Positions 1 through 64,000 of a stretch of DNA of 64,000 nucleotides are shown piece by piece. The stretch comes from an uncultured Pseudomonadota bacterium (GTDB taxonomy: Bacteria > Oederibacteriota > Muellerivitia > Muellerivitales > Muellerivitaceae): positions 800,001 to 864,000 of the forward strand of contig CAWIIP010000002.1 of the NCBI GenBank assembly GCA_963836235.1. Direction: 5' to 3'. Each line of letters opens with the position of its first letter. Positions within the stretch are counted from its first letter, which is position 1. The notes under the pieces were generated by a model. It was not told the origin of the DNA. It ran no database searches and saw nothing but the letters and a program-made list of their open reading frames with translations. The position numbers were made by a program, and so were the translations under genes.

Positions 1-317
1 GGGCCGATAATTCCCGAATCGAAAGGTGTCTTTTTCGCAGGATAAAATTAATTTTATTAGCTTTGGACAAAGCCCTTCAACCTTTCGACAAGAATCCAAC
101 AGCCTTATAAACCTGGACAGGATTTTATCAAGAAAAGATATAAGACAGGATGTATTGATATAACTCGGAATTATCCTTGTGGGCCTTATCATTCCGAAGA
201 TTCATGGAAAGTGGACAAGGTTTGTTTTGCCTCATAAACTAATGGCCAAAGACCAAGATTCCAAAGAGATCATGCGTGTCCAGAGCATTTTCCGTCTGAG
301 AAAAAGGGAAGCCGGAA

Positions 318-2426
318 TTGTCGAAAATAAAGAAAAAAATAGAGTTCATCCGGCAGAACCAGCATCTTCCAATTCCAGCGTTAGTCACGCAAACGGGTTT
401 GAATGAGCGACAGATTACAGAGATATTAAATCGTTTAAAAGAAAAACCGAAACCCTCTCCTCCGCCCTCTAACTCCGTTCAAATGGATGGGCGTCAATTA
501 TGGGTATGCTCCATTCTCTTGGTTTTGGCCGTGGTTTTATTTTACCTGCCGCTACTGAAAAACGAATTCGTCAACTGGGACGACAGTGAATTTATTCTAA
601 AAAATATTAATATTCGCTATTTGAATTTCCAAGCCATTCAATGGATGTTCACGAACAAATTCACCTATTGGATGCCCCTCACCTGGTTTTCTTGGGCATT
701 GAATTTTTGGATGGGCGGGCTCAACCCCCAGGTTTATCACCTCACCAATCTTTTTCTTCACGCTTCAAATACCGTGTTGGTTTTCCTAATTTGCCTTCGG
801 CTATTAGCTTTGGCCCAAAACAAGCCGGAAATCCTTAAGGATAGAAATGTTCAGGATTTCGTCATTCCCACCGCCTTAATGACGGCCCTCGTGTTCGGGC
901 TCCACCCTATACATGTGGAATCCGTGGCCTGGGCCACGGAAAGAAAAGACGTCCTTTACGCCTTTTTTTATCTATCGGGCATCTTTTTTTACCTGGGTAA
1001 TACTTCCAACCCCGCCAATAAAAATTTGAGGCTGTACGTTTGCTTTGGGTTGTACCTTTTCTCCTTGATGTCTAAGCCTATGGCAGTAACCCTCCCGCTG
1101 GTTTTCCTCATACTGGATTATTGGCCTTTGAAACGCTTTCTAGGTGAATTTTCTAAGGTTGTAACTGAAAAAATTCCATTTTTCGTCTTGGCTTTTATGA
1201 TTGGTGTTTTTTCGGTACTGTCCGCCAAGGATACCCTTTCCACCAACGCAGGTACCCCCACGGCTTTATGGGTCATGAACGCATTCCGTTCTTTGGTTTA
1301 TTACCCATGCAAAATCCTCGTGCCCTTAGACCTCGTTCCTTTGGTTCCATTTCCTCACACAATGGGTATTGTTTACGAAATGGAGAATATTCTGGCCGCC
1401 TTCTCGGCAGTATTAATAACCCTAGGTTGTTTTCTTTACCGAAAGAAATGGCCGTTCTTGGGGGCAGCATGGCTGTATTACTTGGTCACTCTAGCGCCTG
1501 TGGTTGGTTTTTTCAAAACGGGAACCCAAGCGGCAGCAGACCGATTTACTTACCTATCCACCTTGAGCTTGTTTCTGTTGTTTGCGGTAGGGGTCGCCTT
1601 TTTATTATCGAACCGGCGGATGATCTTTAGGATTTTTCTGTTGATTTTAACCGGAGCGTTAGGTTACGGAACAATCAAACAACTTGAAATCTGGAGGAAT
1701 TCCCAAACCCTGTGGGAAAGCGTGGTGCGGGTTTATCCAGATGATGCCGCGGTTGCCTATTCCTATCTGGGAGGCACTTATACCGAAGCCAAAAGGTGGG
1801 ATGATGCTTTAACAGCATTCAATCGGGCTCTTTCCATTTCTCCTTCCTTGGCCAAAGCCCATCAAGGCTTGGGGCGCCTTCTTTTTTATACGGGAAAACT
1901 GAATGAGGCTATCCCGGAATTCAAGACCGCCATCTCCCTCGACCCAAAAGATGTTCTCCTATACCAAAACCTTTGGAATGTTTATGAAGGCCTGGGAAAG
2001 CATGAAGAAGCCATCACCGAGATGCAGGAAGCGATTCAATTAGACCCAAATAACGAATTGAACTACAGCAATCTCGGGATAAGTTATTCTTTTTTGAAAA
2101 AATATCCCGAAGCGCAAGCTGCTTTTCAAAAAGCCTACGACTTGGAACCGGACAAACCCCAAAACTTGCTTTACCTGGCGACGGTCCACTTATGGCAGGG
2201 GCATTTGGATGAGGCGACGGACTTATACCGGAAAGGGATCGAGCAAAATCCCCGTGCTGCGGTTTATTACCTGAAACTGTCGGAAATCTATATCGAAAAG
2301 AAAATGCTTCCTGAAGCGATGGAAATGCTTCATGCCGCATCGGACTTAAATCCCCAAGATCCAACGCTAATCCAAGAAATGAAGACGGATTACCAAAAGA
2401 TAGGTCAAAAAGCTCCCGAACAATAA
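318..2426 (+). CDS. TMTC-like GT-C membrane glycosyltransferase (putative protein O-mannosyltransferase) with C-terminal TPRs
   Basis: 702 aa; F-x-x-W-D-D acidic motif after TM1, YHLTNLFLH, HPIHVESVAWATERKD and AADRFTYL motifs typical of TMTC-like proteins; many TM helices, then about 7 TPRs; TTG start uncertain. Confidence 0.85.
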   Translation: MSKIKKKIEFIRQNQHLPIPALVTQTGLNERQITEILNRLKEKPKPSPPPSNSVQMDGRQLWVCSILLVLAVVLFYLPLLKNEFVNWDDSEFILKNINIRYLNFQAIQWMFTNKFTYWMPLTWFSWALNFWMGGLNPQVYHLTNLFLHASNTVLVFLICLRLLALAQNKPEILKDRNVQDFVIPTALMTALVFGLHPIHVESVAWATERKDVLYAFFYLSGIFFYLGNTSNPANKNLRLYVCFGLYLFSLMSKPMAVTLPLVFLILDYWPLKRFLGEFSKVVTEKIPFFVLAFMIGVFSVLSAKDTLSTNAGTPTALWVMNAFRSLVYYPCKILVPLDLVPLVPFPHTMGIVYEMENILAAFSAVLITLGCFLYRKKWPFLGAAWLYYLVTLAPVVGFFKTGTQAAADRFTYLSTLSLFLLFAVGVAFLLSNRRMIFRIFLLILTGALGYGTIKQLEIWRNSQTLWESVVRVYPDDAAVAYSYLGGTYTEAKRWDDALTAFNRALSISPSLAKAHQGLGRLLFYTGKLNEAIPEFKTAISLDPKDVLLYQNLWNVYEGLGKHEEAITEMQEAIQLDPNNELNYSNLGISYSFLKKYPEAQAAFQKAYDLEPDKPQNLLYLATVHLWQGHLDEATDLYRKGIEQNPRAAVYYLKLSEIYIEKKMLPEAMEMLHAASDLNPQDPTLIQEMKTDYQKIGQKAPEQ

Positions 2427-2466
2427 GGTTCAAAAAGGCAGGTAGAGACGATATTCTCCTTGCGAT

Positions 2467-5400
2467 TTATCTCAAGACCGCAATGTTCCCTGTCCTCGAT
2501 TCACTGGTTTGGCCATCATCGACTTGCAGAAGATAAACATAAAGCCCACTGGCAACTGCTTGGTTGTTAGAGTTTTGAATATTCCACAAAAGGCTGTTTA
2601 ATCCCACCTGGCCTTCCACCATGGTTTGATAAATCTCCTCACCAGCCAAGCTGTAGAGTGTCAAGTGAACTTGGGCATTTCTTCCTAAATTAACCAAGAG
2701 CTTTACTGGTCCACCGTTTCGGGAAACATTAGGTGCCACAACAGCTGAAGCCAAGAGACCGGTGAAAGGCGTGGGAGTGATTGTTGGAGTTTGAGAAGGC
2801 GTTGGTGTGGTTGTTGATTGCCCCCCCAAGGTGGAACTCTTAATGCCCTTAAAAGCAGGCGAGGGAGAACTGGGATTCGCACATGTAAACCCAAGTACCC
2901 GAACACCATCATAATCGGTCACATATAACGTTCCATTGGAATACTGGAGGTCAATAGGCAAAAGATTATTTTGCTGCGAAGAAGAAGGAGGGGTGTTAGT
3001 CGTGAGGTTGGGTTGTCCTAAAACTTGATCGGCAGGGGGATCGGTGGTGCCTGTTGGAATATTGTTATAAACCACCACTCTGAAGTTCTGGCTGTCCGCA
3101 ATGTAAAGCTGGCAGTTATTCGAATAAACACCCGTTGGAAAATTCAAACCATTAGCGGCATTACTAGGGGCATTGGCAGTGAAGCTATTTTGGCCAACCA
3201 CGGCATCAGCTGCAACGTTAGTAGTACCTTCCGATAAGGTATCGATCCCCTGACCAGCATTATTGTAAACCAATACACGGTTATTCTGCGAATCCGCAAC
3301 GAATAAACTTCCATTCGATACCCACAAACCACTAGGTCCAAAAAGACCTTGGGGACCGCTCCCCTGAGACAGGCCATTTGTGAAACTCGATTGCCCAATC
3401 ACTTCATCGGCAGGCGCATTATTTGTCACCGGCAGCGAATTAAAAATCAAAACCCTATTGTTGCCTGTATCTGAGATGAATAATCGCTGACCATCATAAA
3501 ATACGCCGACAAAGTACTGCGCTTGATTAATGTTCAGGGTTCGAGGACCAACGGCAGACCCTTGATTCGCTTGACTATGGACCATATCGACTTGTCCGAT
3601 TTCAACATCCGCAGAACCATCGACTATAGGAAGGGTACTGATATTGTGATAGATGAGAACACGATTGTTATTTGTGTCCGACACAATCAAAGTCGTGCCA
3701 TTACTCCACACTCCTTCAGGCCCGGCCAACGTATTGGCGGTAACCGAAGCACTTAGGCCAGTTTGGTTCGATAGTGAACCCGTGAAGGATGATTGGCCAA
3801 GGACTTGTGTTGCACCTGGATCGTTGCCTGTAGGAACGGGATTGTAAAGCAATACACGGTTGTTTACTGGGTCCGATACAAACAAGTTATTCCCAGCCTG
3901 GAAAACACCCATTTGCGACCCTGCCAATGTTTGACTCGTCGGATTTGATAACCCTTGATTTACGGAGTTCGAAGTAAAATTCGGTTGACCGATGACCAAA
4001 CCGGAATTCTGGTTCGGTGTGAAGATACAAGCTGGTGGACAAGTTGGGCTTGGCGTTGCAGTTGGAGACGAGATCAATGTTAAGGTAAAAGTCGGTGTCA
4101 TGGACAACGCGGCTATTGTCGTCGCGGTTTCATTGGCCTGGGTAGTGGCGACTGCAATTTCCGTAGCCGTCCCAGCGGCTATGGCGGTCGAGGTGGCGTT
4201 GGCTTGGGCCGTTGCCGTCCCTTGAGCGGTCGCCGTGCTGTTGGCAGTCGGCGATGGTGTCGGGCTTATCGTGGGCGTAAAGGTTGGCGTAATCGTAAAG
4301 GTCCGGGTGGCCGTAAAGGTAGAGGTCGGCGTGAAAGTAACGGTGGGGGTGCAGGTGACTTGCTGGGCGCAGGGCGGCACGCCGGATTCGGGATCAGGAA
4401 CGGTAGAACTGACGAATTCCTGCAACAAATGCCCGTTGTTGTAAATCGCCATGTAAGGGTCATCGGCATAAGCCGTTCCGTTGCATTGAGTATAATCCAC
4501 AACCGGCGTATCCCAATTTCCGCAGGGAGTGCCACAACGGGTCATCCAGGCTTCCAATCCATCCACCCATCCGCCCACCGGAATAGCCCCCGAAATGCCA
4601 GCAAAGGTAAGCGTCGCCACCTGGTTTGCTATATGGGAGGAATCCGCTACGCAGGGAGGGCTCATGGCAACAGCCTGGGCTGAATTGGGGGGCGGGTTGA
4701 TAGTGCCTGCCGTCGAGCCTCCGGAATTATAAATGGTGCCATTGCTACCGGACCATTGGGCGGTAACCAGCCCGGACTGGTCAAACCACATCTTGATGGA
4801 CAAAGTGGAAAGAGTTACGGGCACTGAATCCTCATTGAGTATCTTGACCTTCCATCGGCGGCTCTGGCTGTCCGTCTGGGAACAATAGACCTGCAAATTA
4901 ACCTTAGGCGATGCAACCCCGCCATACCCACAAAGCGCAGGTGTCGGCGAAATAGTAGGCGTAAAAGTTGGGGTTGGTGTGAAAGCAGGGACAATTCCTG
5001 GATCACAGGAACTGCATGTATGACCGTTTGCATCAATCATGTTAATGATGAAATTCTTACCGGACAAAGCCGAAGTAAGGTCGCAAACCGTTACCGATAC
5101 AGTAACTGGAAGGCTACTTATCGTGAGACTAGTTGGAACTATTGAAAACGTATCCGTTCCAGTAGCCGGGGTTGCAGAAAGCGTTACTGTCACGCTAGAG
5201 CAACCAGCAGGCATCGTCCCGGTAATGGTTAAAGCCACCGAGGCGCAATTGGTTGATGTTAATCCTGTAATGCCGCAGGAAGTTGACCAACCAGTGCAAA
5301 CGCAACTTGTCCCAGGTGTTGCCGTGGAGGTTGGCGTCGCAGTGGGGGTAGCCGCAAACGTAGAGGTATAGGTTGGTGAAAGGGGCCCAAAGCCCTCGGT

Positions 5401-8400
5401 AATCACCTGATTACAAACTGTATTCCCCAATGATTTAAGAATCACGAAAACTGGATTATTACTGATAGCAGGCCCACAAATCGTATAGGGGATGGATATG
5501 GCGTAGGGTGTAGGGGCTGCTGGTACGGCGAAAGTATTGTCTGGTGAACTGGAAGTGATCGTATAAGTTCCAACCGTAGCAACGACGGAAAAGGAAACGG
5601 ATACGGAGTTTGAGCAATAATTTTTGCTCGGATTAGGAACTAAGAGAAGCTGTTCATTAAAACAGTAATTTCCAACTACCGGTGTTTCAATTGGGCCATG
5701 CGCGATTACCGCTCCATTTACAAAGTCACAATTGCATGGAGTGGTAGTCGGAGTAAAGGTAAGGGTGGAAGTATAGGAAGGGGTAAAGGTTGGGGTGGTG
5801 GTTAGAGTGAACGTATTCGTGAAGGTATACGTGGCAGTATAAGTCACGGTATTGGTGGCTGAAGTGGTTGAAGTATTGGTCGTTGTAAATGTGGGGGTAA
5901 AAGTCGCTGTCGGTGTCGGGGTATTAGTGAGCGTGAAGGTTGAAGTTAAGGTGGCCGTATTGGTTAAGGTGTTCGTTGTGGTGTAGGTGTCGGTAAAGGT
6001 CGGAGTTTTGGTTGCCGTGTGAGTGGGAGTATTCGTGGGTGTGGTAGTAAAGGTTGTCGTGACCGTAGGCGTAAATGGGTTACAGACAATGGAAAAATCC
6101 AACCCCGTAAAAGGTTTTTGGGTATCTTCAACGACAATTGTGAGGATGTTAAACCCGGTCGTATTCAGACAACCTGGTGGGATAGCTATTGAACCAAAAC
6201 TTTTCCCTCCAAAGAAGACTGGAAAGACGCAGGCGTTGATCCTTATTTCCGTGACCGCGTCATCCGCCGCAGCTATGATTGCATAACTCGAAAAAGCCGA
6301 AGTCGCCGGAAAAGTTCCGCTATAAACATAATTTTCCGTTGTCGTTCCAGTATCATCTCCATTAGCATCCAGGCCTATCCACGAGGTACCAGGAAGGGCG
6401 GTTGGCCAAGTTCCATTGTTAGCGTCCACCGCCGCTTGCGTCACTAAACCAGTAAATTTAATATATGATACGCTCATTGGGATTTGCCCACTACCAACCT
6501 TAAAATTAGTGCAAACGGTTGTGGGTGTTAATGTGGGCGTAAAGCTAATTGTAAACGTGTTAGTAACCGTAAAAGTGTAGGTAGGCGTAAAGGTGTTTGT
6601 GAAGGTACCTGATGGAGTTAAAGTGGGTGTATTAGTCGTGGTGCTAGTAGTGGTATAGGTAGGCGTGAAGGTAGGCGTGAAAGTAAATGTTCCCCCTACC
6701 GCGAAGGGACTGCAATCGGAGATGGGCTGGAAAAGTCCTTCCAGACCGCATACCACACAGGAACAAACAGCCGTCAGAGTGCCACCAATTTGGGTAACAG
6801 GGAGTAGATTGGGCGCTCCGGTAACGGGGTCTTGGGTGAACTCGATCAACTGCCCGGTGGAGGTGGTTATCCGAACCGTGTTGGCTTCGATATTAATTCC
6901 CGTCATGTTGGAAACACCGTTCGGAAGGCCGGGAATAGTATACAACTGGGGATAGGAAGTCCAAGTCCGGCCATCGTCTGTGGAATGCAAAATAACGTTG
7001 TAACAAGTGCCACCCGCACAGGCTTCGTTTCCAACCGCCCAGATATTGGTGGAACCGGGAGGACCGGTCTGCTCGAAAATATCGGTGATCTCGGTGATAT
7101 TTACGGCGGTTCCGTTGATAGTTGTTGGCAATGAGCTTTCGCAGAAAATCCCTGAGCCTGAACTATGTAAGATAAATCCTTGCCCCAAATTGTTTCGGCC
7201 CACGATCCATTGTTCACCGCCGCTTGAGAAATCGAAAGTTTTATCGAATCTCAATAATCCACCAGAGAAATCCGAGGGATTGGGGACCGCATAGCCTGTG
7301 CAATTAGCAGCACTCCCAAAACTCGTAGCACCCAAAGTTCCACCACTAACGGAGGTTCCTCCCGGCGTCCCATTCGTTGCCACATTCCAAAGTTGCCCGC
7401 CTACCCCGATAATTTGAAGTTGCGAACAGCCCAGATTGCCCTTCACGTCAGTCAGGTCTACGCCAGTACCACCCGGTAAAACCAGGCTATTCCAAGTCAC
7501 TCCCCCGTCCGTGGTCCAAACCACTGTGCCATTCGCCCCGACGATCCACCATTCATCCGCCGTGCAGGCGAAGATGGCGTGGAAGCCGACGGTAACCGGA
7601 ACACCACTGACCACCACCGGAATAACACGGCTTGAAGCCCCTGAACCGGTCGTGGTTCGTTCGACAAGCGTTCCGTCATCCCCCACGACCAGGTTAATGA
7701 AGGTTCCGTTGCCCGCCGAAATGCAGGCCACTCCATGGTAATCCACCACGGGAATAGTGGAAGTCGGGGTGGGGGTTGGCGTGGGTGTAAGCGTATTTTG
7801 GTTTGCGACACCAGTTTCCGTCAAAGTGGGGCTGATGGTAGGCGTCGGCGTGTCCGTCGAAAAAGAAGTTGAATTGGGAGTTGTCGTAACGGTTCCAGTG
7901 CCAACCCCCGATGTTCCATTTGGAGTTATGGTAAATGTCGGAGTGCCGGTAAAGGTAGCGGCGGCTGTTTGAGTGGAAGTGGGACTACCTGGGGTTCCGG
8001 TACCCGAAGTTCCATTAGGACTTTGGGTAAATGTGAAAGTAAAAGTACCGGTGAAGGTAGCCGCAGCCGTTTGCGTGGAAGTGGGACTGCCGGGAGTTCC
8101 GGGCCCTGAAGTAATAGTAAAGGTGGGTGTATTAGTCGCAGTAGAGGTTGCAAAAGCCGTAGAGGTAATGGTGGTTGTGACAGTCGGCGGTGTGCGGGTA
8201 CCAGTAAGCGAGGGGGTATTGGTGGGAGTGTTGGTTGGTGTAACCGTTCCAGAAGGAGGTCCAATTGGTGGAACAGGCGGAAGACAATATGTCGTTACTG
8301 TTCCCTCGCAGACTACCGCGTAACCAATAATGTCGCCGTTGGCATTGGTAATCCAAGCCACAGCTTTGTTTTGCATCATGGAATTCGAAAGGTTTTGAAC

Positions 8401-9846
8401 CCCACTACCATTAAAGAGATATACGGCCCCATGGTTGCCGCCGATCAACACATTGTTAGCGTTCACGGCGGCCACGGAAAGAAGGTTCTCAGTCACAGGA
8501 ATACCCAAGGCCCCTCCAGCGTTCAGATTGGTAAAGGTGGGAGGACTGCCTACGGTCTCATTATTATTGGAGTAATAGACTTGTCCGTTATTGCCCACGG
8601 CATAAATGTCACCGGAGCCATCATGAGTAATGGCGTTGATACTTCCTACCGGTTGAGCGCCAGGTAATAGGTTAGAGAAAGTTGTACAGCTATTTGGAAA
8701 AGTAACATTGGAAACTTGGAAAACAACGTTAGTCACGCCAGCGGCATTCAAATCATATCCGCCTATAAGAAGCCATCCATCGTTTGTCAAATCTATGGCG
8801 TCCAAATGATCCATGGAATTGGCCCCGCAAAAAGTTGTCGTATTAGTTGGGCCGCCCCCACCCAAAATTGGGGTTAAACAGCCGCCATTGGTATTGATAA
8901 GATTGGCAACGGAAGAACAGAATAAAACTGCGCCGTCACTCGCGGTCACATAAACACCACCACAACTTGGCCCAATTTTAATTGCGGTGAAATTTACCAA
9001 ATCATCCGGGTCCGTCGATCCAGGGTTATCATCAGGATCGTTATCCGCCTCAAAAAATGGAATGGCACCCAAACTAATAAACCCCGACCCACTGTTTACC
9101 AGCACAGTCCTATCATTGCCGACGACCACGTTGGTTACTCCGCCTGTACAGCAATCGATTCCATTTAAGTTTTGGGTGGTGGGTGAGGATTGGGTGGTTA
9201 AGGTGTTATTCGTCTCATTAAGACTTCCGATAAAACCGTTGTTCCCCACCACGTAGCCGCTGGTACTGCCGGGTGAAATACAAATGCCATTACCCTGATA
9301 ACTCACCGGTTGCCCCGGCGTCGGCTCAAAGGCGAGGGCCACACCCGCGCAGGCCTGTCCCAAGGCATTGCTATTCGCCACTGGGCTATTGTTCTGAAAA
9401 AGGGTGGCCGCGTTGGAGACCGGAACCGTCATACCCGAAACGCTTCCCACTAAAACTTGCAGGTCGATATGTTTAGTCGTGTTGTTAGCCATGCTAAAGG
9501 AGCCGAAGGTTACCGGGTTAGGGCCTGTCACCGGTAATACGGGAGAGACGGTGTAAGTACCGGTCGTGATATCCGTCTCGGTACTGACTATCGTGAATCC
9601 TGGCGGAAGGGTGTCCACCACGGTCAAATTATTCTCGGTAGTACCGGTTTGAAAATTATTGATGGTAAGATCGTAGGTGATAGTTGTGCCGGTCGCAAAA
9701 ATTCCCTCGTTGACGATCTTCACGATGGAAAGCCCCGGGGTGGGCGTGAATACGGGAGTTTGGGTTTGCGCCAAAAGCCGCGAAAAGGAAAACGATGTTA
9801 ACGCAAGGGACAAGAAAATTTGGAGAGGAATCTTTTTCAAGGCCAT
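2467..9846 (-). CDS. Giant secreted multidomain protein: DUF11, two BNR/Ycf48-like propeller regions, Thr/Pro stalks, CBM3-like domain, NHL propeller, C-terminal sorting-type Ig domain
   Basis: 2459 aa; signal peptide; LSIVK..TITYDLTINN..VVDTLPPG (DUF11); TTDGGVTW and STDDGRTW (BNR); VSDxxNNRVL repeats (NHL); C-terminal APNVSRNG...ASGLYVY domain. Confidence 0.8.
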   Translation of the reverse strand: MALKKIPLQIFLSLALTSFSFSRLLAQTQTPVFTPTPGLSIVKIVNEGIFATGTTITYDLTINNFQTGTTENNLTVVDTLPPGFTIVSTETDITTGTYTVSPVLPVTGPNPVTFGSFSMANNTTKHIDLQVLVGSVSGMTVPVSNAATLFQNNSPVANSNALGQACAGVALAFEPTPGQPVSYQGNGICISPGSTSGYVVGNNGFIGSLNETNNTLTTQSSPTTQNLNGIDCCTGGVTNVVVGNDRTVLVNSGSGFISLGAIPFFEADNDPDDNPGSTDPDDLVNFTAIKIGPSCGGVYVTASDGAVLFCSSVANLINTNGGCLTPILGGGGPTNTTTFCGANSMDHLDAIDLTNDGWLLIGGYDLNAAGVTNVVFQVSNVTFPNSCTTFSNLLPGAQPVGSINAITHDGSGDIYAVGNNGQVYYSNNNETVGSPPTFTNLNAGGALGIPVTENLLSVAAVNANNVLIGGNHGAVYLFNGSGVQNLSNSMMQNKAVAWITNANGDIIGYAVVCEGTVTTYCLPPVPPIGPPSGTVTPTNTPTNTPSLTGTRTPPTVTTTITSTAFATSTATNTPTFTITSGPGTPGSPTSTQTAAATFTGTFTFTFTQSPNGTSGTGTPGSPTSTQTAAATFTGTPTFTITPNGTSGVGTGTVTTTPNSTSFSTDTPTPTISPTLTETGVANQNTLTPTPTPTPTSTIPVVDYHGVACISAGNGTFINLVVGDDGTLVERTTTGSGASSRVIPVVVSGVPVTVGFHAIFACTADEWWIVGANGTVVWTTDGGVTWNSLVLPGGTGVDLTDVKGNLGCSQLQIIGVGGQLWNVATNGTPGGTSVSGGTLGATSFGSAANCTGYAVPNPSDFSGGLLRFDKTFDFSSGGEQWIVGRNNLGQGFILHSSGSGIFCESSLPTTINGTAVNITEITDIFEQTGPPGSTNIWAVGNEACAGGTCYNVILHSTDDGRTWTSYPQLYTIPGLPNGVSNMTGINIEANTVRITTSTGQLIEFTQDPVTGAPNLLPVTQIGGTLTAVCSCVVCGLEGLFQPISDCSPFAVGGTFTFTPTFTPTYTTTSTTTNTPTLTPSGTFTNTFTPTYTFTVTNTFTISFTPTLTPTTVCTNFKVGSGQIPMSVSYIKFTGLVTQAAVDANNGTWPTALPGTSWIGLDANGDDTGTTTENYVYSGTFPATSAFSSYAIIAAADDAVTEIRINACVFPVFFGGKSFGSIAIPPGCLNTTGFNILTIVVEDTQKPFTGLDFSIVCNPFTPTVTTTFTTTPTNTPTHTATKTPTFTDTYTTTNTLTNTATLTSTFTLTNTPTPTATFTPTFTTTNTSTTSATNTVTYTATYTFTNTFTLTTTPTFTPSYTSTLTFTPTTTPCNCDFVNGAVIAHGPIETPVVGNYCFNEQLLLVPNPSKNYCSNSVSVSFSVVATVGTYTITSSSPDNTFAVPAAPTPYAISIPYTICGPAISNNPVFVILKSLGNTVCNQVITEGFGPLSPTYTSTFAATPTATPTSTATPGTSCVCTGWSTSCGITGLTSTNCASVALTITGTMPAGCSSVTVTLSATPATGTDTFSIVPTSLTISSLPVTVSVTVCDLTSALSGKNFIINMIDANGHTCSSCDPGIVPAFTPTPTFTPTISPTPALCGYGGVASPKVNLQVYCSQTDSQSRRWKVKILNEDSVPVTLSTLSIKMWFDQSGLVTAQWSGSNGTIYNSGGSTAGTINPPPNSAQAVAMSPPCVADSSHIANQVATLTFAGISGAIPVGGWVDGLEAWMTRCGTPCGNWDTPVVDYTQCNGTAYADDPYMAIYNNGHLLQEFVSSTVPDPESGVPPCAQQVTCTPTVTFTPTSTFTATRTFTITPTFTPTISPTPSPTANSTATAQGTATAQANATSTAIAAGTATEIAVATTQANETATTIAALSMTPTFTLTLISSPTATPSPTCPPACIFTPNQNSGLVIGQPNFTSNSVNQGLSNPTSQTLAGSQMGVFQAGNNLFVSDPVNNRVLLYNPVPTGNDPGATQVLGQSSFTGSLSNQTGLSASVTANTLAGPEGVWSNGTTLIVSDTNNNRVLIYHNISTLPIVDGSADVEIGQVDMVHSQANQGSAVGPRTLNINQAQYFVGVFYDGQRLFISDTGNNRVLIFNSLPVTNNAPADEVIGQSSFTNGLSQGSGPQGLFGPSGLWVSNGSLFVADSQNNRVLVYNNAGQGIDTLSEGTTNVAADAVVGQNSFTANAPSNAANGLNFPTGVYSNNCQLYIADSQNFRVVVYNNIPTGTTDPPADQVLGQPNLTTNTPPSSSQQNNLLPIDLQYSNGTLYVTDYDGVRVLGFTCANPSSPSPAFKGIKSSTLGGQSTTTPTPSQTPTITPTPFTGLLASAVVAPNVSRNGGPVKLLVNLGRNAQVHLTLYSLAGEEIYQTMVEGQVGLNSLLWNIQNSNNQAVASGLYVYLLQVDDGQTSESRTGNIAVLR

Positions 9847-9983
9847 TGTCCCGGTAAAGCGTTAAGGGTTCATGATTTTTGTTTGGAGATATTTTTTTGT
9901 GGAGGCCTTATTTTGTTCAAAAGAACTATCTTTGGCAATAAAAAATAACTAATTTGTTGTTCACTTTTTGACGCACCTTAAAG

Positions 9984-9992
9984 TGCTATAAT
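9984..9992 (+). promoter_or_regulatory. Extended -10 promoter candidate (TGcTATAAT) for the S8 peptidase gene
   Basis: TGCTATAAT about 28 nt upstream of ATG 10020; overlaps near-palindrome GCACCTTAAAGTGC. Confidence 0.45.
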
Positions 9993-10019
9993 TTCCACAT
10001 TATTCCGACTAAGGGCCGC

Positions 10020-12668
10020 ATGAAAGCATCCAAATTTTTCATATTGGCATTCAGCCTAATGCCTTTTTCTACTTGGGCAGCTTCTCAAGCCATATCTTTC
10101 TCTGCTCCCCCCAAAAATCCAGCCAATTGGCCTTATGAAGATGGCCAGGTACTCGTTCATTTCCAGAAATCCATACCAAAAGAAACAAGAGAGTCTTGGA
10201 TCAAGACTCTTGGTTACGAATATATCAAACCCCTCTATTCCGACGGATTCCTTTTAAAGGTTCCAAGTGGAACAGTTCCTGAAAAAGTAGAGAGTCTCAA
10301 GCATGACCCTCACTTTCGCCAAGTAACCCCCAACTACCTGGCTTATCCCTTGTCCTACACGCCCTACCCATTTCCCAATGACCCTAACTACCAAAATGGC
10401 AACGACGAATGGAATGTGAATGCCGTTCACATGGACCAAGCCTGGAACTCTAACGACCCTTGGATTGCTAACGCATCGTTAGGCAGATCAACCGCCGTGA
10501 TCGCCGTTTGTGACAGCGGCATCCGAACAACCCATGAGGACTTTGCCGGAAAAATAAATTCCAGCAGTTGGAATTTTTACGACGGGAACAGTGATGTAAC
10601 CGATATTTTTGGCCATGGTACTGCTGTTGCCGGCATTGCCAGTGCGGATGTCAACAACGGGCTTGGTGGAACCGGGATTTGCGCCAATTGTTCACTACTT
10701 GTTATAAAAATCACCCTGCCTAGTGGGGATAGCACGGATTTTTACCTAGAGGAAGGAATACAATACGCATTGCAAAACGGAGCGAAGGGAATCAACATAA
10801 GTTTTGGTGCTCCAGCGGGAACTCTCGATTATTACAGTAATCTTGCCTTCCAAGAAAACAGTGTTGTCGTTGGAGGAATGGGCAATGATGGTTCGAATAA
10901 CCAATATAGTCCTGCTAGTGATCCCAATGCGATCGGCGTGGGGGGGGTGGATCAAAGTGGTTCAAAGTGCTCTTTTTCCACTTATGGTTCTTGGATAGGA
11001 TTAGTGGCTCCAATTTGCAGTTCTGATTTTACTACCCAATACACCTGCGATAGTTGTTATGGTTTTTGGACAGGCACTTCCATGGCCGCTCCCCAGGTTT
11101 CTGCCATGGCCGCCATCCTGCTGGACCTAGGTCTCTCTCCTGCCGCAACTAAACAATGCCTCTATACCACCGCTGATACCTTAGGGGGTGGGTTCAATAT
11201 TCAAACTGGCTGGGGCCGTTTGAATTGCTACCGGGCTTTGGCCGCTATACGCCCCGCTTCCAATCTTTCCGCCTCTGGAGGGATGACCCAAGTTACCCTG
11301 AATTGGGTTGCCCCCCAGACCACCGCTTTTACGACCATCGACTATCTGATTTCCCGTTCCAACACGACTGGCGGCCCCTATACCCAGATAGGCCAAACCC
11401 CTAACGGTACCACTTTGAGTTTCAACGATACTTCTCCCAATCCCAATGTCCCTTACTACTATGTTGTCCAAGCCGTGGACGCCCAAGGCAACACCACGGT
11501 CGTTTCCAACGAATCCTCGGCCATGGCCACCGGCCCAACCTTCACCCCCACCGCCACCACCACCTTTACCGTCACTTCCACCCCCACGCCCAATTACGGC
11601 GACATGAGCGGCTTCACTTACGAAGGGCTCTGGCACCCGGTGAACGACCTGACTTCTCCTTGCCCCAACAGCTATACCCCGCCTTGGGCCGCCTATTGGG
11701 GCATCGACAGCCAATGCAATTTCCAATCAGGGAACACCAACCCAAGCACACTTATTTGCCCACCGTCGCTGTTCAAGGGTGTTGGTACTTCCAATTTTTG
11801 GATTTGGATGGATACGTCACCTAACGGGGCATATATTTACATGCAAACAGAAAGTTGTGGTGGTTGGTCAAATACGTCAATTTCCATACCTCAAAAAACT
11901 TGGTTTCCTATTAGCTATAATCAGGACGCTTGTTCAGGCGTGACCATCATCGCTTCCGCTTTGTCGGCAACCGGTAATACAGGGCGTGGTATATATATTG
12001 ATGACGTGGGTATCGGCACCCCCATCCCTACTTTCACTTTTACCCCCACCGGCACCATCTCCCCCTCGCCTACGGGCACCCCCACCTTCAACGAGTTCGC
12101 CGGAACCCCCACCTCGTCTTCCACCCCTACAAACACCTCCACGGGTACTCCCACACCAACCCCGTCAGCGACCCCCACCGACACCCCAACCGACTCGCCT
12201 ACCGACACCCCCTGCATGGTAGGCGGCATCCCCTGCACCAGCACTTTTAGCTTCACGCCGACCGACAGCTTTACCCCAACCAATAGCCCCACCAACAGCC
12301 CAAGCTTCACGCCGACTTATACCCCTACCTCGACTTCAAGCGTCACACCGACACCCACGACGACCCCCACTTCCACCCTCAACCCTTCCAGCCTTATTTA
12401 CGGTTACCTGGCCTATCCTAACCCCGTCAAAGGAAGCCAAGTGACCTTCGCTTACCAGCTTTCCCTCCCCGCGGATAAAGTCACCTTCAAGCTTTTCACC
12501 ACCGCCTTCCGCAAGGCCGCCGAGTTCAACGGCGCCACCAATGCCGGGGCCAATACCGTGCCTTTCGACGCTTCGAGCCTGGCTAATGGCCTTTACTATG
12601 CCGTTATGGAAGCGCAAGCGGGGGGGCATAAGGAACAGAAAATCGGAAAGCTGATTGTGGCGAAATAA
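10020..12668 (+). CDS. S8 subtilisin-family serine peptidase with FN3 domain, Thr/Pro stalk and C-terminal sorting domain
   Basis: Signal peptide and propeptide; triad motifs VCDSG, FGHGTAVAG, GTSMAAP; FN3-like VTLNW..YYYVVQAVD; C-terminal YPNP..LFTTAFRK..LANGLYY. Confidence 0.9.
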   Translation: MKASKFFILAFSLMPFSTWAASQAISFSAPPKNPANWPYEDGQVLVHFQKSIPKETRESWIKTLGYEYIKPLYSDGFLLKVPSGTVPEKVESLKHDPHFRQVTPNYLAYPLSYTPYPFPNDPNYQNGNDEWNVNAVHMDQAWNSNDPWIANASLGRSTAVIAVCDSGIRTTHEDFAGKINSSSWNFYDGNSDVTDIFGHGTAVAGIASADVNNGLGGTGICANCSLLVIKITLPSGDSTDFYLEEGIQYALQNGAKGINISFGAPAGTLDYYSNLAFQENSVVVGGMGNDGSNNQYSPASDPNAIGVGGVDQSGSKCSFSTYGSWIGLVAPICSSDFTTQYTCDSCYGFWTGTSMAAPQVSAMAAILLDLGLSPAATKQCLYTTADTLGGGFNIQTGWGRLNCYRALAAIRPASNLSASGGMTQVTLNWVAPQTTAFTTIDYLISRSNTTGGPYTQIGQTPNGTTLSFNDTSPNPNVPYYYVVQAVDAQGNTTVVSNESSAMATGPTFTPTATTTFTVTSTPTPNYGDMSGFTYEGLWHPVNDLTSPCPNSYTPPWAAYWGIDSQCNFQSGNTNPSTLICPPSLFKGVGTSNFWIWMDTSPNGAYIYMQTESCGGWSNTSISIPQKTWFPISYNQDACSGVTIIASALSATGNTGRGIYIDDVGIGTPIPTFTFTPTGTISPSPTGTPTFNEFAGTPTSSSTPTNTSTGTPTPTPSATPTDTPTDSPTDTPCMVGGIPCTSTFSFTPTDSFTPTNSPTNSPSFTPTYTPTSTSSVTPTPTTTPTSTLNPSSLIYGYLAYPNPVKGSQVTFAYQLSLPADKVTFKLFTTAFRKAAEFNGATNAGANTVPFDASSLANGLYYAVMEAQAGGHKEQKIGKLIVAK

Positions 12669-12678
12669 AACAGAAAAT

Positions 12679-12710
12679 AAAAAAGGCCCTCGAATTTTTC
12701 GGGAGCCCTT
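12679..12710 (-). terminator. Intrinsic terminator for the RHH-PIN operon (possibly bidirectional)
   Basis: Minus strand GGCTCCCGAA-aaa-TTCGAGGGCC followed by a T run; lies between convergent genes. Confidence 0.55.
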
Positions 12711-12768
12711 GTCTCGAGCAAGCGAACCACGTGCTCAATCAGAGAATCAATCGCCTTCCACGAGCCCT

Positions 12769-13203
12769 TTAAAGGGGAATATTGAAGGCATTAAGCCGCT
12801 TGAGGAAATGGGCGGGCGGTTCAATGATGACACCTTGGAAGGACATTAATGGCAGCAGGTGTTTCTTGTCCCCGGTGACGAGCACATCGCATTTTCCAAT
12901 GATTGCCACTTCCAAAACCCTGTCATCGGGTTGGTAGTTGATCGCGTTGATCCCGCCAGCCGGGACACAAACCGTGGAAGCGCTTCTGAACCGGTCTATC
13001 AAACGGCCGACTTTGTGCTCATGTTGGCCCATCTTATGGATGAGAACCCGGCGGACTTCCTCGAGGATATTGGGGCCGGTAACGTGGGAATAATCGAAGT
13101 CATAAAGCCGGTTTAAAATTTGGAGCGGGACGCCGCCATAAGCCACGCCGGAGATAATGACGTTGGCATCCAGGCAAACGGTTAAGGCGGACTTACCCGG
13201 CAA
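12769..13203 (-). CDS. PIN-domain toxin (VapC-like)
   Basis: 144 aa; VCLDANVIIS, DDRVLEVA and LVTGDKKHLL PIN acidic motifs; overlaps the upstream antitoxin. Confidence 0.9.
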   Translation of the reverse strand: MPGKSALTVCLDANVIISGVAYGGVPLQILNRLYDFDYSHVTGPNILEEVRRVLIHKMGQHEHKVGRLIDRFRSASTVCVPAGGINAINYQPDDRVLEVAIIGKCDVLVTGDKKHLLPLMSFQGVIIEPPAHFLKRLNAFNIPL

Positions 13204-13429
13204 ATGGGCCGCCGAAGGCCGCGGAAGTTATCTTGTGTTTTTTGACGTACTTGCTGGTGCTCGCGTGGAGCTCGAGAAGTTCTTTTTTGGCCTGGTAGCG
13301 GTCGAAAGCGTCCCTAAGAATCGCGGTAACGGTGCGGTGTTCTTTCTTGGCCGCGGCGAGGACTTCTTTGCCCATGTCGGCGGGGAACGCGAACGTTATC
13401 GTCTTTGGCATCTTCAATTTTGTTGTCAT
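13193..13429 (-). CDS. Ribbon-helix-helix (CopG-like) antitoxin
   Basis: 78 aa; KTITFAFP strand then helices AKKEHRTVTAILRDAFDRY; coupled to the PIN gene. Confidence 0.8.
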   Translation of the reverse strand: MTTKLKMPKTITFAFPADMGKEVLAAAKKEHRTVTAILRDAFDRYQAKKELLELHASTSKYVKKHKITSAAFGGPFAG

Positions 13430-13459
13430 GGGATCCCCAGGTTGAATTCTTAATACATC

Positions 13460-13528
13460 TTATGGGCCTCCATCGGCCAATTCAAGGAGAAGAAGAAAAG
13501 GAAAAAAAATATCGGCTAAAAACCTCAT
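13460..13528 (-). pseudogene. Remnant of a DUF5615 (PIN-like) toxin, only the first about 6 codons retained
   Basis: ATGA overlap with the DUF433 stop; reads MRFLAD, the usual start of DUF433 partner toxins, then unrelated sequence and a stop after 22 aa. Confidence 0.5.
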
Positions 13529-13752
13529 ACACCACTGCCCGTCAGGGGATGAACCTCCTCTTGGACCAGGGCGGCGGCATATTGGAGGGCTTGGTGGATA
13601 TCCTCCGCTTCAAGGTCGGGGTATTCCTGGAGTATTTCCTTCGTCGTCATGCCATCGGCAACCATGTTCACGACATGCGCAACGGTGATCCTCATTCCAC
13701 GGATACAAGCCTTCCCACCCATGATTTTCGGTTCAAAAGTAATCCTGTCCAT
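13525..13752 (-). CDS. DUF433 family antitoxin
   Basis: 75 aa RITFEPKIMGGKACIRGMRITV..EILQEYPDLEAEDI..AL.YAA; GGGAGG RBS. Confidence 0.9.
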   Translation of the reverse strand: MDRITFEPKIMGGKACIRGMRITVAHVVNMVADGMTTKEILQEYPDLEAEDIHQALQYAAALVQEEVHPLTGSGV

Positions 13753-14164
13753 TCACGGCCTCCCTTAGCCAAAAGCCTTGCGACGAAAACAGTTTAGCAC
13801 ACACGGCGCACTGAATGAATCCTGCCTATTATTGGGAATGAATTTGCCTATCAAAACCGGCTTGCCTTTTCACCATCCAACAAAAGTGACCCCCTTCAGG
13901 ACTAACTCAAGCCCGTCACAAAGTTCGTTTCTCTCGTTTCAGAACCACCGAAATTTTCCGCCTCGGCGCTTATCTTCACAGTCAGCTTCTATTCGAATCC
14001 CAAAACAGGCCAATTATTGTTCAAAAAATGTCTAAGGTTAAAGCGGAAACCTTTTTTCCCTAAAATTTTATTTGACGAAAAACATTTTTTGGAAATATCC
14101 TCCCCGCCATCAAGCTTCTTTAAAAATTTCATGGGCTTGAAATTTATTTTCTGGAGGAACGTTT

Positions 14165-15625
14165 ATGGAACCGATTTTGCTTCAAATCCCTGTCGCCAGG
14201 ATAAGACCCAACCCCAACAACTCCCGCCCAGTGATTACCCACGAAATGATCGAGATCAAGAAAGCCTCACTCGAGGCCGACGGCCAGTTGGACCCCATCA
14301 AGGTTCGACCCCTCACCCAGGAGGAAAAGGCTTCCGACCCGGAGCATGACTATGAGCTCATCGGGGGCCATATCCGGCTGGAGGCCGCCAAAAGCCTGGG
14401 CTGGGAAACCTTGAGGGCTTTGGTCTTTGCCTATACCCCCGCCGAAGCCGTCCTGCCTGGCATCATGGACAACAAGGGCCAGGACAGGCATTGGTTCTGT
14501 AAGTACCTGGATATCGAAGCCTTGTTGAAGGTATACCCGGACCTCTCCCAAAGACAGCTGGCCAACCGGCTGGAAATGAGCAAAACCGTCATAAACGAAG
14601 GTTTAAAACTATTAAAGTTCCTTAATCCATCCGCAAGGGAGTTGGTTGTCCGCACTGCGAACATAACAGAGCCTGCTACGACCTCAAGTGTCCGCAGTGC
14701 GGACACTACGGAACCTTCAAAAGCCTCAGATGTCCGCACTGCGGACACCATGGAGACGCCAGAAGACCCATGGGAGCTGGCGGAAGCCCCCGTCTATTGC
14801 CTCATGGACCTGGCGAACCCTCAAATGTCCTTGGAAGATATCCAGGACCTCATCTTAAAAGCCTTAAAAGTGGTCATTGACCGTCAAATGAGCGAATCCC
14901 AGGTGGAAAAACTGGTCGTTTGGATTGAAAAGGGCAACAGCCCCGAAAGTTTTGAGGATAAGGCTGAGCAGGTTCCTAACGAGGACCCCAACGACCCCCA
15001 TTCCTCTTATTGGACGGCCCTCCCCCCAAACGTCAAGGTAACCCGGACCAAAAAGGGATATGAAGTGCACGCCTCCCTGGCCCATAACGAGGGAGTACCG
15101 GTGGTTTATGGGATGTTGTCGAACCTTGAACACCTCAAACTGTTGTCGAAGGAACCCCATGACCCGCAATTCCGAAGCAAGCTGGAAGGGGTGATGGAGG
15201 AGGGGCGAAAAGCCCGGATCACCGCGAGGGAAGAGGCGGCCAAACAGGAAGCGGAACGCCAGGCGGCCCTTCAAGCGAAGGCCCAAGCCAAGGCCCAAAA
15301 GGCGGAGGCGGCAAAAGCAAAAAAAGAAGCATTATCTAAAACTGAGGTTGCTTCGTCGTCTTCGGCTTCCTATTCGGAAGCCACTCCTCGCAATGACGGA
15401 CAGCCCCAAGTTGGCCAGCCGAGTGCCGAAGCCGAAGCGGCTTCGGCCAATGACAGCAAAAAGGGATGGCTGAATCGAATCGCGGAAATGCTGAAGCAAA
15501 AGACCGGCATGGATGGGGGAGAGGTGGTGGAAGCCGTCGAAAGAAACCTTTGGAAGGACCTCAAATCGGCGGTCAATACCGTCATCAAGCAGATCTTTCG
15601 GCGATTCATTAAGAGAACCTTTTAG
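14165..15625 (+). CDS. ParB/RepB/Spo0J-family protein (orphan, no parA)
   Basis: IRPNPNNSR..GQLDPIKVR..YELIGGHIRLEAA ParB N-domain; HTH SQRQLANRLEMSKTVINEGLKLL; GGAGG RBS; long Ala/Lys coiled coil. Confidence 0.85.
   Translation: MEPILLQIPVARIRPNPNNSRPVITHEMIEIKKASLEADGQLDPIKVRPLTQEEKASDPEHDYELIGGHIRLEAAKSLGWETLRALVFAYTPAEAVLPGIMDNKGQDRHWFCKYLDIEALLKVYPDLSQRQLANRLEMSKTVINEGLKLLKFLNPSARELVVRTANITEPATTSSVRSADTTEPSKASDVRTADTMETPEDPWELAEAPVYCLMDLANPQMSLEDIQDLILKALKVVIDRQMSESQVEKLVVWIEKGNSPESFEDKAEQVPNEDPNDPHSSYWTALPPNVKVTRTKKGYEVHASLAHNEGVPVVYGMLSNLEHLKLLSKEPHDPQFRSKLEGVMEEGRKARITAREEAAKQEAERQAALQAKAQAKAQKAEAAKAKKEALSKTEVASSSSASYSEATPRNDGQPQVGQPSAEAEAASANDSKKGWLNRIAEMLKQKTGMDGGEVVEAVERNLWKDLKSAVNTVIKQIFRRFIKRTF
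14647..14747. repeat. Three 17-bp palindromes TGTCCGCA-N-TGCGGACA at 42-bp period inside the ParB-like ORF (parS-like)
   Basis: Copies at 14647-14663 (one mismatch), 14689-14705 and 14731-14747; spacers only loosely similar. Confidence 0.85.
15344..15399. repeat. REP/RPE-like palindromic element inserted in frame in the ParB-like gene
   Basis: GAGGTTGCTTCGTCG...CTCCTCGCAATGACGG ends, with internal hairpin GGCTTCC-tattc-GGAAGCC. Confidence 0.6.
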
Positions 15626-15642
15626 GGATAAAGGCCTCTTGA

Positions 15643-15679
15643 ACCACGACCTCTTAGCCTTTGGCCAAGAGGTCGTGGT
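15643..15679. terminator. Strong hairpin downstream of the ParB-like gene
   Basis: Perfect 13-bp inverted repeat ACCACGACCTCTT / AAGAGGTCGTGGT; T run a few nt downstream. Confidence 0.55.
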
Positions 15680-15788
15680 GAAATGTTTTTAAACAAGTAA
15701 CCGACTTTTCGCTTAATTTCCCCCACTCTTATAAAACACTTCACCGGAAAGGCCTCTTATAATAAGCCAATCCAATTTCCGGGTATTC

Positions 15789-18155
15789 ATGAACCAAGAA
15801 CATCCATCTCCCCTCATCCAAGAGCTTCACCAAGGGTTCTTCTCCCCCGCCTCAAGCCGGAAGGCCTGGGCGGCCCTGGTCCTAGGCGTAGCGGTCTTGG
15901 TCCTTTTCGCCCGGGCCCTCTTCTCCGGCGATACCCTGGTTTCCACTCCGGACGGCGACCTGGCCAACCAGTTTTACGCCTGGCGGGATTTCGGTTTTTC
16001 CGAACTGCGAAAAGGGCATTTGGCCCTTTGGAACCCCTACATCTATTGCGGGGCGCCTTTCTTCGCCGGTTTCCAGTCCGCCCTTCTCTATCCCCCTAAC
16101 TGGCTTTTTCTCTTTCTTCCCCTGGTATTCGCCCTGAACTTTTCCATCGCCCTCCACGTCTTCCTGGCGGGCTTTTTCACCTACCTTTGGCTGGCCGCGA
16201 ACCGCTTAAGTTTCCTGGCCGCACTCTTCGGAGCCTTCGTTTTCATGTTCGGCGGGGCTTACTTTTCGCATGTTACCCCCGGCCACTTGCCGAACCTTTG
16301 CACCATGGCCTGGATTCCCCTGGTCTTTCTTTGCGTGGAGGGTCTCTTGAAATCCCCCGGTTTAATAGAAGCCCTCGTGGGCATGGGGGTTTTGTCCCTC
16401 CAACTCTTGTCCGGCCATGCCCAATATTTTATTTACACCCTCTTCCTGGCGGGCCTTTACGCCTTGGCGCTCGAGATCCGGAACCCCGAAAAGAGATGGA
16501 GCAAGGCCCTTTATGGCCTGTCCATGCTTTTGGGGGCGCTCGCGGTCACTTCCATCCAATGGCTGGCCGGATTGGAGGCTAAGGGAGAAAACCTACGGGT
16601 AAGCGCCGGCTCCCCGGAGGCCCAACGTTTCTTTTCCCTGAACCCCCTGGATTCCTTGACGGTTTTGGCCTCCGGCCTGGGCGGGAAAGAAACCCGTTTC
16701 TTTTGCTGGAGCGGCTCCCGGATTTGGTGGGAGTCCTGCCTCTATATTGGAATCACCGCTTTTCTCTTGGCGATTTACGGGCTCACCCGAAGCGAAAGTC
16801 CCAAGGGGAAAAAAGGGGTCCTGTTGGGCCTGGCCCTTTTATCGCTCTTATTGGCCTTTGGTTTTTACACGCCCCTTTATCCCCTCCTGAACGAATGCGT
16901 TCCTTTCTTTGACTCCTTCCGGGGTACTTTCAAGTTCGGCATCTTTTTCCAATTAGCTTTCGCTTTCCTCGCCGCCGGAGGGCTCCAATGCTGGTTTTCC
17001 GCCACGAGGGAAAAAAAGTGGCCCGCTTTCCTGGCCTTCGGCCTGTCGGCAGTTTTTCTGGCCGCCACCTTTTCGGTTTTCCAAGGGTCCAGCTTGGACG
17101 GACTTTCTTCCCTACTTTCCTGGAACGATTCCGAAGCCCTTTCACCCCAATCTCCCCAATTCCTTCTCCAGATAGACGCGGCAAGAATCGTCAACCTAGC
17201 CGGGGCTTCCCTCCTTTTCCTGGCTTTCGGCCTGCTCTGGAGTTGGACTTCCCTAGGGGCAGTAAGAAAAATCGCCCTGGCCTTCCTGGGCATGGCGAAC
17301 TTGTGGGCCTTCGCGGGGGCCAATCTTCCCACCTTTGACGCCCAACAAATGAAATCCAGGGAAGCCGAGATTCAAAAAGCCTTGTCCCCCCAATTGGGGG
17401 ATGGGCGGATCTATTGGACCTCCCATGACGACCGTGCCCTTTCCCTGGGCTTGCCGGACATCTGGGGCGATGACCCCCTGCTTCCGAGGCGCTACAATTA
17501 TTTCATGACCTACACGGGAAATCCCTTGAACCCCTCTTTCGCTCCTGACACCCAAAAGCTTACCCTCACTCTTTCTAAAATCCGTCTAGTCCGCCTAGGC
17601 TATCTCCTAGACACGAAGAGCGAAGGCCTTCATATCACGCCCCTACCCTATTCCCGCCTGCCGCGCGCCTTTTTGGCCGGGCGATGGAAGCAAGTGGGAA
17701 GCGCCCAGGAGGCGATGGAAAATATTTCCCGTCCGGATTTTGATCCGGGGGCTGAAGTTCTTTTGGAAGAGTCACCCGTCATCTTGCCGGAGGAAAATGT
17801 CGCTCAAGGACAAGTAACACTGCAGGACCGGACCACCGATGAGGTCGAAATCCATGTCCAAACGGAGAAACCCCAAATCCTCATGATGACCGACAACTAC
17901 AGCCGGGGATGGAAAGCGGTAGCCTACCCTGACAGTGTTCAGCAAAAATACAAGGTGATGCCCGGAGATTATTTTAGCCGGGCCATCCCACTTTCATCCG
18001 GGAACCACCATTTTCTTTTGAAATACAACCCGGCGGCCTTCGAGGTTGGAAAATGGATTTCCTTAGCATCGCTCCTGGCTTATCTCCTCGCTTGGGTCTG
18101 GTGGGGATGGAAAAACAACCCTTTCCAAGGTGGAAAAGCGGCTCCCCTTGGATAA
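15789..18155 (+). CDS. YfhO-family membrane protein (GT-C-type glycosyltransferase)
   Basis: 788 aa; GDLANQFY..LWNPYIYCGAPF..QSALLYPPN; many TMs; C-terminal DNYSRGWKA..RAIPLSSGNH..Y.P..F..G..ISL. Confidence 0.85.
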   Translation: MNQEHPSPLIQELHQGFFSPASSRKAWAALVLGVAVLVLFARALFSGDTLVSTPDGDLANQFYAWRDFGFSELRKGHLALWNPYIYCGAPFFAGFQSALLYPPNWLFLFLPLVFALNFSIALHVFLAGFFTYLWLAANRLSFLAALFGAFVFMFGGAYFSHVTPGHLPNLCTMAWIPLVFLCVEGLLKSPGLIEALVGMGVLSLQLLSGHAQYFIYTLFLAGLYALALEIRNPEKRWSKALYGLSMLLGALAVTSIQWLAGLEAKGENLRVSAGSPEAQRFFSLNPLDSLTVLASGLGGKETRFFCWSGSRIWWESCLYIGITAFLLAIYGLTRSESPKGKKGVLLGLALLSLLLAFGFYTPLYPLLNECVPFFDSFRGTFKFGIFFQLAFAFLAAGGLQCWFSATREKKWPAFLAFGLSAVFLAATFSVFQGSSLDGLSSLLSWNDSEALSPQSPQFLLQIDAARIVNLAGASLLFLAFGLLWSWTSLGAVRKIALAFLGMANLWAFAGANLPTFDAQQMKSREAEIQKALSPQLGDGRIYWTSHDDRALSLGLPDIWGDDPLLPRRYNYFMTYTGNPLNPSFAPDTQKLTLTLSKIRLVRLGYLLDTKSEGLHITPLPYSRLPRAFLAGRWKQVGSAQEAMENISRPDFDPGAEVLLEESPVILPEENVAQGQVTLQDRTTDEVEIHVQTEKPQILMMTDNYSRGWKAVAYPDSVQQKYKVMPGDYFSRAIPLSSGNHHFLLKYNPAAFEVGKWISLASLLAYLLAWVWWGWKNNPFQGGKAAPLG

Positions 18156-20199
18156 AGGAGTGAACGAGAAAAGCTTTTTACCCGGAATCCTGCTTTTGCT
18201 GCTGGCTTTTGAGCTGGCCCTTTTGGGCCTGAACCCTTCCTTCTATATGGATGACAGCCCGGAGATCATCACCGTCTCGGCCTGCCTGGGGATCGCCCAT
18301 CCTCCCGGTTATCCCCTCTTCATCCTCCTGGGCCGACTCTTTTCCCTTCTGCCCCTGGGGCCGCTCTGCCTTCGGGTCAACCTGCTTTCGGCTTTCACGG
18401 GGGCCCTGGCCTGCTATTTATTGTTTCGGTTCCTGAAGGATCGTTTCAACCTGGGCCTTTCCTTGAGCCTTCCCTTTGCCCTTCTTTGGATGGCCGGGGC
18501 CACCGCCTATCCCGCCGCCTTGAGCGCCAAGAACGGTATTTACCAGCTGACGGCTGTTTTCCTTTTAGCCGTCCTGGGCGCCCTTTTTCGGGGACGCCGC
18601 TCCCTCGCTCTTTTTCTTTTTGGCCTGTCCCTGGGCAACCATTGGATGAGCATGATGGCGGCCGGGAGCGGTTTCGCCTTTCTGGCCTGGATCCAGTTGA
18701 GGGAAAGGGAAGGGGCGGCCAAGGAACTGGTAAAAAGCGCGGCCTTCTTGGTGGTGGGACTTTCCCTTTACCTTTACCTGCCCTTAAGGTCCTCCCTGGA
18801 CCCCCTCGTCAATTGGGCCCATCCCGTGGATGCGGAAAATTTCCTGCGCCACGTGAGCCGTTACGTAGACAAGGACAAGGATTTTACGGGAGACGCTTTT
18901 TTGTGGGCCCAGCAGGGTTTTTACTACCTGCGTTCGGCCTTGGTGGAATTTTCAGGCCTGGGCCTTTTGGCCCTTTGCGGAATCTTCGCCGCTTGGCGCG
19001 GGGAGCGCCGTCAGGCGGCGGGCTTGCTTCTTTCCTGGGCGGGGCTCTTCGCCGCCGTTTGTGTTTTCTCCAAGTTCTCCAGCCAAAAAATTTACCTGAT
19101 GCAGAATTATTCCATCGCCTCTTTTATTTTCATCCCCCTCTTCGCGGGCCTGGGTTTTCGTTTCCTCCTCCAACTTCTAGGCCGCCGCCATCCTAAGGCC
19201 GTCAAGGCCGCCCCCGTTGCCGTCTGGTTGCTGGTGCTGGCCCTGGCCGTGGCCCGCTGGCTTCAAGGGGGCCAAGAATTTTACACCTACACTTACGATT
19301 ATGTTTTGAACGCCTGGCGTTCGGTTCCCGTGGGCGGGCTCTTCTTTTGCAAGGGCGACGTTTTGGATTTCCCCTGCTGGTACTTCCAGCTGTTGGAGGG
19401 AAAAAGGCCCGACCTTCCGGTGTTGGGCGGCGGAAGCCTGCCGATGGATTGGTACCGGATCTTTTTAGCCCGCACCCAGCCGGGACTCAAAGTCCCCTAT
19501 CCTTTCCACGAGAAGGGCAAGGAATATATCTCGGGCCACCTGATCCAATGGATGGTGGAGCAAAACCCCGGGCACCGGCTCTTTTTCACTTATCCTGACT
19601 TGGGGCCGGACGGTTTGGGTGAAATGCGTCTGGTTCCCAACGGCATGACCCAGGAGGGCTTTCTGCCCCCCGCCGGTCCCCTCTTTGACGAAGCGGAAGC
19701 CGAACGGCTTTGGGCCGATATGCGCCTGAGGCATTATCAAAAACCGGATGATTCGGTGGATGAGGTTTCCTGGGACTACTTCTTGAAGGACTACGGGATG
19801 GCGCGGCTTTGGATGGCGGCGAAATACATGGGAGAAGCCCAGGCGTTAGCGGTTCAGGGAAACCCTTCCCCGGCCCCGCGACAAAAGGCCCATTCCCTTT
19901 ATGAAAAAACCCTTCCCCATCTTTTATGGGCGCAAAACTGGGACCCCCAAAATCCCGGCTATGCCGTCAATGTCGGCCTCGACCTCTTTTTCATGGGGGA
20001 TTTGAAACAAGCCGGGGACTGGTTCGCGAAAGCGGCCCGGATCGATCCCCGCTATGCGGATGCCTATTACTATGAGGGCGTGGTGGCCTATCAAACCGGG
20101 AATAAGGCGGAAGCCCGGAGATTATTTGAGAAAACCCTCGCCTTAAACCCCAACCACGCCCAAGCCGCCCGGTCTTTTCGGGCACTCTCGGTGCCTTGA
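18130..20199 (+). CDS. DUF2723 / TMEM260-like membrane glycosyltransferase with C-terminal TPRs
   Basis: DDSPEI..LGIAHPPGYPLF..GRLF, GLSLGNH and YLYLPLRS..P.VNW motifs; TPR tail; start may be GTG 18160. Confidence 0.85.
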   Translation: MEKRLPLDKGVNEKSFLPGILLLLLAFELALLGLNPSFYMDDSPEIITVSACLGIAHPPGYPLFILLGRLFSLLPLGPLCLRVNLLSAFTGALACYLLFRFLKDRFNLGLSLSLPFALLWMAGATAYPAALSAKNGIYQLTAVFLLAVLGALFRGRRSLALFLFGLSLGNHWMSMMAAGSGFAFLAWIQLREREGAAKELVKSAAFLVVGLSLYLYLPLRSSLDPLVNWAHPVDAENFLRHVSRYVDKDKDFTGDAFLWAQQGFYYLRSALVEFSGLGLLALCGIFAAWRGERRQAAGLLLSWAGLFAAVCVFSKFSSQKIYLMQNYSIASFIFIPLFAGLGFRFLLQLLGRRHPKAVKAAPVAVWLLVLALAVARWLQGGQEFYTYTYDYVLNAWRSVPVGGLFFCKGDVLDFPCWYFQLLEGKRPDLPVLGGGSLPMDWYRIFLARTQPGLKVPYPFHEKGKEYISGHLIQWMVEQNPGHRLFFTYPDLGPDGLGEMRLVPNGMTQEGFLPPAGPLFDEAEAERLWADMRLRHYQKPDDSVDEVSWDYFLKDYGMARLWMAAKYMGEAQALAVQGNPSPAPRQKAHSLYEKTLPHLLWAQNWDPQNPGYAVNVGLDLFFMGDLKQAGDWFAKAARIDPRYADAYYYEGVVAYQTGNKAEARRLFEKTLALNPNHAQAARSFRALSVP

Positions 20200-20259
20200 T
20201 AATAGGCTGGCATCAACCGCTTTTAAAATTTTTCCGTGAGCCCGAAATCCTAACAAGGA

Positions 20260-23200
20260 TTAATGAATGACGACGACCTTGCCCGTCCATCGCTGGGACC
20301 CTGAGCCATTATTGACCTCAAGCGCGTAAAGGTACAAACTGCTCGCGACCGCCTGCCCGGACTGGTTTTGAACCTGCCAAAGCAGGTTGTTCAGGCCCGC
20401 GTTTCCCGCAATAGTGCTTTGGTAGATTTGTTCCCCCAAAAGGGTGTACAAGGACAAATGAACCTGGGCCGGCCCCGGCAACTGGACTTTAAATTGAATA
20501 GGTTCATCGTTCCGGGAAATATTCGGCGCCACCACCACCGCCAGGTTGCCCAAGGTGGGACTGGGGGTGACGGTAAATGTCGGTGTCATCGTGGAAGTGG
20601 GCGTTTCCGCGCGTTGCGCATTCTTGGAAAGGGCCGCGATTTTGACCGACAGGGCAACGGCGGTGGGCGTGGGCCCGCAAGGCACGTATTCCCCCACGAT
20701 CATATTGACCGAATTAACATAAAGTACCCCGCTCGGGCTGACGGCTACCCCCAAGGGGTAACCTATTTGATTGGCGGCCTCATCCGGACCCGTGGCGATC
20801 TGGCAGACCGGATTGCCATTGGGGTCATATTTGGAGACGGGGTTTAAGCCTTCACCCGCCACGTAAATATATCCCGCCGAATCCGCCGTTAAATTGACGC
20901 CGATGCTGCTCCAGGAGATACCGGTAGCGACTCCCGCCGCGGTGAATTGATGAACCCCGGTGCCGTCGAGTACGTAAACCAATTCCGTGTTGCTGACGCA
21001 GATTCCCTTAGGGGCGCTAAATCCCCCGCTTTCCCCAAATTGCGTGGGGATACCCCCGGGCGCCCCCCCGTTGTAGGTAAATTCCTGGACCCTGCCGTTT
21101 AAGCCCTCATCCACCGTGTAAACATTATTGGACACCGGGTCCACCGCGACGCCGAACAGCCCCGCGAATTGGCCAATGGCAATCCCGCTGGTTCCCCATT
21201 GGTTTAAATAACCGCCGGTGGGACCGAATACCTCCACCCGGCTGTTTCCTTGGTCCGCCACGTAAATGGAAGTGCCGGCCGAATTGACGGCGATTTCATA
21301 GGGACCGTTTAAATTGCCGTTTCCGGATCCCGTCCCGCCAAAGGAGAGGATGAAATTCGTGGAGGAACCGGAGGTGTCGAACTTATCCACCAGGTTGTTC
21401 GCCTGGTCCGTGACATAGACGCACGGCCCGGGCTGCCCGTTGCAGTTGGTGCTGTTATCAAGGGCGATGTCATAAACGGGGTTGCCGAAACTATAGCTCC
21501 CGTCTGCGTCGCTTCCGGAAGTTCCCCACTTTAAGGAGAAGTTATAACAGCAGCCGCCCGGGGTTGAAGTGACGCTGGGTGTGGGAGTCAGGGTGGGCGT
21601 ATTGGTTAGGGTTGAAGTGGCCGTCGACATGCTGGTGTTGGTTGGCGTCGGGCTTGGCGTAATAGTTGTCGTCTCCGTAAGCGTATTCGTGGGAGTGCGT
21701 GTTTCCGTTACGGTCCTGGTATTCGTCACCGTACGAGTTGCGGTGGTTGTGGGGGAATTAGTCCTCGTCGGCGTTATGGTGGCGGTCCTCGTCGGTGTGC
21801 GAGTGTCGGTGACCGTCCGTGTATTGGTCGGCGTGCGGGTTTCTGTCACTGTCCTCGTATTGGTTACGGTTCCCGTCGGCGTATGAGTCTCCGTTACGGT
21901 TCGTGTATGTGTCGGGGTGTGGGTATCCGTCACGGTCCTGGTATTCGTCACCGTATGAGTCGCGGTGATTGTGGGGGAATTAGTCCTCGTGGGGGTTATG
22001 GTCGGCGTCCTGGTGGGGGTACGGGTATCCGTTACTGTTCGAGTATTGGTCGGGGTGCGGGTGTCTGTTGCTGTCCTTGTGTTGGTAACGGTTCTCGTCG
22101 GGGTGCCGGTGGGGGTTTGGGTTACCGTCACGGTGGGCGTAAAAGTCCAGGTGGGAGCCGGAATGCATGACGAAATACTCGAGAGAGCTTTGTAGACGTC
22201 CAACAGGCCATAGCCCTGGGTGGGTGTCCAGCCCGTTTGGCCCGGCAGAAGGTCGGTATTGCTGATAATGGCTTGGGTGACTTGCACATTCGTGAGGTTC
22301 GGGCACAAGCAGAACATCAAAGCGGCCGTGCCGGAGACGTAAGGAGCCGAGGCCGAGGTTCCGGCGGCGATGCAAAAGTTGCTGTCCGCGGGGTTGGCTA
22401 TGAAATCGGCCGGGTTGGCCGAAAAGGGGCAATTGAGGCGGGCCCCAAAGACATTCTGCGAGGCGTCAAGGGTGAAATTACCGGTAGCCATGGCCGACCC
22501 TCCCGGGGCGACCAGGTCCAACCCGGGGCCTGAGTTGGAATAAAAAGCAATGCCGCCGCTGGCGTCCGTGGCTCCTACCGATATCAACGCCGGAAGGGAA
22601 TAAGGAGGATTGGTAAAGCTCGCGGGGAAAAGCAAGGGAACGGCCGTACCATCGTCCCCGGAGGAAGCCACCGCGACGCAACCGTTGGACATCGCGTATT
22701 GCAGCACTAAGTACTGTAAATAATCAGGAAGCATTCCTCCCAAGGACAGGTTTAAAACCTTGGCGCCGTTTTCGATCGCGTAAAGCGTTCCATAAGCCAC
22801 ACCAGCGGCGGAGCCACTGCCCGTGTTGTCCAAAACCTTGACCGGCATGAGCTTCACACCCGGAGCCAAACCCGCCATCCCGGTGGTGGAAGAACCCGGA
22901 TTGCAGGCTTCCGGCTGAACCGTACTTTGCCATTGGGCCCAAAGAAGAGAGGAAACAAAAGTCCCGTGACCAAAATCATCGTCCGTCGGTTCGACCGTTG
23001 TGTAGGGAGCTAACCCCAAAGTGGGTTGGGGTGGATCCACCAAACCCGTAAAGGCGTTGTATCCTGGAACAAAAAGGGAAGGGGGAAGATCCGGATGGGA
23101 CCTCGTCACGCCAGTATCGATCACGGCTACCGTCACCGAGCAACCCGGTGGACAGGAATTCCAAGTAATATTTTGCCAGGCTTGGGGAGCGCTGATTTGC

Positions 23201-23607
23201 TGTAGGGGCCAATTATAAGGTGAACTGTAATACTGGTCGGTTGGCAGAGGACAGCCCAGCGCGTAATAGCGGACATTCGGCTCGGCCCAAAGGACGGAAG
23301 GATCGCTTTGGCATTCGCTGACGGCTTGGGAAACCCCTAACCCGCCTTGAAGCTCAACTTTGAAAATACCCTCGAACAAGGGATTGGAAACCGGCAGTTT
23401 CAGGCGGTCGGCTCTTCCCAGGTGGCGCAAAAAAATTTCCGATTGAAACCGGTTTATGCCGGGTTTGAACTGGACAAGGATTTCCCCCGGTACGTAGGCT
23501 TCTTTTCCGGCCATACCCGATACCAAAGACTTCGCTTCGCTTGCGGTTCCAATGAGGAAGAACGCCATGAATAACCATACGATTCCAGTCAATAATAAAT
23601 TTTTCAT
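20260..23607 (-). CDS. S8 serine peptidase with long Thr-alternating stalk, NHL propeller and C-terminal sorting domain
   Basis: YVPGEILVQFK propeptide; VIDTG, FGHGTFV, GTSASAP; NHL repeats IYVADQGNSRV; C-terminal APNISRN...ASSLYLY. Confidence 0.9.
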   Translation of the reverse strand: MKNLLLTGIVWLFMAFFLIGTASEAKSLVSGMAGKEAYVPGEILVQFKPGINRFQSEIFLRHLGRADRLKLPVSNPLFEGIFKVELQGGLGVSQAVSECQSDPSVLWAEPNVRYYALGCPLPTDQYYSSPYNWPLQQISAPQAWQNITWNSCPPGCSVTVAVIDTGVTRSHPDLPPSLFVPGYNAFTGLVDPPQPTLGLAPYTTVEPTDDDFGHGTFVSSLLWAQWQSTVQPEACNPGSSTTGMAGLAPGVKLMPVKVLDNTGSGSAAGVAYGTLYAIENGAKVLNLSLGGMLPDYLQYLVLQYAMSNGCVAVASSGDDGTAVPLLFPASFTNPPYSLPALISVGATDASGGIAFYSNSGPGLDLVAPGGSAMATGNFTLDASQNVFGARLNCPFSANPADFIANPADSNFCIAAGTSASAPYVSGTAALMFCLCPNLTNVQVTQAIISNTDLLPGQTGWTPTQGYGLLDVYKALSSISSCIPAPTWTFTPTVTVTQTPTGTPTRTVTNTRTATDTRTPTNTRTVTDTRTPTRTPTITPTRTNSPTITATHTVTNTRTVTDTHTPTHTRTVTETHTPTGTVTNTRTVTETRTPTNTRTVTDTRTPTRTATITPTRTNSPTTTATRTVTNTRTVTETRTPTNTLTETTTITPSPTPTNTSMSTATSTLTNTPTLTPTPSVTSTPGGCCYNFSLKWGTSGSDADGSYSFGNPVYDIALDNSTNCNGQPGPCVYVTDQANNLVDKFDTSGSSTNFILSFGGTGSGNGNLNGPYEIAVNSAGTSIYVADQGNSRVEVFGPTGGYLNQWGTSGIAIGQFAGLFGVAVDPVSNNVYTVDEGLNGRVQEFTYNGGAPGGIPTQFGESGGFSAPKGICVSNTELVYVLDGTGVHQFTAAGVATGISWSSIGVNLTADSAGYIYVAGEGLNPVSKYDPNGNPVCQIATGPDEAANQIGYPLGVAVSPSGVLYVNSVNMIVGEYVPCGPTPTAVALSVKIAALSKNAQRAETPTSTMTPTFTVTPSPTLGNLAVVVAPNISRNDEPIQFKVQLPGPAQVHLSLYTLLGEQIYQSTIAGNAGLNNLLWQVQNQSGQAVASSLYLYALEVNNGSGSQRWTGKVVVIH

Positions 23608-23994
23608 AAATCAGCTCCTTTAAATAATTAGCGGGATCATACTCAAACGACTCATTGAAACAACAGAATCCGAAACAATGCGGTCGGTTAAATTAAAAGG
23701 TTTAAAATAATAAATGGTTTACAGTCGGTGAATGTGAGGAGTGTATTTTATTTTAAGTTGGGGATCAATCTTAAATCTTGGCCGGTCATGAATTAAACAA
23801 TTCTAATTTCACGATAAATTTTGAAAAAATGAACCCTTTTCTCCCGGATTTTGAAAGCTAACCTGGTCCTAACATTTCCACGAGAAAAGATTGAACCTTT
23901 AGGATTTTTGAAAGAACTCGCTTAGGCCGAAAGCAAGAATTCCAACGGTGAAGGGAGGCGATGATCCAGAGAAAAGGTTCGCGACGATTCGGGA

Positions 23995-26900
23995 TTACCG
24001 CAGGATGAGTAGTTTGAGGATGCTTCTTCCCTGGTTGGTTTGGACCACCACGTAATAAAGCCCGCTGGCCAAAGGTGTTCCCCTCTTATCCACTAAGGGA
24101 ATCGGTACGCTCGCTCCCGGCTGCACGTTTGAATAATTCAAGGTGGCCACTTTCCGGAAGGCAATCGTGAAGATCTCAATGCTCACGTCCGATGGCGAAG
24201 TCAAATCCGGATTCAACTGAACCGTTCCTCCGGTAGTGGGATTCGGATAAACCACCGGTTTGGCTGAAGGGGTTGAGGTTGGAGTGGCGGTAACCGTCGG
24301 CATCGGCGTAATGGTTTTAGTGGCTGTTGAGGTGACCGTCGAACTGGGGGTGTAAGTCGCCGTAGCGGCCACGATGGTGACCGTGACACCGGACACGGGC
24401 AATCCGGTAAAGAGAAGGGGCTGGCCGTTGCTTCCCGTGGCGTTCGTGGCGCTGAAGGAATAGCTCCCCACCGGTGACGACGAGGAGAAGTTCGCGGTGA
24501 CTTCGTAGGTCACGGCTCCATTGGCTCCCGGAATGACTCCGTTGAAGTTGAAGGTGGCGTTTGACCCGCTAAAGCTGGCCGTGGAAATGAGCGTTCCATT
24601 CGCGAAAAGATTGACCGAGGTGATCCCGCTGGGAAGGCTTCCCGTCCCGGTGAGGGTGATGCTGGTGAGCGTGACTGGGTTGCTGCTGGGATTGTTCATC
24701 TGGATCTGTTGGATGGGAACTCCGGAAGCGCCTGGGATTTGGGTGGAGCTACCCGGCGGGCTGGACCCTTGCGAGGCCGAAACCGTCACCGGCGTGGGGC
24801 TGAAAGTGGGTGTGACGGACGCCGTTGAGGTGGTGGTCGCCGTGGCGGTATTAACCAAGGTGTTGGTGGCGGTGGAAGTGGGAGTCATGGTGCTGGTCTT
24901 AGTCGGGGTTCCGGTGTTGATCAGGGTATTGGTAGCAGTCGCCGTGGAAGTTCGGGTAGGGCTGTTGGTCAACGTCTCCGTCGGAGTTAACGAAGAGGTG
25001 TAAGTCGGGCTGTTACTGGCGGTATTCGTGGTGGTGACGGTAGCCGTTGAAGTCGGCGTCCCGGTGTTAATGAGAGTATTGGTAACGGTAGCCGTGGAAG
25101 TGCGGGTGGGGCTATTGGTGGGTGAACCTGTCGGAGTCAATGAAGACGTGTAAGTTGGACTGTTGCTGGCCGTGTTCGTGGTGGTGACCGTGGCGGTTGA
25201 GGTCGGAGTTCCGGTATTGATGAGGGTATTGGTGGCCGTCGCCGTGGAAGTGCGAGTAGGGCTGTTGGTGGCTGTCCCAGTTGGAGTCAACGAAGAGGTG
25301 TAAGTCGGGCTATTGCTGGCGGTGTTCGTGGTGGTGACGGTAGCAGTCGAAGTTGGGGTTCCGGTGTTAATGAGAGTATTGGTAACGGTAGCCGTGGAAG
25401 TGCGAGTAGGGCTGTTGGTGGCTGTCCCAGTTGGAGTCAACGAAGAGGCGTAAGTCGGGCTATTGCTGGCGGTGTTCGTGGTGGTGACGGTAGCAGTCGA
25501 AGTTGGGGTTCCGGTGTTGATGAGAGTATTGGTAGCCGTTGCCGTGGAAGTGCGGGTGGGGCTGTTGGTGGGCGAACCGGTTGGGGTCAACGAAGAGGTG
25601 TAAGTCGGGCTGTTGCTGGCGGTGTTCGTGGTGGTTGCCGTGGCGGTACGAGTTGAGGTGGACGTTGCGGTTAAAGTCGCCGTATTAACCAGGGTATTGG
25701 TGGCCGTTGCCGTGAAAGTGCGGGTGGGGCTATTGGTGGGCGAACCTGTCGGAGTCAATGAAGACGTGTAAGTTGGGCTGTTACTCGCGGTATTCGTGGT
25801 CGTTGCCGTGGCGGTACGGGTTGCGGTGGAAGTTGAAGTATTCGTAGGGCTATTCGTTACGGTCTTCGTGGGCGTACTAGTCGCCGTAGTAGTGGCTGTG
25901 TTCGTCGTGGTACTGGTAACCGTACTAGTTGAAGTGTTCGCCGGGGTATTCGTGCGGGTTGTGGTTGGAGTAGAAGTCAATGTATTCGTGGGGCTGTTCG
26001 TTACGGTTTTCGTGGCCGTATTGGTGGCGCTATTCGTCGGGGTGCTGGTAGCGTTCAATGGAGTGTTTGTCGGGCTATTGGAAGGGGTAAAGGTGGGTGT
26101 TTTGGTCGCGGTGGGCGTTGCGCTATTGGTGGCGGTTTTCGTGGCCGTGCTGGTATTAACCACCGGCGTGTTCGTCGGGCTGCTGGTGGGTGTGGGACTG
26201 GGTGTGTTGCAAATAACCGTAATGGCAATGGTATTGCTGTTAACCGGTCCTCCTCCGGACCAAGTCGCCGTTCCCTTGTCGCTCACCACCTGGCAGGAAT
26301 CGCTGGCGTTGAAGGAATAAGCGACCACGCTAAAAGCGATCGGAACGCAATCCCCGCCTGGTAAATTGCTCACGACCCAAGTAATTGGAAATCCTGAAGT
26401 ATTCAGGGGATTGATCGTCACCGGCACACCCGAAACCGTGACCGCCCATTGGCTAAAATTGGGGCCGTCCTGGGACCAACTCAAGGGATTGGTGATATTG
26501 TCCACCACCGTAACGCCGTTGGCCGTCACCGATCCCGAGGCGTTGCAAACCGTGATGGTCATGGCGATGGCTGTTCCCGTTTCGGGATAACCGGACGTGG
26601 GCCCACCGGTCGTCTTAGTCAAGGTAATACTGGGAGGAACGGTTGTGGCGGTGGGAGTAAAGCTAGGGGTCGCGGTGAAGGTCTTGGTGGGTGTGCCGGT
26701 AGGCACCGGGCTTCCCGCCACGCAATTAGGGGTCGGCGTTTGGTTGAGTTGAGCCAGCCAAGTGGAAACCGGGGCTCCGTGATAGGAAGTGGTGGGGTAG
26801 CCACTGAAGCTCGTCAAGAGCGTCGGACTCACGTCCGAGCTGAAAGCCCAAGCCATTCCGGAATAAACATAATTATGGTCGTTGGTCCCGTTGAGCCAGG

Positions 26901-27924
26901 CGATGGTGCTGTTGTCCCATGCGACTCCGTCGGAAGAGGTCGCGCCGAATTCCTCGATGATAACAGCGTGGGCCGGGCTGGTGGCCGTGGCATCCGTGAT
27001 ATAGGTGTCCCATTGGGATCCGCCCGCCGGGTATCCCTTGCTGGAATAAACATGGGAGGAATAGAGGACGCCATTGCCCGAACCCGTATCGGTCAGGTCA
27101 TTGGCGGGTAGCCCCGTCAAGTCGAAAGCCCAGTTAAGTCCGCCCGCCACCACGATGTTATTGGCGCCCGCGTTGCGGACAGCGGTCAAGAGGGCCTGGA
27201 GGCCCGGAGTTGTGAAACCATTGGCCGCGCCACCGTCCCGCCAGATGGACCAGCTGACGTCGTGGGGCTCGTTATAGATGTCGAACATGACGGCGGGATT
27301 GTTGGCATAAGTGGAGGCCACCGAGGACCAGAAAGTGACGGCGTTCATGTCCGGCATATCTTGTTGGGCGGTAGCGCCACCCCATCCCGTTCCGCAAGGT
27401 GCTGTCGCGGTGCTTGAGGTTCCCGACCAATGGAGGTCCAAATCCAAATAGACATTGTTCGCGGAGCAATAGTTGATGACCGCCTGGATTTCCGCCCGAT
27501 AGGCGGTTTGATTGGGCGTCCCTCCTGAATTGGTACAGCCGAACCAAAAATCCTGGTTGATGGGGAACCGGACGCAGTTGGCGTGCCAAACGCTGACCGC
27601 CTCAGTGATGATCGAAACGTAATCCGTCATGGTGACGCCGCTAATAGTGGTCGTGGGACGGCCTGTGCCACCGTCACCCGTGGGGCTATATTCCATTCCG
27701 GAAACGTCCACACCCTTTAAGCGGACAGTACAACCGCCGCTGGCTGTAACAATCTGGTTACCCGAGATTTTAAGTTGAGCGGAAGTCGCGTGAACTTCGG
27801 AAGGAACCACCACAAAAAAGAGGAAAACCGCAAGGGACAAAAAGGACACAAAAACAAATCGAGCGAAAAACGTTTTTAAGTTTTCGCATAAAGTGAATTT
27901 CTGGATTTTAAAGGACCCGTTCAT
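23995..27924 (-). CDS. GH5 glycoside hydrolase (cellulase-like) with DUF11-like domain, Thr-rich repeats and C-terminal sorting domain
   Basis: LDLHW, FDIYNEPH (acid/base Glu), YSSHVY, IIEEFG (nucleophile Glu), MAWAF; C-terminal YPNP..IFTIAFRK..LASGLYY. Confidence 0.9.
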   Translation of the reverse strand: MNGSFKIQKFTLCENLKTFFARFVFVSFLSLAVFLFFVVVPSEVHATSAQLKISGNQIVTASGGCTVRLKGVDVSGMEYSPTGDGGTGRPTTTISGVTMTDYVSIITEAVSVWHANCVRFPINQDFWFGCTNSGGTPNQTAYRAEIQAVINYCSANNVYLDLDLHWSGTSSTATAPCGTGWGGATAQQDMPDMNAVTFWSSVASTYANNPAVMFDIYNEPHDVSWSIWRDGGAANGFTTPGLQALLTAVRNAGANNIVVAGGLNWAFDLTGLPANDLTDTGSGNGVLYSSHVYSSKGYPAGGSQWDTYITDATATSPAHAVIIEEFGATSSDGVAWDNSTIAWLNGTNDHNYVYSGMAWAFSSDVSPTLLTSFSGYPTTSYHGAPVSTWLAQLNQTPTPNCVAGSPVPTGTPTKTFTATPSFTPTATTVPPSITLTKTTGGPTSGYPETGTAIAMTITVCNASGSVTANGVTVVDNITNPLSWSQDGPNFSQWAVTVSGVPVTINPLNTSGFPITWVVSNLPGGDCVPIAFSVVAYSFNASDSCQVVSDKGTATWSGGGPVNSNTIAITVICNTPSPTPTSSPTNTPVVNTSTATKTATNSATPTATKTPTFTPSNSPTNTPLNATSTPTNSATNTATKTVTNSPTNTLTSTPTTTRTNTPANTSTSTVTSTTTNTATTTATSTPTKTVTNSPTNTSTSTATRTATATTTNTASNSPTYTSSLTPTGSPTNSPTRTFTATATNTLVNTATLTATSTSTRTATATTTNTASNSPTYTSSLTPTGSPTNSPTRTSTATATNTLINTGTPTSTATVTTTNTASNSPTYASSLTPTGTATNSPTRTSTATVTNTLINTGTPTSTATVTTTNTASNSPTYTSSLTPTGTATNSPTRTSTATATNTLINTGTPTSTATVTTTNTASNSPTYTSSLTPTGSPTNSPTRTSTATVTNTLINTGTPTSTATVTTTNTASNSPTYTSSLTPTETLTNSPTRTSTATATNTLINTGTPTKTSTMTPTSTATNTLVNTATATTTSTASVTPTFSPTPVTVSASQGSSPPGSSTQIPGASGVPIQQIQMNNPSSNPVTLTSITLTGTGSLPSGITSVNLFANGTLISTASFSGSNATFNFNGVIPGANGAVTYEVTANFSSSSPVGSYSFSATNATGSNGQPLLFTGLPVSGVTVTIVAATATYTPSSTVTSTATKTITPMPTVTATPTSTPSAKPVVYPNPTTGGTVQLNPDLTSPSDVSIEIFTIAFRKVATLNYSNVQPGASVPIPLVDKRGTPLASGLYYVVVQTNQGRSILKLLILR
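24900..25830 (-). repeat. Intragenic tandem repeat of about 6 units of 150 bp (50 aa, Thr/Ser/Asn/Pro-rich)
   Basis: Anchor TAAGTYGG recurs at 25001, 25151, 25301, 25451, 25601 and 25769; peptide NTASNSPTYTSSLTPTG..TNSPTRT. Confidence 0.9.
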
Positions 27925-27999
27925 GGTGTCCCCTTTTTGAGATGACTACTTTTCCAACCGGGTAAATTATTTGTAAAACACCCGCTGATTTTAATGAAA

Positions 28000-28013
28000 T
28001 TAGACCGGTTTCA
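28000..28013. promoter_or_regulatory. Candidate LacI-family operator upstream of the GH5 gene
   Basis: TTAGACCGGTTTCA matches the palindrome TGAAACCGGTTTCA at 12/14 with a central CG. Confidence 0.35.
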
Positions 28014-28116
28014 CTAAAATCGTTATTATAAATATACCACCTTATACAACAAATGGTCAAAAAGGGCTAAAACTAAAGGATTAAGCAAAGATCTTCCAAA
28101 CAGAAGAATTACACGT

Positions 28117-28485
28117 TCAACTTATTTTCTTAGTTTTGGAATGAACCTTTTTTGGAACGTGATAATGAATAACCTGAATGTCCTGCACCGTCACGAGGCA
28201 ATGTTGGGGAAGCATGGGCTCCACGACATTCAATGCCTTCAGGATTTGCTTAGGGATATCCACGACTTCAATCATCACTGGAAGATTTTCCATGATTTCG
28301 ATGATTTGCGCCGAATGGATTCGGGCGGAAGAGCCATAGCCCTCGATACCTTTAAAGACCGAGGCGCCCGCGACGCCGATGCTTAAAAACTTCTCCACGA
28401 TGGCCCGGTAAAGCAATTGGTTTTGCCATTTAATGTCTTCGTCGACATAGATCCGAAGCGCCTTGCATTTTCCTTGAAGCTTCAT
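28117..28485 (-). CDS. DUF190 family (PII-like) protein
   Basis: LRIYVDE..LY.AIV..GVAGASVFKGIEGYG..LPVMIEVVD; usual position downstream of crcB. Confidence 0.9.
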   Translation of the reverse strand: MKLQGKCKALRIYVDEDIKWQNQLLYRAIVEKFLSIGVAGASVFKGIEGYGSSARIHSAQIIEIMENLPVMIEVVDIPKQILKALNVVEPMLPQHCLVTVQDIQVIHYHVPKKVHSKTKKIS

Positions 28486-28494
28486 GGTTTCCTC

Positions 28495-28869
28495 CTATAG
28501 GACCCTTCCAACCGTGACGCCAGCCCAAGTGGCCGCCAAACAACCCATCAATGTCAAAGTAACATTCACCGCGGCCAGTTTCAAGTTGCCTTCCTGGATG
28601 TAACGGAAGGTATCCCAACTGAAGGTGGAATAGGTGGTGAAGGAGGCGCACCAGCCGACCGCCACAAAATAGCGGGCATTAGGCGTGAACAGGCCCCGGT
28701 CCAAATGCATCGTCAGGAACAGCCCCAGCACGAAAGAACCGATCAAGTTGATCAGGAGCGTTCCGTATACAAAATGGGTCCCCAACTTGTCGGCCGCGAA
28801 AAGCCCGAACCAATAGCGGCAAAAGGCGCCCAGGATGGCTCCCGTTGCCATGATGAGATATTTATCCAT
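28495..28869 (-). CDS. crcB: Fluoride efflux channel FluC/CrcB
   Basis: GAILGAFCRY, GTLLINLIGSFVLG and FTTYSTFS motifs; 4 TMs; start set at ATG 28869 after GAGGAGG. Confidence 0.93.
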   Translation of the reverse strand: MDKYLIMATGAILGAFCRYWFGLFAADKLGTHFVYGTLLINLIGSFVLGLFLTMHLDRGLFTPNARYFVAVGWCASFTTYSTFSWDTFRYIQEGNLKLAAVNVTLTLMGCLAATWAGVTVGRVL

Positions 28870-28903
28870 CGCTTCCCTCCTCAAATTAAATGTGGCCTAA
28901 AAT

Positions 28904-28935
28904 AAAAAACTCCTATCCCCGGATGGGGATAGGAG
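28904..28935 (-). terminator. Riboswitch expression-platform terminator
   Basis: Minus strand CTCCTATCCCC-atcc-GGGGATAGGAG-TTTTTT, overlapping the aptamer 3' end. Confidence 0.9.
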
Positions 28936-28980
28936 TCATCGGCCTCTCAAAGAGACGGTTGTGGCGAACTCCATCGCCTT
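28929..28980 (-). ncRNA. Fluoride riboswitch (crcB motif)
   Basis: Minus strand GGCGATGGAGTTCGCC-acAACCG-tctctttgaga-GGCCGATGACTCCTA directly upstream of crcB. Confidence 0.93.
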
Positions 28981-29052
28981 AGTTTTATGTGGAATAATTT
29001 TAAGACATCCTCCGCCCCTTCGGCAACAAAGAAAGAGGCCCATTTCTCCCGC

Positions 29053-29751
29053 TCAAACTTCCGCCCAACGCCTTAAGAGATTGTTGTAAATCCCGGTGAA
29101 TTGCACAAGTGAGGAATGGTCCGGATGGTCACGATGGAGCGTCTGGACCGCCAATTCCAACTCCACTAGAAGGGCTCTCTTCCCCTCGTCGCGCACCATG
29201 CTTTGGATCCAAAAAAAAGCCGCCATCCGCGTCCCGCGTATCACCGACTTTACCTCATGGAGGCTACTGGCCGGATAAAGCACCATATGTCCCGCCGGAA
29301 GTTTGACCTTGTGAACCCCATAGGTGTCCTCGACCACCAATTCTCCCCCGTCGTAATCCTCGGGGTTGGCGAGGAAAAGGGTGGCCGAAAGGTCACTGCG
29401 CATCCGCAACTGCCGCCCCGCCGGATCCGGTGCCTGGCGGATGGCGTTGTCGATATGGGGTCCATAGGTTTGTCCTCCCTCGTAGCGGTTGAAAAGCGGC
29501 GGGGACACTTTGAAGCACAGGGACACCATATTGAAGATCTTGTTTTGCTCCAGCGCGGAACGGATCATCGCCCCGGCCTCCAGTTCGGCGGGCTGGCCCT
29601 TTTTTAGTTCCATGTTGCTCTTCACCTTGGCCGCCTGGTGCCCCGCGGTCAGCCGCCCGTCCACCCACTCGGCCTTCTCCAGTTTCTGGCGGATTTGAGC
29701 CACCTGCTCGGGACTGAGAACATCCGGCACGTTGAATAACATGTTCGGCAC
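29053..29751 (-). CDS. PKHD-type Fe(II)/2-oxoglutarate hydroxylase (PiuC/YbiX family)
   Basis: WVDG..TAG, PPLFNRY, HIDNA, RSDLSATLFL..YDGGELV, YPASSLHEV, WIQSMVRD, NLLRRWAE. Confidence 0.92.
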   Translation of the reverse strand: MPNMLFNVPDVLSPEQVAQIRQKLEKAEWVDGRLTAGHQAAKVKSNMELKKGQPAELEAGAMIRSALEQNKIFNMVSLCFKVSPPLFNRYEGGQTYGPHIDNAIRQAPDPAGRQLRMRSDLSATLFLANPEDYDGGELVVEDTYGVHKVKLPAGHMVLYPASSLHEVKSVIRGTRMAAFFWIQSMVRDEGKRALLVELELAVQTLHRDHPDHSSLVQFTGIYNNLLRRWAEV

Positions 29752-29955
29752 CCTCCTCCATTAACTTTCGGGCTTGTTCTTAACGGATACCCAAGACATT
29801 TTTACCACCAATTTCACCCGGGGAGCAAAACAAATCAAAAAAGCCGAAGCATCCTTTATTCGAACTCCCCCTTGACCGAGAAAAGGGCTGGTCAGCTAGT
29901 TCTATATAGAGAACAGATAGGATAAAATGCGGCATTCCCAAGGCAGGAGCGGCCC

Positions 29956-30654
29956 ATGCCCCATATTACTTGTTTCCAGCATATCGATTGTGAAGGTCCC
30001 GGTTACCTGTTGAACGTCCTGAAGGCCAAGCGGATTGAAGTGGAGCTATTAAAACCCTTCAAGGGTGACACCGTTCCGGAACGTTTGGGGGACGGCCTCA
30101 TCGTCCTGGGCGGACCCATGGGTGTATATGAGGAAAACCAGTTTCCCTGGATGACGGCGGAGCTCAAGGCCATCCGCCATTGCTTGGCCTCTTCGATTCC
30201 TGTTTTGGGAATCTGCCTGGGTTCCCAGATGCTGGCCCATGCCGCCGGTGGCCAGGTTTTCCGCGGTGCCCAGCCCGAGGTGGGTTGGTACCCCATCGAA
30301 CAGACTCCGGAAGGCCGCCTGGACTCCCTATTCTTGGGAGTTGCCCCGGAGTTTGAAGCCTTTCATTGGCACGGGGACACCTTCACGCTTCCTTCCAATG
30401 CCCTGCGCCTGGCAGGAAGCCGCCTCTATCCTAATCAAATATTTAAAACAGGGAATAACGCTTATGGTTTCCAATGCCACTTGGAAGTCACGGAAGAAAT
30501 GGTGAAAAACTGGGCCGCGATTTACGCTAAGGAACTGACGCCCTCGGGTGGGCCCAACCGTCCTGAGCGCATCGAGGACCATCTTTCCGAAAAGGCCAAG
30601 GCCCTCCAGGCTGTTGGCGAAACGGTTTTCAGCCGCTTCGCCGCGCTGTTGTAA
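29956..30654 (+). CDS. Type 1 glutamine amidotransferase-like protein
   Basis: LGGPMGVY, LGICLGSQ (Cys), FHWHGDTF, FQCHLE (His/Glu). Confidence 0.92.
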   Translation: MPHITCFQHIDCEGPGYLLNVLKAKRIEVELLKPFKGDTVPERLGDGLIVLGGPMGVYEENQFPWMTAELKAIRHCLASSIPVLGICLGSQMLAHAAGGQVFRGAQPEVGWYPIEQTPEGRLDSLFLGVAPEFEAFHWHGDTFTLPSNALRLAGSRLYPNQIFKTGNNAYGFQCHLEVTEEMVKNWAAIYAKELTPSGGPNRPERIEDHLSEKAKALQAVGETVFSRFAALL

Positions 30655-30684
30655 TAAAAAAGGCGCGCCTGGGGAGGCGCGCCT
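30655..30684 (-). terminator. Intrinsic terminator
   Basis: AGGCGCGCCT-gggg-AGGCGCGCCT hairpin preceded by an A run (T run on the minus strand). Confidence 0.7.
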
Positions 30685-30718
30685 CAACTTCAAAGGGAGA
30701 AATAAATAAAGTCGTTTG

Positions 30719-30820
30719 TTATTTGGTGCTTTCCAGCAGCCAAGCCGCCTCGGCAATCCATCCGCTCAAAATGAAAACTCCCCATCCAATTTTCCAGCCT
30801 TTAGAAAGACCCGGTTTCAT
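30719..30820 (-). CDS. Small 33-aa Trp-rich membrane peptide (not in the ORF track)
   Basis: MKPGLSKGWKIGWGVFILSGWIAEAAWLLESTK; GGGAGG RBS 5 nt before ATG; terminator just downstream. Confidence 0.55.
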   Translation of the reverse strand: MKPGLSKGWKIGWGVFILSGWIAEAAWLLESTK

Positions 30821-30891
30821 AGAAACCTCCCTACCCGTTCTTGCCTGCTACAACCTATAGACGGGGAGGGTTGGATTTAGTTCAAAAATAA

Positions 30892-33789
30892 TTATTCCGT
30901 TGGAACTGAGGGCCTCAAGGGCACCGATAGGGTTTTAATCTCCAACGAAGTTCCCGAAAGACCTTCCGAAGAAGCCTTCAAGACGATGGGACCGGCCTTT
31001 TTATCCGACTGTACGATCACCTGGGCCAAGCCGGAAAAGAGGCTTCGCTTCCATTGGCCCGCCGGGATAACTGTTCGGATGGACCCCGGGTCTCCGTTCA
31101 GGTTTTCCCACTTCCAGCGCCGCAATAATTCTGTCCCCACTACCGCGTAAATATTACGGCCCTTTCTTAAGATGGACTTAGGGAGAGGGTAAGCCTTCCC
31201 GGTGTCGTCCCGCTTGATTTTATCGGCGATCAAGTGCCCGTTCACGTAAATAGCCTGCCCATCCACGATGCTTTTGGGAAGCAAAACGATCTCGCTATAT
31301 TCATCCAATTGGGGAAGATAGAACCGGCAACGAACAACCCTTACCGAGGGTTTATCCTTGGAAACGTTTCCCTGGTCGTCGTCCCGGCCCTGGAAGAGGT
31401 CAGGCCATTTTGATTCATCCGGCAGGTCATATTCCACCTCGGGCCTTTTTCCTAAAGAGCCCCCATTCATCATTTTCGGCTCCAAAAGTCTTAATTGGGA
31501 AACCGTCTCGAAATATTGGTCCGGCTCGTGGCAGGAGGGATCTCCATTCCCCACTCCAATAATCTTCCCCGGGCCTTCCAGTGAGAATCGGATTTCGCTC
31601 CCCGCCGTGGGAACCAGCCTTCCTTTATTGTCCTTCACTTCCACCGTCACCACCGAAACATCCTCCCCATCCGCCTTGATCTGGGCGCGGTCGGGCATGA
31701 GCGCGATAGAAGCCGGTTTGCCCGTGGTTTCCTGCTTGGCCATGGCCACGACTTTCCCACCCTTATAACCCTTGGCCGAAAGAGTCCCCGGCTCATAGGA
31801 AACCTGCCATTCCAAATGGGAATTCACCGGCATAGCTTCTCTCCCCAGGCTCTTGCCATTCAGGAACAATTCCACTTCCTCACAATTGCTGAAAGCCCGT
31901 ACCTGTATATTCTGACCTTCCTTTCCCGGCCAATTCCAATGGGGCGAAAGCAAAAGCACCGGTTCGTCGGTCCAGAAAGCCTTCAGGTAGTCATAGCAGT
32001 CCTTGGGAAAACCGCAAAGGTCGAGAACGCCGTATTGGGAAGCGATGGCCGGAAAATGGAAAGGGTTTTCCTCGCCCCGGTAGTCGAAACCCGTCCAAAG
32101 GAAGAGCCCCGCCAGATAGGGTCTTGCCATGTAGTACTTCCATGTTTTTTCGATGCTGGCCCCATCCTCCTTGAGGTCGCTGGGAGCCATATGGGCATAT
32201 TGGCTGTCGTCATAGAAACCCCGTGTCTGGTGAGTGTCGCTTTCCTCGGTGGCCATGCTGGGTTGGTTGGGGAAATCTTTGTGCTGTTCGTCAGTGTTGC
32301 CGTGCTCGTAATAGTTGTAGCCCATCAAGTCGATGACGGTGGAGGTGCCCTTGCCCCATCCCCCGCTGTCCGCCGCCGTCACCCGGCGGGTCGGGTCCAG
32401 CCGCTCTACGAAATCCTGCATGGGAGGGACGATCTGGGCCCCCTTCTCGTTGCCCTCGATGTTCCATTCCTCATTGCCCAATGACCAGGCAAAAACGCAG
32501 GGATGGTTGCGGTCTAGCAGGACCATCCGCTTCAAGCGGTCCATGATTTCTGGGCTCGTGCCCATCAGGCGGTTTTCCACCAGCACCAGCATTCCCAGCC
32601 TGTCGCAGGCGTCCAGCAGTTCGGGCGTGGGCGGATTGTGGGCGCAGCGGTAGGCGTTGCAGCCCATTTCCTTGAGTTTTTTGATCCGGTAATATTGCAG
32701 GGCGTCCGGCAAGGCCACTCCCACCCCCGCGTGATCCTGGTGGTTGGAAGTGCCCTTCAGTTCCACGTGCTGGCCATTGAGGAACATGCCTTTATCGGGA
32801 TCGAAAGTGATGGTGCGGATGCCGAAAGTGGTCTCGGTTCGGTCCATAACTTCCCCTCCGGATTTGACGGTGGTCACCAACTGGTATAAGTAAGGGGATT
32901 CAATGGACCAAAGCTTGGGTTGGGGAACTTGGACTTGAATGGAAAACTCCCCTACCGATCCCGGCTCAAGGGTCAAGTCCTTCTGATGCCCCAGGGCGAC
33001 GCTTTTTCCCCGCTCATCAAGGATTTCCTGGTCGACGTCAAAAACAGTTTTCGTGGTTCCGTCGTCCACCACGGTGGTTTTGGCGGTCACTAAGGTGGCG
33101 TCATCCACCACTTGCGAGTTGACGAAGGTACCGTTGTAATCCACGTGCAATGGGGCCGTCTTGGTCAGCCAGACGTGCCGGTAAATTCCCGCCCCTTCGT
33201 AAAACCATCCTTCCTCCATGGTCGCGTCCACCCTCACCGCCACCGTGTTCTCTCCGCCATAATTGAGAACGTCGGTGATGTCGTAGCGGAAGTTGTTGTA
33301 ACCGCTTTCCTCCTTACCCATGTAAAAGCCGTTCACGAATACCGCCGCGTCCCGGTAGACCCCGTCGAACTCAATGCTGACACGCCGCCCCTGGTCGGTC
33401 TTGGCGATGAAGAAGGTCTTGCGGTACCATCCCACGCTGGCTTCGGGAAAGGCACGGCCAATGGCTTTGTAACCGTGGCTGAAACTACCCTTCTCGTCGA
33501 AGGGCTGTTCCACCGCCCAATCATGGGGCAAGTTAATCACCCGCCAGGCTCGGTCGTCGAACTTGGGGTCCGCCGGCCCGTCTCCCGAACCCGCCTTGGC
33601 GAAGTAAGAGAAATACCCCGTCCCGAATCCGAAATCCTTGTCCGGGTCAGTGGCATGACCCAGCGCGAAACGCCAGCCGAAATCCATCAGGAGCCGCTCC
33701 CGGGGGGAAGCAGGTTCCTTGGCTTGACTGGGAACGGAGCTAACCACCGTCAATATTAAGAACAAAAGCAGAAAAGCCATTTTTTTCAT
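30892..33789 (-). CDS. GH2 beta-galactosidase (GalA-like), secreted
   Basis: LPHDWAVE, WFYEGAGIYRHVWL, NAYRCAHNPP, DRNHPCVFAWSLGNEE, WTGFDYRGE. Confidence 0.93.
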   Translation of the reverse strand: MKKMAFLLLFLILTVVSSVPSQAKEPASPRERLLMDFGWRFALGHATDPDKDFGFGTGYFSYFAKAGSGDGPADPKFDDRAWRVINLPHDWAVEQPFDEKGSFSHGYKAIGRAFPEASVGWYRKTFFIAKTDQGRRVSIEFDGVYRDAAVFVNGFYMGKEESGYNNFRYDITDVLNYGGENTVAVRVDATMEEGWFYEGAGIYRHVWLTKTAPLHVDYNGTFVNSQVVDDATLVTAKTTVVDDGTTKTVFDVDQEILDERGKSVALGHQKDLTLEPGSVGEFSIQVQVPQPKLWSIESPYLYQLVTTVKSGGEVMDRTETTFGIRTITFDPDKGMFLNGQHVELKGTSNHQDHAGVGVALPDALQYYRIKKLKEMGCNAYRCAHNPPTPELLDACDRLGMLVLVENRLMGTSPEIMDRLKRMVLLDRNHPCVFAWSLGNEEWNIEGNEKGAQIVPPMQDFVERLDPTRRVTAADSGGWGKGTSTVIDLMGYNYYEHGNTDEQHKDFPNQPSMATEESDTHQTRGFYDDSQYAHMAPSDLKEDGASIEKTWKYYMARPYLAGLFLWTGFDYRGEENPFHFPAIASQYGVLDLCGFPKDCYDYLKAFWTDEPVLLLSPHWNWPGKEGQNIQVRAFSNCEEVELFLNGKSLGREAMPVNSHLEWQVSYEPGTLSAKGYKGGKVVAMAKQETTGKPASIALMPDRAQIKADGEDVSVVTVEVKDNKGRLVPTAGSEIRFSLEGPGKIIGVGNGDPSCHEPDQYFETVSQLRLLEPKMMNGGSLGKRPEVEYDLPDESKWPDLFQGRDDDQGNVSKDKPSVRVVRCRFYLPQLDEYSEIVLLPKSIVDGQAIYVNGHLIADKIKRDDTGKAYPLPKSILRKGRNIYAVVGTELLRRWKWENLNGDPGSIRTVIPAGQWKRSLFSGLAQVIVQSDKKAGPIVLKASSEGLSGTSLEIKTLSVPLRPSVPTE

Positions 33790-33936
33790 TTACGGGATCC
33801 TTTAAAGGAAAGTGGACCAATGATGCCACAGGTTCGGCCGGGTGCCAAAAGAGATTTTCGCCGGGAAATGACCTCATAACCATGTTCTTTTATTCCGGCC
33901 AATAGGGATAATGGAGCCCTTCTTTTCTTCCAAACC

Positions 33937-34578
33937 GTGAGTGGCAAAAGAACGGAGTTTCAACCCATGCAAATCCGGCGCTTTTACTTTTTTTTGAAGC
34001 TATTCACCCTCTTTATCGCGCTGGTGATCGGGGAGTACCTGGCATGCAGCGCCTGCTTCCGGTGGGTCCGGCAGTCAGATTTTCTCCGGGCGGATGGGAT
34101 TTGCGTTATATCCGCGATAACCCTTTGTTATTTGATCTTCAAAAACCTCATCAAAGACGCCCTGAAAGAAGGAATACCCCGCTGGGTGGTGGCGTTATTC
34201 TTTTTATTTTTCGGCGCCTTACTGGCTTGTTTTCTGCGCTTCAGCCTCCAATTGGCCAATGGGCTTTTGGACTTTTCCCAACCCGAAATCCATCTCGTGA
34301 CCGTCAACTCGAAAATGATTTCTCCCTTCGGCGGAAGCGTCAGGGAGGGAATCAATCCCATGGCCCATATGATTTACTTCCACGATTGGGACCAAAGCGG
34401 CAATATGTGCGAAATGCTGACCCCGCAGGATTTTTATTACTCGGTCGATGACGGAAGCATGGTGCAGCTCTCCCTCCGGCAGGGCCTCTTCCACCTGCCC
34501 TGGGTCGCGGACTATCAGGCGATGGTGCCCCGCCGCATGCCCGACGGAAGCGTCCAATTGGCGCCCGCAGATAAATAA
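33937..34578 (+). CDS. Hypothetical membrane protein
   Basis: 213 aa; three TM segments, then a soluble beta-rich part ending RQGLFHLPWV. Confidence 0.65.
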   Translation: MSGKRTEFQPMQIRRFYFFLKLFTLFIALVIGEYLACSACFRWVRQSDFLRADGICVISAITLCYLIFKNLIKDALKEGIPRWVVALFFLFFGALLACFLRFSLQLANGLLDFSQPEIHLVTVNSKMISPFGGSVREGINPMAHMIYFHDWDQSGNMCEMLTPQDFYYSVDDGSMVQLSLRQGLFHLPWVADYQAMVPRRMPDGSVQLAPADK

Positions 34579-34650
34579 AAAGGAGGACTGAGTAATCTGT
34601 CAAAGCCCCCTCTTTCGGGGGATAATGGGTCAAACTCAAGGAGATGGAAC

Positions 34651-35022
34651 ATGGGCGACAAAGCCGAGATCAAATGGCTTCCCGAACCCGAGGACAAGGA
34701 CTATCCGGCGGCCCAATCCTACTTAGGCCTCCTGCATAACGATTCGGAAAGCCTCGGCCTGGTGAGAAAACTCAAGGACGCCAAAGTCATCCCGTTCAAG
34801 GCCAAGGACATCTTCCGGGCCTCGGGGCTTTCTCTGCTGGGCATCAGCAATACACATGTCACCAGGGACCAACAGAAAATCAAGGAAGGCAAAGCCCTCT
34901 CGCCTCTCTTGCTGGTGCGGGATCCCCAAAACGGCAAGGTGGTCATCGCTGACGGCTATCACCGCCTCTGCGCGGTTTATTCCTTGAACGAGGACGAAAT
35001 GATTCCCTGCAAGATCGTTTAG
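34651..35022 (+). CDS. Small ParB/Srx-fold-like hypothetical protein
   Basis: 123 aa; LSPLLLVR..VIADGYHRLCAV motif; AAGGAG RBS. Confidence 0.75.
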   Translation: MGDKAEIKWLPEPEDKDYPAAQSYLGLLHNDSESLGLVRKLKDAKVIPFKAKDIFRASGLSLLGISNTHVTRDQQKIKEGKALSPLLLVRDPQNGKVVIADGYHRLCAVYSLNEDEMIPCKIV

Positions 35023-35034
35023 CGGCACCCCTCT

Positions 35035-36045
35035 TTAATTAAAAACATAGCGTACTTCCCCGCCGAAGGTATCGGCGTTTCGATCCACCGTCGTCGTGTC
35101 GTTATTGGGGACCGTCGCGTAGGTGCTGGCGCTGTTGCCGTAAAAGTCATGGGTATAGATCGCCGACGCGACGAACCGGCCGGGGGTTAATTGATAGTTC
35201 AATGCCCCGACCAGGGTGGTGATATTCCCGGGCTGGCTGGTGAAGTCGATCAACTTGCCGCTGCTGTTGGTGAAGGAGGCGTCGGCGTCGCCGGTGAAAG
35301 TTTGGGACACGCCCGCGTTGAGAGAGAAGACTTCGTTGAAGCGCGTCTGCGTTGTTATATAGAAGGCATATTGCCAGTTGGAATCGTAACTGGTGGTGAT
35401 ATTGTTCGACTGGTTTAAAGTGGTCCGGGCTCCCAAATAGTCCCCGCTGAATTCCCCGTAAATCGTAAAGCTCTTGGTCTTATAGCTCAGCGCGGTGCTG
35501 AAATCCGCCATGGCCCCCCCGCGCGCCACGGTTCCGTTCAGTTCCGGGGTGGCCGATTGGGCGCTGATCAGGTTGGGAGCGTAGGAACCGATCAGGTCCC
35601 AATTAAAGGCTTTATCCTTCTGATCCAACACTCGCCAGACCGCCGAGATCGTGGGGTCCCCCAGTCCGTCCGAGGTGGTGATAGTGCTGGCACCCGAGGG
35701 GGGACTATTGGTCGATCCGAGCAATTGGAAAAACCCGCTGACCCGCAGGGTGAGATCGTCGGTAATGCCGTAATCCAATAGCTGGTTGATCGAGGTGATG
35801 GCCGTGTTATTGGAACTCAACAGGACGCCCAAGTGGTTATTCGTGTTCGAATTGGCTTCCCCCAGGGTAAATTCGGTAGCGCCGAAAATCTGGGCTCCCA
35901 GGGGCAGGTAGGCGGGATCGGAAATCACGCGCGAAGCGTCGGGGGTAAAATCAAAGGCCAGAACCCGCATCGGCAAGAGGACCAAAGCCAATCCCAAACC
36001 AAATCGATAAAGACCCCCAGCAAAGTCATGCCGAGTCATCCTCAT
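35035..36045 (-). CDS. Putative outer-membrane beta-barrel protein
   Basis: Signal peptide from ATG 36045; DYGITDDLTL, DGLGDPTI; amphipathic strands; ends EVRYVFN. Confidence 0.7.
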   Translation of the reverse strand: MRMTRHDFAGGLYRFGLGLALVLLPMRVLAFDFTPDASRVISDPAYLPLGAQIFGATEFTLGEANSNTNNHLGVLLSSNNTAITSINQLLDYGITDDLTLRVSGFFQLLGSTNSPPSGASTITTSDGLGDPTISAVWRVLDQKDKAFNWDLIGSYAPNLISAQSATPELNGTVARGGAMADFSTALSYKTKSFTIYGEFSGDYLGARTTLNQSNNITTSYDSNWQYAFYITTQTRFNEVFSLNAGVSQTFTGDADASFTNSSGKLIDFTSQPGNITTLVGALNYQLTPGRFVASAIYTHDFYGNSASTYATVPNNDTTTVDRNADTFGGEVRYVFN

Positions 36046-36071
36046 GATCTTCTCTCTTTGCTCATTTCTTT

Positions 36072-38861
36072 TTACCGGATGACCACAACCCTGGCGACTT
36101 TGACATCGAGGGGCCGCTGAAGTTGAATCAAATAGACGCCGCTGGCCACGGGATCCTTGTGAGTATTGGTCCCGTCCCATTGGTACCAAATGTCGATGGC
36201 CCGGGTCAGTTCCTGATTATCGAGAATCTTGATGAGTTCGCCGGCGGTGTTGTAAACGCGCAGCGAATAGGGCCCGTTGTAGTCGGCGCTCCCCACATGG
36301 ATGGAAAGGGTGTCGGTCCCCTCCCTCATCAGGTTCAAGGAAAGGTAAAAGAGGTCGGTGCCCGGCGTAAAGGTGATGGTCGGCGTCGAGGTGGCCGTAA
36401 AAGTGGACGTGATGGTGGGAGTCAAGGTCGGGCTGGACGTGGGGGTGGTCGTCGCCGTGCGGGTCGGAGTAAGGGTGATCGTGGGAGTGAGGGTAATGGT
36501 GGAAGTAGGGGTGGAGCTCGATGTCGCGCTGGGCGTTTGGGTCGCGGTGGAACTGGCCGTGAGGGTCGGCGTCCCCGTCACGGTGGCGGTGGCTGTGGAC
36601 GTCGCGGTATTGGTGGGAGTGGAGGTGGGTGTCCCGGTGACGGCGCTTAAACTAAACTTGGTGATGAAGCCGTCCGTCCCTCCGGCGGTGGCGGTTTGGA
36701 AAGCGCCCGCCGTCGTTGGGAAATTGGTGGAAAAGCTGCCACCCGTCTCATAAATGTTCCCGCTCGTGTCCACGGCGATACCTTCGCCGTAATCAGTCCC
36801 ACTCCCACCCAAGTAGGTCGAGTAAACCAATGCCGATCCGGAGGGGTTCACCTCGGTCACAAAGGCGTCATCACCACCGGCGTTGGCCGACTGGTAGGCC
36901 CCTGCCGTGGTGGGAAAATTAGTGGAGCTGGTGTAACCCGAGACATAGGCATTTCCGCTGGAATCCACCGCGATGCCTTCCGCCGAATCGAAGCTGCTGC
37001 CGCCCAAATAAGTCGAATAGGATAACCCCGTCCCCGAGGGGTTCAGTTTGGTCAAGAAGGCGGTCGTCACGGCGCCGCTGGCGGTTTGGAAGGCGCCCGC
37101 GGTCGCCAAGGATGAGGTCGAAGTGGTGAACCCGGTGATATAGGCGCTTCCGGAGCCATCCACCGCGATGGCGAAACTATAAACACCCAAGTTCCCGCCC
37201 ACGTAAGTCGAGTAGACCAGTCCCGTTCCCGAGGGATTCAATTTGGTCACATAAGCGTCCGTCACCCCCGAACTGGCGGTTTGATAGGCCCCGGCCATCG
37301 TGGGGAAATTAGTGGAGGTGGTAAACCCTGTCACATAGGCGCTGCCTGCCGAATCCACGGCAATTCCGAAACCGTCCTCAATACCGCTTCCGCCGAGATA
37401 GGTGGAATAGACCAGCCCCGAACCCGCCGGGTTCAATTTGGTCACGAAGCTGTCATCCACCCCGCCCGCGGCAACCGTTTGAAAGGCTCCGGGGGTCGTC
37501 GGAAAATTGGTGGCGCTCGTAATGCCGGTCACATAAGCGTCTCCGGCCGCGTCCACCGCGATGCCCCTGGCGTAATCATTACTGCCGGTCCCGTCCAAAT
37601 AGGTGGAATAAAGCAGGGCGGTTCCCGTGGGATTCAATTTGCTGACGAAAGTCATCCATCCGCTGTCGATGGCCGTCGGTTGGTAGGCCCCCGGCGTGGT
37701 GGGGAAATTGCTTGAAAGCAAGGAACCGGTCACATAGGCGTCCCCGGCCGCGTCCACGGCGATCGACTCGCCGTAGTCATCCAGGTTCCCCCCCAGCAAG
37801 GTGGAATAAAGGATCGCGGTTCCCGTCGGGTTCAACTTGGCGACAAAAGCGTCATAGCCTCCGGCGTTGGTCGTTTGGATGGCCCCAGCGGTGGTTGGGA
37901 AATTGGTGGAATTAGTTTGGCCGGTCACGTAGATGTTCCCGCTCGAATCCACGGCGACGCTCGAGACCACATCCGTCCCGTTTCCTCCCAGGAGAGTGGA
38001 ATAGGAAACCGTCGGGTCGATGACCAGCGGGCGTGTCCTATCGTAAGGACCCAATTGGAAGCCAATTTTGGACTTTTCCAAAAAGACGTAGCGGCACTCG
38101 ACCTCGACCTTTCCCGAGGCCGTGGTTTGGTAAACTCTCGGGGCGTGAAATACCACATCGCTCTTGGCCCCTTGCCCGTCACTCGTCGAGTTACGGGATT
38201 CGCCCAATGGCTTTTCCCGGACTTTTAAAATCAAATTTCCAACTCCGTCCAAGGTCAGTTTTTTCGCGCCCACATAGTCCAATTGGAGAAGACCCGGGTC
38301 CGCTCCCGGATGGACGATGAAGTCATATTCTAGGTTTTCCTGGTTTCCGTAATAGACCATGTCGATCCCCGGATAAATATTTTCCGCTTTCACTTTCGCG
38401 TATAAGGGCACATGACTGTGCCAACGCGACGGATCATTGCCGATGAAGTAATTGGAAAAGCCGGGTGTTTCTTCTTCTCCCCGCCAGACCGCCTTGGGGT
38501 CGGCTCCCGGCAGGCGCAGCCGGACAACCTCCGATGGAACCCTTTTTGATTCCGGTTTTTTCGTTTTGTCCGGGCTCAGGCAAAAGACGGCTTCCCGGGG
38601 CGTGATGAAAAGGCTGTAAACCCTTCCCCGGGAGATAAACCTTACCTGGGGATCCACTTGGCCCTGGTTGGCCTCAAAGGCCAGGGGAAATTTGCCGTAA
38701 GCCTGGTTGATCCGGGCCGGTTGAATCGCGGAAGGGCGGGCGGTTTTAAGGGCGGTGACTTCGGGAATCTTTAAAAGAGGGTCGGCATCCTTGGCGCCCA
38801 GGGAGAAAAAAACACAAACAGCGGGGGCCAAGAAACTAAAAACATTTTTATGAAGCTTCAT
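36072..38861 (-). CDS. SBBP beta-propeller repeat protein with Thr/Pro stalk and FlgD-Ig-like C-terminal domain
   Basis: FEANQGQ..YFIGND N-domain; about 8 repeats YSTYLGG..IAVDSSGNAYVTG.T.STNFPTT; C-terminal YNTAGE..WDG..VASGVY. Confidence 0.9.
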   Translation of the reverse strand: MKLHKNVFSFLAPAVCVFFSLGAKDADPLLKIPEVTALKTARPSAIQPARINQAYGKFPLAFEANQGQVDPQVRFISRGRVYSLFITPREAVFCLSPDKTKKPESKRVPSEVVRLRLPGADPKAVWRGEEETPGFSNYFIGNDPSRWHSHVPLYAKVKAENIYPGIDMVYYGNQENLEYDFIVHPGADPGLLQLDYVGAKKLTLDGVGNLILKVREKPLGESRNSTSDGQGAKSDVVFHAPRVYQTTASGKVEVECRYVFLEKSKIGFQLGPYDRTRPLVIDPTVSYSTLLGGNGTDVVSSVAVDSSGNIYVTGQTNSTNFPTTAGAIQTTNAGGYDAFVAKLNPTGTAILYSTLLGGNLDDYGESIAVDAAGDAYVTGSLLSSNFPTTPGAYQPTAIDSGWMTFVSKLNPTGTALLYSTYLDGTGSNDYARGIAVDAAGDAYVTGITSATNFPTTPGAFQTVAAGGVDDSFVTKLNPAGSGLVYSTYLGGSGIEDGFGIAVDSAGSAYVTGFTTSTNFPTMAGAYQTASSGVTDAYVTKLNPSGTGLVYSTYVGGNLGVYSFAIAVDGSGSAYITGFTTSTSSLATAGAFQTASGAVTTAFLTKLNPSGTGLSYSTYLGGSSFDSAEGIAVDSSGNAYVSGYTSSTNFPTTAGAYQSANAGGDDAFVTEVNPSGSALVYSTYLGGSGTDYGEGIAVDTSGNIYETGGSFSTNFPTTAGAFQTATAGGTDGFITKFSLSAVTGTPTSTPTNTATSTATATVTGTPTLTASSTATQTPSATSSSTPTSTITLTPTITLTPTRTATTTPTSSPTLTPTITSTFTATSTPTITFTPGTDLFYLSLNLMREGTDTLSIHVGSADYNGPYSLRVYNTAGELIKILDNQELTRAIDIWYQWDGTNTHKDPVASGVYLIQLQRPLDVKVARVVVIR

Positions 38862-39112
38862 TAAACCAATCCGTTATAAATATTCACAACGATTAAACCC
38901 TGAACCCGCGTTGGAGACGCGTAAAGACTAACAAAGTTTATCATAGGAAAATCCAAAATCGCCGAAGGAAAGCATAACCCAGTGATGGATTAACCCCTTT
39001 AATTTCAAAGGTAATTCCTGGGATCGGACCTTTGTTCCATTCAAAAGGCCGGACCTGTTCGGTTCTATTTAAATCCGCTTGAATGTAAAATGACTTTCCA
39101 AAAGGCGGCCCC

Positions 39113-39451
39113 ATGGCTTACGACGAGAAATTGGCGGATCGAATCCGAGAAATCTTGGGCAAATCCAAATCCATCACCGAAAAGAAGATGTTCGGGGGAA
39201 TTTGCTTTCTTTATGAGGGCAAGATGATCGGCGGTGTCCTCAAAAACGAGATGGTCGTCAAGATCGGGGCGGAAAACCACAATAAGGCCATGGCCCTGAA
39301 ACACGTCAGGTCTTTCAACTTCACCGGCAAGCCCATGGTGGGGATTGTTTACGTGGCCCCCGAAGCCCTCAAGACGAAAAAGGATTTGGCCAAGTGGGTC
39401 GAAATGGGGAGGGCTCACGCCCAAAGCCTGCCCCCGAAGAAAAAGAAATAA
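39113..39451 (+). CDS. TfoX/Sxy N-terminal domain protein
   Basis: MAYDEKLADRIR..EKKMFGG..F.FTGKPM.G..SLPPK. Confidence 0.88.
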   Translation: MAYDEKLADRIREILGKSKSITEKKMFGGICFLYEGKMIGGVLKNEMVVKIGAENHNKAMALKHVRSFNFTGKPMVGIVYVAPEALKTKKDLAKWVEMGRAHAQSLPPKKKK

Positions 39452-39462
39452 GAAAACGCGCA

Positions 39463-39837
39463 ATGGCGATGAACAAAAAAATCCCGAAGACGATAGATGA
39501 TTATATCGGCCGCTATCCGGAAGAGGTTCAGCGGCTTTTAACACGGATGCGCCGGACGATCCAAAAGGCCGCCCCGCAAGCGAAGGAAAAGATCCGCTAC
39601 CGCATTCCCACCTTCACCTTGAGGGGGAATCTCGTTCATTTCGGGGCCTTCACCACCCACATTAGCTTTTTCCCAACCTCCTCAGGGATCACGGCCTTCC
39701 AAAAGGAGCTCTCGACCTATAAGACCTCTCGGGGAACGGTCCAATTCCCTTTCGACAAGCCCCTGCCATTGGCCCTGGTGGGCCGCATCGTGAAGTTTCG
39801 GGTGAAGGAAAGTTTGGATAAGGGAAAGAAAAAGTAA
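39463..39837 (+). CDS. DUF1801 (YdhG-like) protein
   Basis: TIDDYI..R.TI.KAAP.A.E.I.Y.IPTF..HISFFP..GTVQFP.DKPLP; start trimmed to ATG 39463. Confidence 0.88.
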   Translation: MAMNKKIPKTIDDYIGRYPEEVQRLLTRMRRTIQKAAPQAKEKIRYRIPTFTLRGNLVHFGAFTTHISFFPTSSGITAFQKELSTYKTSRGTVQFPFDKPLPLALVGRIVKFRVKESLDKGKKK

Positions 39838-39858
39838 CCCTCGAAAAAGGGAAGGGTC

Positions 39859-40824
39859 TCAGCCCCCGAATTGATTCGCGACGTCAACGGCCACTCGTCC
39901 TATCACTTCCCCGGCTTTCAATCGCGCCAAGCCCTTGGCCACGTCCCGGACTGCAATCGTGGAATCCAGGGGAACCTCTAGGCCGCTGGTCAGCCATTCC
40001 CCAAGCAATTGAAGGTCCGCCGCTTTTGATTTCACCATCAAGAATTTGGCGCGGGTTTTCGAAAAAAGACTCGCCATCAGGTCCACCCCGAAGGTGAGCG
40101 AGGGAAGGGTGGTGACATAAGCTCCGCCTGGCTTCAGCAGGACTTTCCACTGGCTCCAACGGTATCCCGCCGCCGAATCGAAGACCACGTCAAAGGGGCC
40201 TTGGGCCGCGGAAATCGGGTCCGTGGATTTCCGGTCGATCACGGTCTCGGCGCCCAATCGGCGGGCTAGTTCCAGTCCCTTTCCCGAACCCACGCCTGTG
40301 ACCTTCGCCCCCAGCCGTTGGGCGATGCCGATGGCGATGGAACCCACGCCCCCCGATATTCCCGTGATCAGCACCCGTGACCCCGGACCGAGGCGGCCCA
40401 GGTCCCGCAGGGACTGAAGGGCGGAAAGCCCGGTAGTCGCGGAAGCGGCCGCTTGGAGATGGGTAACGCCCGAGGGCTTCAGGGCCAGCTCATCGATTTT
40501 GGCGATCAGTGTTTCCGCGAAGGCGCCCCGGCGGTTGCCCATGCCGTAGGGCAGGAAGCCGAAGATATCGTCTCCGACTTTCACCCGATCCACTCCAGGA
40601 CCTAGCGCTTCGATAGTCCCGGAAAAATCATAGCCCACTACCATTGGAAAATTCCGACCGTGAAGGAATTTCATGGTTCCCAAGACCACTTTATAATCGG
40701 CGGGATTCAAGGCCGAGGCGCAAACCCGAACTCTCGCCTCCCCTTGGTCCGGTTCGGGGGTTGGAATTTCAAAAACTTGAAGTTGTCCCAAAGGCCCATA
40801 TTGTTTTGTCGCCATAACACGCAT
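39859..40824 (-). CDS. NAD(P)-dependent MDR-family (quinone/alcohol) oxidoreductase
   Basis: LNPADYK, GYDFSG, VLITGISGGVG; start taken at MRVMATK. Confidence 0.88.
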   Translation of the reverse strand: MRVMATKQYGPLGQLQVFEIPTPEPDQGEARVRVCASALNPADYKVVLGTMKFLHGRNFPMVVGYDFSGTIEALGPGVDRVKVGDDIFGFLPYGMGNRRGAFAETLIAKIDELALKPSGVTHLQAAASATTGLSALQSLRDLGRLGPGSRVLITGISGGVGSIAIGIAQRLGAKVTGVGSGKGLELARRLGAETVIDRKSTDPISAAQGPFDVVFDSAAGYRWSQWKVLLKPGGAYVTTLPSLTFGVDLMASLFSKTRAKFLMVKSKAADLQLLGEWLTSGLEVPLDSTIAVRDVAKGLARLKAGEVIGRVAVDVANQFGG

Positions 40825-40990
40825 AAATCCACCTGCTTTCGTTGGGTTCACGACACTGTCTTTGCCGTGGGCATTTAACAATTAAGTTCCAGGGGATATC
40901 AAGAAGACCCACTCAAAAACGCCGGAACATCCTCTTTAGTGGTACTATTTGAAATATCTTTTTTTCAATATTTAAATGGCGGGGCGACTA

Positions 40991-41599
40991 ATGAAAAAAA
41001 CTTTATTCTTCGGGGCGGTGATTCTGGCGTCCCTGGTTCCCCTGGCCTGCCAAAAAAACTATTATCTCGGGCCCCTGTCCACCACGCCGACCTTTACTCC
41101 TACACCCACTGGAACCCCCACAGCCACCTCCACGCCGGTCTGTTATTTTGGTGCTCCTGGCCTGGTGGGCGCGGCCCTTCCCTCCGGAGCCAATCCCAGT
41201 GCCGTTCCCCAAACCAATCCTGCGGGCGGCGCTCCTTTCACCATCATCCGCACTCAGGCCGACTGGGATGCTTTATACGGCACTTCCTCACCGCCCGCGG
41301 CTCCGGTCGACTTCTCCACGGATATGTTGATCATTGTTTCCAATGCCCTTTGCTGTCCCTCTCTCATCACTTCGATCGCCGGGGTTTGCGAAGGGGCGGG
41401 CCAGGTGAATATTACGGTAAGTGAAAGGGTTCCAGCGGTCGAATGCTACGAGGTTTGTTTTGGCTCTACCTATTCCGCGGTGGCGGTACCCACTTCCAAC
41501 TTGCCGGTGACTTGGACCGTCGCCGACTTCCTTCCGGGCTTGGGAACGACCCCCATAGTTTTTCCCCTCATCACGCCAACGCCCAGCCCCACCCCGTAA
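40991..41599 (+). CDS. Lipoprotein with PrcB C-terminal-like domain and Thr/Pro segments
   Basis: Lipobox PLAC; IIRTQADWDALY..PVDFSTDMLI..YSAVAVP. Confidence 0.65.
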   Translation: MKKTLFFGAVILASLVPLACQKNYYLGPLSTTPTFTPTPTGTPTATSTPVCYFGAPGLVGAALPSGANPSAVPQTNPAGGAPFTIIRTQADWDALYGTSSPPAAPVDFSTDMLIIVSNALCCPSLITSIAGVCEGAGQVNITVSERVPAVECYEVCFGSTYSAVAVPTSNLPVTWTVADFLPGLGTTPIVFPLITPTPSPTP

Positions 41600-41607
41600 C
41601 CCTGCCC

Positions 41608-41961
41608 TCAGCGGACCTGCGTCAGGTAAAGATGAGTCCCATCCATGTCCTTGAAGAAAGCCAGCAGGTTCACCTCGTTCTCCTGGTACTGAAACACGAC
41701 GCCCTTCTCCTCCAGCTCCTTGGCGGTTTTTCGAAGGTCCTGCACCTCGAACCCAATGGAAATATGGTTTTCTTTTGGCGCCGGGTGGGCCCCCGGCCTT
41801 TTGGGGTGCAGGCCAACAGTCAGTCCCTTGGTGGTCATCTCCGCCCAACTGTCCCCGAAACGCAGGTCCTCATAGAGCCCCAAGAGCCCGTTGTAAAATT
41901 CCACCGCCTTGTCGAGATCGGCGACCATGATGGTGACATAGGCTTTTTTGATTTCGGGCAT
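41608..41961 (-). CDS. VOC/glyoxalase family protein
   Basis: V.DLDKAVEFY..LGL, IGFEVQDL, FFKDMDG. Confidence 0.88.
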   Translation of the reverse strand: MPEIKKAYVTIMVADLDKAVEFYNGLLGLYEDLRFGDSWAEMTTKGLTVGLHPKRPGAHPAPKENHISIGFEVQDLRKTAKELEEKGVVFQYQENEVNLLAFFKDMDGTHLYLTQVR

Positions 41962-42031
41962 CGTTGCGCTCCTGGATTTAGAACTTGAAAGTGTCCTGCC
42001 CGCCCTACGAAAATTTACTTCAGGGGCTTCT

Positions 42032-42679
42032 CTATTGCGCTTCCTTGGGGGTTATGGTGAGCCGGTAGCTGGCGCCATCCGTGCCGTCCACGCCATAGAT
42101 CACGGCGTAATATTTAAAGCCGGATTCCGAGATTTCCACCGACTGCACCGGATTATTTTGGGTGGAGCTCCCAATCACATCGAGGGACTCGTTGTAGATG
42201 AGCAACTGAAAGTTGTTATCGTGATTCAGCGGACTGGGCCTTCCCAGGACATGTGTGTAGCAATCCAGAACCGCCAGAAAGGGGGTGGCGGCCCTAAAGG
42301 TATAGACGTCCATGTCCAAATCGGTGGTTTCCATCCGGGGATCGACCTTGAAGAAATCGGCTGCGGCCGTGTCCGCCGCGTGGGCCACCTTCTCCAGAAT
42401 GCCGTTGACTTGGAGCCCTGGGGAAGTCAGTGTGCCTAGGTCCTGGGGAGCGCCAAAGATGTTGTTGGGCTCCAGCTCCGCGACGGCGGAAGGCAAGGTA
42501 TGGGCGTTGCAAATCGGATTGAGATCGGGAGGCGCGGGGGCCGCCTGTGGCACGGGGGTGGGGGTGGGCGTGGGGGTCGTGAACCATTGAGTGGGATTAG
42601 TTCCATGCGAACCCACCATGTAAGCGGCCGCTGTGACGATCAGAAAGAAGATAATAAACAGGAATTTTTTCACGTCCAC
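42032..42679 (-). CDS. Membrane-anchored hypothetical protein with PT linker and PPC-like domain
   Basis: N-terminal TM, TPTPTPTP, ELEPNN, DMDVYTF, YRLTI. Confidence 0.6.
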   Translation of the reverse strand: MDVKKFLFIIFFLIVTAAAYMVGSHGTNPTQWFTTPTPTPTPVPQAAPAPPDLNPICNAHTLPSAVAELEPNNIFGAPQDLGTLTSPGLQVNGILEKVAHAADTAAADFFKVDPRMETTDLDMDVYTFRAATPFLAVLDCYTHVLGRPSPLNHDNNFQLLIYNESLDVIGSSTQNNPVQSVEISESGFKYYAVIYGVDGTDGASYRLTITPKEAQ

Positions 42680-42727
42680 TCCAGGCTTGAAATCCGTGCC
42701 CTCATTATAAGAACAAAGGGGTCGGAG

Positions 42728-42889
42728 TTAAAATTTGAAATTTGAGACCCGCCCCTTCTTGGTCATCTCCGCCCAACTGTCCCTAAAGCGCAGGTCCTCA
42801 TAGAGCCCCAAGATCCCGTTGTAAAATTCCACCGCCTTATCGAGGTCGGCGACCATGATGGTGACGTAAGCTTTTTTGATTTCGGGCAT
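42728..42889 (-). pseudogene. Truncated duplicate of the VOC gene
   Basis: MPEIKKAYV...DSWAEMT nearly identical to 41961, then diverges and stops about 10 codons later. Confidence 0.8.
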
Positions 42890-43139
42890 CGTTGCGCTCC
42901 TGGATTTATTGGGTAAGACCCCATCAACCGCCATAAATCATATATGACTTCGAGGGATTGCCCCCGGTAAAACAAAGGAACGGGGCGGATTCTGGGCCCC
43001 TGATTTAAGGATTTTTGGCGGAAAGAACTATCACGAAATTTACAGTCACGGCCCCGCTTTTGTCATTAAAATACCTAACATCCATCTGACTACGATTGAC
43101 GCGGTTGCCCAACAACCAAAGGTATCAAAAAGGATATAT

Positions 43140-43541
43140 ATGCTGACCTCCAAAACCATTCTCTTAGTCGAGGATGACCCGGGTCTGAGGCTGATCGTGA
43201 AGAAGGTACTCGAAAAGTACGGCTATACCGTGTTGCCCGCCGAGGATTCGGTCATCGCCAATTCTCTTGCCCGCATGCACGGCGGCATCGTGGACCTTCT
43301 GCTGGCCGATATCAACCTGCCAGGCTTGACAGGCAGCGAATACGCGGCCTTCCGGAAAGACATCAATCCCAACTTGAAAGTCCTTTACATGTCCGGTTCC
43401 CTCGAGGACGCGCTGGTCCGCCAGCACCTGCGCCACAAGACGGCGGCCTTCCTCGCGAAGCCCTTCAGCAACGAGGAATTGGTATTGGCGGTGAAGAGGG
43501 CGCTGGGGGAAATTGCGGAAGTACCGGAGGACGGGGAATAA
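43140..43541 (+). CDS. Single-domain response regulator
   Basis: ILLVEDD, LLADINLPG, LYMSG, FLAKPF. Confidence 0.9.
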   Translation: MLTSKTILLVEDDPGLRLIVKKVLEKYGYTVLPAEDSVIANSLARMHGGIVDLLLADINLPGLTGSEYAAFRKDINPNLKVLYMSGSLEDALVRQHLRHKTAAFLAKPFSNEELVLAVKRALGEIAEVPEDGE

Positions 43542-43659
43542 GATCGAGGATCGACCCAAAGGGTCAGGTCAGGGGGTTATTTATTTTTGTTCCCCGATAG
43601 GCTCAGAAAATTTCAGCTTGTCGAAATCCTTCCGAAGAACGTTGATTCCAGCGAAATAT

Positions 43660-43752
43660 TCATCGTCTGATGGCAACGGCTTTCCCGTGGTGGTCATCGT
43701 CCGCGTCAAAAAGCGCGTAAACGGCGCTCGTATCCAACAAAACCTTATCCAT
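43660..43752 (-). pseudogene. Truncated VapC/PIN toxin
   Basis: MDKVLLDTSAVYALFDADDDHHGKAVAIRR* overlaps the antitoxin stop; only 30 aa. Confidence 0.75.
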
Positions 43753-43996
43753 GAACTTGTTCCGCCAAAACTTCGTCCAAGTCCACTTTGCCCATGTGGA
43801 ATTTTCCAATGAGGCTTTTGGTGTGTTTGCCGGTATAGACCCGGGGAGTGCTTTTTCCCGTGGAGCGAAGCGCCTCCCGGATCAACTCCCTAGCCTCCAA
43901 GCTGACGGACAGGCCGTTCTTTTTCGCCAAGCCCTTCAAGTTGTCGAATAAAGGACGTTCTAAAACGACGTGGATTCTTGGATTTTTCGTCGGCAT
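43745..43996 (-). CDS. RHH/CopG-like antitoxin
   Basis: MPTKNPRIHVVLE..LA.K.G.S.S..ARELIREAL; GGAGG RBS. Confidence 0.8.
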   Translation of the reverse strand: MPTKNPRIHVVLERPLFDNLKGLAKKNGLSVSLEARELIREALRSTGKSTPRVYTGKHTKSLIGKFHMGKVDLDEVLAEQVHG

Positions 43997-44165
43997 GGTT
44001 CCTCCTATGGATTCAAAAAAGGTTAGCACAAGTGAGGAACCTATTCAATCGACTCTCGGGAGGGAAAATGGCTCGCAACCAAACTGTTAACTGGCCTGTT
44101 TGCCGAAGATTCATGATAGGCGGTTGGCCTGATCCCTTAGTTCTCGGGCCTATGCCCGCCAATGG

Positions 44166-44357
44166 GGCCTCGAGCAGGCAACTTTTGAGAGGGATATGAA
44201 CAACCCGGAGGTGGAGGAACGGATTGAAAGGGATTTCCAGGGCGCCGTGGCCAGCAAGGTCAGCACCACCCCGGCCTATTCCATCAACGGATTCCGCTAC
44301 GAGGGCTATTGGTCCTACGAGGCCCTCGCGAAAGACCTTCAAGCGGCGCGGGGATAG
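44166..44357 (+). pseudogene. C-terminal fragment of a DsbA/thioredoxin-fold gene
   Basis: GLEQATFERDMNNPEVEERIERDFQGAVASKVSTTPAYSINGFRYEG..; no CxxC-bearing N-terminus. Confidence 0.7.
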
Positions 44358-44733
44358 GGTTCAGAGGTGAGGCCGAAAGTGGTGGTTGGCAAAGGTGGAA
44401 TGCCTGCCTGTCCCACCGTTGAACACCCGGATAGGAGATGAAGTAAGCCTAGTGGATCACCGCAAGGCGAAGGGGATATTCCTCTCCGGCTTTCGGAGCT
44501 TCTTCGAGAAATCATAAAAGGGTTAGAGTCGGAGGATCAATCCATTCATTTTCAAAACCCAAATGTTACGTGCTGGCCGGAACCCCTCTTGCCTAACGCG
44601 AGGAACTCGAAAGCATGATGAATTTATTACAATTATTTTGGATTTTTTGACTTTTAACACACGGTGATCCCATTGGACTGTGGACCAAGGGATTGAATTT
44701 GATTTAAAAATGCCCTCTTTGGCATGAAGAGGA

Positions 44734-44750
44734 TTGGCATAGGAAATGCT
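44734..44750 (+). promoter_or_regulatory. Candidate sigma-54 (-24/-12) promoter for the LRR gene
   Basis: TTGGCATAGGAAATGCT has TGGCA and GG-N10-GC spacing; about 85 nt upstream of ATG 44834. Confidence 0.4.
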
Positions 44751-44833
44751 AAATCCTATATGACATGAAGTTGTATTAAAATTATTTTTCAAAGTTCATT
44801 TAGGCCGGCTATTTATTTTTGAAGGAAAACCAT

Positions 44834-46210
44834 ATGAAAAACCGCTTTATATTGGCTTTTGTTTTCGTTTTAACTGTCGGAACTTCGACCCTTTTCATGG
44901 CCAGCTGTAAAAGGGGAGTTTCCGTGCCGCCACTCGATCCCGGGTCAAGCCCCGCCTCTGCCCCACTCAGCCTGGTGTCTAGCGCGACGTCTACCCCCAT
45001 TCCAACTTTTTCACCGTCCTGCACGCCTACCTCCACTCCAAATTCGGCGGATACGGTTTTGATTCCTGATCCCAATCTTCTCGCCGCGGTGGTGCAGGTC
45101 TTGATTACCAACGGGGTGATTTCCAGTTCCCTCGTTCCCATCACGGCGGCCGATTTGTCCACGATCACCAGCCTGCAGGCTGAAGAAGCGGACATCAAAA
45201 ATGTGCAAGGGTTGCAATATTGCACGGGACTGACATCGCTGGATCTGAATTACAATTCCATAACGGACCCGACGCCCCTCGCGGGCTTGACAGGCCTGAC
45301 TTCCCTTTCCTTAGATGGAAATCAAATCGCCAGTCTCGCTCCCCTTTCCGGACTGACGAACTTGACCTACCTGGATCTAGGCCACAACAGTTTCACCAGC
45401 CTTGCGGGTTTGCCTAACGATCCGAACCTGTTGAACCTCAACCTGGACTGGGACAACCTCAGTGATATCTCCGCCCTTTCCGGCTACACAAGCCTTCAAT
45501 ATCTTTCTTTGTATAACAACCAAATCAGCAATCTCTCGCCCCTGTCCGGTCTTTCAAGCCTCAAAACGCTTGATCTGACGAGTAACGACATTACCGATCT
45601 CTCACCCCTATCCGGTCTGACGGGCCTTCTTGCCCTTTATCTGGACAGTAACTCCTTCACCAGCATTTCGGCTCTCTCCGGACTGACGAACCTTCAAACT
45701 CTTTACTTGGGATTCAATACGATCAGTGATTTCTCCGTTCTTTCCTCCTTTACGAATCTTGAAAATCTCGAATCGATGTATGACAACTTCACCAACGCTG
45801 ACCTTTTGTACTTGTCGAGTCTGACCAGTCTCAAATATCTTGACTTGGAAGGTAATCAAATAAGTGACTTCACGTCCCTCTCCGGCCTAACGGGAATGAC
45901 TTACTTGGATCTATCCTATAACCAGATTTCCAGCATCGCTCCCTTGGCCAACATGACTTTGCTGAAGTGGCTTTACTTGGAAAACAACCAGATCAGCGAT
46001 CTGACGGGCCTCAGTACCAGCATGACGGCTCTTTATTTCATCAATCTGGGCAATAACCTTTTGACCGATTTGAGTGTCTTGGTGAGCATCGATTCCGTGC
46101 TGGCGGCGAACAAGGGTGAGGTAGTCGTGGAAACGGGCAATCCCCTGGGTTCTACCGCCACCAGCACACAAATCCCTGAGCTTGCGGCCGCCGGAGTGGT
46201 TGTGGCTTGA
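44834..46210 (+). CDS. Internalin-like leucine-rich repeat lipoprotein
   Basis: Lipobox MASC; IPDPNL cap; 22-aa repeats L..L.L..NQISDLSPLSGLT. Confidence 0.9.
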   Translation: MKNRFILAFVFVLTVGTSTLFMASCKRGVSVPPLDPGSSPASAPLSLVSSATSTPIPTFSPSCTPTSTPNSADTVLIPDPNLLAAVVQVLITNGVISSSLVPITAADLSTITSLQAEEADIKNVQGLQYCTGLTSLDLNYNSITDPTPLAGLTGLTSLSLDGNQIASLAPLSGLTNLTYLDLGHNSFTSLAGLPNDPNLLNLNLDWDNLSDISALSGYTSLQYLSLYNNQISNLSPLSGLSSLKTLDLTSNDITDLSPLSGLTGLLALYLDSNSFTSISALSGLTNLQTLYLGFNTISDFSVLSSFTNLENLESMYDNFTNADLLYLSSLTSLKYLDLEGNQISDFTSLSGLTGMTYLDLSYNQISSIAPLANMTLLKWLYLENNQISDLTGLSTSMTALYFINLGNNLLTDLSVLVSIDSVLAANKGEVVVETGNPLGSTATSTQIPELAAAGVVVA

Positions 46211-46270
46211 TCCGGCGGGAAACCGGAAGAACGTCCTACAATTCAATAGAAGATAAAAAGGAGAAAACCG

Positions 46271-46501
46271 ATGAAAAAGAACACCACAATTTGGATGCTA
46301 GTGCTTTTCACGGGTTTTGGGAGCGTAGCAATGGCAAAGGCTCCTGAACCCGGTTCCCAGGCAGAGGCCCATCAGGAGCGTTTCTTACAAATGACATCCA
46401 AGGATGGGTTGTCCCGGCACCAAGGTCCCCATAAGAAGAAAATATCAGGCACGGTTAATAAATCTTTGAAACCGGGGTCAATCACCAATCTAAAGAAGTA
46501 A
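46271..46501 (+). CDS. Small secreted basic protein
   Basis: AAGGAG RBS; signal peptide ending VAMA; 76 aa. Confidence 0.55.
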   Translation: MKKNTTIWMLVLFTGFGSVAMAKAPEPGSQAEAHQERFLQMTSKDGLSRHQGPHKKKISGTVNKSLKPGSITNLKK

Positions 46502-46757
46502 CCGGGACCGGTTGTTCAGTCGAAGAAAAAGGGACTTCGCCCGGATATGGAGGAACGGATTGAGAGGGATTTCCAGGGCGCCGTGGAAAGCAGGGTCTGC
46601 ACCATCCCGGCCTATTTCATCAACGGATTCCGCTACGAGGGCTATTGGTCCTACGAAGCCCTCGCGAAAGACCTACAAACGGCCCGAACCTCGACTGGAT
46701 AAAAGATTTTCTGCCTAAAATGTCAAATGACGACCCAACCCCAAAGTCTTCTAATTC

Positions 46758-46949
46758 CTATTTCTTGCCGTTATTACTCGAAGACTGATTTGAACTAGAA
46801 GTTGGTTTGGGATTCATCGCCTGCGGAGGGGCGGGACGTGGCGTTTGAGGCGGGTTATTAACTCCGCCCTTTTTAATCCACCCTTCTTGAAGTTTATTAC
46901 TACTTCCATTTTGGATAAACCCATCATTTCTTTGCTGATCTTTTGCCAT
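46758..46949 (-). CDS. Small low-complexity Pro/Asn/Ser-rich peptide
   Basis: MAKDQQ..KKGGVNNPPQTPRPAPPQAMNPKPTSSSNQSSSNNGKK; GGAG RBS; overlaps the upstream gene's end. Confidence 0.65.
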   Translation of the reverse strand: MAKDQQRNDGFIQNGSSNKLQEGWIKKGGVNNPPQTPRPAPPQAMNPKPTSSSNQSSSNNGKK

Positions 46950-47625
46950 TTTCATTCTCCTTTTTGTTTTTAGTTTCCTTCTCATCTAACCCCAATATTG
47001 GAAAGTCATAAATTAAATCTTTTCTGTCCCTTTCAACAAACAAACCGGAAGTTTCATATAATTTTTTGCCTGTAGAATTTTTGTAAACAATGGCGTCTCT
47101 TAAAAATATACCGTTTTCCTCAGTCGTATCGGGAAAAGCTTCTATCCAGCCTTCGAACATAAGATCGGACTTTAAATCTCTAATTACAACCCAAGGCGGC
47201 ATTTTAGAATTCATAATGTGATCAAAAACGCTTAAAGCCCCAAATTTGTTTGAAATTCTAGCCCATTGGGCAAATCTGTGAAACCAACTTCTTGTTATTA
47301 CGATTGAAAAAAACAAACCTAAAAATACAGAAATTATAGAAACGAAAAATATTTCACGAAAGTTAAGGTTGGTAGTTTTATCGGTAAGATTTTTTATCAG
47401 GTCGCAACTCAAAGTTATCACATTCAACCATGTTAAAATTTTTGTTGTTGCGAAATAAACCAAATATGAAATCAACCCTAACATAAATGAATAAACGCAC
47501 TCTTCATAAAATTCATATTTTTTATGAATAGTTAATTGCTTAATAATAAAAAAAGCTACCAACCCTGGAGTAAATATCAAAAGCAGCCTAAATACAAATT
47601 CAGTTAATTCCATTTCCATATACAA
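46924..47625 (-). CDS. DUF6338-like membrane protein
   Basis: LLIFTPG TM, three TMs, then WVVIRDLK..FEGWI..FLRDAIVY beta domain; low GC. Confidence 0.65.
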   Translation of the reverse strand: MYMEMELTEFVFRLLLIFTPGLVAFFIIKQLTIHKKYEFYEECVYSFMLGLISYLVYFATTKILTWLNVITLSCDLIKNLTDKTTNLNFREIFFVSIISVFLGLFFSIVITRSWFHRFAQWARISNKFGALSVFDHIMNSKMPPWVVIRDLKSDLMFEGWIEAFPDTTEENGIFLRDAIVYKNSTGKKLYETSGLFVERDRKDLIYDFPILGLDEKETKNKKENENGKRSAKK

Positions 47626-47669
47626 ATACCTCTAAAAAAAGAGAGGCTCTCGATTCGAGCCTAATTTTC

Positions 47670-48125
47670 CTACCAGCCTAAACGCATTTTTGAAATGCGT
47701 GATTGTGGTTGCGGCCGAACATAATTTTTGTCCGGGAAAAAATTTTTACATTCTGCTCCAGTTTTACCAACAAATAACAAATTCATTTTCAATCCATCAT
47801 CTTCAAAACATACCCGGCAATACAAACCCGGCTTGTACGTCATCCTCTCTTCTTTGAGTAAATAACAACCATACTGCTGATCGTTCTCGAAGTCGTTTCG
47901 AAGCTTTGATTTAGAATCTTCTTTTTTAAGCCTTTGCTCTAAGTTTTGATTTATTTCTTGGAGTTCTAACACCTCAGTTTTCAAGTGCAAAAGATTTTCC
48001 TTCACACCCAACAGCTCTTCTCGAATCCCGACAACGGTCAATTCCTCTTTAACTTTTAAAGCTCTATTTACAAGGTCCAGGGCAGTTTCAACAGATTTCC
48101 CAATTCCCATATTTTTAAAGGCCAT
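47670..48125 (-). CDS. Hypothetical coiled-coil protein with CxxC Zn-ribbon-like motif
   Basis: AGGAGG RBS; N-terminal coiled coil; YCRVCFE; low GC. Confidence 0.7.
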   Translation of the reverse strand: MAFKNMGIGKSVETALDLVNRALKVKEELTVVGIREELLGVKENLLHLKTEVLELQEINQNLEQRLKKEDSKSKLRNDFENDQQYGCYLLKEERMTYKPGLYCRVCFEDDGLKMNLLFVGKTGAECKNFFPDKNYVRPQPQSRISKMRLGW

Positions 48126-48269
48126 TGGCTACCTCCTTTCGTCTATCCGCTTATACAACTCTGTCAATAATTGATCAAGTAAAAAGTATACGGCTGTATA
48201 CTTTTTACTTGAAAAAAACCAGTCTCCAGAAGAGAGCTGAGCTTTATCGGCCTCGTTTTTCGTCGTCCC

Positions 48270-49964
48270 TCAGTTGCCCAAAACTTCATGGATCTTCTCG
48301 GCCAGTTCCTTGATGGTGAAGGGTTTCTGGATGAAATGGACCCCTTCCTCCAGGAGGTTGGACTCGGCGGTATAACCGGACATGTAAAGGCACTTTAATC
48401 CGGGAAAAACGGGCTGGACCTTCTTGGCCAATTCCATGCCGCTCATCTCGGGCATAATCACGTCGGTGATCAGCAAATGGGCCAGGGAATGATCTCGGAT
48501 ATGCAAAACGGCCTCCCTCGGCGAGGGGTAGGGCAAAACCTTGTAGCCCAGGTTCTTGAGGATTCGGGTGGTGATCTGGAGTATGGCCGGTTCGTCCTCG
48601 ACCAAAAGGATGTTGGTCTGGCCCCGGGCCAGGGGGATCGCGAGACTTTCCGACTGTACCACCGGAAGGGGGCCGTCATAACGGGGCAAGTAGATATCGA
48701 AGGTCGTTCCGATGCCCGGCTGGCTTTTCACCTGGATGAAACCCTTGTTCTGCTGGACGATCCCATAAACCGTGGAAAGCCCGAGGCCGGTCCCCTGCCC
48801 GGGGCCCTTGGTCGTGTAAAAGGGCTCGAACACCTTGGCCATAACTTCCTCCTTCATGCCGCTACCGTTATCGCTCACGGAGAGCCGCAGAAACTGTCCC
48901 GGGTAAAAACCGGGATGCTTGGCGCAATAGGCCTCGTCGAAAGCGGCGGCCCCCGTGGTGATGTCGATTCTCCCGGACCCTTGGATGGCGTCCCGGGCGT
49001 TGACGCAAAGGTTTGTCAGGATCTGGTCGATGTGGGTGGACCCCACCCGGACCCTTCCCGGCTCGCCCCGGAGGCGCAGGGACAATTGAATATTCTCGCC
49101 CAGGATGCGCTCGAGGAAGCGAATCAAGCTGTTGACCGCCTCGTTCAGGTCCATCACCTTCAGCGTCACCGTTTCCTTCCGGGCGAAGGTCAGCAGCTGG
49201 CGGGTCAGGTCGACGGAACGCCGGGACGCCTCCAGGATTTTTTGGAGGTCGTCGCGCAGGGGGTCGTCCGGTTTCATCTGGCTGCGCACCAGGTCGGTGT
49301 AGGAAATGATCACGGTGAGCATGTTGTTGAAGTCATGGGCCACGCCGCCGGCCAGGCGCCCGATCGATTCCATTTTTTGGGCCTGGAAAAGCTGGTCGCG
49401 CAGGCTTTCCCTCTCCTCCTCGCTCTTCAAGCGCTCCGCGTTTTCCCTTTCCAGTTCCCGGATCGTGCTCTCCAGCTGGGTCATCTTGGTCTCCAGCTTG
49501 CGGATCAGGGCCTCGTTGTATTGCTTCAGGTACACCGTTTCTTCCACCGGCGCCCCCTCCCCTTTTTCCCCCGGCACGGAAAGGCCCTTCACCCTTCCCA
49601 ATATCCCTTGGATGGTCTTGCGCAAGGACTCCGGCTCCTCCGGCTTGACGATGAAGGCCTCCGCCCCCAGGCTCAGGGCGAATTGCCGGTCCCTTTCGTC
49701 GGTATAGGTGGCCGTGTAAAAAACAAAGGCGACCGGCGCCAGGCGGGGGTTCTTTTTCCACTCCCGGCAGAGGGTGAACCCGTCCATGACAGGCATTAGG
49801 ACGTCGCTGATGACCATGTCGGGCGGGTTGAGGAGGGCTTGGGCCAGGGCCTCCGCGCCGTTGGGGGCCGTGGAGACCTCGTATCCGTCGGCCTGCAACA
49901 GGGCGCGTAAAAGATAGATGTTCTCCTCGTGGTCGTCCACGATCAGGATGCGGCTTGGGCTCAT
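48270..49964 (-). CDS. Hybrid sensor histidine kinase (REC-HisKA-HATPase-REC)
   Basis: QAQKMESIGRLAGGVAHDFNN, NARDA, GTGLGL; receivers at both ends. Confidence 0.95.
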   Translation of the reverse strand: MSPSRILIVDDHEENIYLLRALLQADGYEVSTAPNGAEALAQALLNPPDMVISDVLMPVMDGFTLCREWKKNPRLAPVAFVFYTATYTDERDRQFALSLGAEAFIVKPEEPESLRKTIQGILGRVKGLSVPGEKGEGAPVEETVYLKQYNEALIRKLETKMTQLESTIRELERENAERLKSEEERESLRDQLFQAQKMESIGRLAGGVAHDFNNMLTVIISYTDLVRSQMKPDDPLRDDLQKILEASRRSVDLTRQLLTFARKETVTLKVMDLNEAVNSLIRFLERILGENIQLSLRLRGEPGRVRVGSTHIDQILTNLCVNARDAIQGSGRIDITTGAAAFDEAYCAKHPGFYPGQFLRLSVSDNGSGMKEEVMAKVFEPFYTTKGPGQGTGLGLSTVYGIVQQNKGFIQVKSQPGIGTTFDIYLPRYDGPLPVVQSESLAIPLARGQTNILLVEDEPAILQITTRILKNLGYKVLPYPSPREAVLHIRDHSLAHLLITDVIMPEMSGMELAKKVQPVFPGLKCLYMSGYTAESNLLEEGVHFIQKPFTIKELAEKIHEVLGN

Positions 49965-50350
49965 GGCTTATCCTTTCCCCGTCCGTCCTTAAGATAGCGG
50001 CCGATTTCCTCCGCGAAGGTCGCGGGATTGATCGGTTTCTCGATGTAGCCGTCGCAGCCGGAGGCCATGGCCTTCTCCCGATCGCCCGTCATGGCGTAGG
50101 AGGTGACCGCCACGATGGGCGTGGCCGCCAGGGCGGCGTTCTGCCGGAGGTCGCGGGCGACGGCGTAACCATCCATCGTCGGGAGCTGGATGTCGAGCAG
50201 GATCAGGTCGGGCAAAAGCCTGCCGGCCATTTCCAAACCCATCGGCCCGTCGAGGGCGGTCTGGACCGTGTAACCGTTCTTTTCCAGCAAAAATTTGGCC
50301 AGGTACCGGTTTTGCTCGTTGTCTTCGATGAGAAGGATTTGGCCTTTCAT
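49961..50350 (-). CDS. Single-domain response regulator (DivK-like)
   Basis: ILLIEDN, LLDIQLP.MDG, AVTSYAM.GD, YIEKPI; ATGA overlaps on both sides. Confidence 0.93.
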   Translation of the reverse strand: MKGQILLIEDNEQNRYLAKFLLEKNGYTVQTALDGPMGLEMAGRLLPDLILLDIQLPTMDGYAVARDLRQNAALAATPIVAVTSYAMTGDREKAMASGCDGYIEKPINPATFAEEIGRYLKDGRGKDKP

Positions 50351-52512
50351 TTCGCCCCCCCGGGCAGGACCAGCGTGAAGCGGCTGCCCTTGCCCCACTC
50401 GCTCTCCACTTCGATCTTACCCCCCAACAGTTCAGCCAGGCGCCGGCAGATGGCCAGCCCCAGGCCGGTGCCCTCGTGCTGGCGGGTGAGCCCGGTGTCG
50501 ATTTGTTGGAAGGAGTGGAACAGTTTCCCCAGGTCCTCCCGCTTGATGCCCATGCCCGTGTCGGCCACCCAAAGGCGGGCTTGCCCTTCTTTTATGGAAG
50601 CCCCCAGGGTGACGGACCCTCGTGGGGTGAACTTGATGGCGTTGTTCAGGAGGTTCAGGAGCACCTGTTCGACCCGGCGTGGGTCGCTGACAAAGCTTCC
50701 GACCTCAGGGGCGATCTCCAGGCGCAATTCCAGCTGTTTTTTCGCCGCCAGGGGGCCAACCAGGGAAGCGGCCTTGCGCAGGGAGGCCAAAAGGTCGAAG
50801 GACTCGGGGAAAACCTCCATCTGGCCCGCCTCGATCTTCGAGATGTCCAGCACGTCGTTGATGAGCGCCAGCAGGTGCCGGGCGCTTTCCTGCGCCATGC
50901 CCAGCTGCTTTTTTTGCTCGGCGTTCAGGGGCCCGGCCAGTTCCTGCAAAATGAGGCCCGTGAAGCCGATGATGGAATTCAAAGGCGTACGAAGCTCGTG
51001 GGACATGGTGGCGAGGAAGGCGGATTTCAGCCGGTCGGCCGCCTCCGCCCGGTCCCGTTCGACGGCCAGTTCGGCGGTGCGCTCGGCCACGCGCTTTTCC
51101 AGGCCGGCGTTCAGCTCCCGCACCTCGTCCTCGGCGCGCTTGCGCCGCGTGATGTCGGTCCCGATACTCAGGATTTCCACCACCTCCCCCCGGCCGTCCC
51201 TTACGATCTTGTTGGTCCAGGCGATCCAAACCCGCTCGCCGTTGCGGCGGATGTTCTCGTTGACGCTCTGCTCAAAGGAGGCCGGATCGGCGAGGATCTG
51301 CTCCATAAGCTGGCTCAGGTCCCGCCCGCCGGTCTCCGAGGGGGGGACGATGGTCTCCATCACGTGCTTGCCCAAAATCTCCTCGGAGGAATAGCCGAAG
51401 AACTTCTGGCCGTACTCGTTGAGGAAGGTGAGCTTCCCTTCCCTCGTCCAGCGCAGGATGATGCTGTTGGCGTTCTCCACCAGTTCCCGGTACTTGCGCT
51501 CGTTCTCTTTCAGCCTTTCCTCGGACTGGCGGCGTTCGGTGATGTCGTGGACCACTCCGATCAGGTGGCGGCAGGCTCCCTTGGAGTCGTCCACGGGCAC
51601 GACCGTGACGTAACCGTACTTTTTCCCGATCGGGTACTCGGAAACTTCCTCCCAGGAGACGGACCTTTTGCTTTGGATGGCCTCCCGGTAATGGCCGAAG
51701 ACCAAGGCGTGGGCGGGCTCGGGGATCACCTTCGCGACGGACATCCCGACGATCTTTTCCATCGGGACTCCCGTCACGTCCAGGAAGCGTTGGTTGACCC
51801 AGGCGAAGCGGAAATCGCCGTCCGGCTCCACGGAAATGGAGAAGATGATGTCGGAAACATTGTTCAGGATGAGCGAGAGCCGGGTTTGGCTGTCGCGGAG
51901 GTTGTCCTCGAGCCGGGCGTGCTCGGCGGCGGTGCGAAGGGCGGTGATGCCGAAGGCAAGGTCGCCCGCCATCTCGGCCAAAAGCCCGATCTCGGCCTCG
52001 TCGAAGGCCTCGACCTGCAGGGAATAGATGGTCATGGCCCCGAAGATTTTTCCCCGGTCCGCGAGGGGCAAGGAAATGCAGGAAGCGTAGCCCCGGGCCT
52101 CGACTTCCTTGCGCCAGGGGACGAAGTCCGGGTCCTTGGTGATGTCGTGGATGAAAACCGGTTTCCCCGTGCGCACGGCGACCCCCGTGGGCCCCTTCCC
52201 GTGTTCCGTCTCATCCCATGTGATCTTGGTTCGGTAGAGAAAGCCGTCGGTGGGGCCCGCGTGGGCGATGGGGCGCACCTTTTTTTCCCCATTCTCCATC
52301 TCTGCGAAACCCACCCAGGCCATCCTATAGCTTCCCTTTTCCACCAGGATGCGGCAGATGGATTCCATCAGCTCGGTCTCATTGGTGGCTCGAAGAAGGG
52401 CTTGGTTACAACCGCTGATCAGGCGCAGGGTGCGGTTCTCACGGCCTAAAGCGGGGCCAACTCCTTCTTTCGGGTCGGCGGTTAAAGGTGTGGTCGGGGG
52501 TTTTCGGTCCAA
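50347..52512 (-). CDS. GAF-PAS-PAS sensor histidine kinase
   Basis: GAF with GPTG; two PAS domains ending DITER/DITRR; MSHELRTPL, NAIKFT, GTGLGL. Confidence 0.95.
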   Translation of the reverse strand: MDRKPPTTPLTADPKEGVGPALGRENRTLRLISGCNQALLRATNETELMESICRILVEKGSYRMAWVGFAEMENGEKKVRPIAHAGPTDGFLYRTKITWDETEHGKGPTGVAVRTGKPVFIHDITKDPDFVPWRKEVEARGYASCISLPLADRGKIFGAMTIYSLQVEAFDEAEIGLLAEMAGDLAFGITALRTAAEHARLEDNLRDSQTRLSLILNNVSDIIFSISVEPDGDFRFAWVNQRFLDVTGVPMEKIVGMSVAKVIPEPAHALVFGHYREAIQSKRSVSWEEVSEYPIGKKYGYVTVVPVDDSKGACRHLIGVVHDITERRQSEERLKENERKYRELVENANSIILRWTREGKLTFLNEYGQKFFGYSSEEILGKHVMETIVPPSETGGRDLSQLMEQILADPASFEQSVNENIRRNGERVWIAWTNKIVRDGRGEVVEILSIGTDITRRKRAEDEVRELNAGLEKRVAERTAELAVERDRAEAADRLKSAFLATMSHELRTPLNSIIGFTGLILQELAGPLNAEQKKQLGMAQESARHLLALINDVLDISKIEAGQMEVFPESFDLLASLRKAASLVGPLAAKKQLELRLEIAPEVGSFVSDPRRVEQVLLNLLNNAIKFTPRGSVTLGASIKEGQARLWVADTGMGIKREDLGKLFHSFQQIDTGLTRQHEGTGLGLAICRRLAELLGGKIEVESEWGKGSRFTLVLPGGAK

Positions 52513-52777
52513 AAGAATACACCTCGTACGGTTACGGTAGATGGAAAAACCGGGCCCTCGAATCCGCGCCGGACACCGGACATTTTACTTTCAAACCCGA
52601 AAATATCTTATAGGCAATTCCGCTGAAATCGTCTTCTATTCCACCCACCCCGGTTGGCGGGCCAAAAAAAGCTCAAGAACTGGCGTCTGCCAGTTTGCGC
52701 GTCATTGTGGGAAGGTTGATTTTTGACCGTGGAAGCGATCCAAAACAGTCCAAAAGCTGGGTTTTAGTGGGGACTTC

Positions 52778-52994
52778 AATAAAAAACCGCCACCCTGCTT
52801 CGCTTACAGGGGAAATGACCCCTGTATACCCCTTTCGAAAACCCTAAGGGGGCTCAGCCCCCTTAGAATCCCGAGGCCGGGAAATAAAAAAGCCCGCACC
52901 CTCGCTTCGCTCACAGGGGAATTTACCCCTGTGTACCCCATTCAAGAAAAACCATAGGGGAGCTCTGCTCCCCTATAACCCCCTGAGGGCGGGA
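52778..52994. repeat. Tandem structured repeat (2 units of about 105-112 bp), each with two hairpins inside an outer stem
   Basis: Units begin AATAAAAAA at 52778 and 52883; hairpins show compensatory substitutions between units. Confidence 0.85.
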
Positions 52995-53033
52995 AATAAA
53001 AAAGCCCCGCCCTCAGTTAAGAGAACGGGGCTT
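52995..53033 (-). terminator. nrdJ intrinsic terminator
   Basis: Minus strand AAGCCCCGTTCTC-ttaact-GAGGGCGGGGCTT-TTTT. Confidence 0.8.
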
Positions 53034-53085
53034 ATCGGCCTGATTTTAAAACGCTCCTTTGTTCAAAAGGAACGGTGAAAGTCTA

Positions 53086-55866
<2,781 letters not shown>

Positions 55867-56107
55867 GCATCCTCCTTAAAATAATTTGAAGCCAAAAATT
55901 CCCGCCTGAGGTTAACTTAGGGTTAACTCAGTGTTGGAATCATGGGTTGTTGTGGATGTCGTTGTGAGTTCGTGTGGAGAGCAGGCGATAAGTAGTTGAG
56001 GCGAAGCGGACGGATCCCCCGGTTTAAATCCCCCCTTTTTTGGCGCTAGAACTTCTTCCCCATTCACACCAAAAAGGCCGACCAAATAGGGTTAAAATCG
56101 TTATTTA

Positions 56108-56160
56108 ACACCACATTTAGTTGACGATCCGTTTATATACCCCCAGCGGTAGGCTGTCAA
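56108..56160 (-). promoter_or_regulatory. nrdJ sigma70 promoter with candidate NrdR box
   Basis: Minus strand TTGACA(56160-56155)-N17-TATAAA(56137-56132); ACACCACATTTAGTTG at 56108-56123 matches the NrdR consensus ACACWATATATWGTGT at 11/16. Confidence 0.7.
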
Positions 56161-56204
56161 AGGAATTATTACTAATTTTTCTACAAAGTCATACCTAACA
56201 GCTT

Positions 56205-56330
56205 TTGAACCACGAAGGCACAAAGGGCAACAAGGGAAGCAAAAGATTAGAAAGTTATTAAGAATAATCATGAATGTTTTCCGTGATTTCCAGGGTCTTT
56301 CTTAGTGCCCTTCGTGTCTTCGTGGTTCAA
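56205..56330. repeat. 30-bp imperfect inverted repeat enclosing 66 bp (MITE/REP-like)
   Basis: TTGAACCACGAAGGCACAAAGGGCAACAAG (56205-56234) vs reverse complement of 56301-56330, TTGAACCACGAAGACACGAAGGGCACTAAG. Confidence 0.75.
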
Positions 56331-56403
56331 TAGGTTTTTCTTCGTCTTTAGTTGACGCCCTCCCCTTTCAGTTCCGCCACCAAAGTTTTTGGACCTTCGG
56401 TCA

Positions 56404-57528
56404 TTAAACGTTGGTCCCAAGGAAGGTTCTTCGGATAATTCGATTCGCGGGCATCTCAAAAAAGTGGTAAGAAAGGGCGGCCAAAGCAACCGTGGCCGCT
56501 GTAAAAAGCGCGAAGGCCATCCACGCGTTCATGCGAAAAATTAAGGGAAACATCACCGCTAAAACCATGGGATGAAACAAGTAACTGCCATAACAATATT
56601 TTCCGGGCAAGCCCAAGGGTTTCCAAAATTTTGATTCGAAAAAGGAAAGATGAAGGCCGCCTAACAAAAATGTAAAAAGACCCAAGTCAAGGAGGCTTGA
56701 GGCGTAAACCCTGTCGCTCTCAACGTCCTGGGAAGTTCCCAAATATATTCCGGTCACCAACGCGAAGCCAGCGGCACAAAGAAGATAACTTATTTTTTTA
56801 TTCTTTATCAAATAAGCCTTCCATCGGTCCACGGCCAAGTAAAGGAAAACTCCGGCGGCGATATTGTCAAAGGCCCCTGGAGAACCGCATATCTGCATAT
56901 ACCGGTTGGAATGAAAAAAGTAGCAGCCCAACCGCCAAAGAAAACCAATGGCCATCACAAAAAATAAAAAACGGCAAAGATTTTTAACGTTTCCTAATCT
57001 TTTCAAAGCCTGAGGAAAAAGAAAATAAAACTGTTCCTCAATCGATAAGGACCAAAGTAAACCAAAATGCAAACCATAATTGATAAAGGGATTAAATGCC
57101 CGAAACCAGTTGAAAGTGAAGGTGAAAAGGCAAATCCAAAATCCCGGACCCAAGTAACCATGATCGGGCCGGAAAACATCAATATCGCTGTCGTTCGAAC
57201 CCCTTGGGATCCATAGCATTAAAATCCCAATCCAAAGGGTGAGACCCAACAGGGGAAAAATGCGGCCCGCCCTTTGGATGTAAAATTCCCGAAGTGAGGG
57301 ATTCCAAAGTGATCCCTGATTTTTCGCGATGACTCCCGCGATGAGGAAACCCGAAACCATAAAAAAACAATAAACCCCGTAGGTGCCATTTCTCCTAAAA
57401 TGTTCCCACAACCAGTAGCTCCAGGTATTTTCGGGTTTACGCAGAAGAACTTGTTCATCCTCATGGACGGCCAGCACCACGATAATGGAAAAAGTCCGAA
57501 CCAGATCAATCAGGGGGAATTTCTTCAA
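56404..57528 (-). CDS. Acyltransferase-3 (OafA/YrhL-like) family membrane protein
   Basis: IDLVR, FFMVSGFLI, FY..RA.RIFP, LWSLSIEEQFY, YG.YLFH, SYHFFEMP. Confidence 0.92.
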   Translation of the reverse strand: MKKFPLIDLVRTFSIIVVLAVHEDEQVLLRKPENTWSYWLWEHFRRNGTYGVYCFFMVSGFLIAGVIAKNQGSLWNPSLREFYIQRAGRIFPLLGLTLWIGILMLWIPRGSNDSDIDVFRPDHGYLGPGFWICLFTFTFNWFRAFNPFINYGLHFGLLWSLSIEEQFYFLFPQALKRLGNVKNLCRFLFFVMAIGFLWRLGCYFFHSNRYMQICGSPGAFDNIAAGVFLYLAVDRWKAYLIKNKKISYLLCAAGFALVTGIYLGTSQDVESDRVYASSLLDLGLFTFLLGGLHLSFFESKFWKPLGLPGKYCYGSYLFHPMVLAVMFPLIFRMNAWMAFALFTAATVALAALSYHFFEMPANRIIRRTFLGTNV

Positions 57529-57639
57529 TGGCGCTTGACCTTTACTCCGAATGCTTTTCTTTTAAAAAAGCCGACATTCCATTGAGTTCCAAAAGAGGTC
57601 GGTATGGCGTCTTGGTGGTTCAACCGATTTTCGGGGTGG

Positions 57640-58950
57640 TTATACGCCCTTCCCTTTTAGTTCCGCCGCCAATGACTCGAAACCCTTTTTGCCCAAAAGC
57701 GCGAACATGTTTTTCTTGTAAGCCTCCACGCCGGGCTGGTCGAAAGGATTGATGCCCAAGAGGGTTCCGGAAATGCCGCAGGCCATCTCGAAGAAATAAT
57801 AAAGGTACCCCAATGAATATTCCGAAAGTTCGTCGAGGGTCAGGCGGATAACGGGAAGCCCGCCGTCCCGGTGCGCCAAGGCGGTGGCCTTCATGGCTTG
57901 CTCGTTCACCCAGGAAAGTTTTTTGCCCGCCAGGAAATTCAATCCCTCGCGGTCGTCCTTGTCCTTGGGGATGGCAATGTCTTTTTCTTCCGACTTCACC
58001 CACAAAATAGTCTCCATCAAATTGCGCTGGCCCTCCTGCAGATACTGTCCCATGCTGTGCAGGTCGGTCGTCAGATCCACGCTGGCCGGGAACAAGCCCT
58101 TCCCTTCCTTGCCTTCGGACTCGCCGTAAAGCTGTTTCCACCATTCGCTCACGTAATGCAGTTCGGGACGGAAATTGGCCAACACCTCGGTCACTTTCCC
58201 CTTTTGGGAGAGCAGGTAACGGGCCGCCGCGTAACGGGCCGCGAGGTTCGTGGACAGGTTGGAGGATTTCATTTCCTTGGCCGCGTCCTGCGCGCCTTTC
58301 AGGAGCTCGGCGATGTTGAACCCCGCCACGGCGATGGGCAGAAGCCCCACCGGAGTCAGCACCGAGTAGCGCCCACCCACGTCGTCGGGAATCACGAAGG
58401 TCTTATAGCCTTCGGCGTCCGCCATGCCCTTGAGAGCCCCCTTGGATTGGTCCGTCACCGCCACGATGCGGCCCTTGGCCTTCTTTTTTCCCACGGCCTT
58501 TTCCACCCAGGTTTTCAAAACACGGAAAGCCACCGCCGGCTCCGTGGTGGTGCCGGATTTGGAAATGACGACGATTCCCGTTTTCTTCGGGTTCAAATCC
58601 TTCATCAGCTTTTGGAAAAAAGTGGGCGAGAGATGGTTGCCCGCGTAGTGGATCTTGTCGGAGCCGCCGAGCGCCTCGATGGTGGCCTTGATGCCGAGAT
58701 AGGAACCGCCGATGCCTACCGACACCACGGATTCGCAAGCGGCGAATTGTTTGGCGGCCTTTTTCAAGTCGGCCAATTGCTTTTGGGCGGTGAAGGGCAG
58801 TTCGATCCAGCCCCGGTAGTCGGACCCCCGCCCCGTCCCTTCCAGGAGGGACTTCAAGGCGTTCTCCACGGGCGGCGCAAGGAAGGCGATGTCGGCTTCG
58901 GAAACCAGGTCAGAAATGTAGGACAAATCGAGCGAAAGCGGTGAAGGCAT
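57640..58950 (-). CDS. pgi: Glucose-6-phosphate isomerase
   Basis: GIGGSYLG, ISKSGTTTEP, DVGGRYSVLT, QLYGESEGK, NPFDQPGVEAYK. Confidence 0.97.
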   Translation of the reverse strand: MPSPLSLDLSYISDLVSEADIAFLAPPVENALKSLLEGTGRGSDYRGWIELPFTAQKQLADLKKAAKQFAACESVVSVGIGGSYLGIKATIEALGGSDKIHYAGNHLSPTFFQKLMKDLNPKKTGIVVISKSGTTTEPAVAFRVLKTWVEKAVGKKKAKGRIVAVTDQSKGALKGMADAEGYKTFVIPDDVGGRYSVLTPVGLLPIAVAGFNIAELLKGAQDAAKEMKSSNLSTNLAARYAAARYLLSQKGKVTEVLANFRPELHYVSEWWKQLYGESEGKEGKGLFPASVDLTTDLHSMGQYLQEGQRNLMETILWVKSEEKDIAIPKDKDDREGLNFLAGKKLSWVNEQAMKATALAHRDGGLPVIRLTLDELSEYSLGYLYYFFEMACGISGTLLGINPFDQPGVEAYKKNMFALLGKKGFESLAAELKGKGV

Positions 58951-59075
58951 GGGAGGCTCCTTGAAAAAAATGATTTCACCACAGAGTACACAGAGCGTGA
59001 AAACAAAACAAACCCCGAAACCGAAAAATCTTAAGGCTTAATCGGTAGCTTCGGGGCGAAAATTTCTTTGATTTT

Positions 59076-60803
59076 TCAGCGGATTTTGAACTTCTCGACC
59101 ATGGATTTCAATTCCTGGGACAGGGCCGCCAGTTCCTTGAAGGTGGCGTTGATCTGCTCCATGCTGGCGGACTGTTCCTCGGTGGAGGCCGAGACTTCCT
59201 CGGTGGAGGCGGCCGATTCCTCGGAAACCGCGTTGATATCCTGGATGCTGTGGACGATCTGGGTGAAGCGCAGACCCTGGGCATTGATCATTTCGGTGAT
59301 TTTTTTACTGTGTCCCACCACGTTTTCGATGACCGTCACTATCCCGTCCAGCGCGCCTTCCATTTGATGGATGCCTTCCTTGCCAACCTGGGCCTCGGCG
59401 GAGCTTTTTTCCATGGATTTGATGACGGCGCTGGTTTCGTCCTGCATTTCCTGCACCAAGGTGGTGATGTCCCCGACCGCCTTGCGGGAGCCGTCCGCCA
59501 GGTTGCGGATCTCATCCGCCACGATCGTGAAGCCCCGCCCCTGTTCCCCGGCGCGGGCCGCCTCGATGGCGGCGTTGAGCGAAAGGAGGTTGGTTTGTTC
59601 GGCGATGTTGGAAATGATCTCCACCACCACGCCCACCTCTTTGCTTTTGAGGCCCAAATGCCCCACCATTTTTGAGTTCTCGAGGATGATACCGTTGAGT
59701 TCCACCATCTTGTCGATCGTGCCCCGGGCCAAGCGGCCGCCCACTTTGGCCGTTTGCGTGGCCTGGTCCACCGCTTTCGATGTCTCGTGGGCCTTCATTT
59801 CCACTTCCTTCATCGTCTCCTGGACTTCCTGCATCAGTTGGTTGACCTCGTTGATCTTGCTGGCTTGCTCCTCGGCCCCCTTGGAGATTTGCTGGATGGT
59901 GGTGGTCACATCCTCGCTCATGGCGGAGACTTCGGCGGTGGAATGGGTCATGCTTTGGACCTGCTCGGAAAGGTGCTGGGAGTTATCCAAGACCCTCAAA
60001 AGCATGGTCTGGAGCATGTCGGCGAAGGAATTAAAGGCCTTGGCCACTTCCCCGATCTCATCGTCGCTATGCACCTCCACGCGTTTCGTCAGGTCCCCGT
60101 TCCCCTTGACGATGTCTCGGATACGGTCCGACACCTGCCTTAAGGGATGGGCGATGTAATGCTGGAGCAGCATGACCGCCAGGATGGAAATCACCAGGGC
60201 CCCGGCCAGGGCCACGGAGGCGATCCAAAGGTAGGAGGACCGGAAGTCTTTGCGGTGGGCCTCGACCATTTCCTTGCTGCGGTTCAACTCATAGTCCAGG
60301 AACTGCTGGACGCTGTAACCCACGGGCTCGACGGAGGGGTAAAGCCGCTGGGCCAGGGATTGCAGCCCTTCCTTGTCTTTTTTCCGGATGATGGGTTCCA
60401 ATTCCTTCACGATAGCGTTGGCGGAGTCCATCTTGCTGGAAACATCGTCCAGCAATTGTTTCTCGTCGGCGTCCATGGGCGAGGTCTCCAGGGGCTCGAT
60501 ATTTTCCTTGATGGTCTTTTGGATAACTTTTAGTTGGCTTCCGGCCAGGTTCCAGGGATAGACCCCTAAGGTCAGCTTATGGACCAGGGACACGATGCTT
60601 TTGGAATAGGCGTTGGAAAGATTGACGGCCATGATGGTCTTGGAATTGGTTTCCTCGTAGATGTCTTGGACGCCTTTCGAGGCCCGAGTCGCGAAAAAAT
60701 ACCCCAAGCAGACGATCAAGACCATGACCGCGGAAAAAATTCCCACGCTCAGCACGAGACGGTGCCTTAATTTCAGCGATTTTCGGGTTGATGAATCCGG
60801 CAT
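59076..60803 (-). CDS. Methyl-accepting chemotaxis protein (four-helix sensor, HAMP)
   Basis: Two TMs, [37 protein letters not shown]. Confidence 0.95.
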
Positions 60804-60830
60804 TGCTTTCCTTTATTTCTTATGGAGGAT

Positions 60831-60850
60831 GGGGGATTTTAAAATCCCCC
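60831..60850. repeat. Perfect 20-bp palindrome between the SBP and MCP genes
   Basis: GGGGGATTTTAAAATCCCCC. Confidence 0.7.
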
Positions 60851-60889
60851 GGTCTTCAACAGGATTGGGACGAAGCCATTCGGGACGGC

Positions 60890-62137
60890 TTATTGGACCT
60901 CCGTCCAATCTTTCAAGGGCACCCATTGGCCATTTTGAACTGTGGTGAAAAAAACCTGGTTGGAAGCTTGGTGGTTGGTCGCGGAGAAGGACAGGGGGCC
61001 GCCCGTTCCCATCTCCTGGCCCTTCATGGACTCCGCGGCTTTCACGAAGGAATCCCGGGTTAAATCGACGGGGGTCTTTTTGAGGATGGCCACGAAAAGT
61101 TTCGCGTTGAGGTACCCTTCCAGGGACCCGAAGCTGTACTTGGCCGGCTTGTAATTGGGATCTTGCAGGTCGGCCGGAAGCTTGGGGTCGTAAAGGTCCA
61201 TCATGGCGCTGTATTCCTGGACCAGGGGGTTGGAGGTGTCGTACCAGGAGGGAACGACTTGCGAGTTCACCAGATGGGCCGTCAACTTCTTGCCCGATAC
61301 TTTTTCTTCCACCACTAGTTTGCTCAAAAGTTGGTCGGCTCCGACGAAGGAGAGGTTGGCGATCGGCACGTTCCAATCGGCGCCGCGGGCGTCGCGGATA
61401 AAGGCCGCGCACTGGTTATAGGCGCCCACCGCGATGACCGCTTGCGCTCCCGCGGCTTTTAGGGCCGACACTTGTTGGTCCATGCGGGTGATATAGGGGA
61501 CGTTGCGCTCATAGGTGGTTTCCGCCACGATGGTCATGCCCTTGGCCTTTAGGGCCCGGTTGATCCCATCCGCACCGGATTTTCCGTAGGCGTCGTTTTG
61601 GATGAAGGTTCCGATTTTCGTCAGGCCCAGTTTCACGAAATTCTTGACGATAGCGGCCGTTTCCTGGCGGTAGGAAGCCCTCACGTTGAAAACCAACTTA
61701 TCGTAGGGGGCCTCGCGCTGGGGCTGGGCGCCTGTGAAATCGGAAAAAAGGAAAATACCCTCCGACTCGTGTTCCTTGAGGGCGGGAAGGGCCTTCACCA
61801 GGGTGGGGGTCCCCACGTAACCGAAAAGGGCGAAAACCTTATCCTCGGTGATCAGCCGCGTGGTATTGGCCAGGGTCGTATCCCCCTCATAACCGTCGTC
61901 CAAGCTGGTCACGCGGATTTGGTGACCGTTGACACCGCCCTCGGAATTGGTTTTCTCGAAATAAGCCTGGGCGCCTCGCCAGAGTTCCGTTCCCAAGCCG
62001 GCCGCCGGGCCTTTAAAAGCCGCGGACTGGCCCAATAGGATTTCGGTGGGGGTAACGCCGTTTTCCGCCCGGGCGGCAAGGGGGAAGAGCAACCCAAGGG
62101 AAATCCACAGCATCATTTTCCATTTTAAGCGGAACAT
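60890..62137 (-). CDS. Periplasmic substrate-binding protein (LivJ-like, type 1)
   Basis: GVT..EILLGQSA..GP, GGVNG..I..LDDGYE, VFALFGYVGTPT, FNVRASY. Confidence 0.9.
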   Translation of the reverse strand: MFRLKWKMMLWISLGLLFPLAARAENGVTPTEILLGQSAAFKGPAAGLGTELWRGAQAYFEKTNSEGGVNGHQIRVTSLDDGYEGDTTLANTTRLITEDKVFALFGYVGTPTLVKALPALKEHESEGIFLFSDFTGAQPQREAPYDKLVFNVRASYRQETAAIVKNFVKLGLTKIGTFIQNDAYGKSGADGINRALKAKGMTIVAETTYERNVPYITRMDQQVSALKAAGAQAVIAVGAYNQCAAFIRDARGADWNVPIANLSFVGADQLLSKLVVEEKVSGKKLTAHLVNSQVVPSWYDTSNPLVQEYSAMMDLYDPKLPADLQDPNYKPAKYSFGSLEGYLNAKLFVAILKKTPVDLTRDSFVKAAESMKGQEMGTGGPLSFSATNHQASNQVFFTTVQNGQWVPLKDWTEVQ

Positions 62138-62272
62138 AAAGCCACCTCCTTTTAAAGTTCAATCGATAAAAAGATTAAGGCGCGGAATTTTCAGAACCAA
62201 AACCCTGAAAGGCGACTTATTTTAACCCGAACCGCTGTTTTTATCTCTTTTAATAAAAACACCGAAATGGGG

Positions 62273-63490
62273 CTATCCCCTTTTATTTTGTGGGGAAAGG
62301 GAGGACTTCGGGGGACCGCTTTGGGCGTCATCGTCTTCCAGGAAAGAAGACATCATTCTCAAACCATTAATGATGGCGGGAAAAGCCTGGACCAGTTGTT
62401 GGGCCTGCTCGCCCTTGTTGGAATGGCCGAAACTGAAACGAAGGCCCTGTTTGGCCTCTCTGGGCGAACGCCCCATGGCGATTAAAACGTGGGAAGGCGG
62501 CGCCGAGCCCGCCGCGCAGGCCGCTCCGGAGGAAACGGCGAAACCCTTAGCGTCCAAACTATGGACCAGGTTCTCTCCTTCGATGCCCGGAAAGGTGATG
62601 TTCAGCAGGCCCGGCACCCGTTGGGCCGATTTCTCGGGGCCGTTCACCTTGAGGTCCGGGAATGTTTTCTTCAAATCCTCCAGGAAGAGGTCCGTCATCA
62701 CCTGGAGGCGCTGCCTCTCGGTGGTTTCACCGCAGATGCGCTTGGCCGCTTCGCCCAAACCCACGATGCCCGCCACGTTTTCCGTGCCGCCCCGCCGGTC
62801 CCGTTCCTGGCCGCCCCCATGGATCAAGGGGACCATCTCCAACCCCTTGCGCTGGTAGACGAACCCCACGCCCTTCGGCCCATAAATTTTATGCCCTGAC
62901 ACCGACAGGAAATCGATATGGTCCTTTTGGACGTCGATGGGAATTTTGCCGTAACCCTGGACGGCGTCAGTGTGGAAGAGGATGCCTTGTTCCCGGGCCA
63001 TCCGGCCGATTTCCTGGAAAGGCTCGATCGTGCCCACCTCGTTGTTGGCGGCCATGATGGAAATAAGCCCGGTCTCGCCGGGACGGACGGCCTTTTGGAC
63101 GTCCTTCGGGTCGATCCAACCTTCCGAATTGACCGGAACCTCGGTCACGGCCATACCCTGGTTCGTCAGCCACTCGGAGCATTCCAGCACGCAATGATGT
63201 TCCACCGAGGAGATGACGATATGCCGGGCCTTGCCGTGGAAAGCCCAGGTGACGCCCTTGTGGACGGTGTTGACGCTCTCGGTGCCGCCGCTGGTGAAGA
63301 GAATCTCGCGGGGGTCGGCGTTCAGGGTTTCTGCGATTTTTTCCCGGGCCCGCTCGATGGCGTTGCGGGTTTCCCGGCCCGCGGCGTGCACGCTGGAGGG
63401 ATTGCCGAAGTCTTCCCTTAAATAGGGCATCATGGCTTCGAGAACTTTTTCATCCAGGGGGGTTGAGGCGGCGTGGTCGAAATAAAACAT
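62273..63490 (-). CDS. iscS: Cysteine desulfurase (IscS/NifS family)
   Basis: YFDHAASTP, FTSGGTES, HTDAVQ, SGHKIYGPKG (PLP Lys), SSGAAC (catalytic Cys). Confidence 0.9.
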   Translation of the reverse strand: MFYFDHAASTPLDEKVLEAMMPYLREDFGNPSSVHAAGRETRNAIERAREKIAETLNADPREILFTSGGTESVNTVHKGVTWAFHGKARHIVISSVEHHCVLECSEWLTNQGMAVTEVPVNSEGWIDPKDVQKAVRPGETGLISIMAANNEVGTIEPFQEIGRMAREQGILFHTDAVQGYGKIPIDVQKDHIDFLSVSGHKIYGPKGVGFVYQRKGLEMVPLIHGGGQERDRRGGTENVAGIVGLGEAAKRICGETTERQRLQVMTDLFLEDLKKTFPDLKVNGPEKSAQRVPGLLNITFPGIEGENLVHSLDAKGFAVSSGAACAAGSAPPSHVLIAMGRSPREAKQGLRFSFGHSNKGEQAQQLVQAFPAIINGLRMMSSFLEDDDAQSGPPKSSLSPQNKRG

Positions 63491-63607
63491 GGGAATCCTT
63501 GAGGAGTGATCAGGCCTTAGTTTAACACGGGGAAAGCCCTGTCGATAGCCGGAAGGTGAAAGGGAATGTATAGGAAGCTCGACCTGGAGCAGTCTTCATT
63601 TCCCGGC

Positions 63608-64000
63608 TCAACTGTTGCCGTTGATCACCACGGCGACCCCGATGCCTTCGGCGTTTCCAAGGGGTGGGCTTGTTCCATTGGTCAGCACGATATTGACATT
63701 GTTACTGTTAGAGGCTTGGGGACAATAAGAAGTGGTGCCGGGGCCGCTCCCCTGGCTCAGAACAAACGCAACCGTATGACCCTTGGTAACGCCGGGGTCC
63801 CCTCCTAAAGTGAAAGTTACCGGCTGATAGGCAGAGTTATTCAATAGGGAAACGGCTCCGCTGGAGGCGGTCCCGATGACGCTGCCGTTATAAGCCGTAT
63901 CCGTGACCGTTAAATTATAGTTGTAGCTTCCCGTTTGGTTGACCAACAACCATGCCACGACACTGGACATGCTGCTGCCCGGATAGGGTTGGACGTAAAA
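63608..64000 (-). CDS. C-terminal part of a beta-rich, probably secreted protein (runs off the window)
   Basis: Open frame from the window edge to the stop at 63608; Ser/Thr/Asn/Gly-rich. Confidence 0.55.
   Translation of the reverse strand, partial: FYVQPYPGSSMSSVVAWLLVNQTGSYNYNLTVTDTAYNGSVIGTASSGAVSLLNNSAYQPVTFTLGGDPGVTKGHTVAFVLSQGSGPGTTSYCPQASNSNNVNIVLTNGTSPPLGNAEGIGVAVVINGNS

Follow-up and report, generated by a model that had tools for sequence, protein, structure and literature searches.

The locus raises the question of why the gene for a ParB-like DNA-binding protein should hold three evenly spaced palindromes within its own coding sequence. In the window (the whole stretch of 64,000 nucleotides that was analysed), TGTCCGCA-N-TGCGGACA occurs three times inside one ParB-like ORF, with starts 42 bp apart. 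The palindromes are interpreted here as functional sites at the level of DNA, most likely the putative private, parS-like docking sites of the encoded protein, with a probability of about 0.7. The features of the gene and its immediate surroundings are listed below, and all palindrome offsets are counted from an anchor at the end of the helix-turn-helix (HTH) segment at 14519-14650.

14072-14101, + strand: promoter-like site TTGACG-18-TATCCT, 64 nt 5′ of the ATG (consensus scan only)
14165-15625, + strand: ParB/Noc-like gene encoding 486 aa, protein P0001 (Pfam, profile against PDB, Foldseek)
14180-14473, + strand: ParB N-terminal (CTPase-fold) domain, residues 6-103 (Pfam and family profile)
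14519-14650, + strand: HTH and the next helix, residues 119-162, ending in SKTVINEGLKLLKFLNPSAREL
14647-14663, unstranded: palindrome copy 1, TGTCCGCACTGCGAACA, with one mismatch in the right arm, centre at anchor +4
14651-14782, + strand: array-encoded loop of ~44 residues (163-206), three 14-aa units, predicted to be disordered (pLDDT ~47-51)
14687-14707, unstranded: palindrome copy 2, with a perfect 17-nt core at 14689-14705, extended to AGTGTCCGCAGTGCGGACACT with perfect 10-nt arms, centre at anchor +46
14731-14747, unstranded: palindrome copy 3, TGTCCGCACTGCGGACA, perfect, with 8-nt arms, centre at anchor +88
14783-14929, + strand: remainder of the ParB/Noc DNA-binding domain, helices in residues 207-255
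14999-15229, + strand: predicted homodimer interface, residues 279-355 (beta-hairpin, helix and start of the long helix)
15167-15337, + strand: long helix, residues 335-391, rich in Ala, Lys, Gln and Glu
15337-15462, + strand: low-confidence segment with a dispersed repeat translated in frame (containing EVASSSSASYSEATPRND)
15569-15622, + strand: C-terminal 18 residues, AVNTVIKQIFRRFIKRTF, a cationic amphipathic helix (net charge +5, hydrophobic moment 0.49)
15643-15690, + strand: terminator-like hairpin with a 13-bp stem and an inner 3-bp stem, followed by a T-rich tail (-28.4 kcal/mol, z = -6.1)

The encoded protein is related to ParB and Noc across the N-domain and the whole DNA-binding domain. 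Residues 6-103 match the Pfam ParB_N domain (PF02195) with 33.8 bits against a gathering score of 26.3. The family profile finds Spo0J, Noc and ParB chains in the PDB with E values ranging from 1e-20 to 1e-30, including Spo0J 1vz0 (1.5e-30) and Noc 7nfu (4.7e-30), with a weaker match to KorB 8qa8 (2.6e-11). A ParB-type HTH domain follows the N-domain, as profile positions 1-219 align to residues 19-217 of Noc 7nfu. The top Foldseek matches of P0001 are Noc (rank 1) and ParB, with a TM score (target) of 0.61. Against the NCBIfam Noc model (TIGR04285) the protein scores 47.5 bits, with a cutoff of 315, and is therefore not a Noc. The array-encoded loop lies where the canonical ParB/Noc DNA-binding domain has a loop of a few residues.

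The nucleotide-binding motifs are partly retained. Box I reads IRPNPNNSRP, and the GxxR phosphate motif of Box II is present as GHIR, in which G68 and R71 do not vary among 39 aligned members. The full Box II, GERRxRA, is not kept, as His replaces Glu and Ile replaces Arg. Box III is IMDNKGQD in place of ENLQR, reduced to DN, and only its Asn (N103) is invariant in the family. The loss of the Glu and one Arg from Box II, together with the reduced Box III, makes CTP hydrolysis doubtful, and with GHIR for GERR and DN for ENLQR the term 'CTPase' is to be read as presumptive. A homodimer is predicted through residues 279-355 with a score of 0.70 (best of three controls 0.00), a result which may partly mirror solved ParB C-terminal dimers; of proteins solved as pairs 20 of 30 attain the score mark, and of those solved as single chains 1 of 23. 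At least 95% of the contacts agree between prediction runs and the partner pLDDT is at least 61. The C-terminal amphipathic helix could possibly contact a membrane or a partner, and four paralogues have hydrophobic, membrane-span-like C-terminal segments. P0001 starts with MEPILLQIPVARIRPN and is without the ParA-activating LG(R/K)GL motif, which the same genome's canonical ParB (286 aa) has as LGRGL. This motif is given in the available text of 10.1101/2025.10.10.680097 as the N-terminal ParA-binding motif of ParB, and its absence agrees with the ParA independence proposed in the first-pass annotation.

The gene looks monocistronic. Three small ORFs at 13157-14035 have no family match, and no ParA, Rep or integrase domain was found among 16 ORFs scanned from 318 to 33789, in line with what the first-pass annotation had reported. 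The gene had also been called an orphan, which holds as to the absence of ParA but not as to uniqueness: it is one of ~10 paralogues, and the stretch at 14036-15310, which includes the promoter-like site, has a second copy on contig C4 with 99.1% identity and an identical array. A mobile-element context was rejected, as the 10 paralogues share no conserved neighbours and integrase and Rep are absent nearby. Metagenome DNA contigs from four soil or unspecified runs cover parts of the gene, and the parts of the array covered show no differences (copy 3 is never whole). The repeat at 15337-15462, CCTCGCAATGAC, occurs 19 times in the genome against ~0.5 expected, and other contigs match that piece alone, with unrelated flanks.

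The array itself was defined with the pattern TGTCCGCANTGCGGACA, allowing up to two mismatches. It matches at exactly three places, and not at all in 100 dinucleotide shuffles. The starts of 14647, 14689 and 14731, the 42-bp spacing and the ORF-frame translations VRTAN, VRSAD and VRTAD are all as first described, but copy 1 is imperfect by one mismatch. Between the units the 17-nt core is identical at 15-16 of 17 positions, whereas the other 25 nt agree at just 10-14. The array was not scored by Tandem Repeats Finder. A CRISPR-like array was rejected, as the repeat unit measures just 17 bp, the intervening 'spacers' show 40-56% likeness to one another and all of it falls within a conserved ORF. 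The 16-bp parS of the TGTTNCACGTGNAACA type is not matched; the site here is 17-21 bp long with a 1-nt centre and a different core.

The gene belongs to a lineage-restricted ParB/Noc-like family, with ~10 dispersed paralogues in the 3.97-Mb genome, among them those at C1:252968, C1:140993, C1:368806 and C5:41360. At E <= 1e-10 the family has 203 representatives. As had been suggested from the single gene, homologues carry an intragenic palindrome right after the HTH, sometimes as a 42-nt-phased array. A perfect odd palindrome (arms of 7-21 nt, 1-nt centre) lies just past the HTH in 74 of 106 non-identical modules from 22 genomes, the count covering -45 to +180 nt of the HTH end with 7 nt as the shortest arm allowed. 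Control intervals in the same genes gave 0/106 upstream and 5/104 downstream, and 2.25% of random 225-nt segments of the query genome have such a palindrome. The first sample contributes 43 of 65 modules (upstream 0/65, downstream 4/64). A second, independently fetched sample, which takes in two further taxonomic families (f15 and f18), contributes 31 of 41 (0/41 and 1/40).

Nine more modules of the first sample have a palindrome with a 3-nt centre. A closer look at 14 first-sample modules that have no palindrome of the perfect kind (1-nt centre, arms of 7 nt or more) revealed a degenerate one (7-9/10) at +4 or +37 in eight. Palindromes are absent from two canonical ParBs and seven second 'CHEG' modules of this sample, and ~6 of its 65 modules have no recognisable one, including the paralogues C1:312553 and C4:281168 of this genome. 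In the second sample, scored for perfect forms, 10 of 41 modules are without a palindrome of this perfect kind; one of these, L113, has two copies with a 3-nt centre. The site is thus not indispensable, since some members of the family are without it. Among the ~10 loci of this genome, seven different palindromes are seen in nine, and two loci are without any.

Position and phase are conserved features of the family. The centre of copy 1, at anchor +4, is the commonest palindrome position, and of the palindromes found elsewhere 20/32 are displaced from +4 by a multiple of 21 nt, where 1 in 7 is expected for in-frame positions. Six other genes in five arrangements (L035/L036, L039, L061, L112 and L113) have two or three copies with a 42-nt period and different motifs. 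The palindromes are family-wide and conserved in position and phase, and they are essentially confined to their own genes. A protein homologue search with P0001 gave six matches, the closest full-length ones being P0003 and P0007 at ~37% identity, both with a short loop and no repeat. A genome-contig pattern search from P0001 alone returned 35 pattern matches, of which none was confirmed, and the protein atlas gave generic ParB clusters only, without a taxon or name for the family. A multi-paralogue ParB-like family with private intragenic palindromes was not found in the literature searched, which took in few of the subscription journals.

The confinement of the sites was followed at the level of whole genomes. 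The query motif is present only in the gene at 14165-15625 and in its 99%-identical duplicate on contig C4, as seen in the genome scan that the first-pass annotation had called for. Of five other paralogue palindromes searched in this genome, three are unique to their own gene when one mismatch at most is allowed, whether the arms are taken in full or as an 8-nt core. For each of the remaining two, the 17-nt core is matched at one more place: that of the paralogue E site within a terminator-like hairpin at C2:2047126, and that of the paralogue D site, which is AT-rich, at C2:1426427. A possible extragenic look-alike, TGTTCGCACTGCGAACA, lies in a divergent intergenic region at C2:1300117. Beyond this genome, a site of G025 and one of G081 are each confined to their own gene, and a second G081 site has one extra copy within a decayed family-gene fragment.

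A test for covariation between the motif and the recognition helix was also proposed at the outset, and a modest correlation was found. Half-site distance correlates with recognition-helix columns (r = 0.365; partial Mantel r = 0.30 given the N-domain, p = 3e-4), a relationship in which shared ancestry and the physical linkage of the two inside one gene are confounding factors. The corresponding values for N-domain columns 1-50 are r = 0.09, and 0.05 for the N-domain given the HTH. Half-site divergence thus appears, to a modest degree, to track the recognition helix and not the N-domain. Residue-to-base associations were drawn from per-column mutual information and from a by-eye table of 30 'PLLN' subfamily members, an example being that recognition-helix Arg versus Gly goes with CGG versus CCG. 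These are hints only, and a recognition code is not claimed.

In the preferred reading, the encoded protein would be the reader of the palindromes, with a protein dimer sitting symmetrically on each 17-21-bp site. It may load, and perhaps slide, as a nucleotide-gated clamp, and it would, as the putative outcome, autoregulate its gene, tether the locus by way of the variable C-terminal part, or do both. Copy 1, in the codons directly after the HTH, would represent the ancestral position, while copies 2 and 3 would have arisen by expansion of a 42-nt (14-codon) unit in a tolerant, disordered loop. Since 42 bp is both four helical turns and a whole number of codons, three dimers would be placed on one face of the helix with the reading frame kept. 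Site and reader would be copied together by duplication because both are one gene, and the family would since have diversified into paralogues with different sites. The cellular function of a single private site within its own gene is not obvious. It is rather unlikely, though conceivable, that the paralogues are orthogonal 'address tags', each reading only the palindrome in its own gene, loading co-translationally in cis and tethering or marking the locus via its C-terminal part (amphipathic tail or membrane span). The palindrome also encodes the loop of the DNA-binding domain, which is placed between two helices whose ParB/Noc counterparts touch DNA, so that a mutation of the site would change the reader at once. 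If true, this self-referential coupling could drive fast co-diversification of site and specificity among paralogues.

The palindromes might instead be DNA elements with another reader, such as a shared host factor, or act as a recombinase or transposase hairpin site, a cruciform or a replication-pause element in a tolerant loop. Self-binding by the protein is putative, the genome has other dispersed palindromic repeats translated in frame (15337-15462), and flips of the centre base hint at events that pass through a hairpin or cruciform. One common motif would be required by a shared reader, but the palindrome differs gene by gene, with at least 40 different sequences in the family. The sites are not dispersed but remain with their own gene. 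They are found in this HTH family only and at a single codon position, canonical ParBs and second modules being without them. Another reader is considered unlikely.

A functionless origin is quite unlikely. The proposal would be that a neutral, disordered loop gathers tandem 42-nt duplications and that template-switch mutation perfects quasi-palindromes. The loop is indeed disordered and of variable length, and the palindrome is absent in some members. The centre base flips to its complement, toggling between C and G, and L035 shows a change of CCA to TGG; these changes fit template-switch flipping, which can sharpen perfect palindromy without selection. Against this stand the position and phase, which are kept across genera and four taxonomic families, and the same-gene controls given above (0/106 and 5/104). 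Synonymous sites are frozen within the palindrome: in orthologue pairs, codons for the same amino acid are identical in 76/79 cases inside it versus 282/504 outside. In the query, L035, L039 and L061 arrays the cores are 14-17/17 identical between units, whereas the spacers have diverged to 5-14/25, with one recent duplicate (23/25) as the exception.

The substitutions themselves point in the same direction. With the centre fixed at anchor +4 in all 65 modules, without picking those with palindromes, 67% of pairs 1-10 are Watson-Crick, compared with 23-38% when the pairing is slid by 1-3 nt. All four pair types are found at most palindrome positions. A compensatory double change separates IIPIRNN from IIRIPNN in two paralogues of the query genome, with the peptide altered, and a symmetric double change between L080 and L105 replaces Ser with Pro. 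Judged from these alignments, the palindromes are under selection as DNA. The earlier suggestion that selection acts on the DNA rather than on the peptide is upheld, as homologues drop VR(T/S)AD and keep palindromy there with different sequences.

Action as RNA is very unlikely. On this view, mRNA hairpins, or the pairing of copy 2 with copy 3 in one stem, would modulate translation, stability or ribosome pausing during folding of the DNA-binding domain. Every palindrome folds as RNA, and in the array copies 2 and 3 can form a long stem (-55.1 kcal/mol, z = -4.8). Regulatory mRNA structure is described at the 5′ end of Caulobacter parB in the portion of PMC13371061 available. However, the pair adjoining the 1-nt centre is complementary in 41 of 49 detected palindromes, which is impossible in a hairpin. 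G:T or T:G mismatches, the G:U-compatible kind, are not in excess (33/213, with 17% expected by chance). The paralogue sequences are also completely different despite the same supposed task, and the half-sites appear to track the recognition helix.

Selection on the VR(T/S)AD repeat as peptide, or on a zinc ribbon reached by frameshifting into the -1 frame, where CPHCEH..CPQCGH..CPHCGH spells three CPxCG-like knuckles 14 residues apart, is scarcely credible: the -1 frame is closed by a TAA at 14623-14625 with neither a start codon nor a slippery heptamer before the first knuckle, for which the alternative frame was rejected, homologues share only palindromy and neither the peptide nor CxxC in any frame, and the first base of the palindrome, which is the third base of the codons GTT, AGT and GAT, is T every time.

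The reading of the palindromes as docking sites has a wider bearing. In 10.1101/2025.10.10.680097, ParB-type clamps are treated as nucleotide-gated DNA switches that form a general class, and 'orphan' ParBs as common and mostly unexplained. For this family each gene itself reveals a candidate cognate site, and dozens to hundreds of natural protein/site pairs would form a dataset for the ParB recognition code. The family could also supply ParB/site pairs that are mutually orthogonal, such as those employed to label DNA loci in live cells. It would illustrate how a DNA-binding protein and its site duplicate and diverge as a unit, and how a coding sequence yields to a DNA signal, its peptides varying as dyad symmetry dictates. 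A simple rule for intragenic arrays is offered by 42 bp, which is whole codons and whole helical turns. The question is then raised of what a cell gains from at least ten ParB-like proteins, each with a single private address and some of them membrane-anchored.

Among known systems, canonical ParB has a ParA partner, the LG(R/K)GL motif and one copy per replicon, and its parS is common to several origin-proximal sites. The present family resembles ParB-parS in its ParB N-domain and HTH domain and in the palindrome inside the candidate reader's own gene. It differs in that the ParA motif is absent, the palindromes are odd (17-21 bp), the site is private and always at one codon position, and there are ~10 paralogues with different sites. 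Canonical parS is described as a 16-bp even site (PMC12409273, in the part available), and parS-359 is reported to sit within the B. subtilis parB (spo0J) coding sequence (PMC4442127, likewise). The intragenic self-parS arrangement of B. subtilis parB and SCP2 parT is matched here as to position, with the palindrome inside the coding sequence of the candidate reader.

Noc is an orphan ParB paralogue which binds the membrane through an N-terminal amphipathic helix and acts in nucleoid occlusion, with ~70 NBS sites spread over the chromosome. P0001 has its best structural and profile match to Noc over the N-domain and the whole DNA-binding domain, and is similarly an orphan without ParA, with a possible membrane-binding amphipathic helix. 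Unlike Noc, P0001 has its candidate helix at the C-terminus and a private site.

The sopC locus of the F plasmid is extragenic and contains 12 units of 43 bp, which serve SopA-driven partition. Each unit has one palindrome bound by the ParB-family protein SopB, and the period is near four helical turns. The present locus shares the phased array, with three tandem units at 42 bp in helical phase and one palindrome in each. Unlike sopC, the family has one to three units of exactly 42 nt inside its own ORF with the frame kept, and ParA is absent. Partition of the sopC type with a ParA-type ATPase is not indicated, with ParA absent nearby and the ParA-binding motif absent from the protein.

BisD-bisS and KorB-OB (RK2) are orphan-type ParB CTP clamps acting on transcription. 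Their sites lie in other genes or promoters of the mobile element, with 2-12 per element, and the BisD site bisS (ICEclc) is described as an odd palindrome, 11+n+11, located within genes (PMC12409273, in the part available). Unlike the present family, BisD and KorB have neither a paralogue expansion nor a fixed intragenic position. In ParT of the Streptomyces plasmid SCP2, an 18-bp inverted repeat inside parT is reported, in the available part of PMC12260392, to be the loading site by ChIP-seq and BLI. ParT has no CTPase-type N-domain and works with ParA from a single plasmid gene, whereas the present family is without ParA, keeps the ParB N-domain, and is chromosomal and multi-copy.

The forward-strand gene of the ParB/Noc-like protein P0001 (486 aa) carries an array of palindromes within its coding sequence. 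The features of the gene and its product are as follows.

14165-15625, forward strand: ORF of P0001
14647: start of palindrome copy 1, TGTCCGCACTGCGAACA, with one mismatch (pattern search of the window)
14689: start of palindrome copy 2, perfect, extending to a 21-bp palindrome
14731: start of palindrome copy 3, perfect
Residues 163-206: array-encoded loop, predicted to be disordered (pLDDT about 47-51)
3' of the array-encoded loop: remaining DNA-binding domain, predicted homodimer interface and long helix
After the long helix: low-confidence stretch with a dispersed repeat, followed by a C-terminus that is cationic and amphipathic

The first-pass annotation had placed three palindromes at these starts, 42 bp apart from start to start, encoding VRTAN, VRSAD and VRTAD. 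All were found there in the ORF frame, with the qualification that only copies 2 and 3 are perfect. No match to the pattern occurred in dinucleotide-shuffled windows. Between units, the 17-nt core is identical at 15-16/17 positions and the other 25 nt at 10-14/25. The opening T of each copy is the third base of GTT, AGT and GAT; as these are three different codons, the peptide does not account for the conservation of the palindrome.

The ParB_N match of P0001 exceeds the Pfam cutoff. A profile from 39 relatives matched the solved structures of Spo0J, Noc and ParB (E 1e-20 to 1e-30), its alignment to Noc covering the entire DNA-binding domain, and Noc and ParB are the closest solved folds to the AlphaFold model (pLDDT 81.6). 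In ParB/Noc, the position of residues 163-206 is taken by a loop a few residues long, set between two DNA-binding-domain helices. A homodimer interface is predicted, by modelling only, at residues 279-355, with a score of 0.70 versus 0.00 for the best control; of 30 proteins whose solved structure is a pair, 20 attain the mark for this score, as does 1 of 23 whose solved structure is a single chain. Contacts agree between runs by at least 95%, with a partner pLDDT of at least 61. Box II reads GHIR, of which G68 and R71 are invariant across the family, and Box III is cut down to DN. The N-terminal ParA motif LG(R/K)GL (10.1101/2025.10.10.680097) was not found at the P0001 N-terminus. The canonical ParB of the same genome (286 aa) has LGRGL, GERRYRAA and ENLQR.

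The gene has its own promoter-like site and its own strong terminator-like hairpin. It lies among genes for secreted proteases, TPR proteins, glycoside hydrolases and a PIN-domain protein, and a domain scan of the neighbouring ORFs found no ParA, Rep or integrase, as had been claimed. The PIN-domain (VapC-like) gene (12769-13203, minus strand) is just 5' of the P0001 gene, and 13157-14035 is occupied by three small ORFs that overlap and match no family. Within the P0001 ORF, a dispersed repeat at 15337-15462 (residues about 392-433) is translated in frame (...EVASSSSASYSEATPRND...). Contigs of other contexts match just this piece, with unrelated flanks, and the genome contains 19 instances of the word CCTCGCAATGAC, about 0.5 being expected. 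A similar peptide is present in P0003 and P0007, two distant homologues (~37% identity), and similar translated repeats are found in other paralogues (e.g. ...GPQLEASAQ...). The repeat looks like a REP-type element tolerated within coding sequence. Elsewhere in the window, the GH5 cellulase gene (23995-27924, minus strand, 1309 aa) contains imperfect ~150-bp tandem repeats of 80-84% identity at 24901-25835, related to C2:173778-174193. Its 5' part is overlapped by 1035 bp (26943-27977) that are 100% identical to C2:922691-923725.

A scan of paralogues and homologues showed that almost all of the genes have a long perfect palindrome in a shared position, its sequence differing each time. Each ParB-like module was anchored, by a single HMM on which detection rests, at the point where the conserved '...LNPxARxL' helix following the HTH ends (14650 in P0001). 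Windows of -45..+180 nt around the anchor were compared with equal upstream and downstream windows of the same genes. A perfect palindrome with a 1-nt centre and arms of at least 7 was present in 43 of 65 non-identical modules of a first sample (one more was dropped at a contig end), versus 0/65 upstream and 4/64 downstream. The second sample, 42 new loci including two further taxonomic families (f15, f18), gave 31 of 41 non-identical modules, versus 0/41 and 1/40. Such arms arise by chance in 2.25% of random 225-nt windows of the genome. The samples consist of kin from metagenome-derived genomes, so these counts overstate independence. An intragenic palindrome after the HTH, for which the first-pass annotation had proposed to test homologues, is found in most modules. 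Its centre is codon base 2 in 73 of 74 palindromes. Nine further first-sample modules have a 3-nt centre, and 8 of 14 re-examined modules without the perfect form have a degenerate 7-9/10 palindrome; in about six, none was found, perfect or degenerate. The perfect form was not found in 10 of 41 second-sample modules (degenerate forms were sought in the first sample only), one of which, L113, carries a 3-nt centre in each of two copies. In the first sample, no palindrome was present in two canonical ParBs or in seven second modules ('CHEG...GGYRF') of two-module proteins.

With the centre fixed at anchor+4 in all 65 modules, palindromes not being picked, 67% of pairs 1-10 are Watson-Crick, compared with 23-38% once the partner is displaced by 1-3 nt, and most positions show all four pair types. 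The palindromes of relatives are separated by paired symmetric substitutions that change the encoded protein: two paralogues of this genome have ...TTCCGA.TCGGAA... and ...TTCGGA.TCCGAA..., read as IIPIRNN and IIRIPNN, and between loci L080 and L105 an A->G is paired with a T->C, giving Ser->Pro. Where orthologues share a residue, the codon is the same too at 76/79 positions inside the palindrome versus 282/504 outside (13 orthologue pairs in six groups, not independent). These compensatory changes bear out the earlier claim of selection on the DNA rather than the peptide. The pair adjoining the centre is complementary in 41 of 49 palindromes detected, and mismatches of the G:T or T:G type show no enrichment (33/213), which argues for a symmetric duplex site and not for an RNA hairpin. 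As judged from these alignments, constraint acts at the DNA level, and the position and phase of the site are conserved.

In the 3.97-Mb genome, the P0001 motif occurs at six places, three in the window and three on contig C4, all within the gene and its duplicate. Of five further palindromes from this genome, three are confined to their own genes at up to 1 mismatch, and the remaining two each have a 17-nt core that matches one additional place (C2:2047126 and the AT-rich C2:1426427). One site each from two other genomes (G025, G081) was found only in its own gene; another G081 site recurs once, within a decayed family-gene fragment. At C2:2047126 the core of paralogue E (TGTTTCCTCAGGAAACA) forms part of a GC-clamped hairpin with a T-run after it, a terminator-like site; the match could be chance or a second site. 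At C2:1300117 (locus L146, about 3118-3134), the perfect palindrome TGTTCGCACTGCGAACA is one symmetric change from the P0001 motif. It stands in a ~600-bp divergent intergenic region directly after four ATTGCGACATAA copies (three direct, one inverted), and is explicable either as coincidence or as an extragenic target.

The first-pass annotation had proposed a test for covariation of motif and recognition helix. A correlation links half-site distance to the recognition-helix columns (r=0.365; partial r=0.30 after allowing for the N-domain; p=3e-4), columns overlapping the palindrome being excluded. No correlation was found with N-domain columns 1-50 (r=0.09; r=0.05 given the HTH). The covariation supports the encoded protein as putative reader of its palindrome and is not proof, because ancestry and linkage confound the test. 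No residue-to-base code could be read from the comparison of helix and half-site.

Arrays with a 42-nt period occur elsewhere in the family, with three copies in L035/L036 and L061 and two in L039, L112 and L113, and their motifs differ from gene to gene. Between units of the P0001, L035, L039 and L061 arrays, cores are identical at 14-17/17 positions and spacers at 5-14/25, one recent duplicate reaching 23/25. The centre toggles only between complements (C/G in P0001, L039 and L061; CCA/TGG in L035). Of the palindromes not at +4, 20/32 are displaced from +4 by a multiple of 21 nt (+25, +46, +67, +88), against 1/7 expected for in-frame offsets, the counts not being phylogenetically independent. 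The smallest length giving both whole codons and whole 10.5-bp turns is 21, and 42 would be the smallest workable spacing for sites of 17-23 bp.

The gene had been described as an orphan, which holds in the sense that no ParA accompanies it, but it belongs to a multi-copy family. The genome has about 10 dispersed family paralogues of 470-780 aa besides the canonical ParB, sharing no neighbour genes, and four have a hydrophobic membrane-span-like segment. The segment 14036-15310 (promoter, N-domain, HTH, array and dimer region), which starts right after the last of the small ORFs, is duplicated on C4 at 99.1% identity with 11 differences, none in the array; beyond 15310 the C-terminal parts diverge. 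P0001 has 203 matches at E<=1e-10 among 1.84 billion representative proteins. In a survey of 99 genomes of the phylum, strong family-profile matches (E<1e-40) occurred in 18 of 31 genomes of the taxonomic family of the window (its own included) and 3 of 68 others, the maximum being 14 in one genome. The rest of the genomes, one of the same genus (80% complete) among them, had a canonical-length ParB only or nothing at threshold. Some family proteins contain two tandem modules (L012, L057, L058, L060, L073, L139, L143, L144). The palindrome is usually in module 1, being absent or merely degenerate in L012, L058 and L139; second modules, marked 'CHEG..D.GGYRF' (variant in L057 and L139), are without it. 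Decayed members (C4:607506-608920, L051 and L145 at G081 C9:673864) take the form of a gene broken into frames of 96 and 445 aa, an in-frame stop just past the palindrome, and a 64-aa fragment that retains a perfect palindrome.

By sequence comparison, the family combines a ParB/Noc-type architecture with private sites. A dimer of the encoded protein would sit on each palindrome, and three sites on one helical face could load several dimers cooperatively. As in ParB, Noc, KorB and BisD, the GxxR N-domain may control whether the clamp closes and slides; CTP hydrolysis is in doubt because Box II and Box III are changed. The outcome may be an intragenic roadblock or autoregulation, attachment of the locus via the C-terminal tail, or both. 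As reader and site are one gene, each duplication would yield a new self-contained pair, free to drift to a new specificity, which would explain why the paralogues carry different sites.

The literature searched contained no account of a chromosomal multi-paralogue ParB/Noc-like family whose members each have a private site, of a fixed codon position for a ParB-like intragenic site, or of in-frame 42-nt arrays of such sites. Orphan ParBs are reported to be widespread (10.1101/2025.10.10.680097). As proposed for the P0001 family, parS lies inside the reader's own gene in B. subtilis parB (PMC4442127) and SCP2 parT (PMC12260392), and BisD uses odd palindromes located inside genes (PMC12409273).
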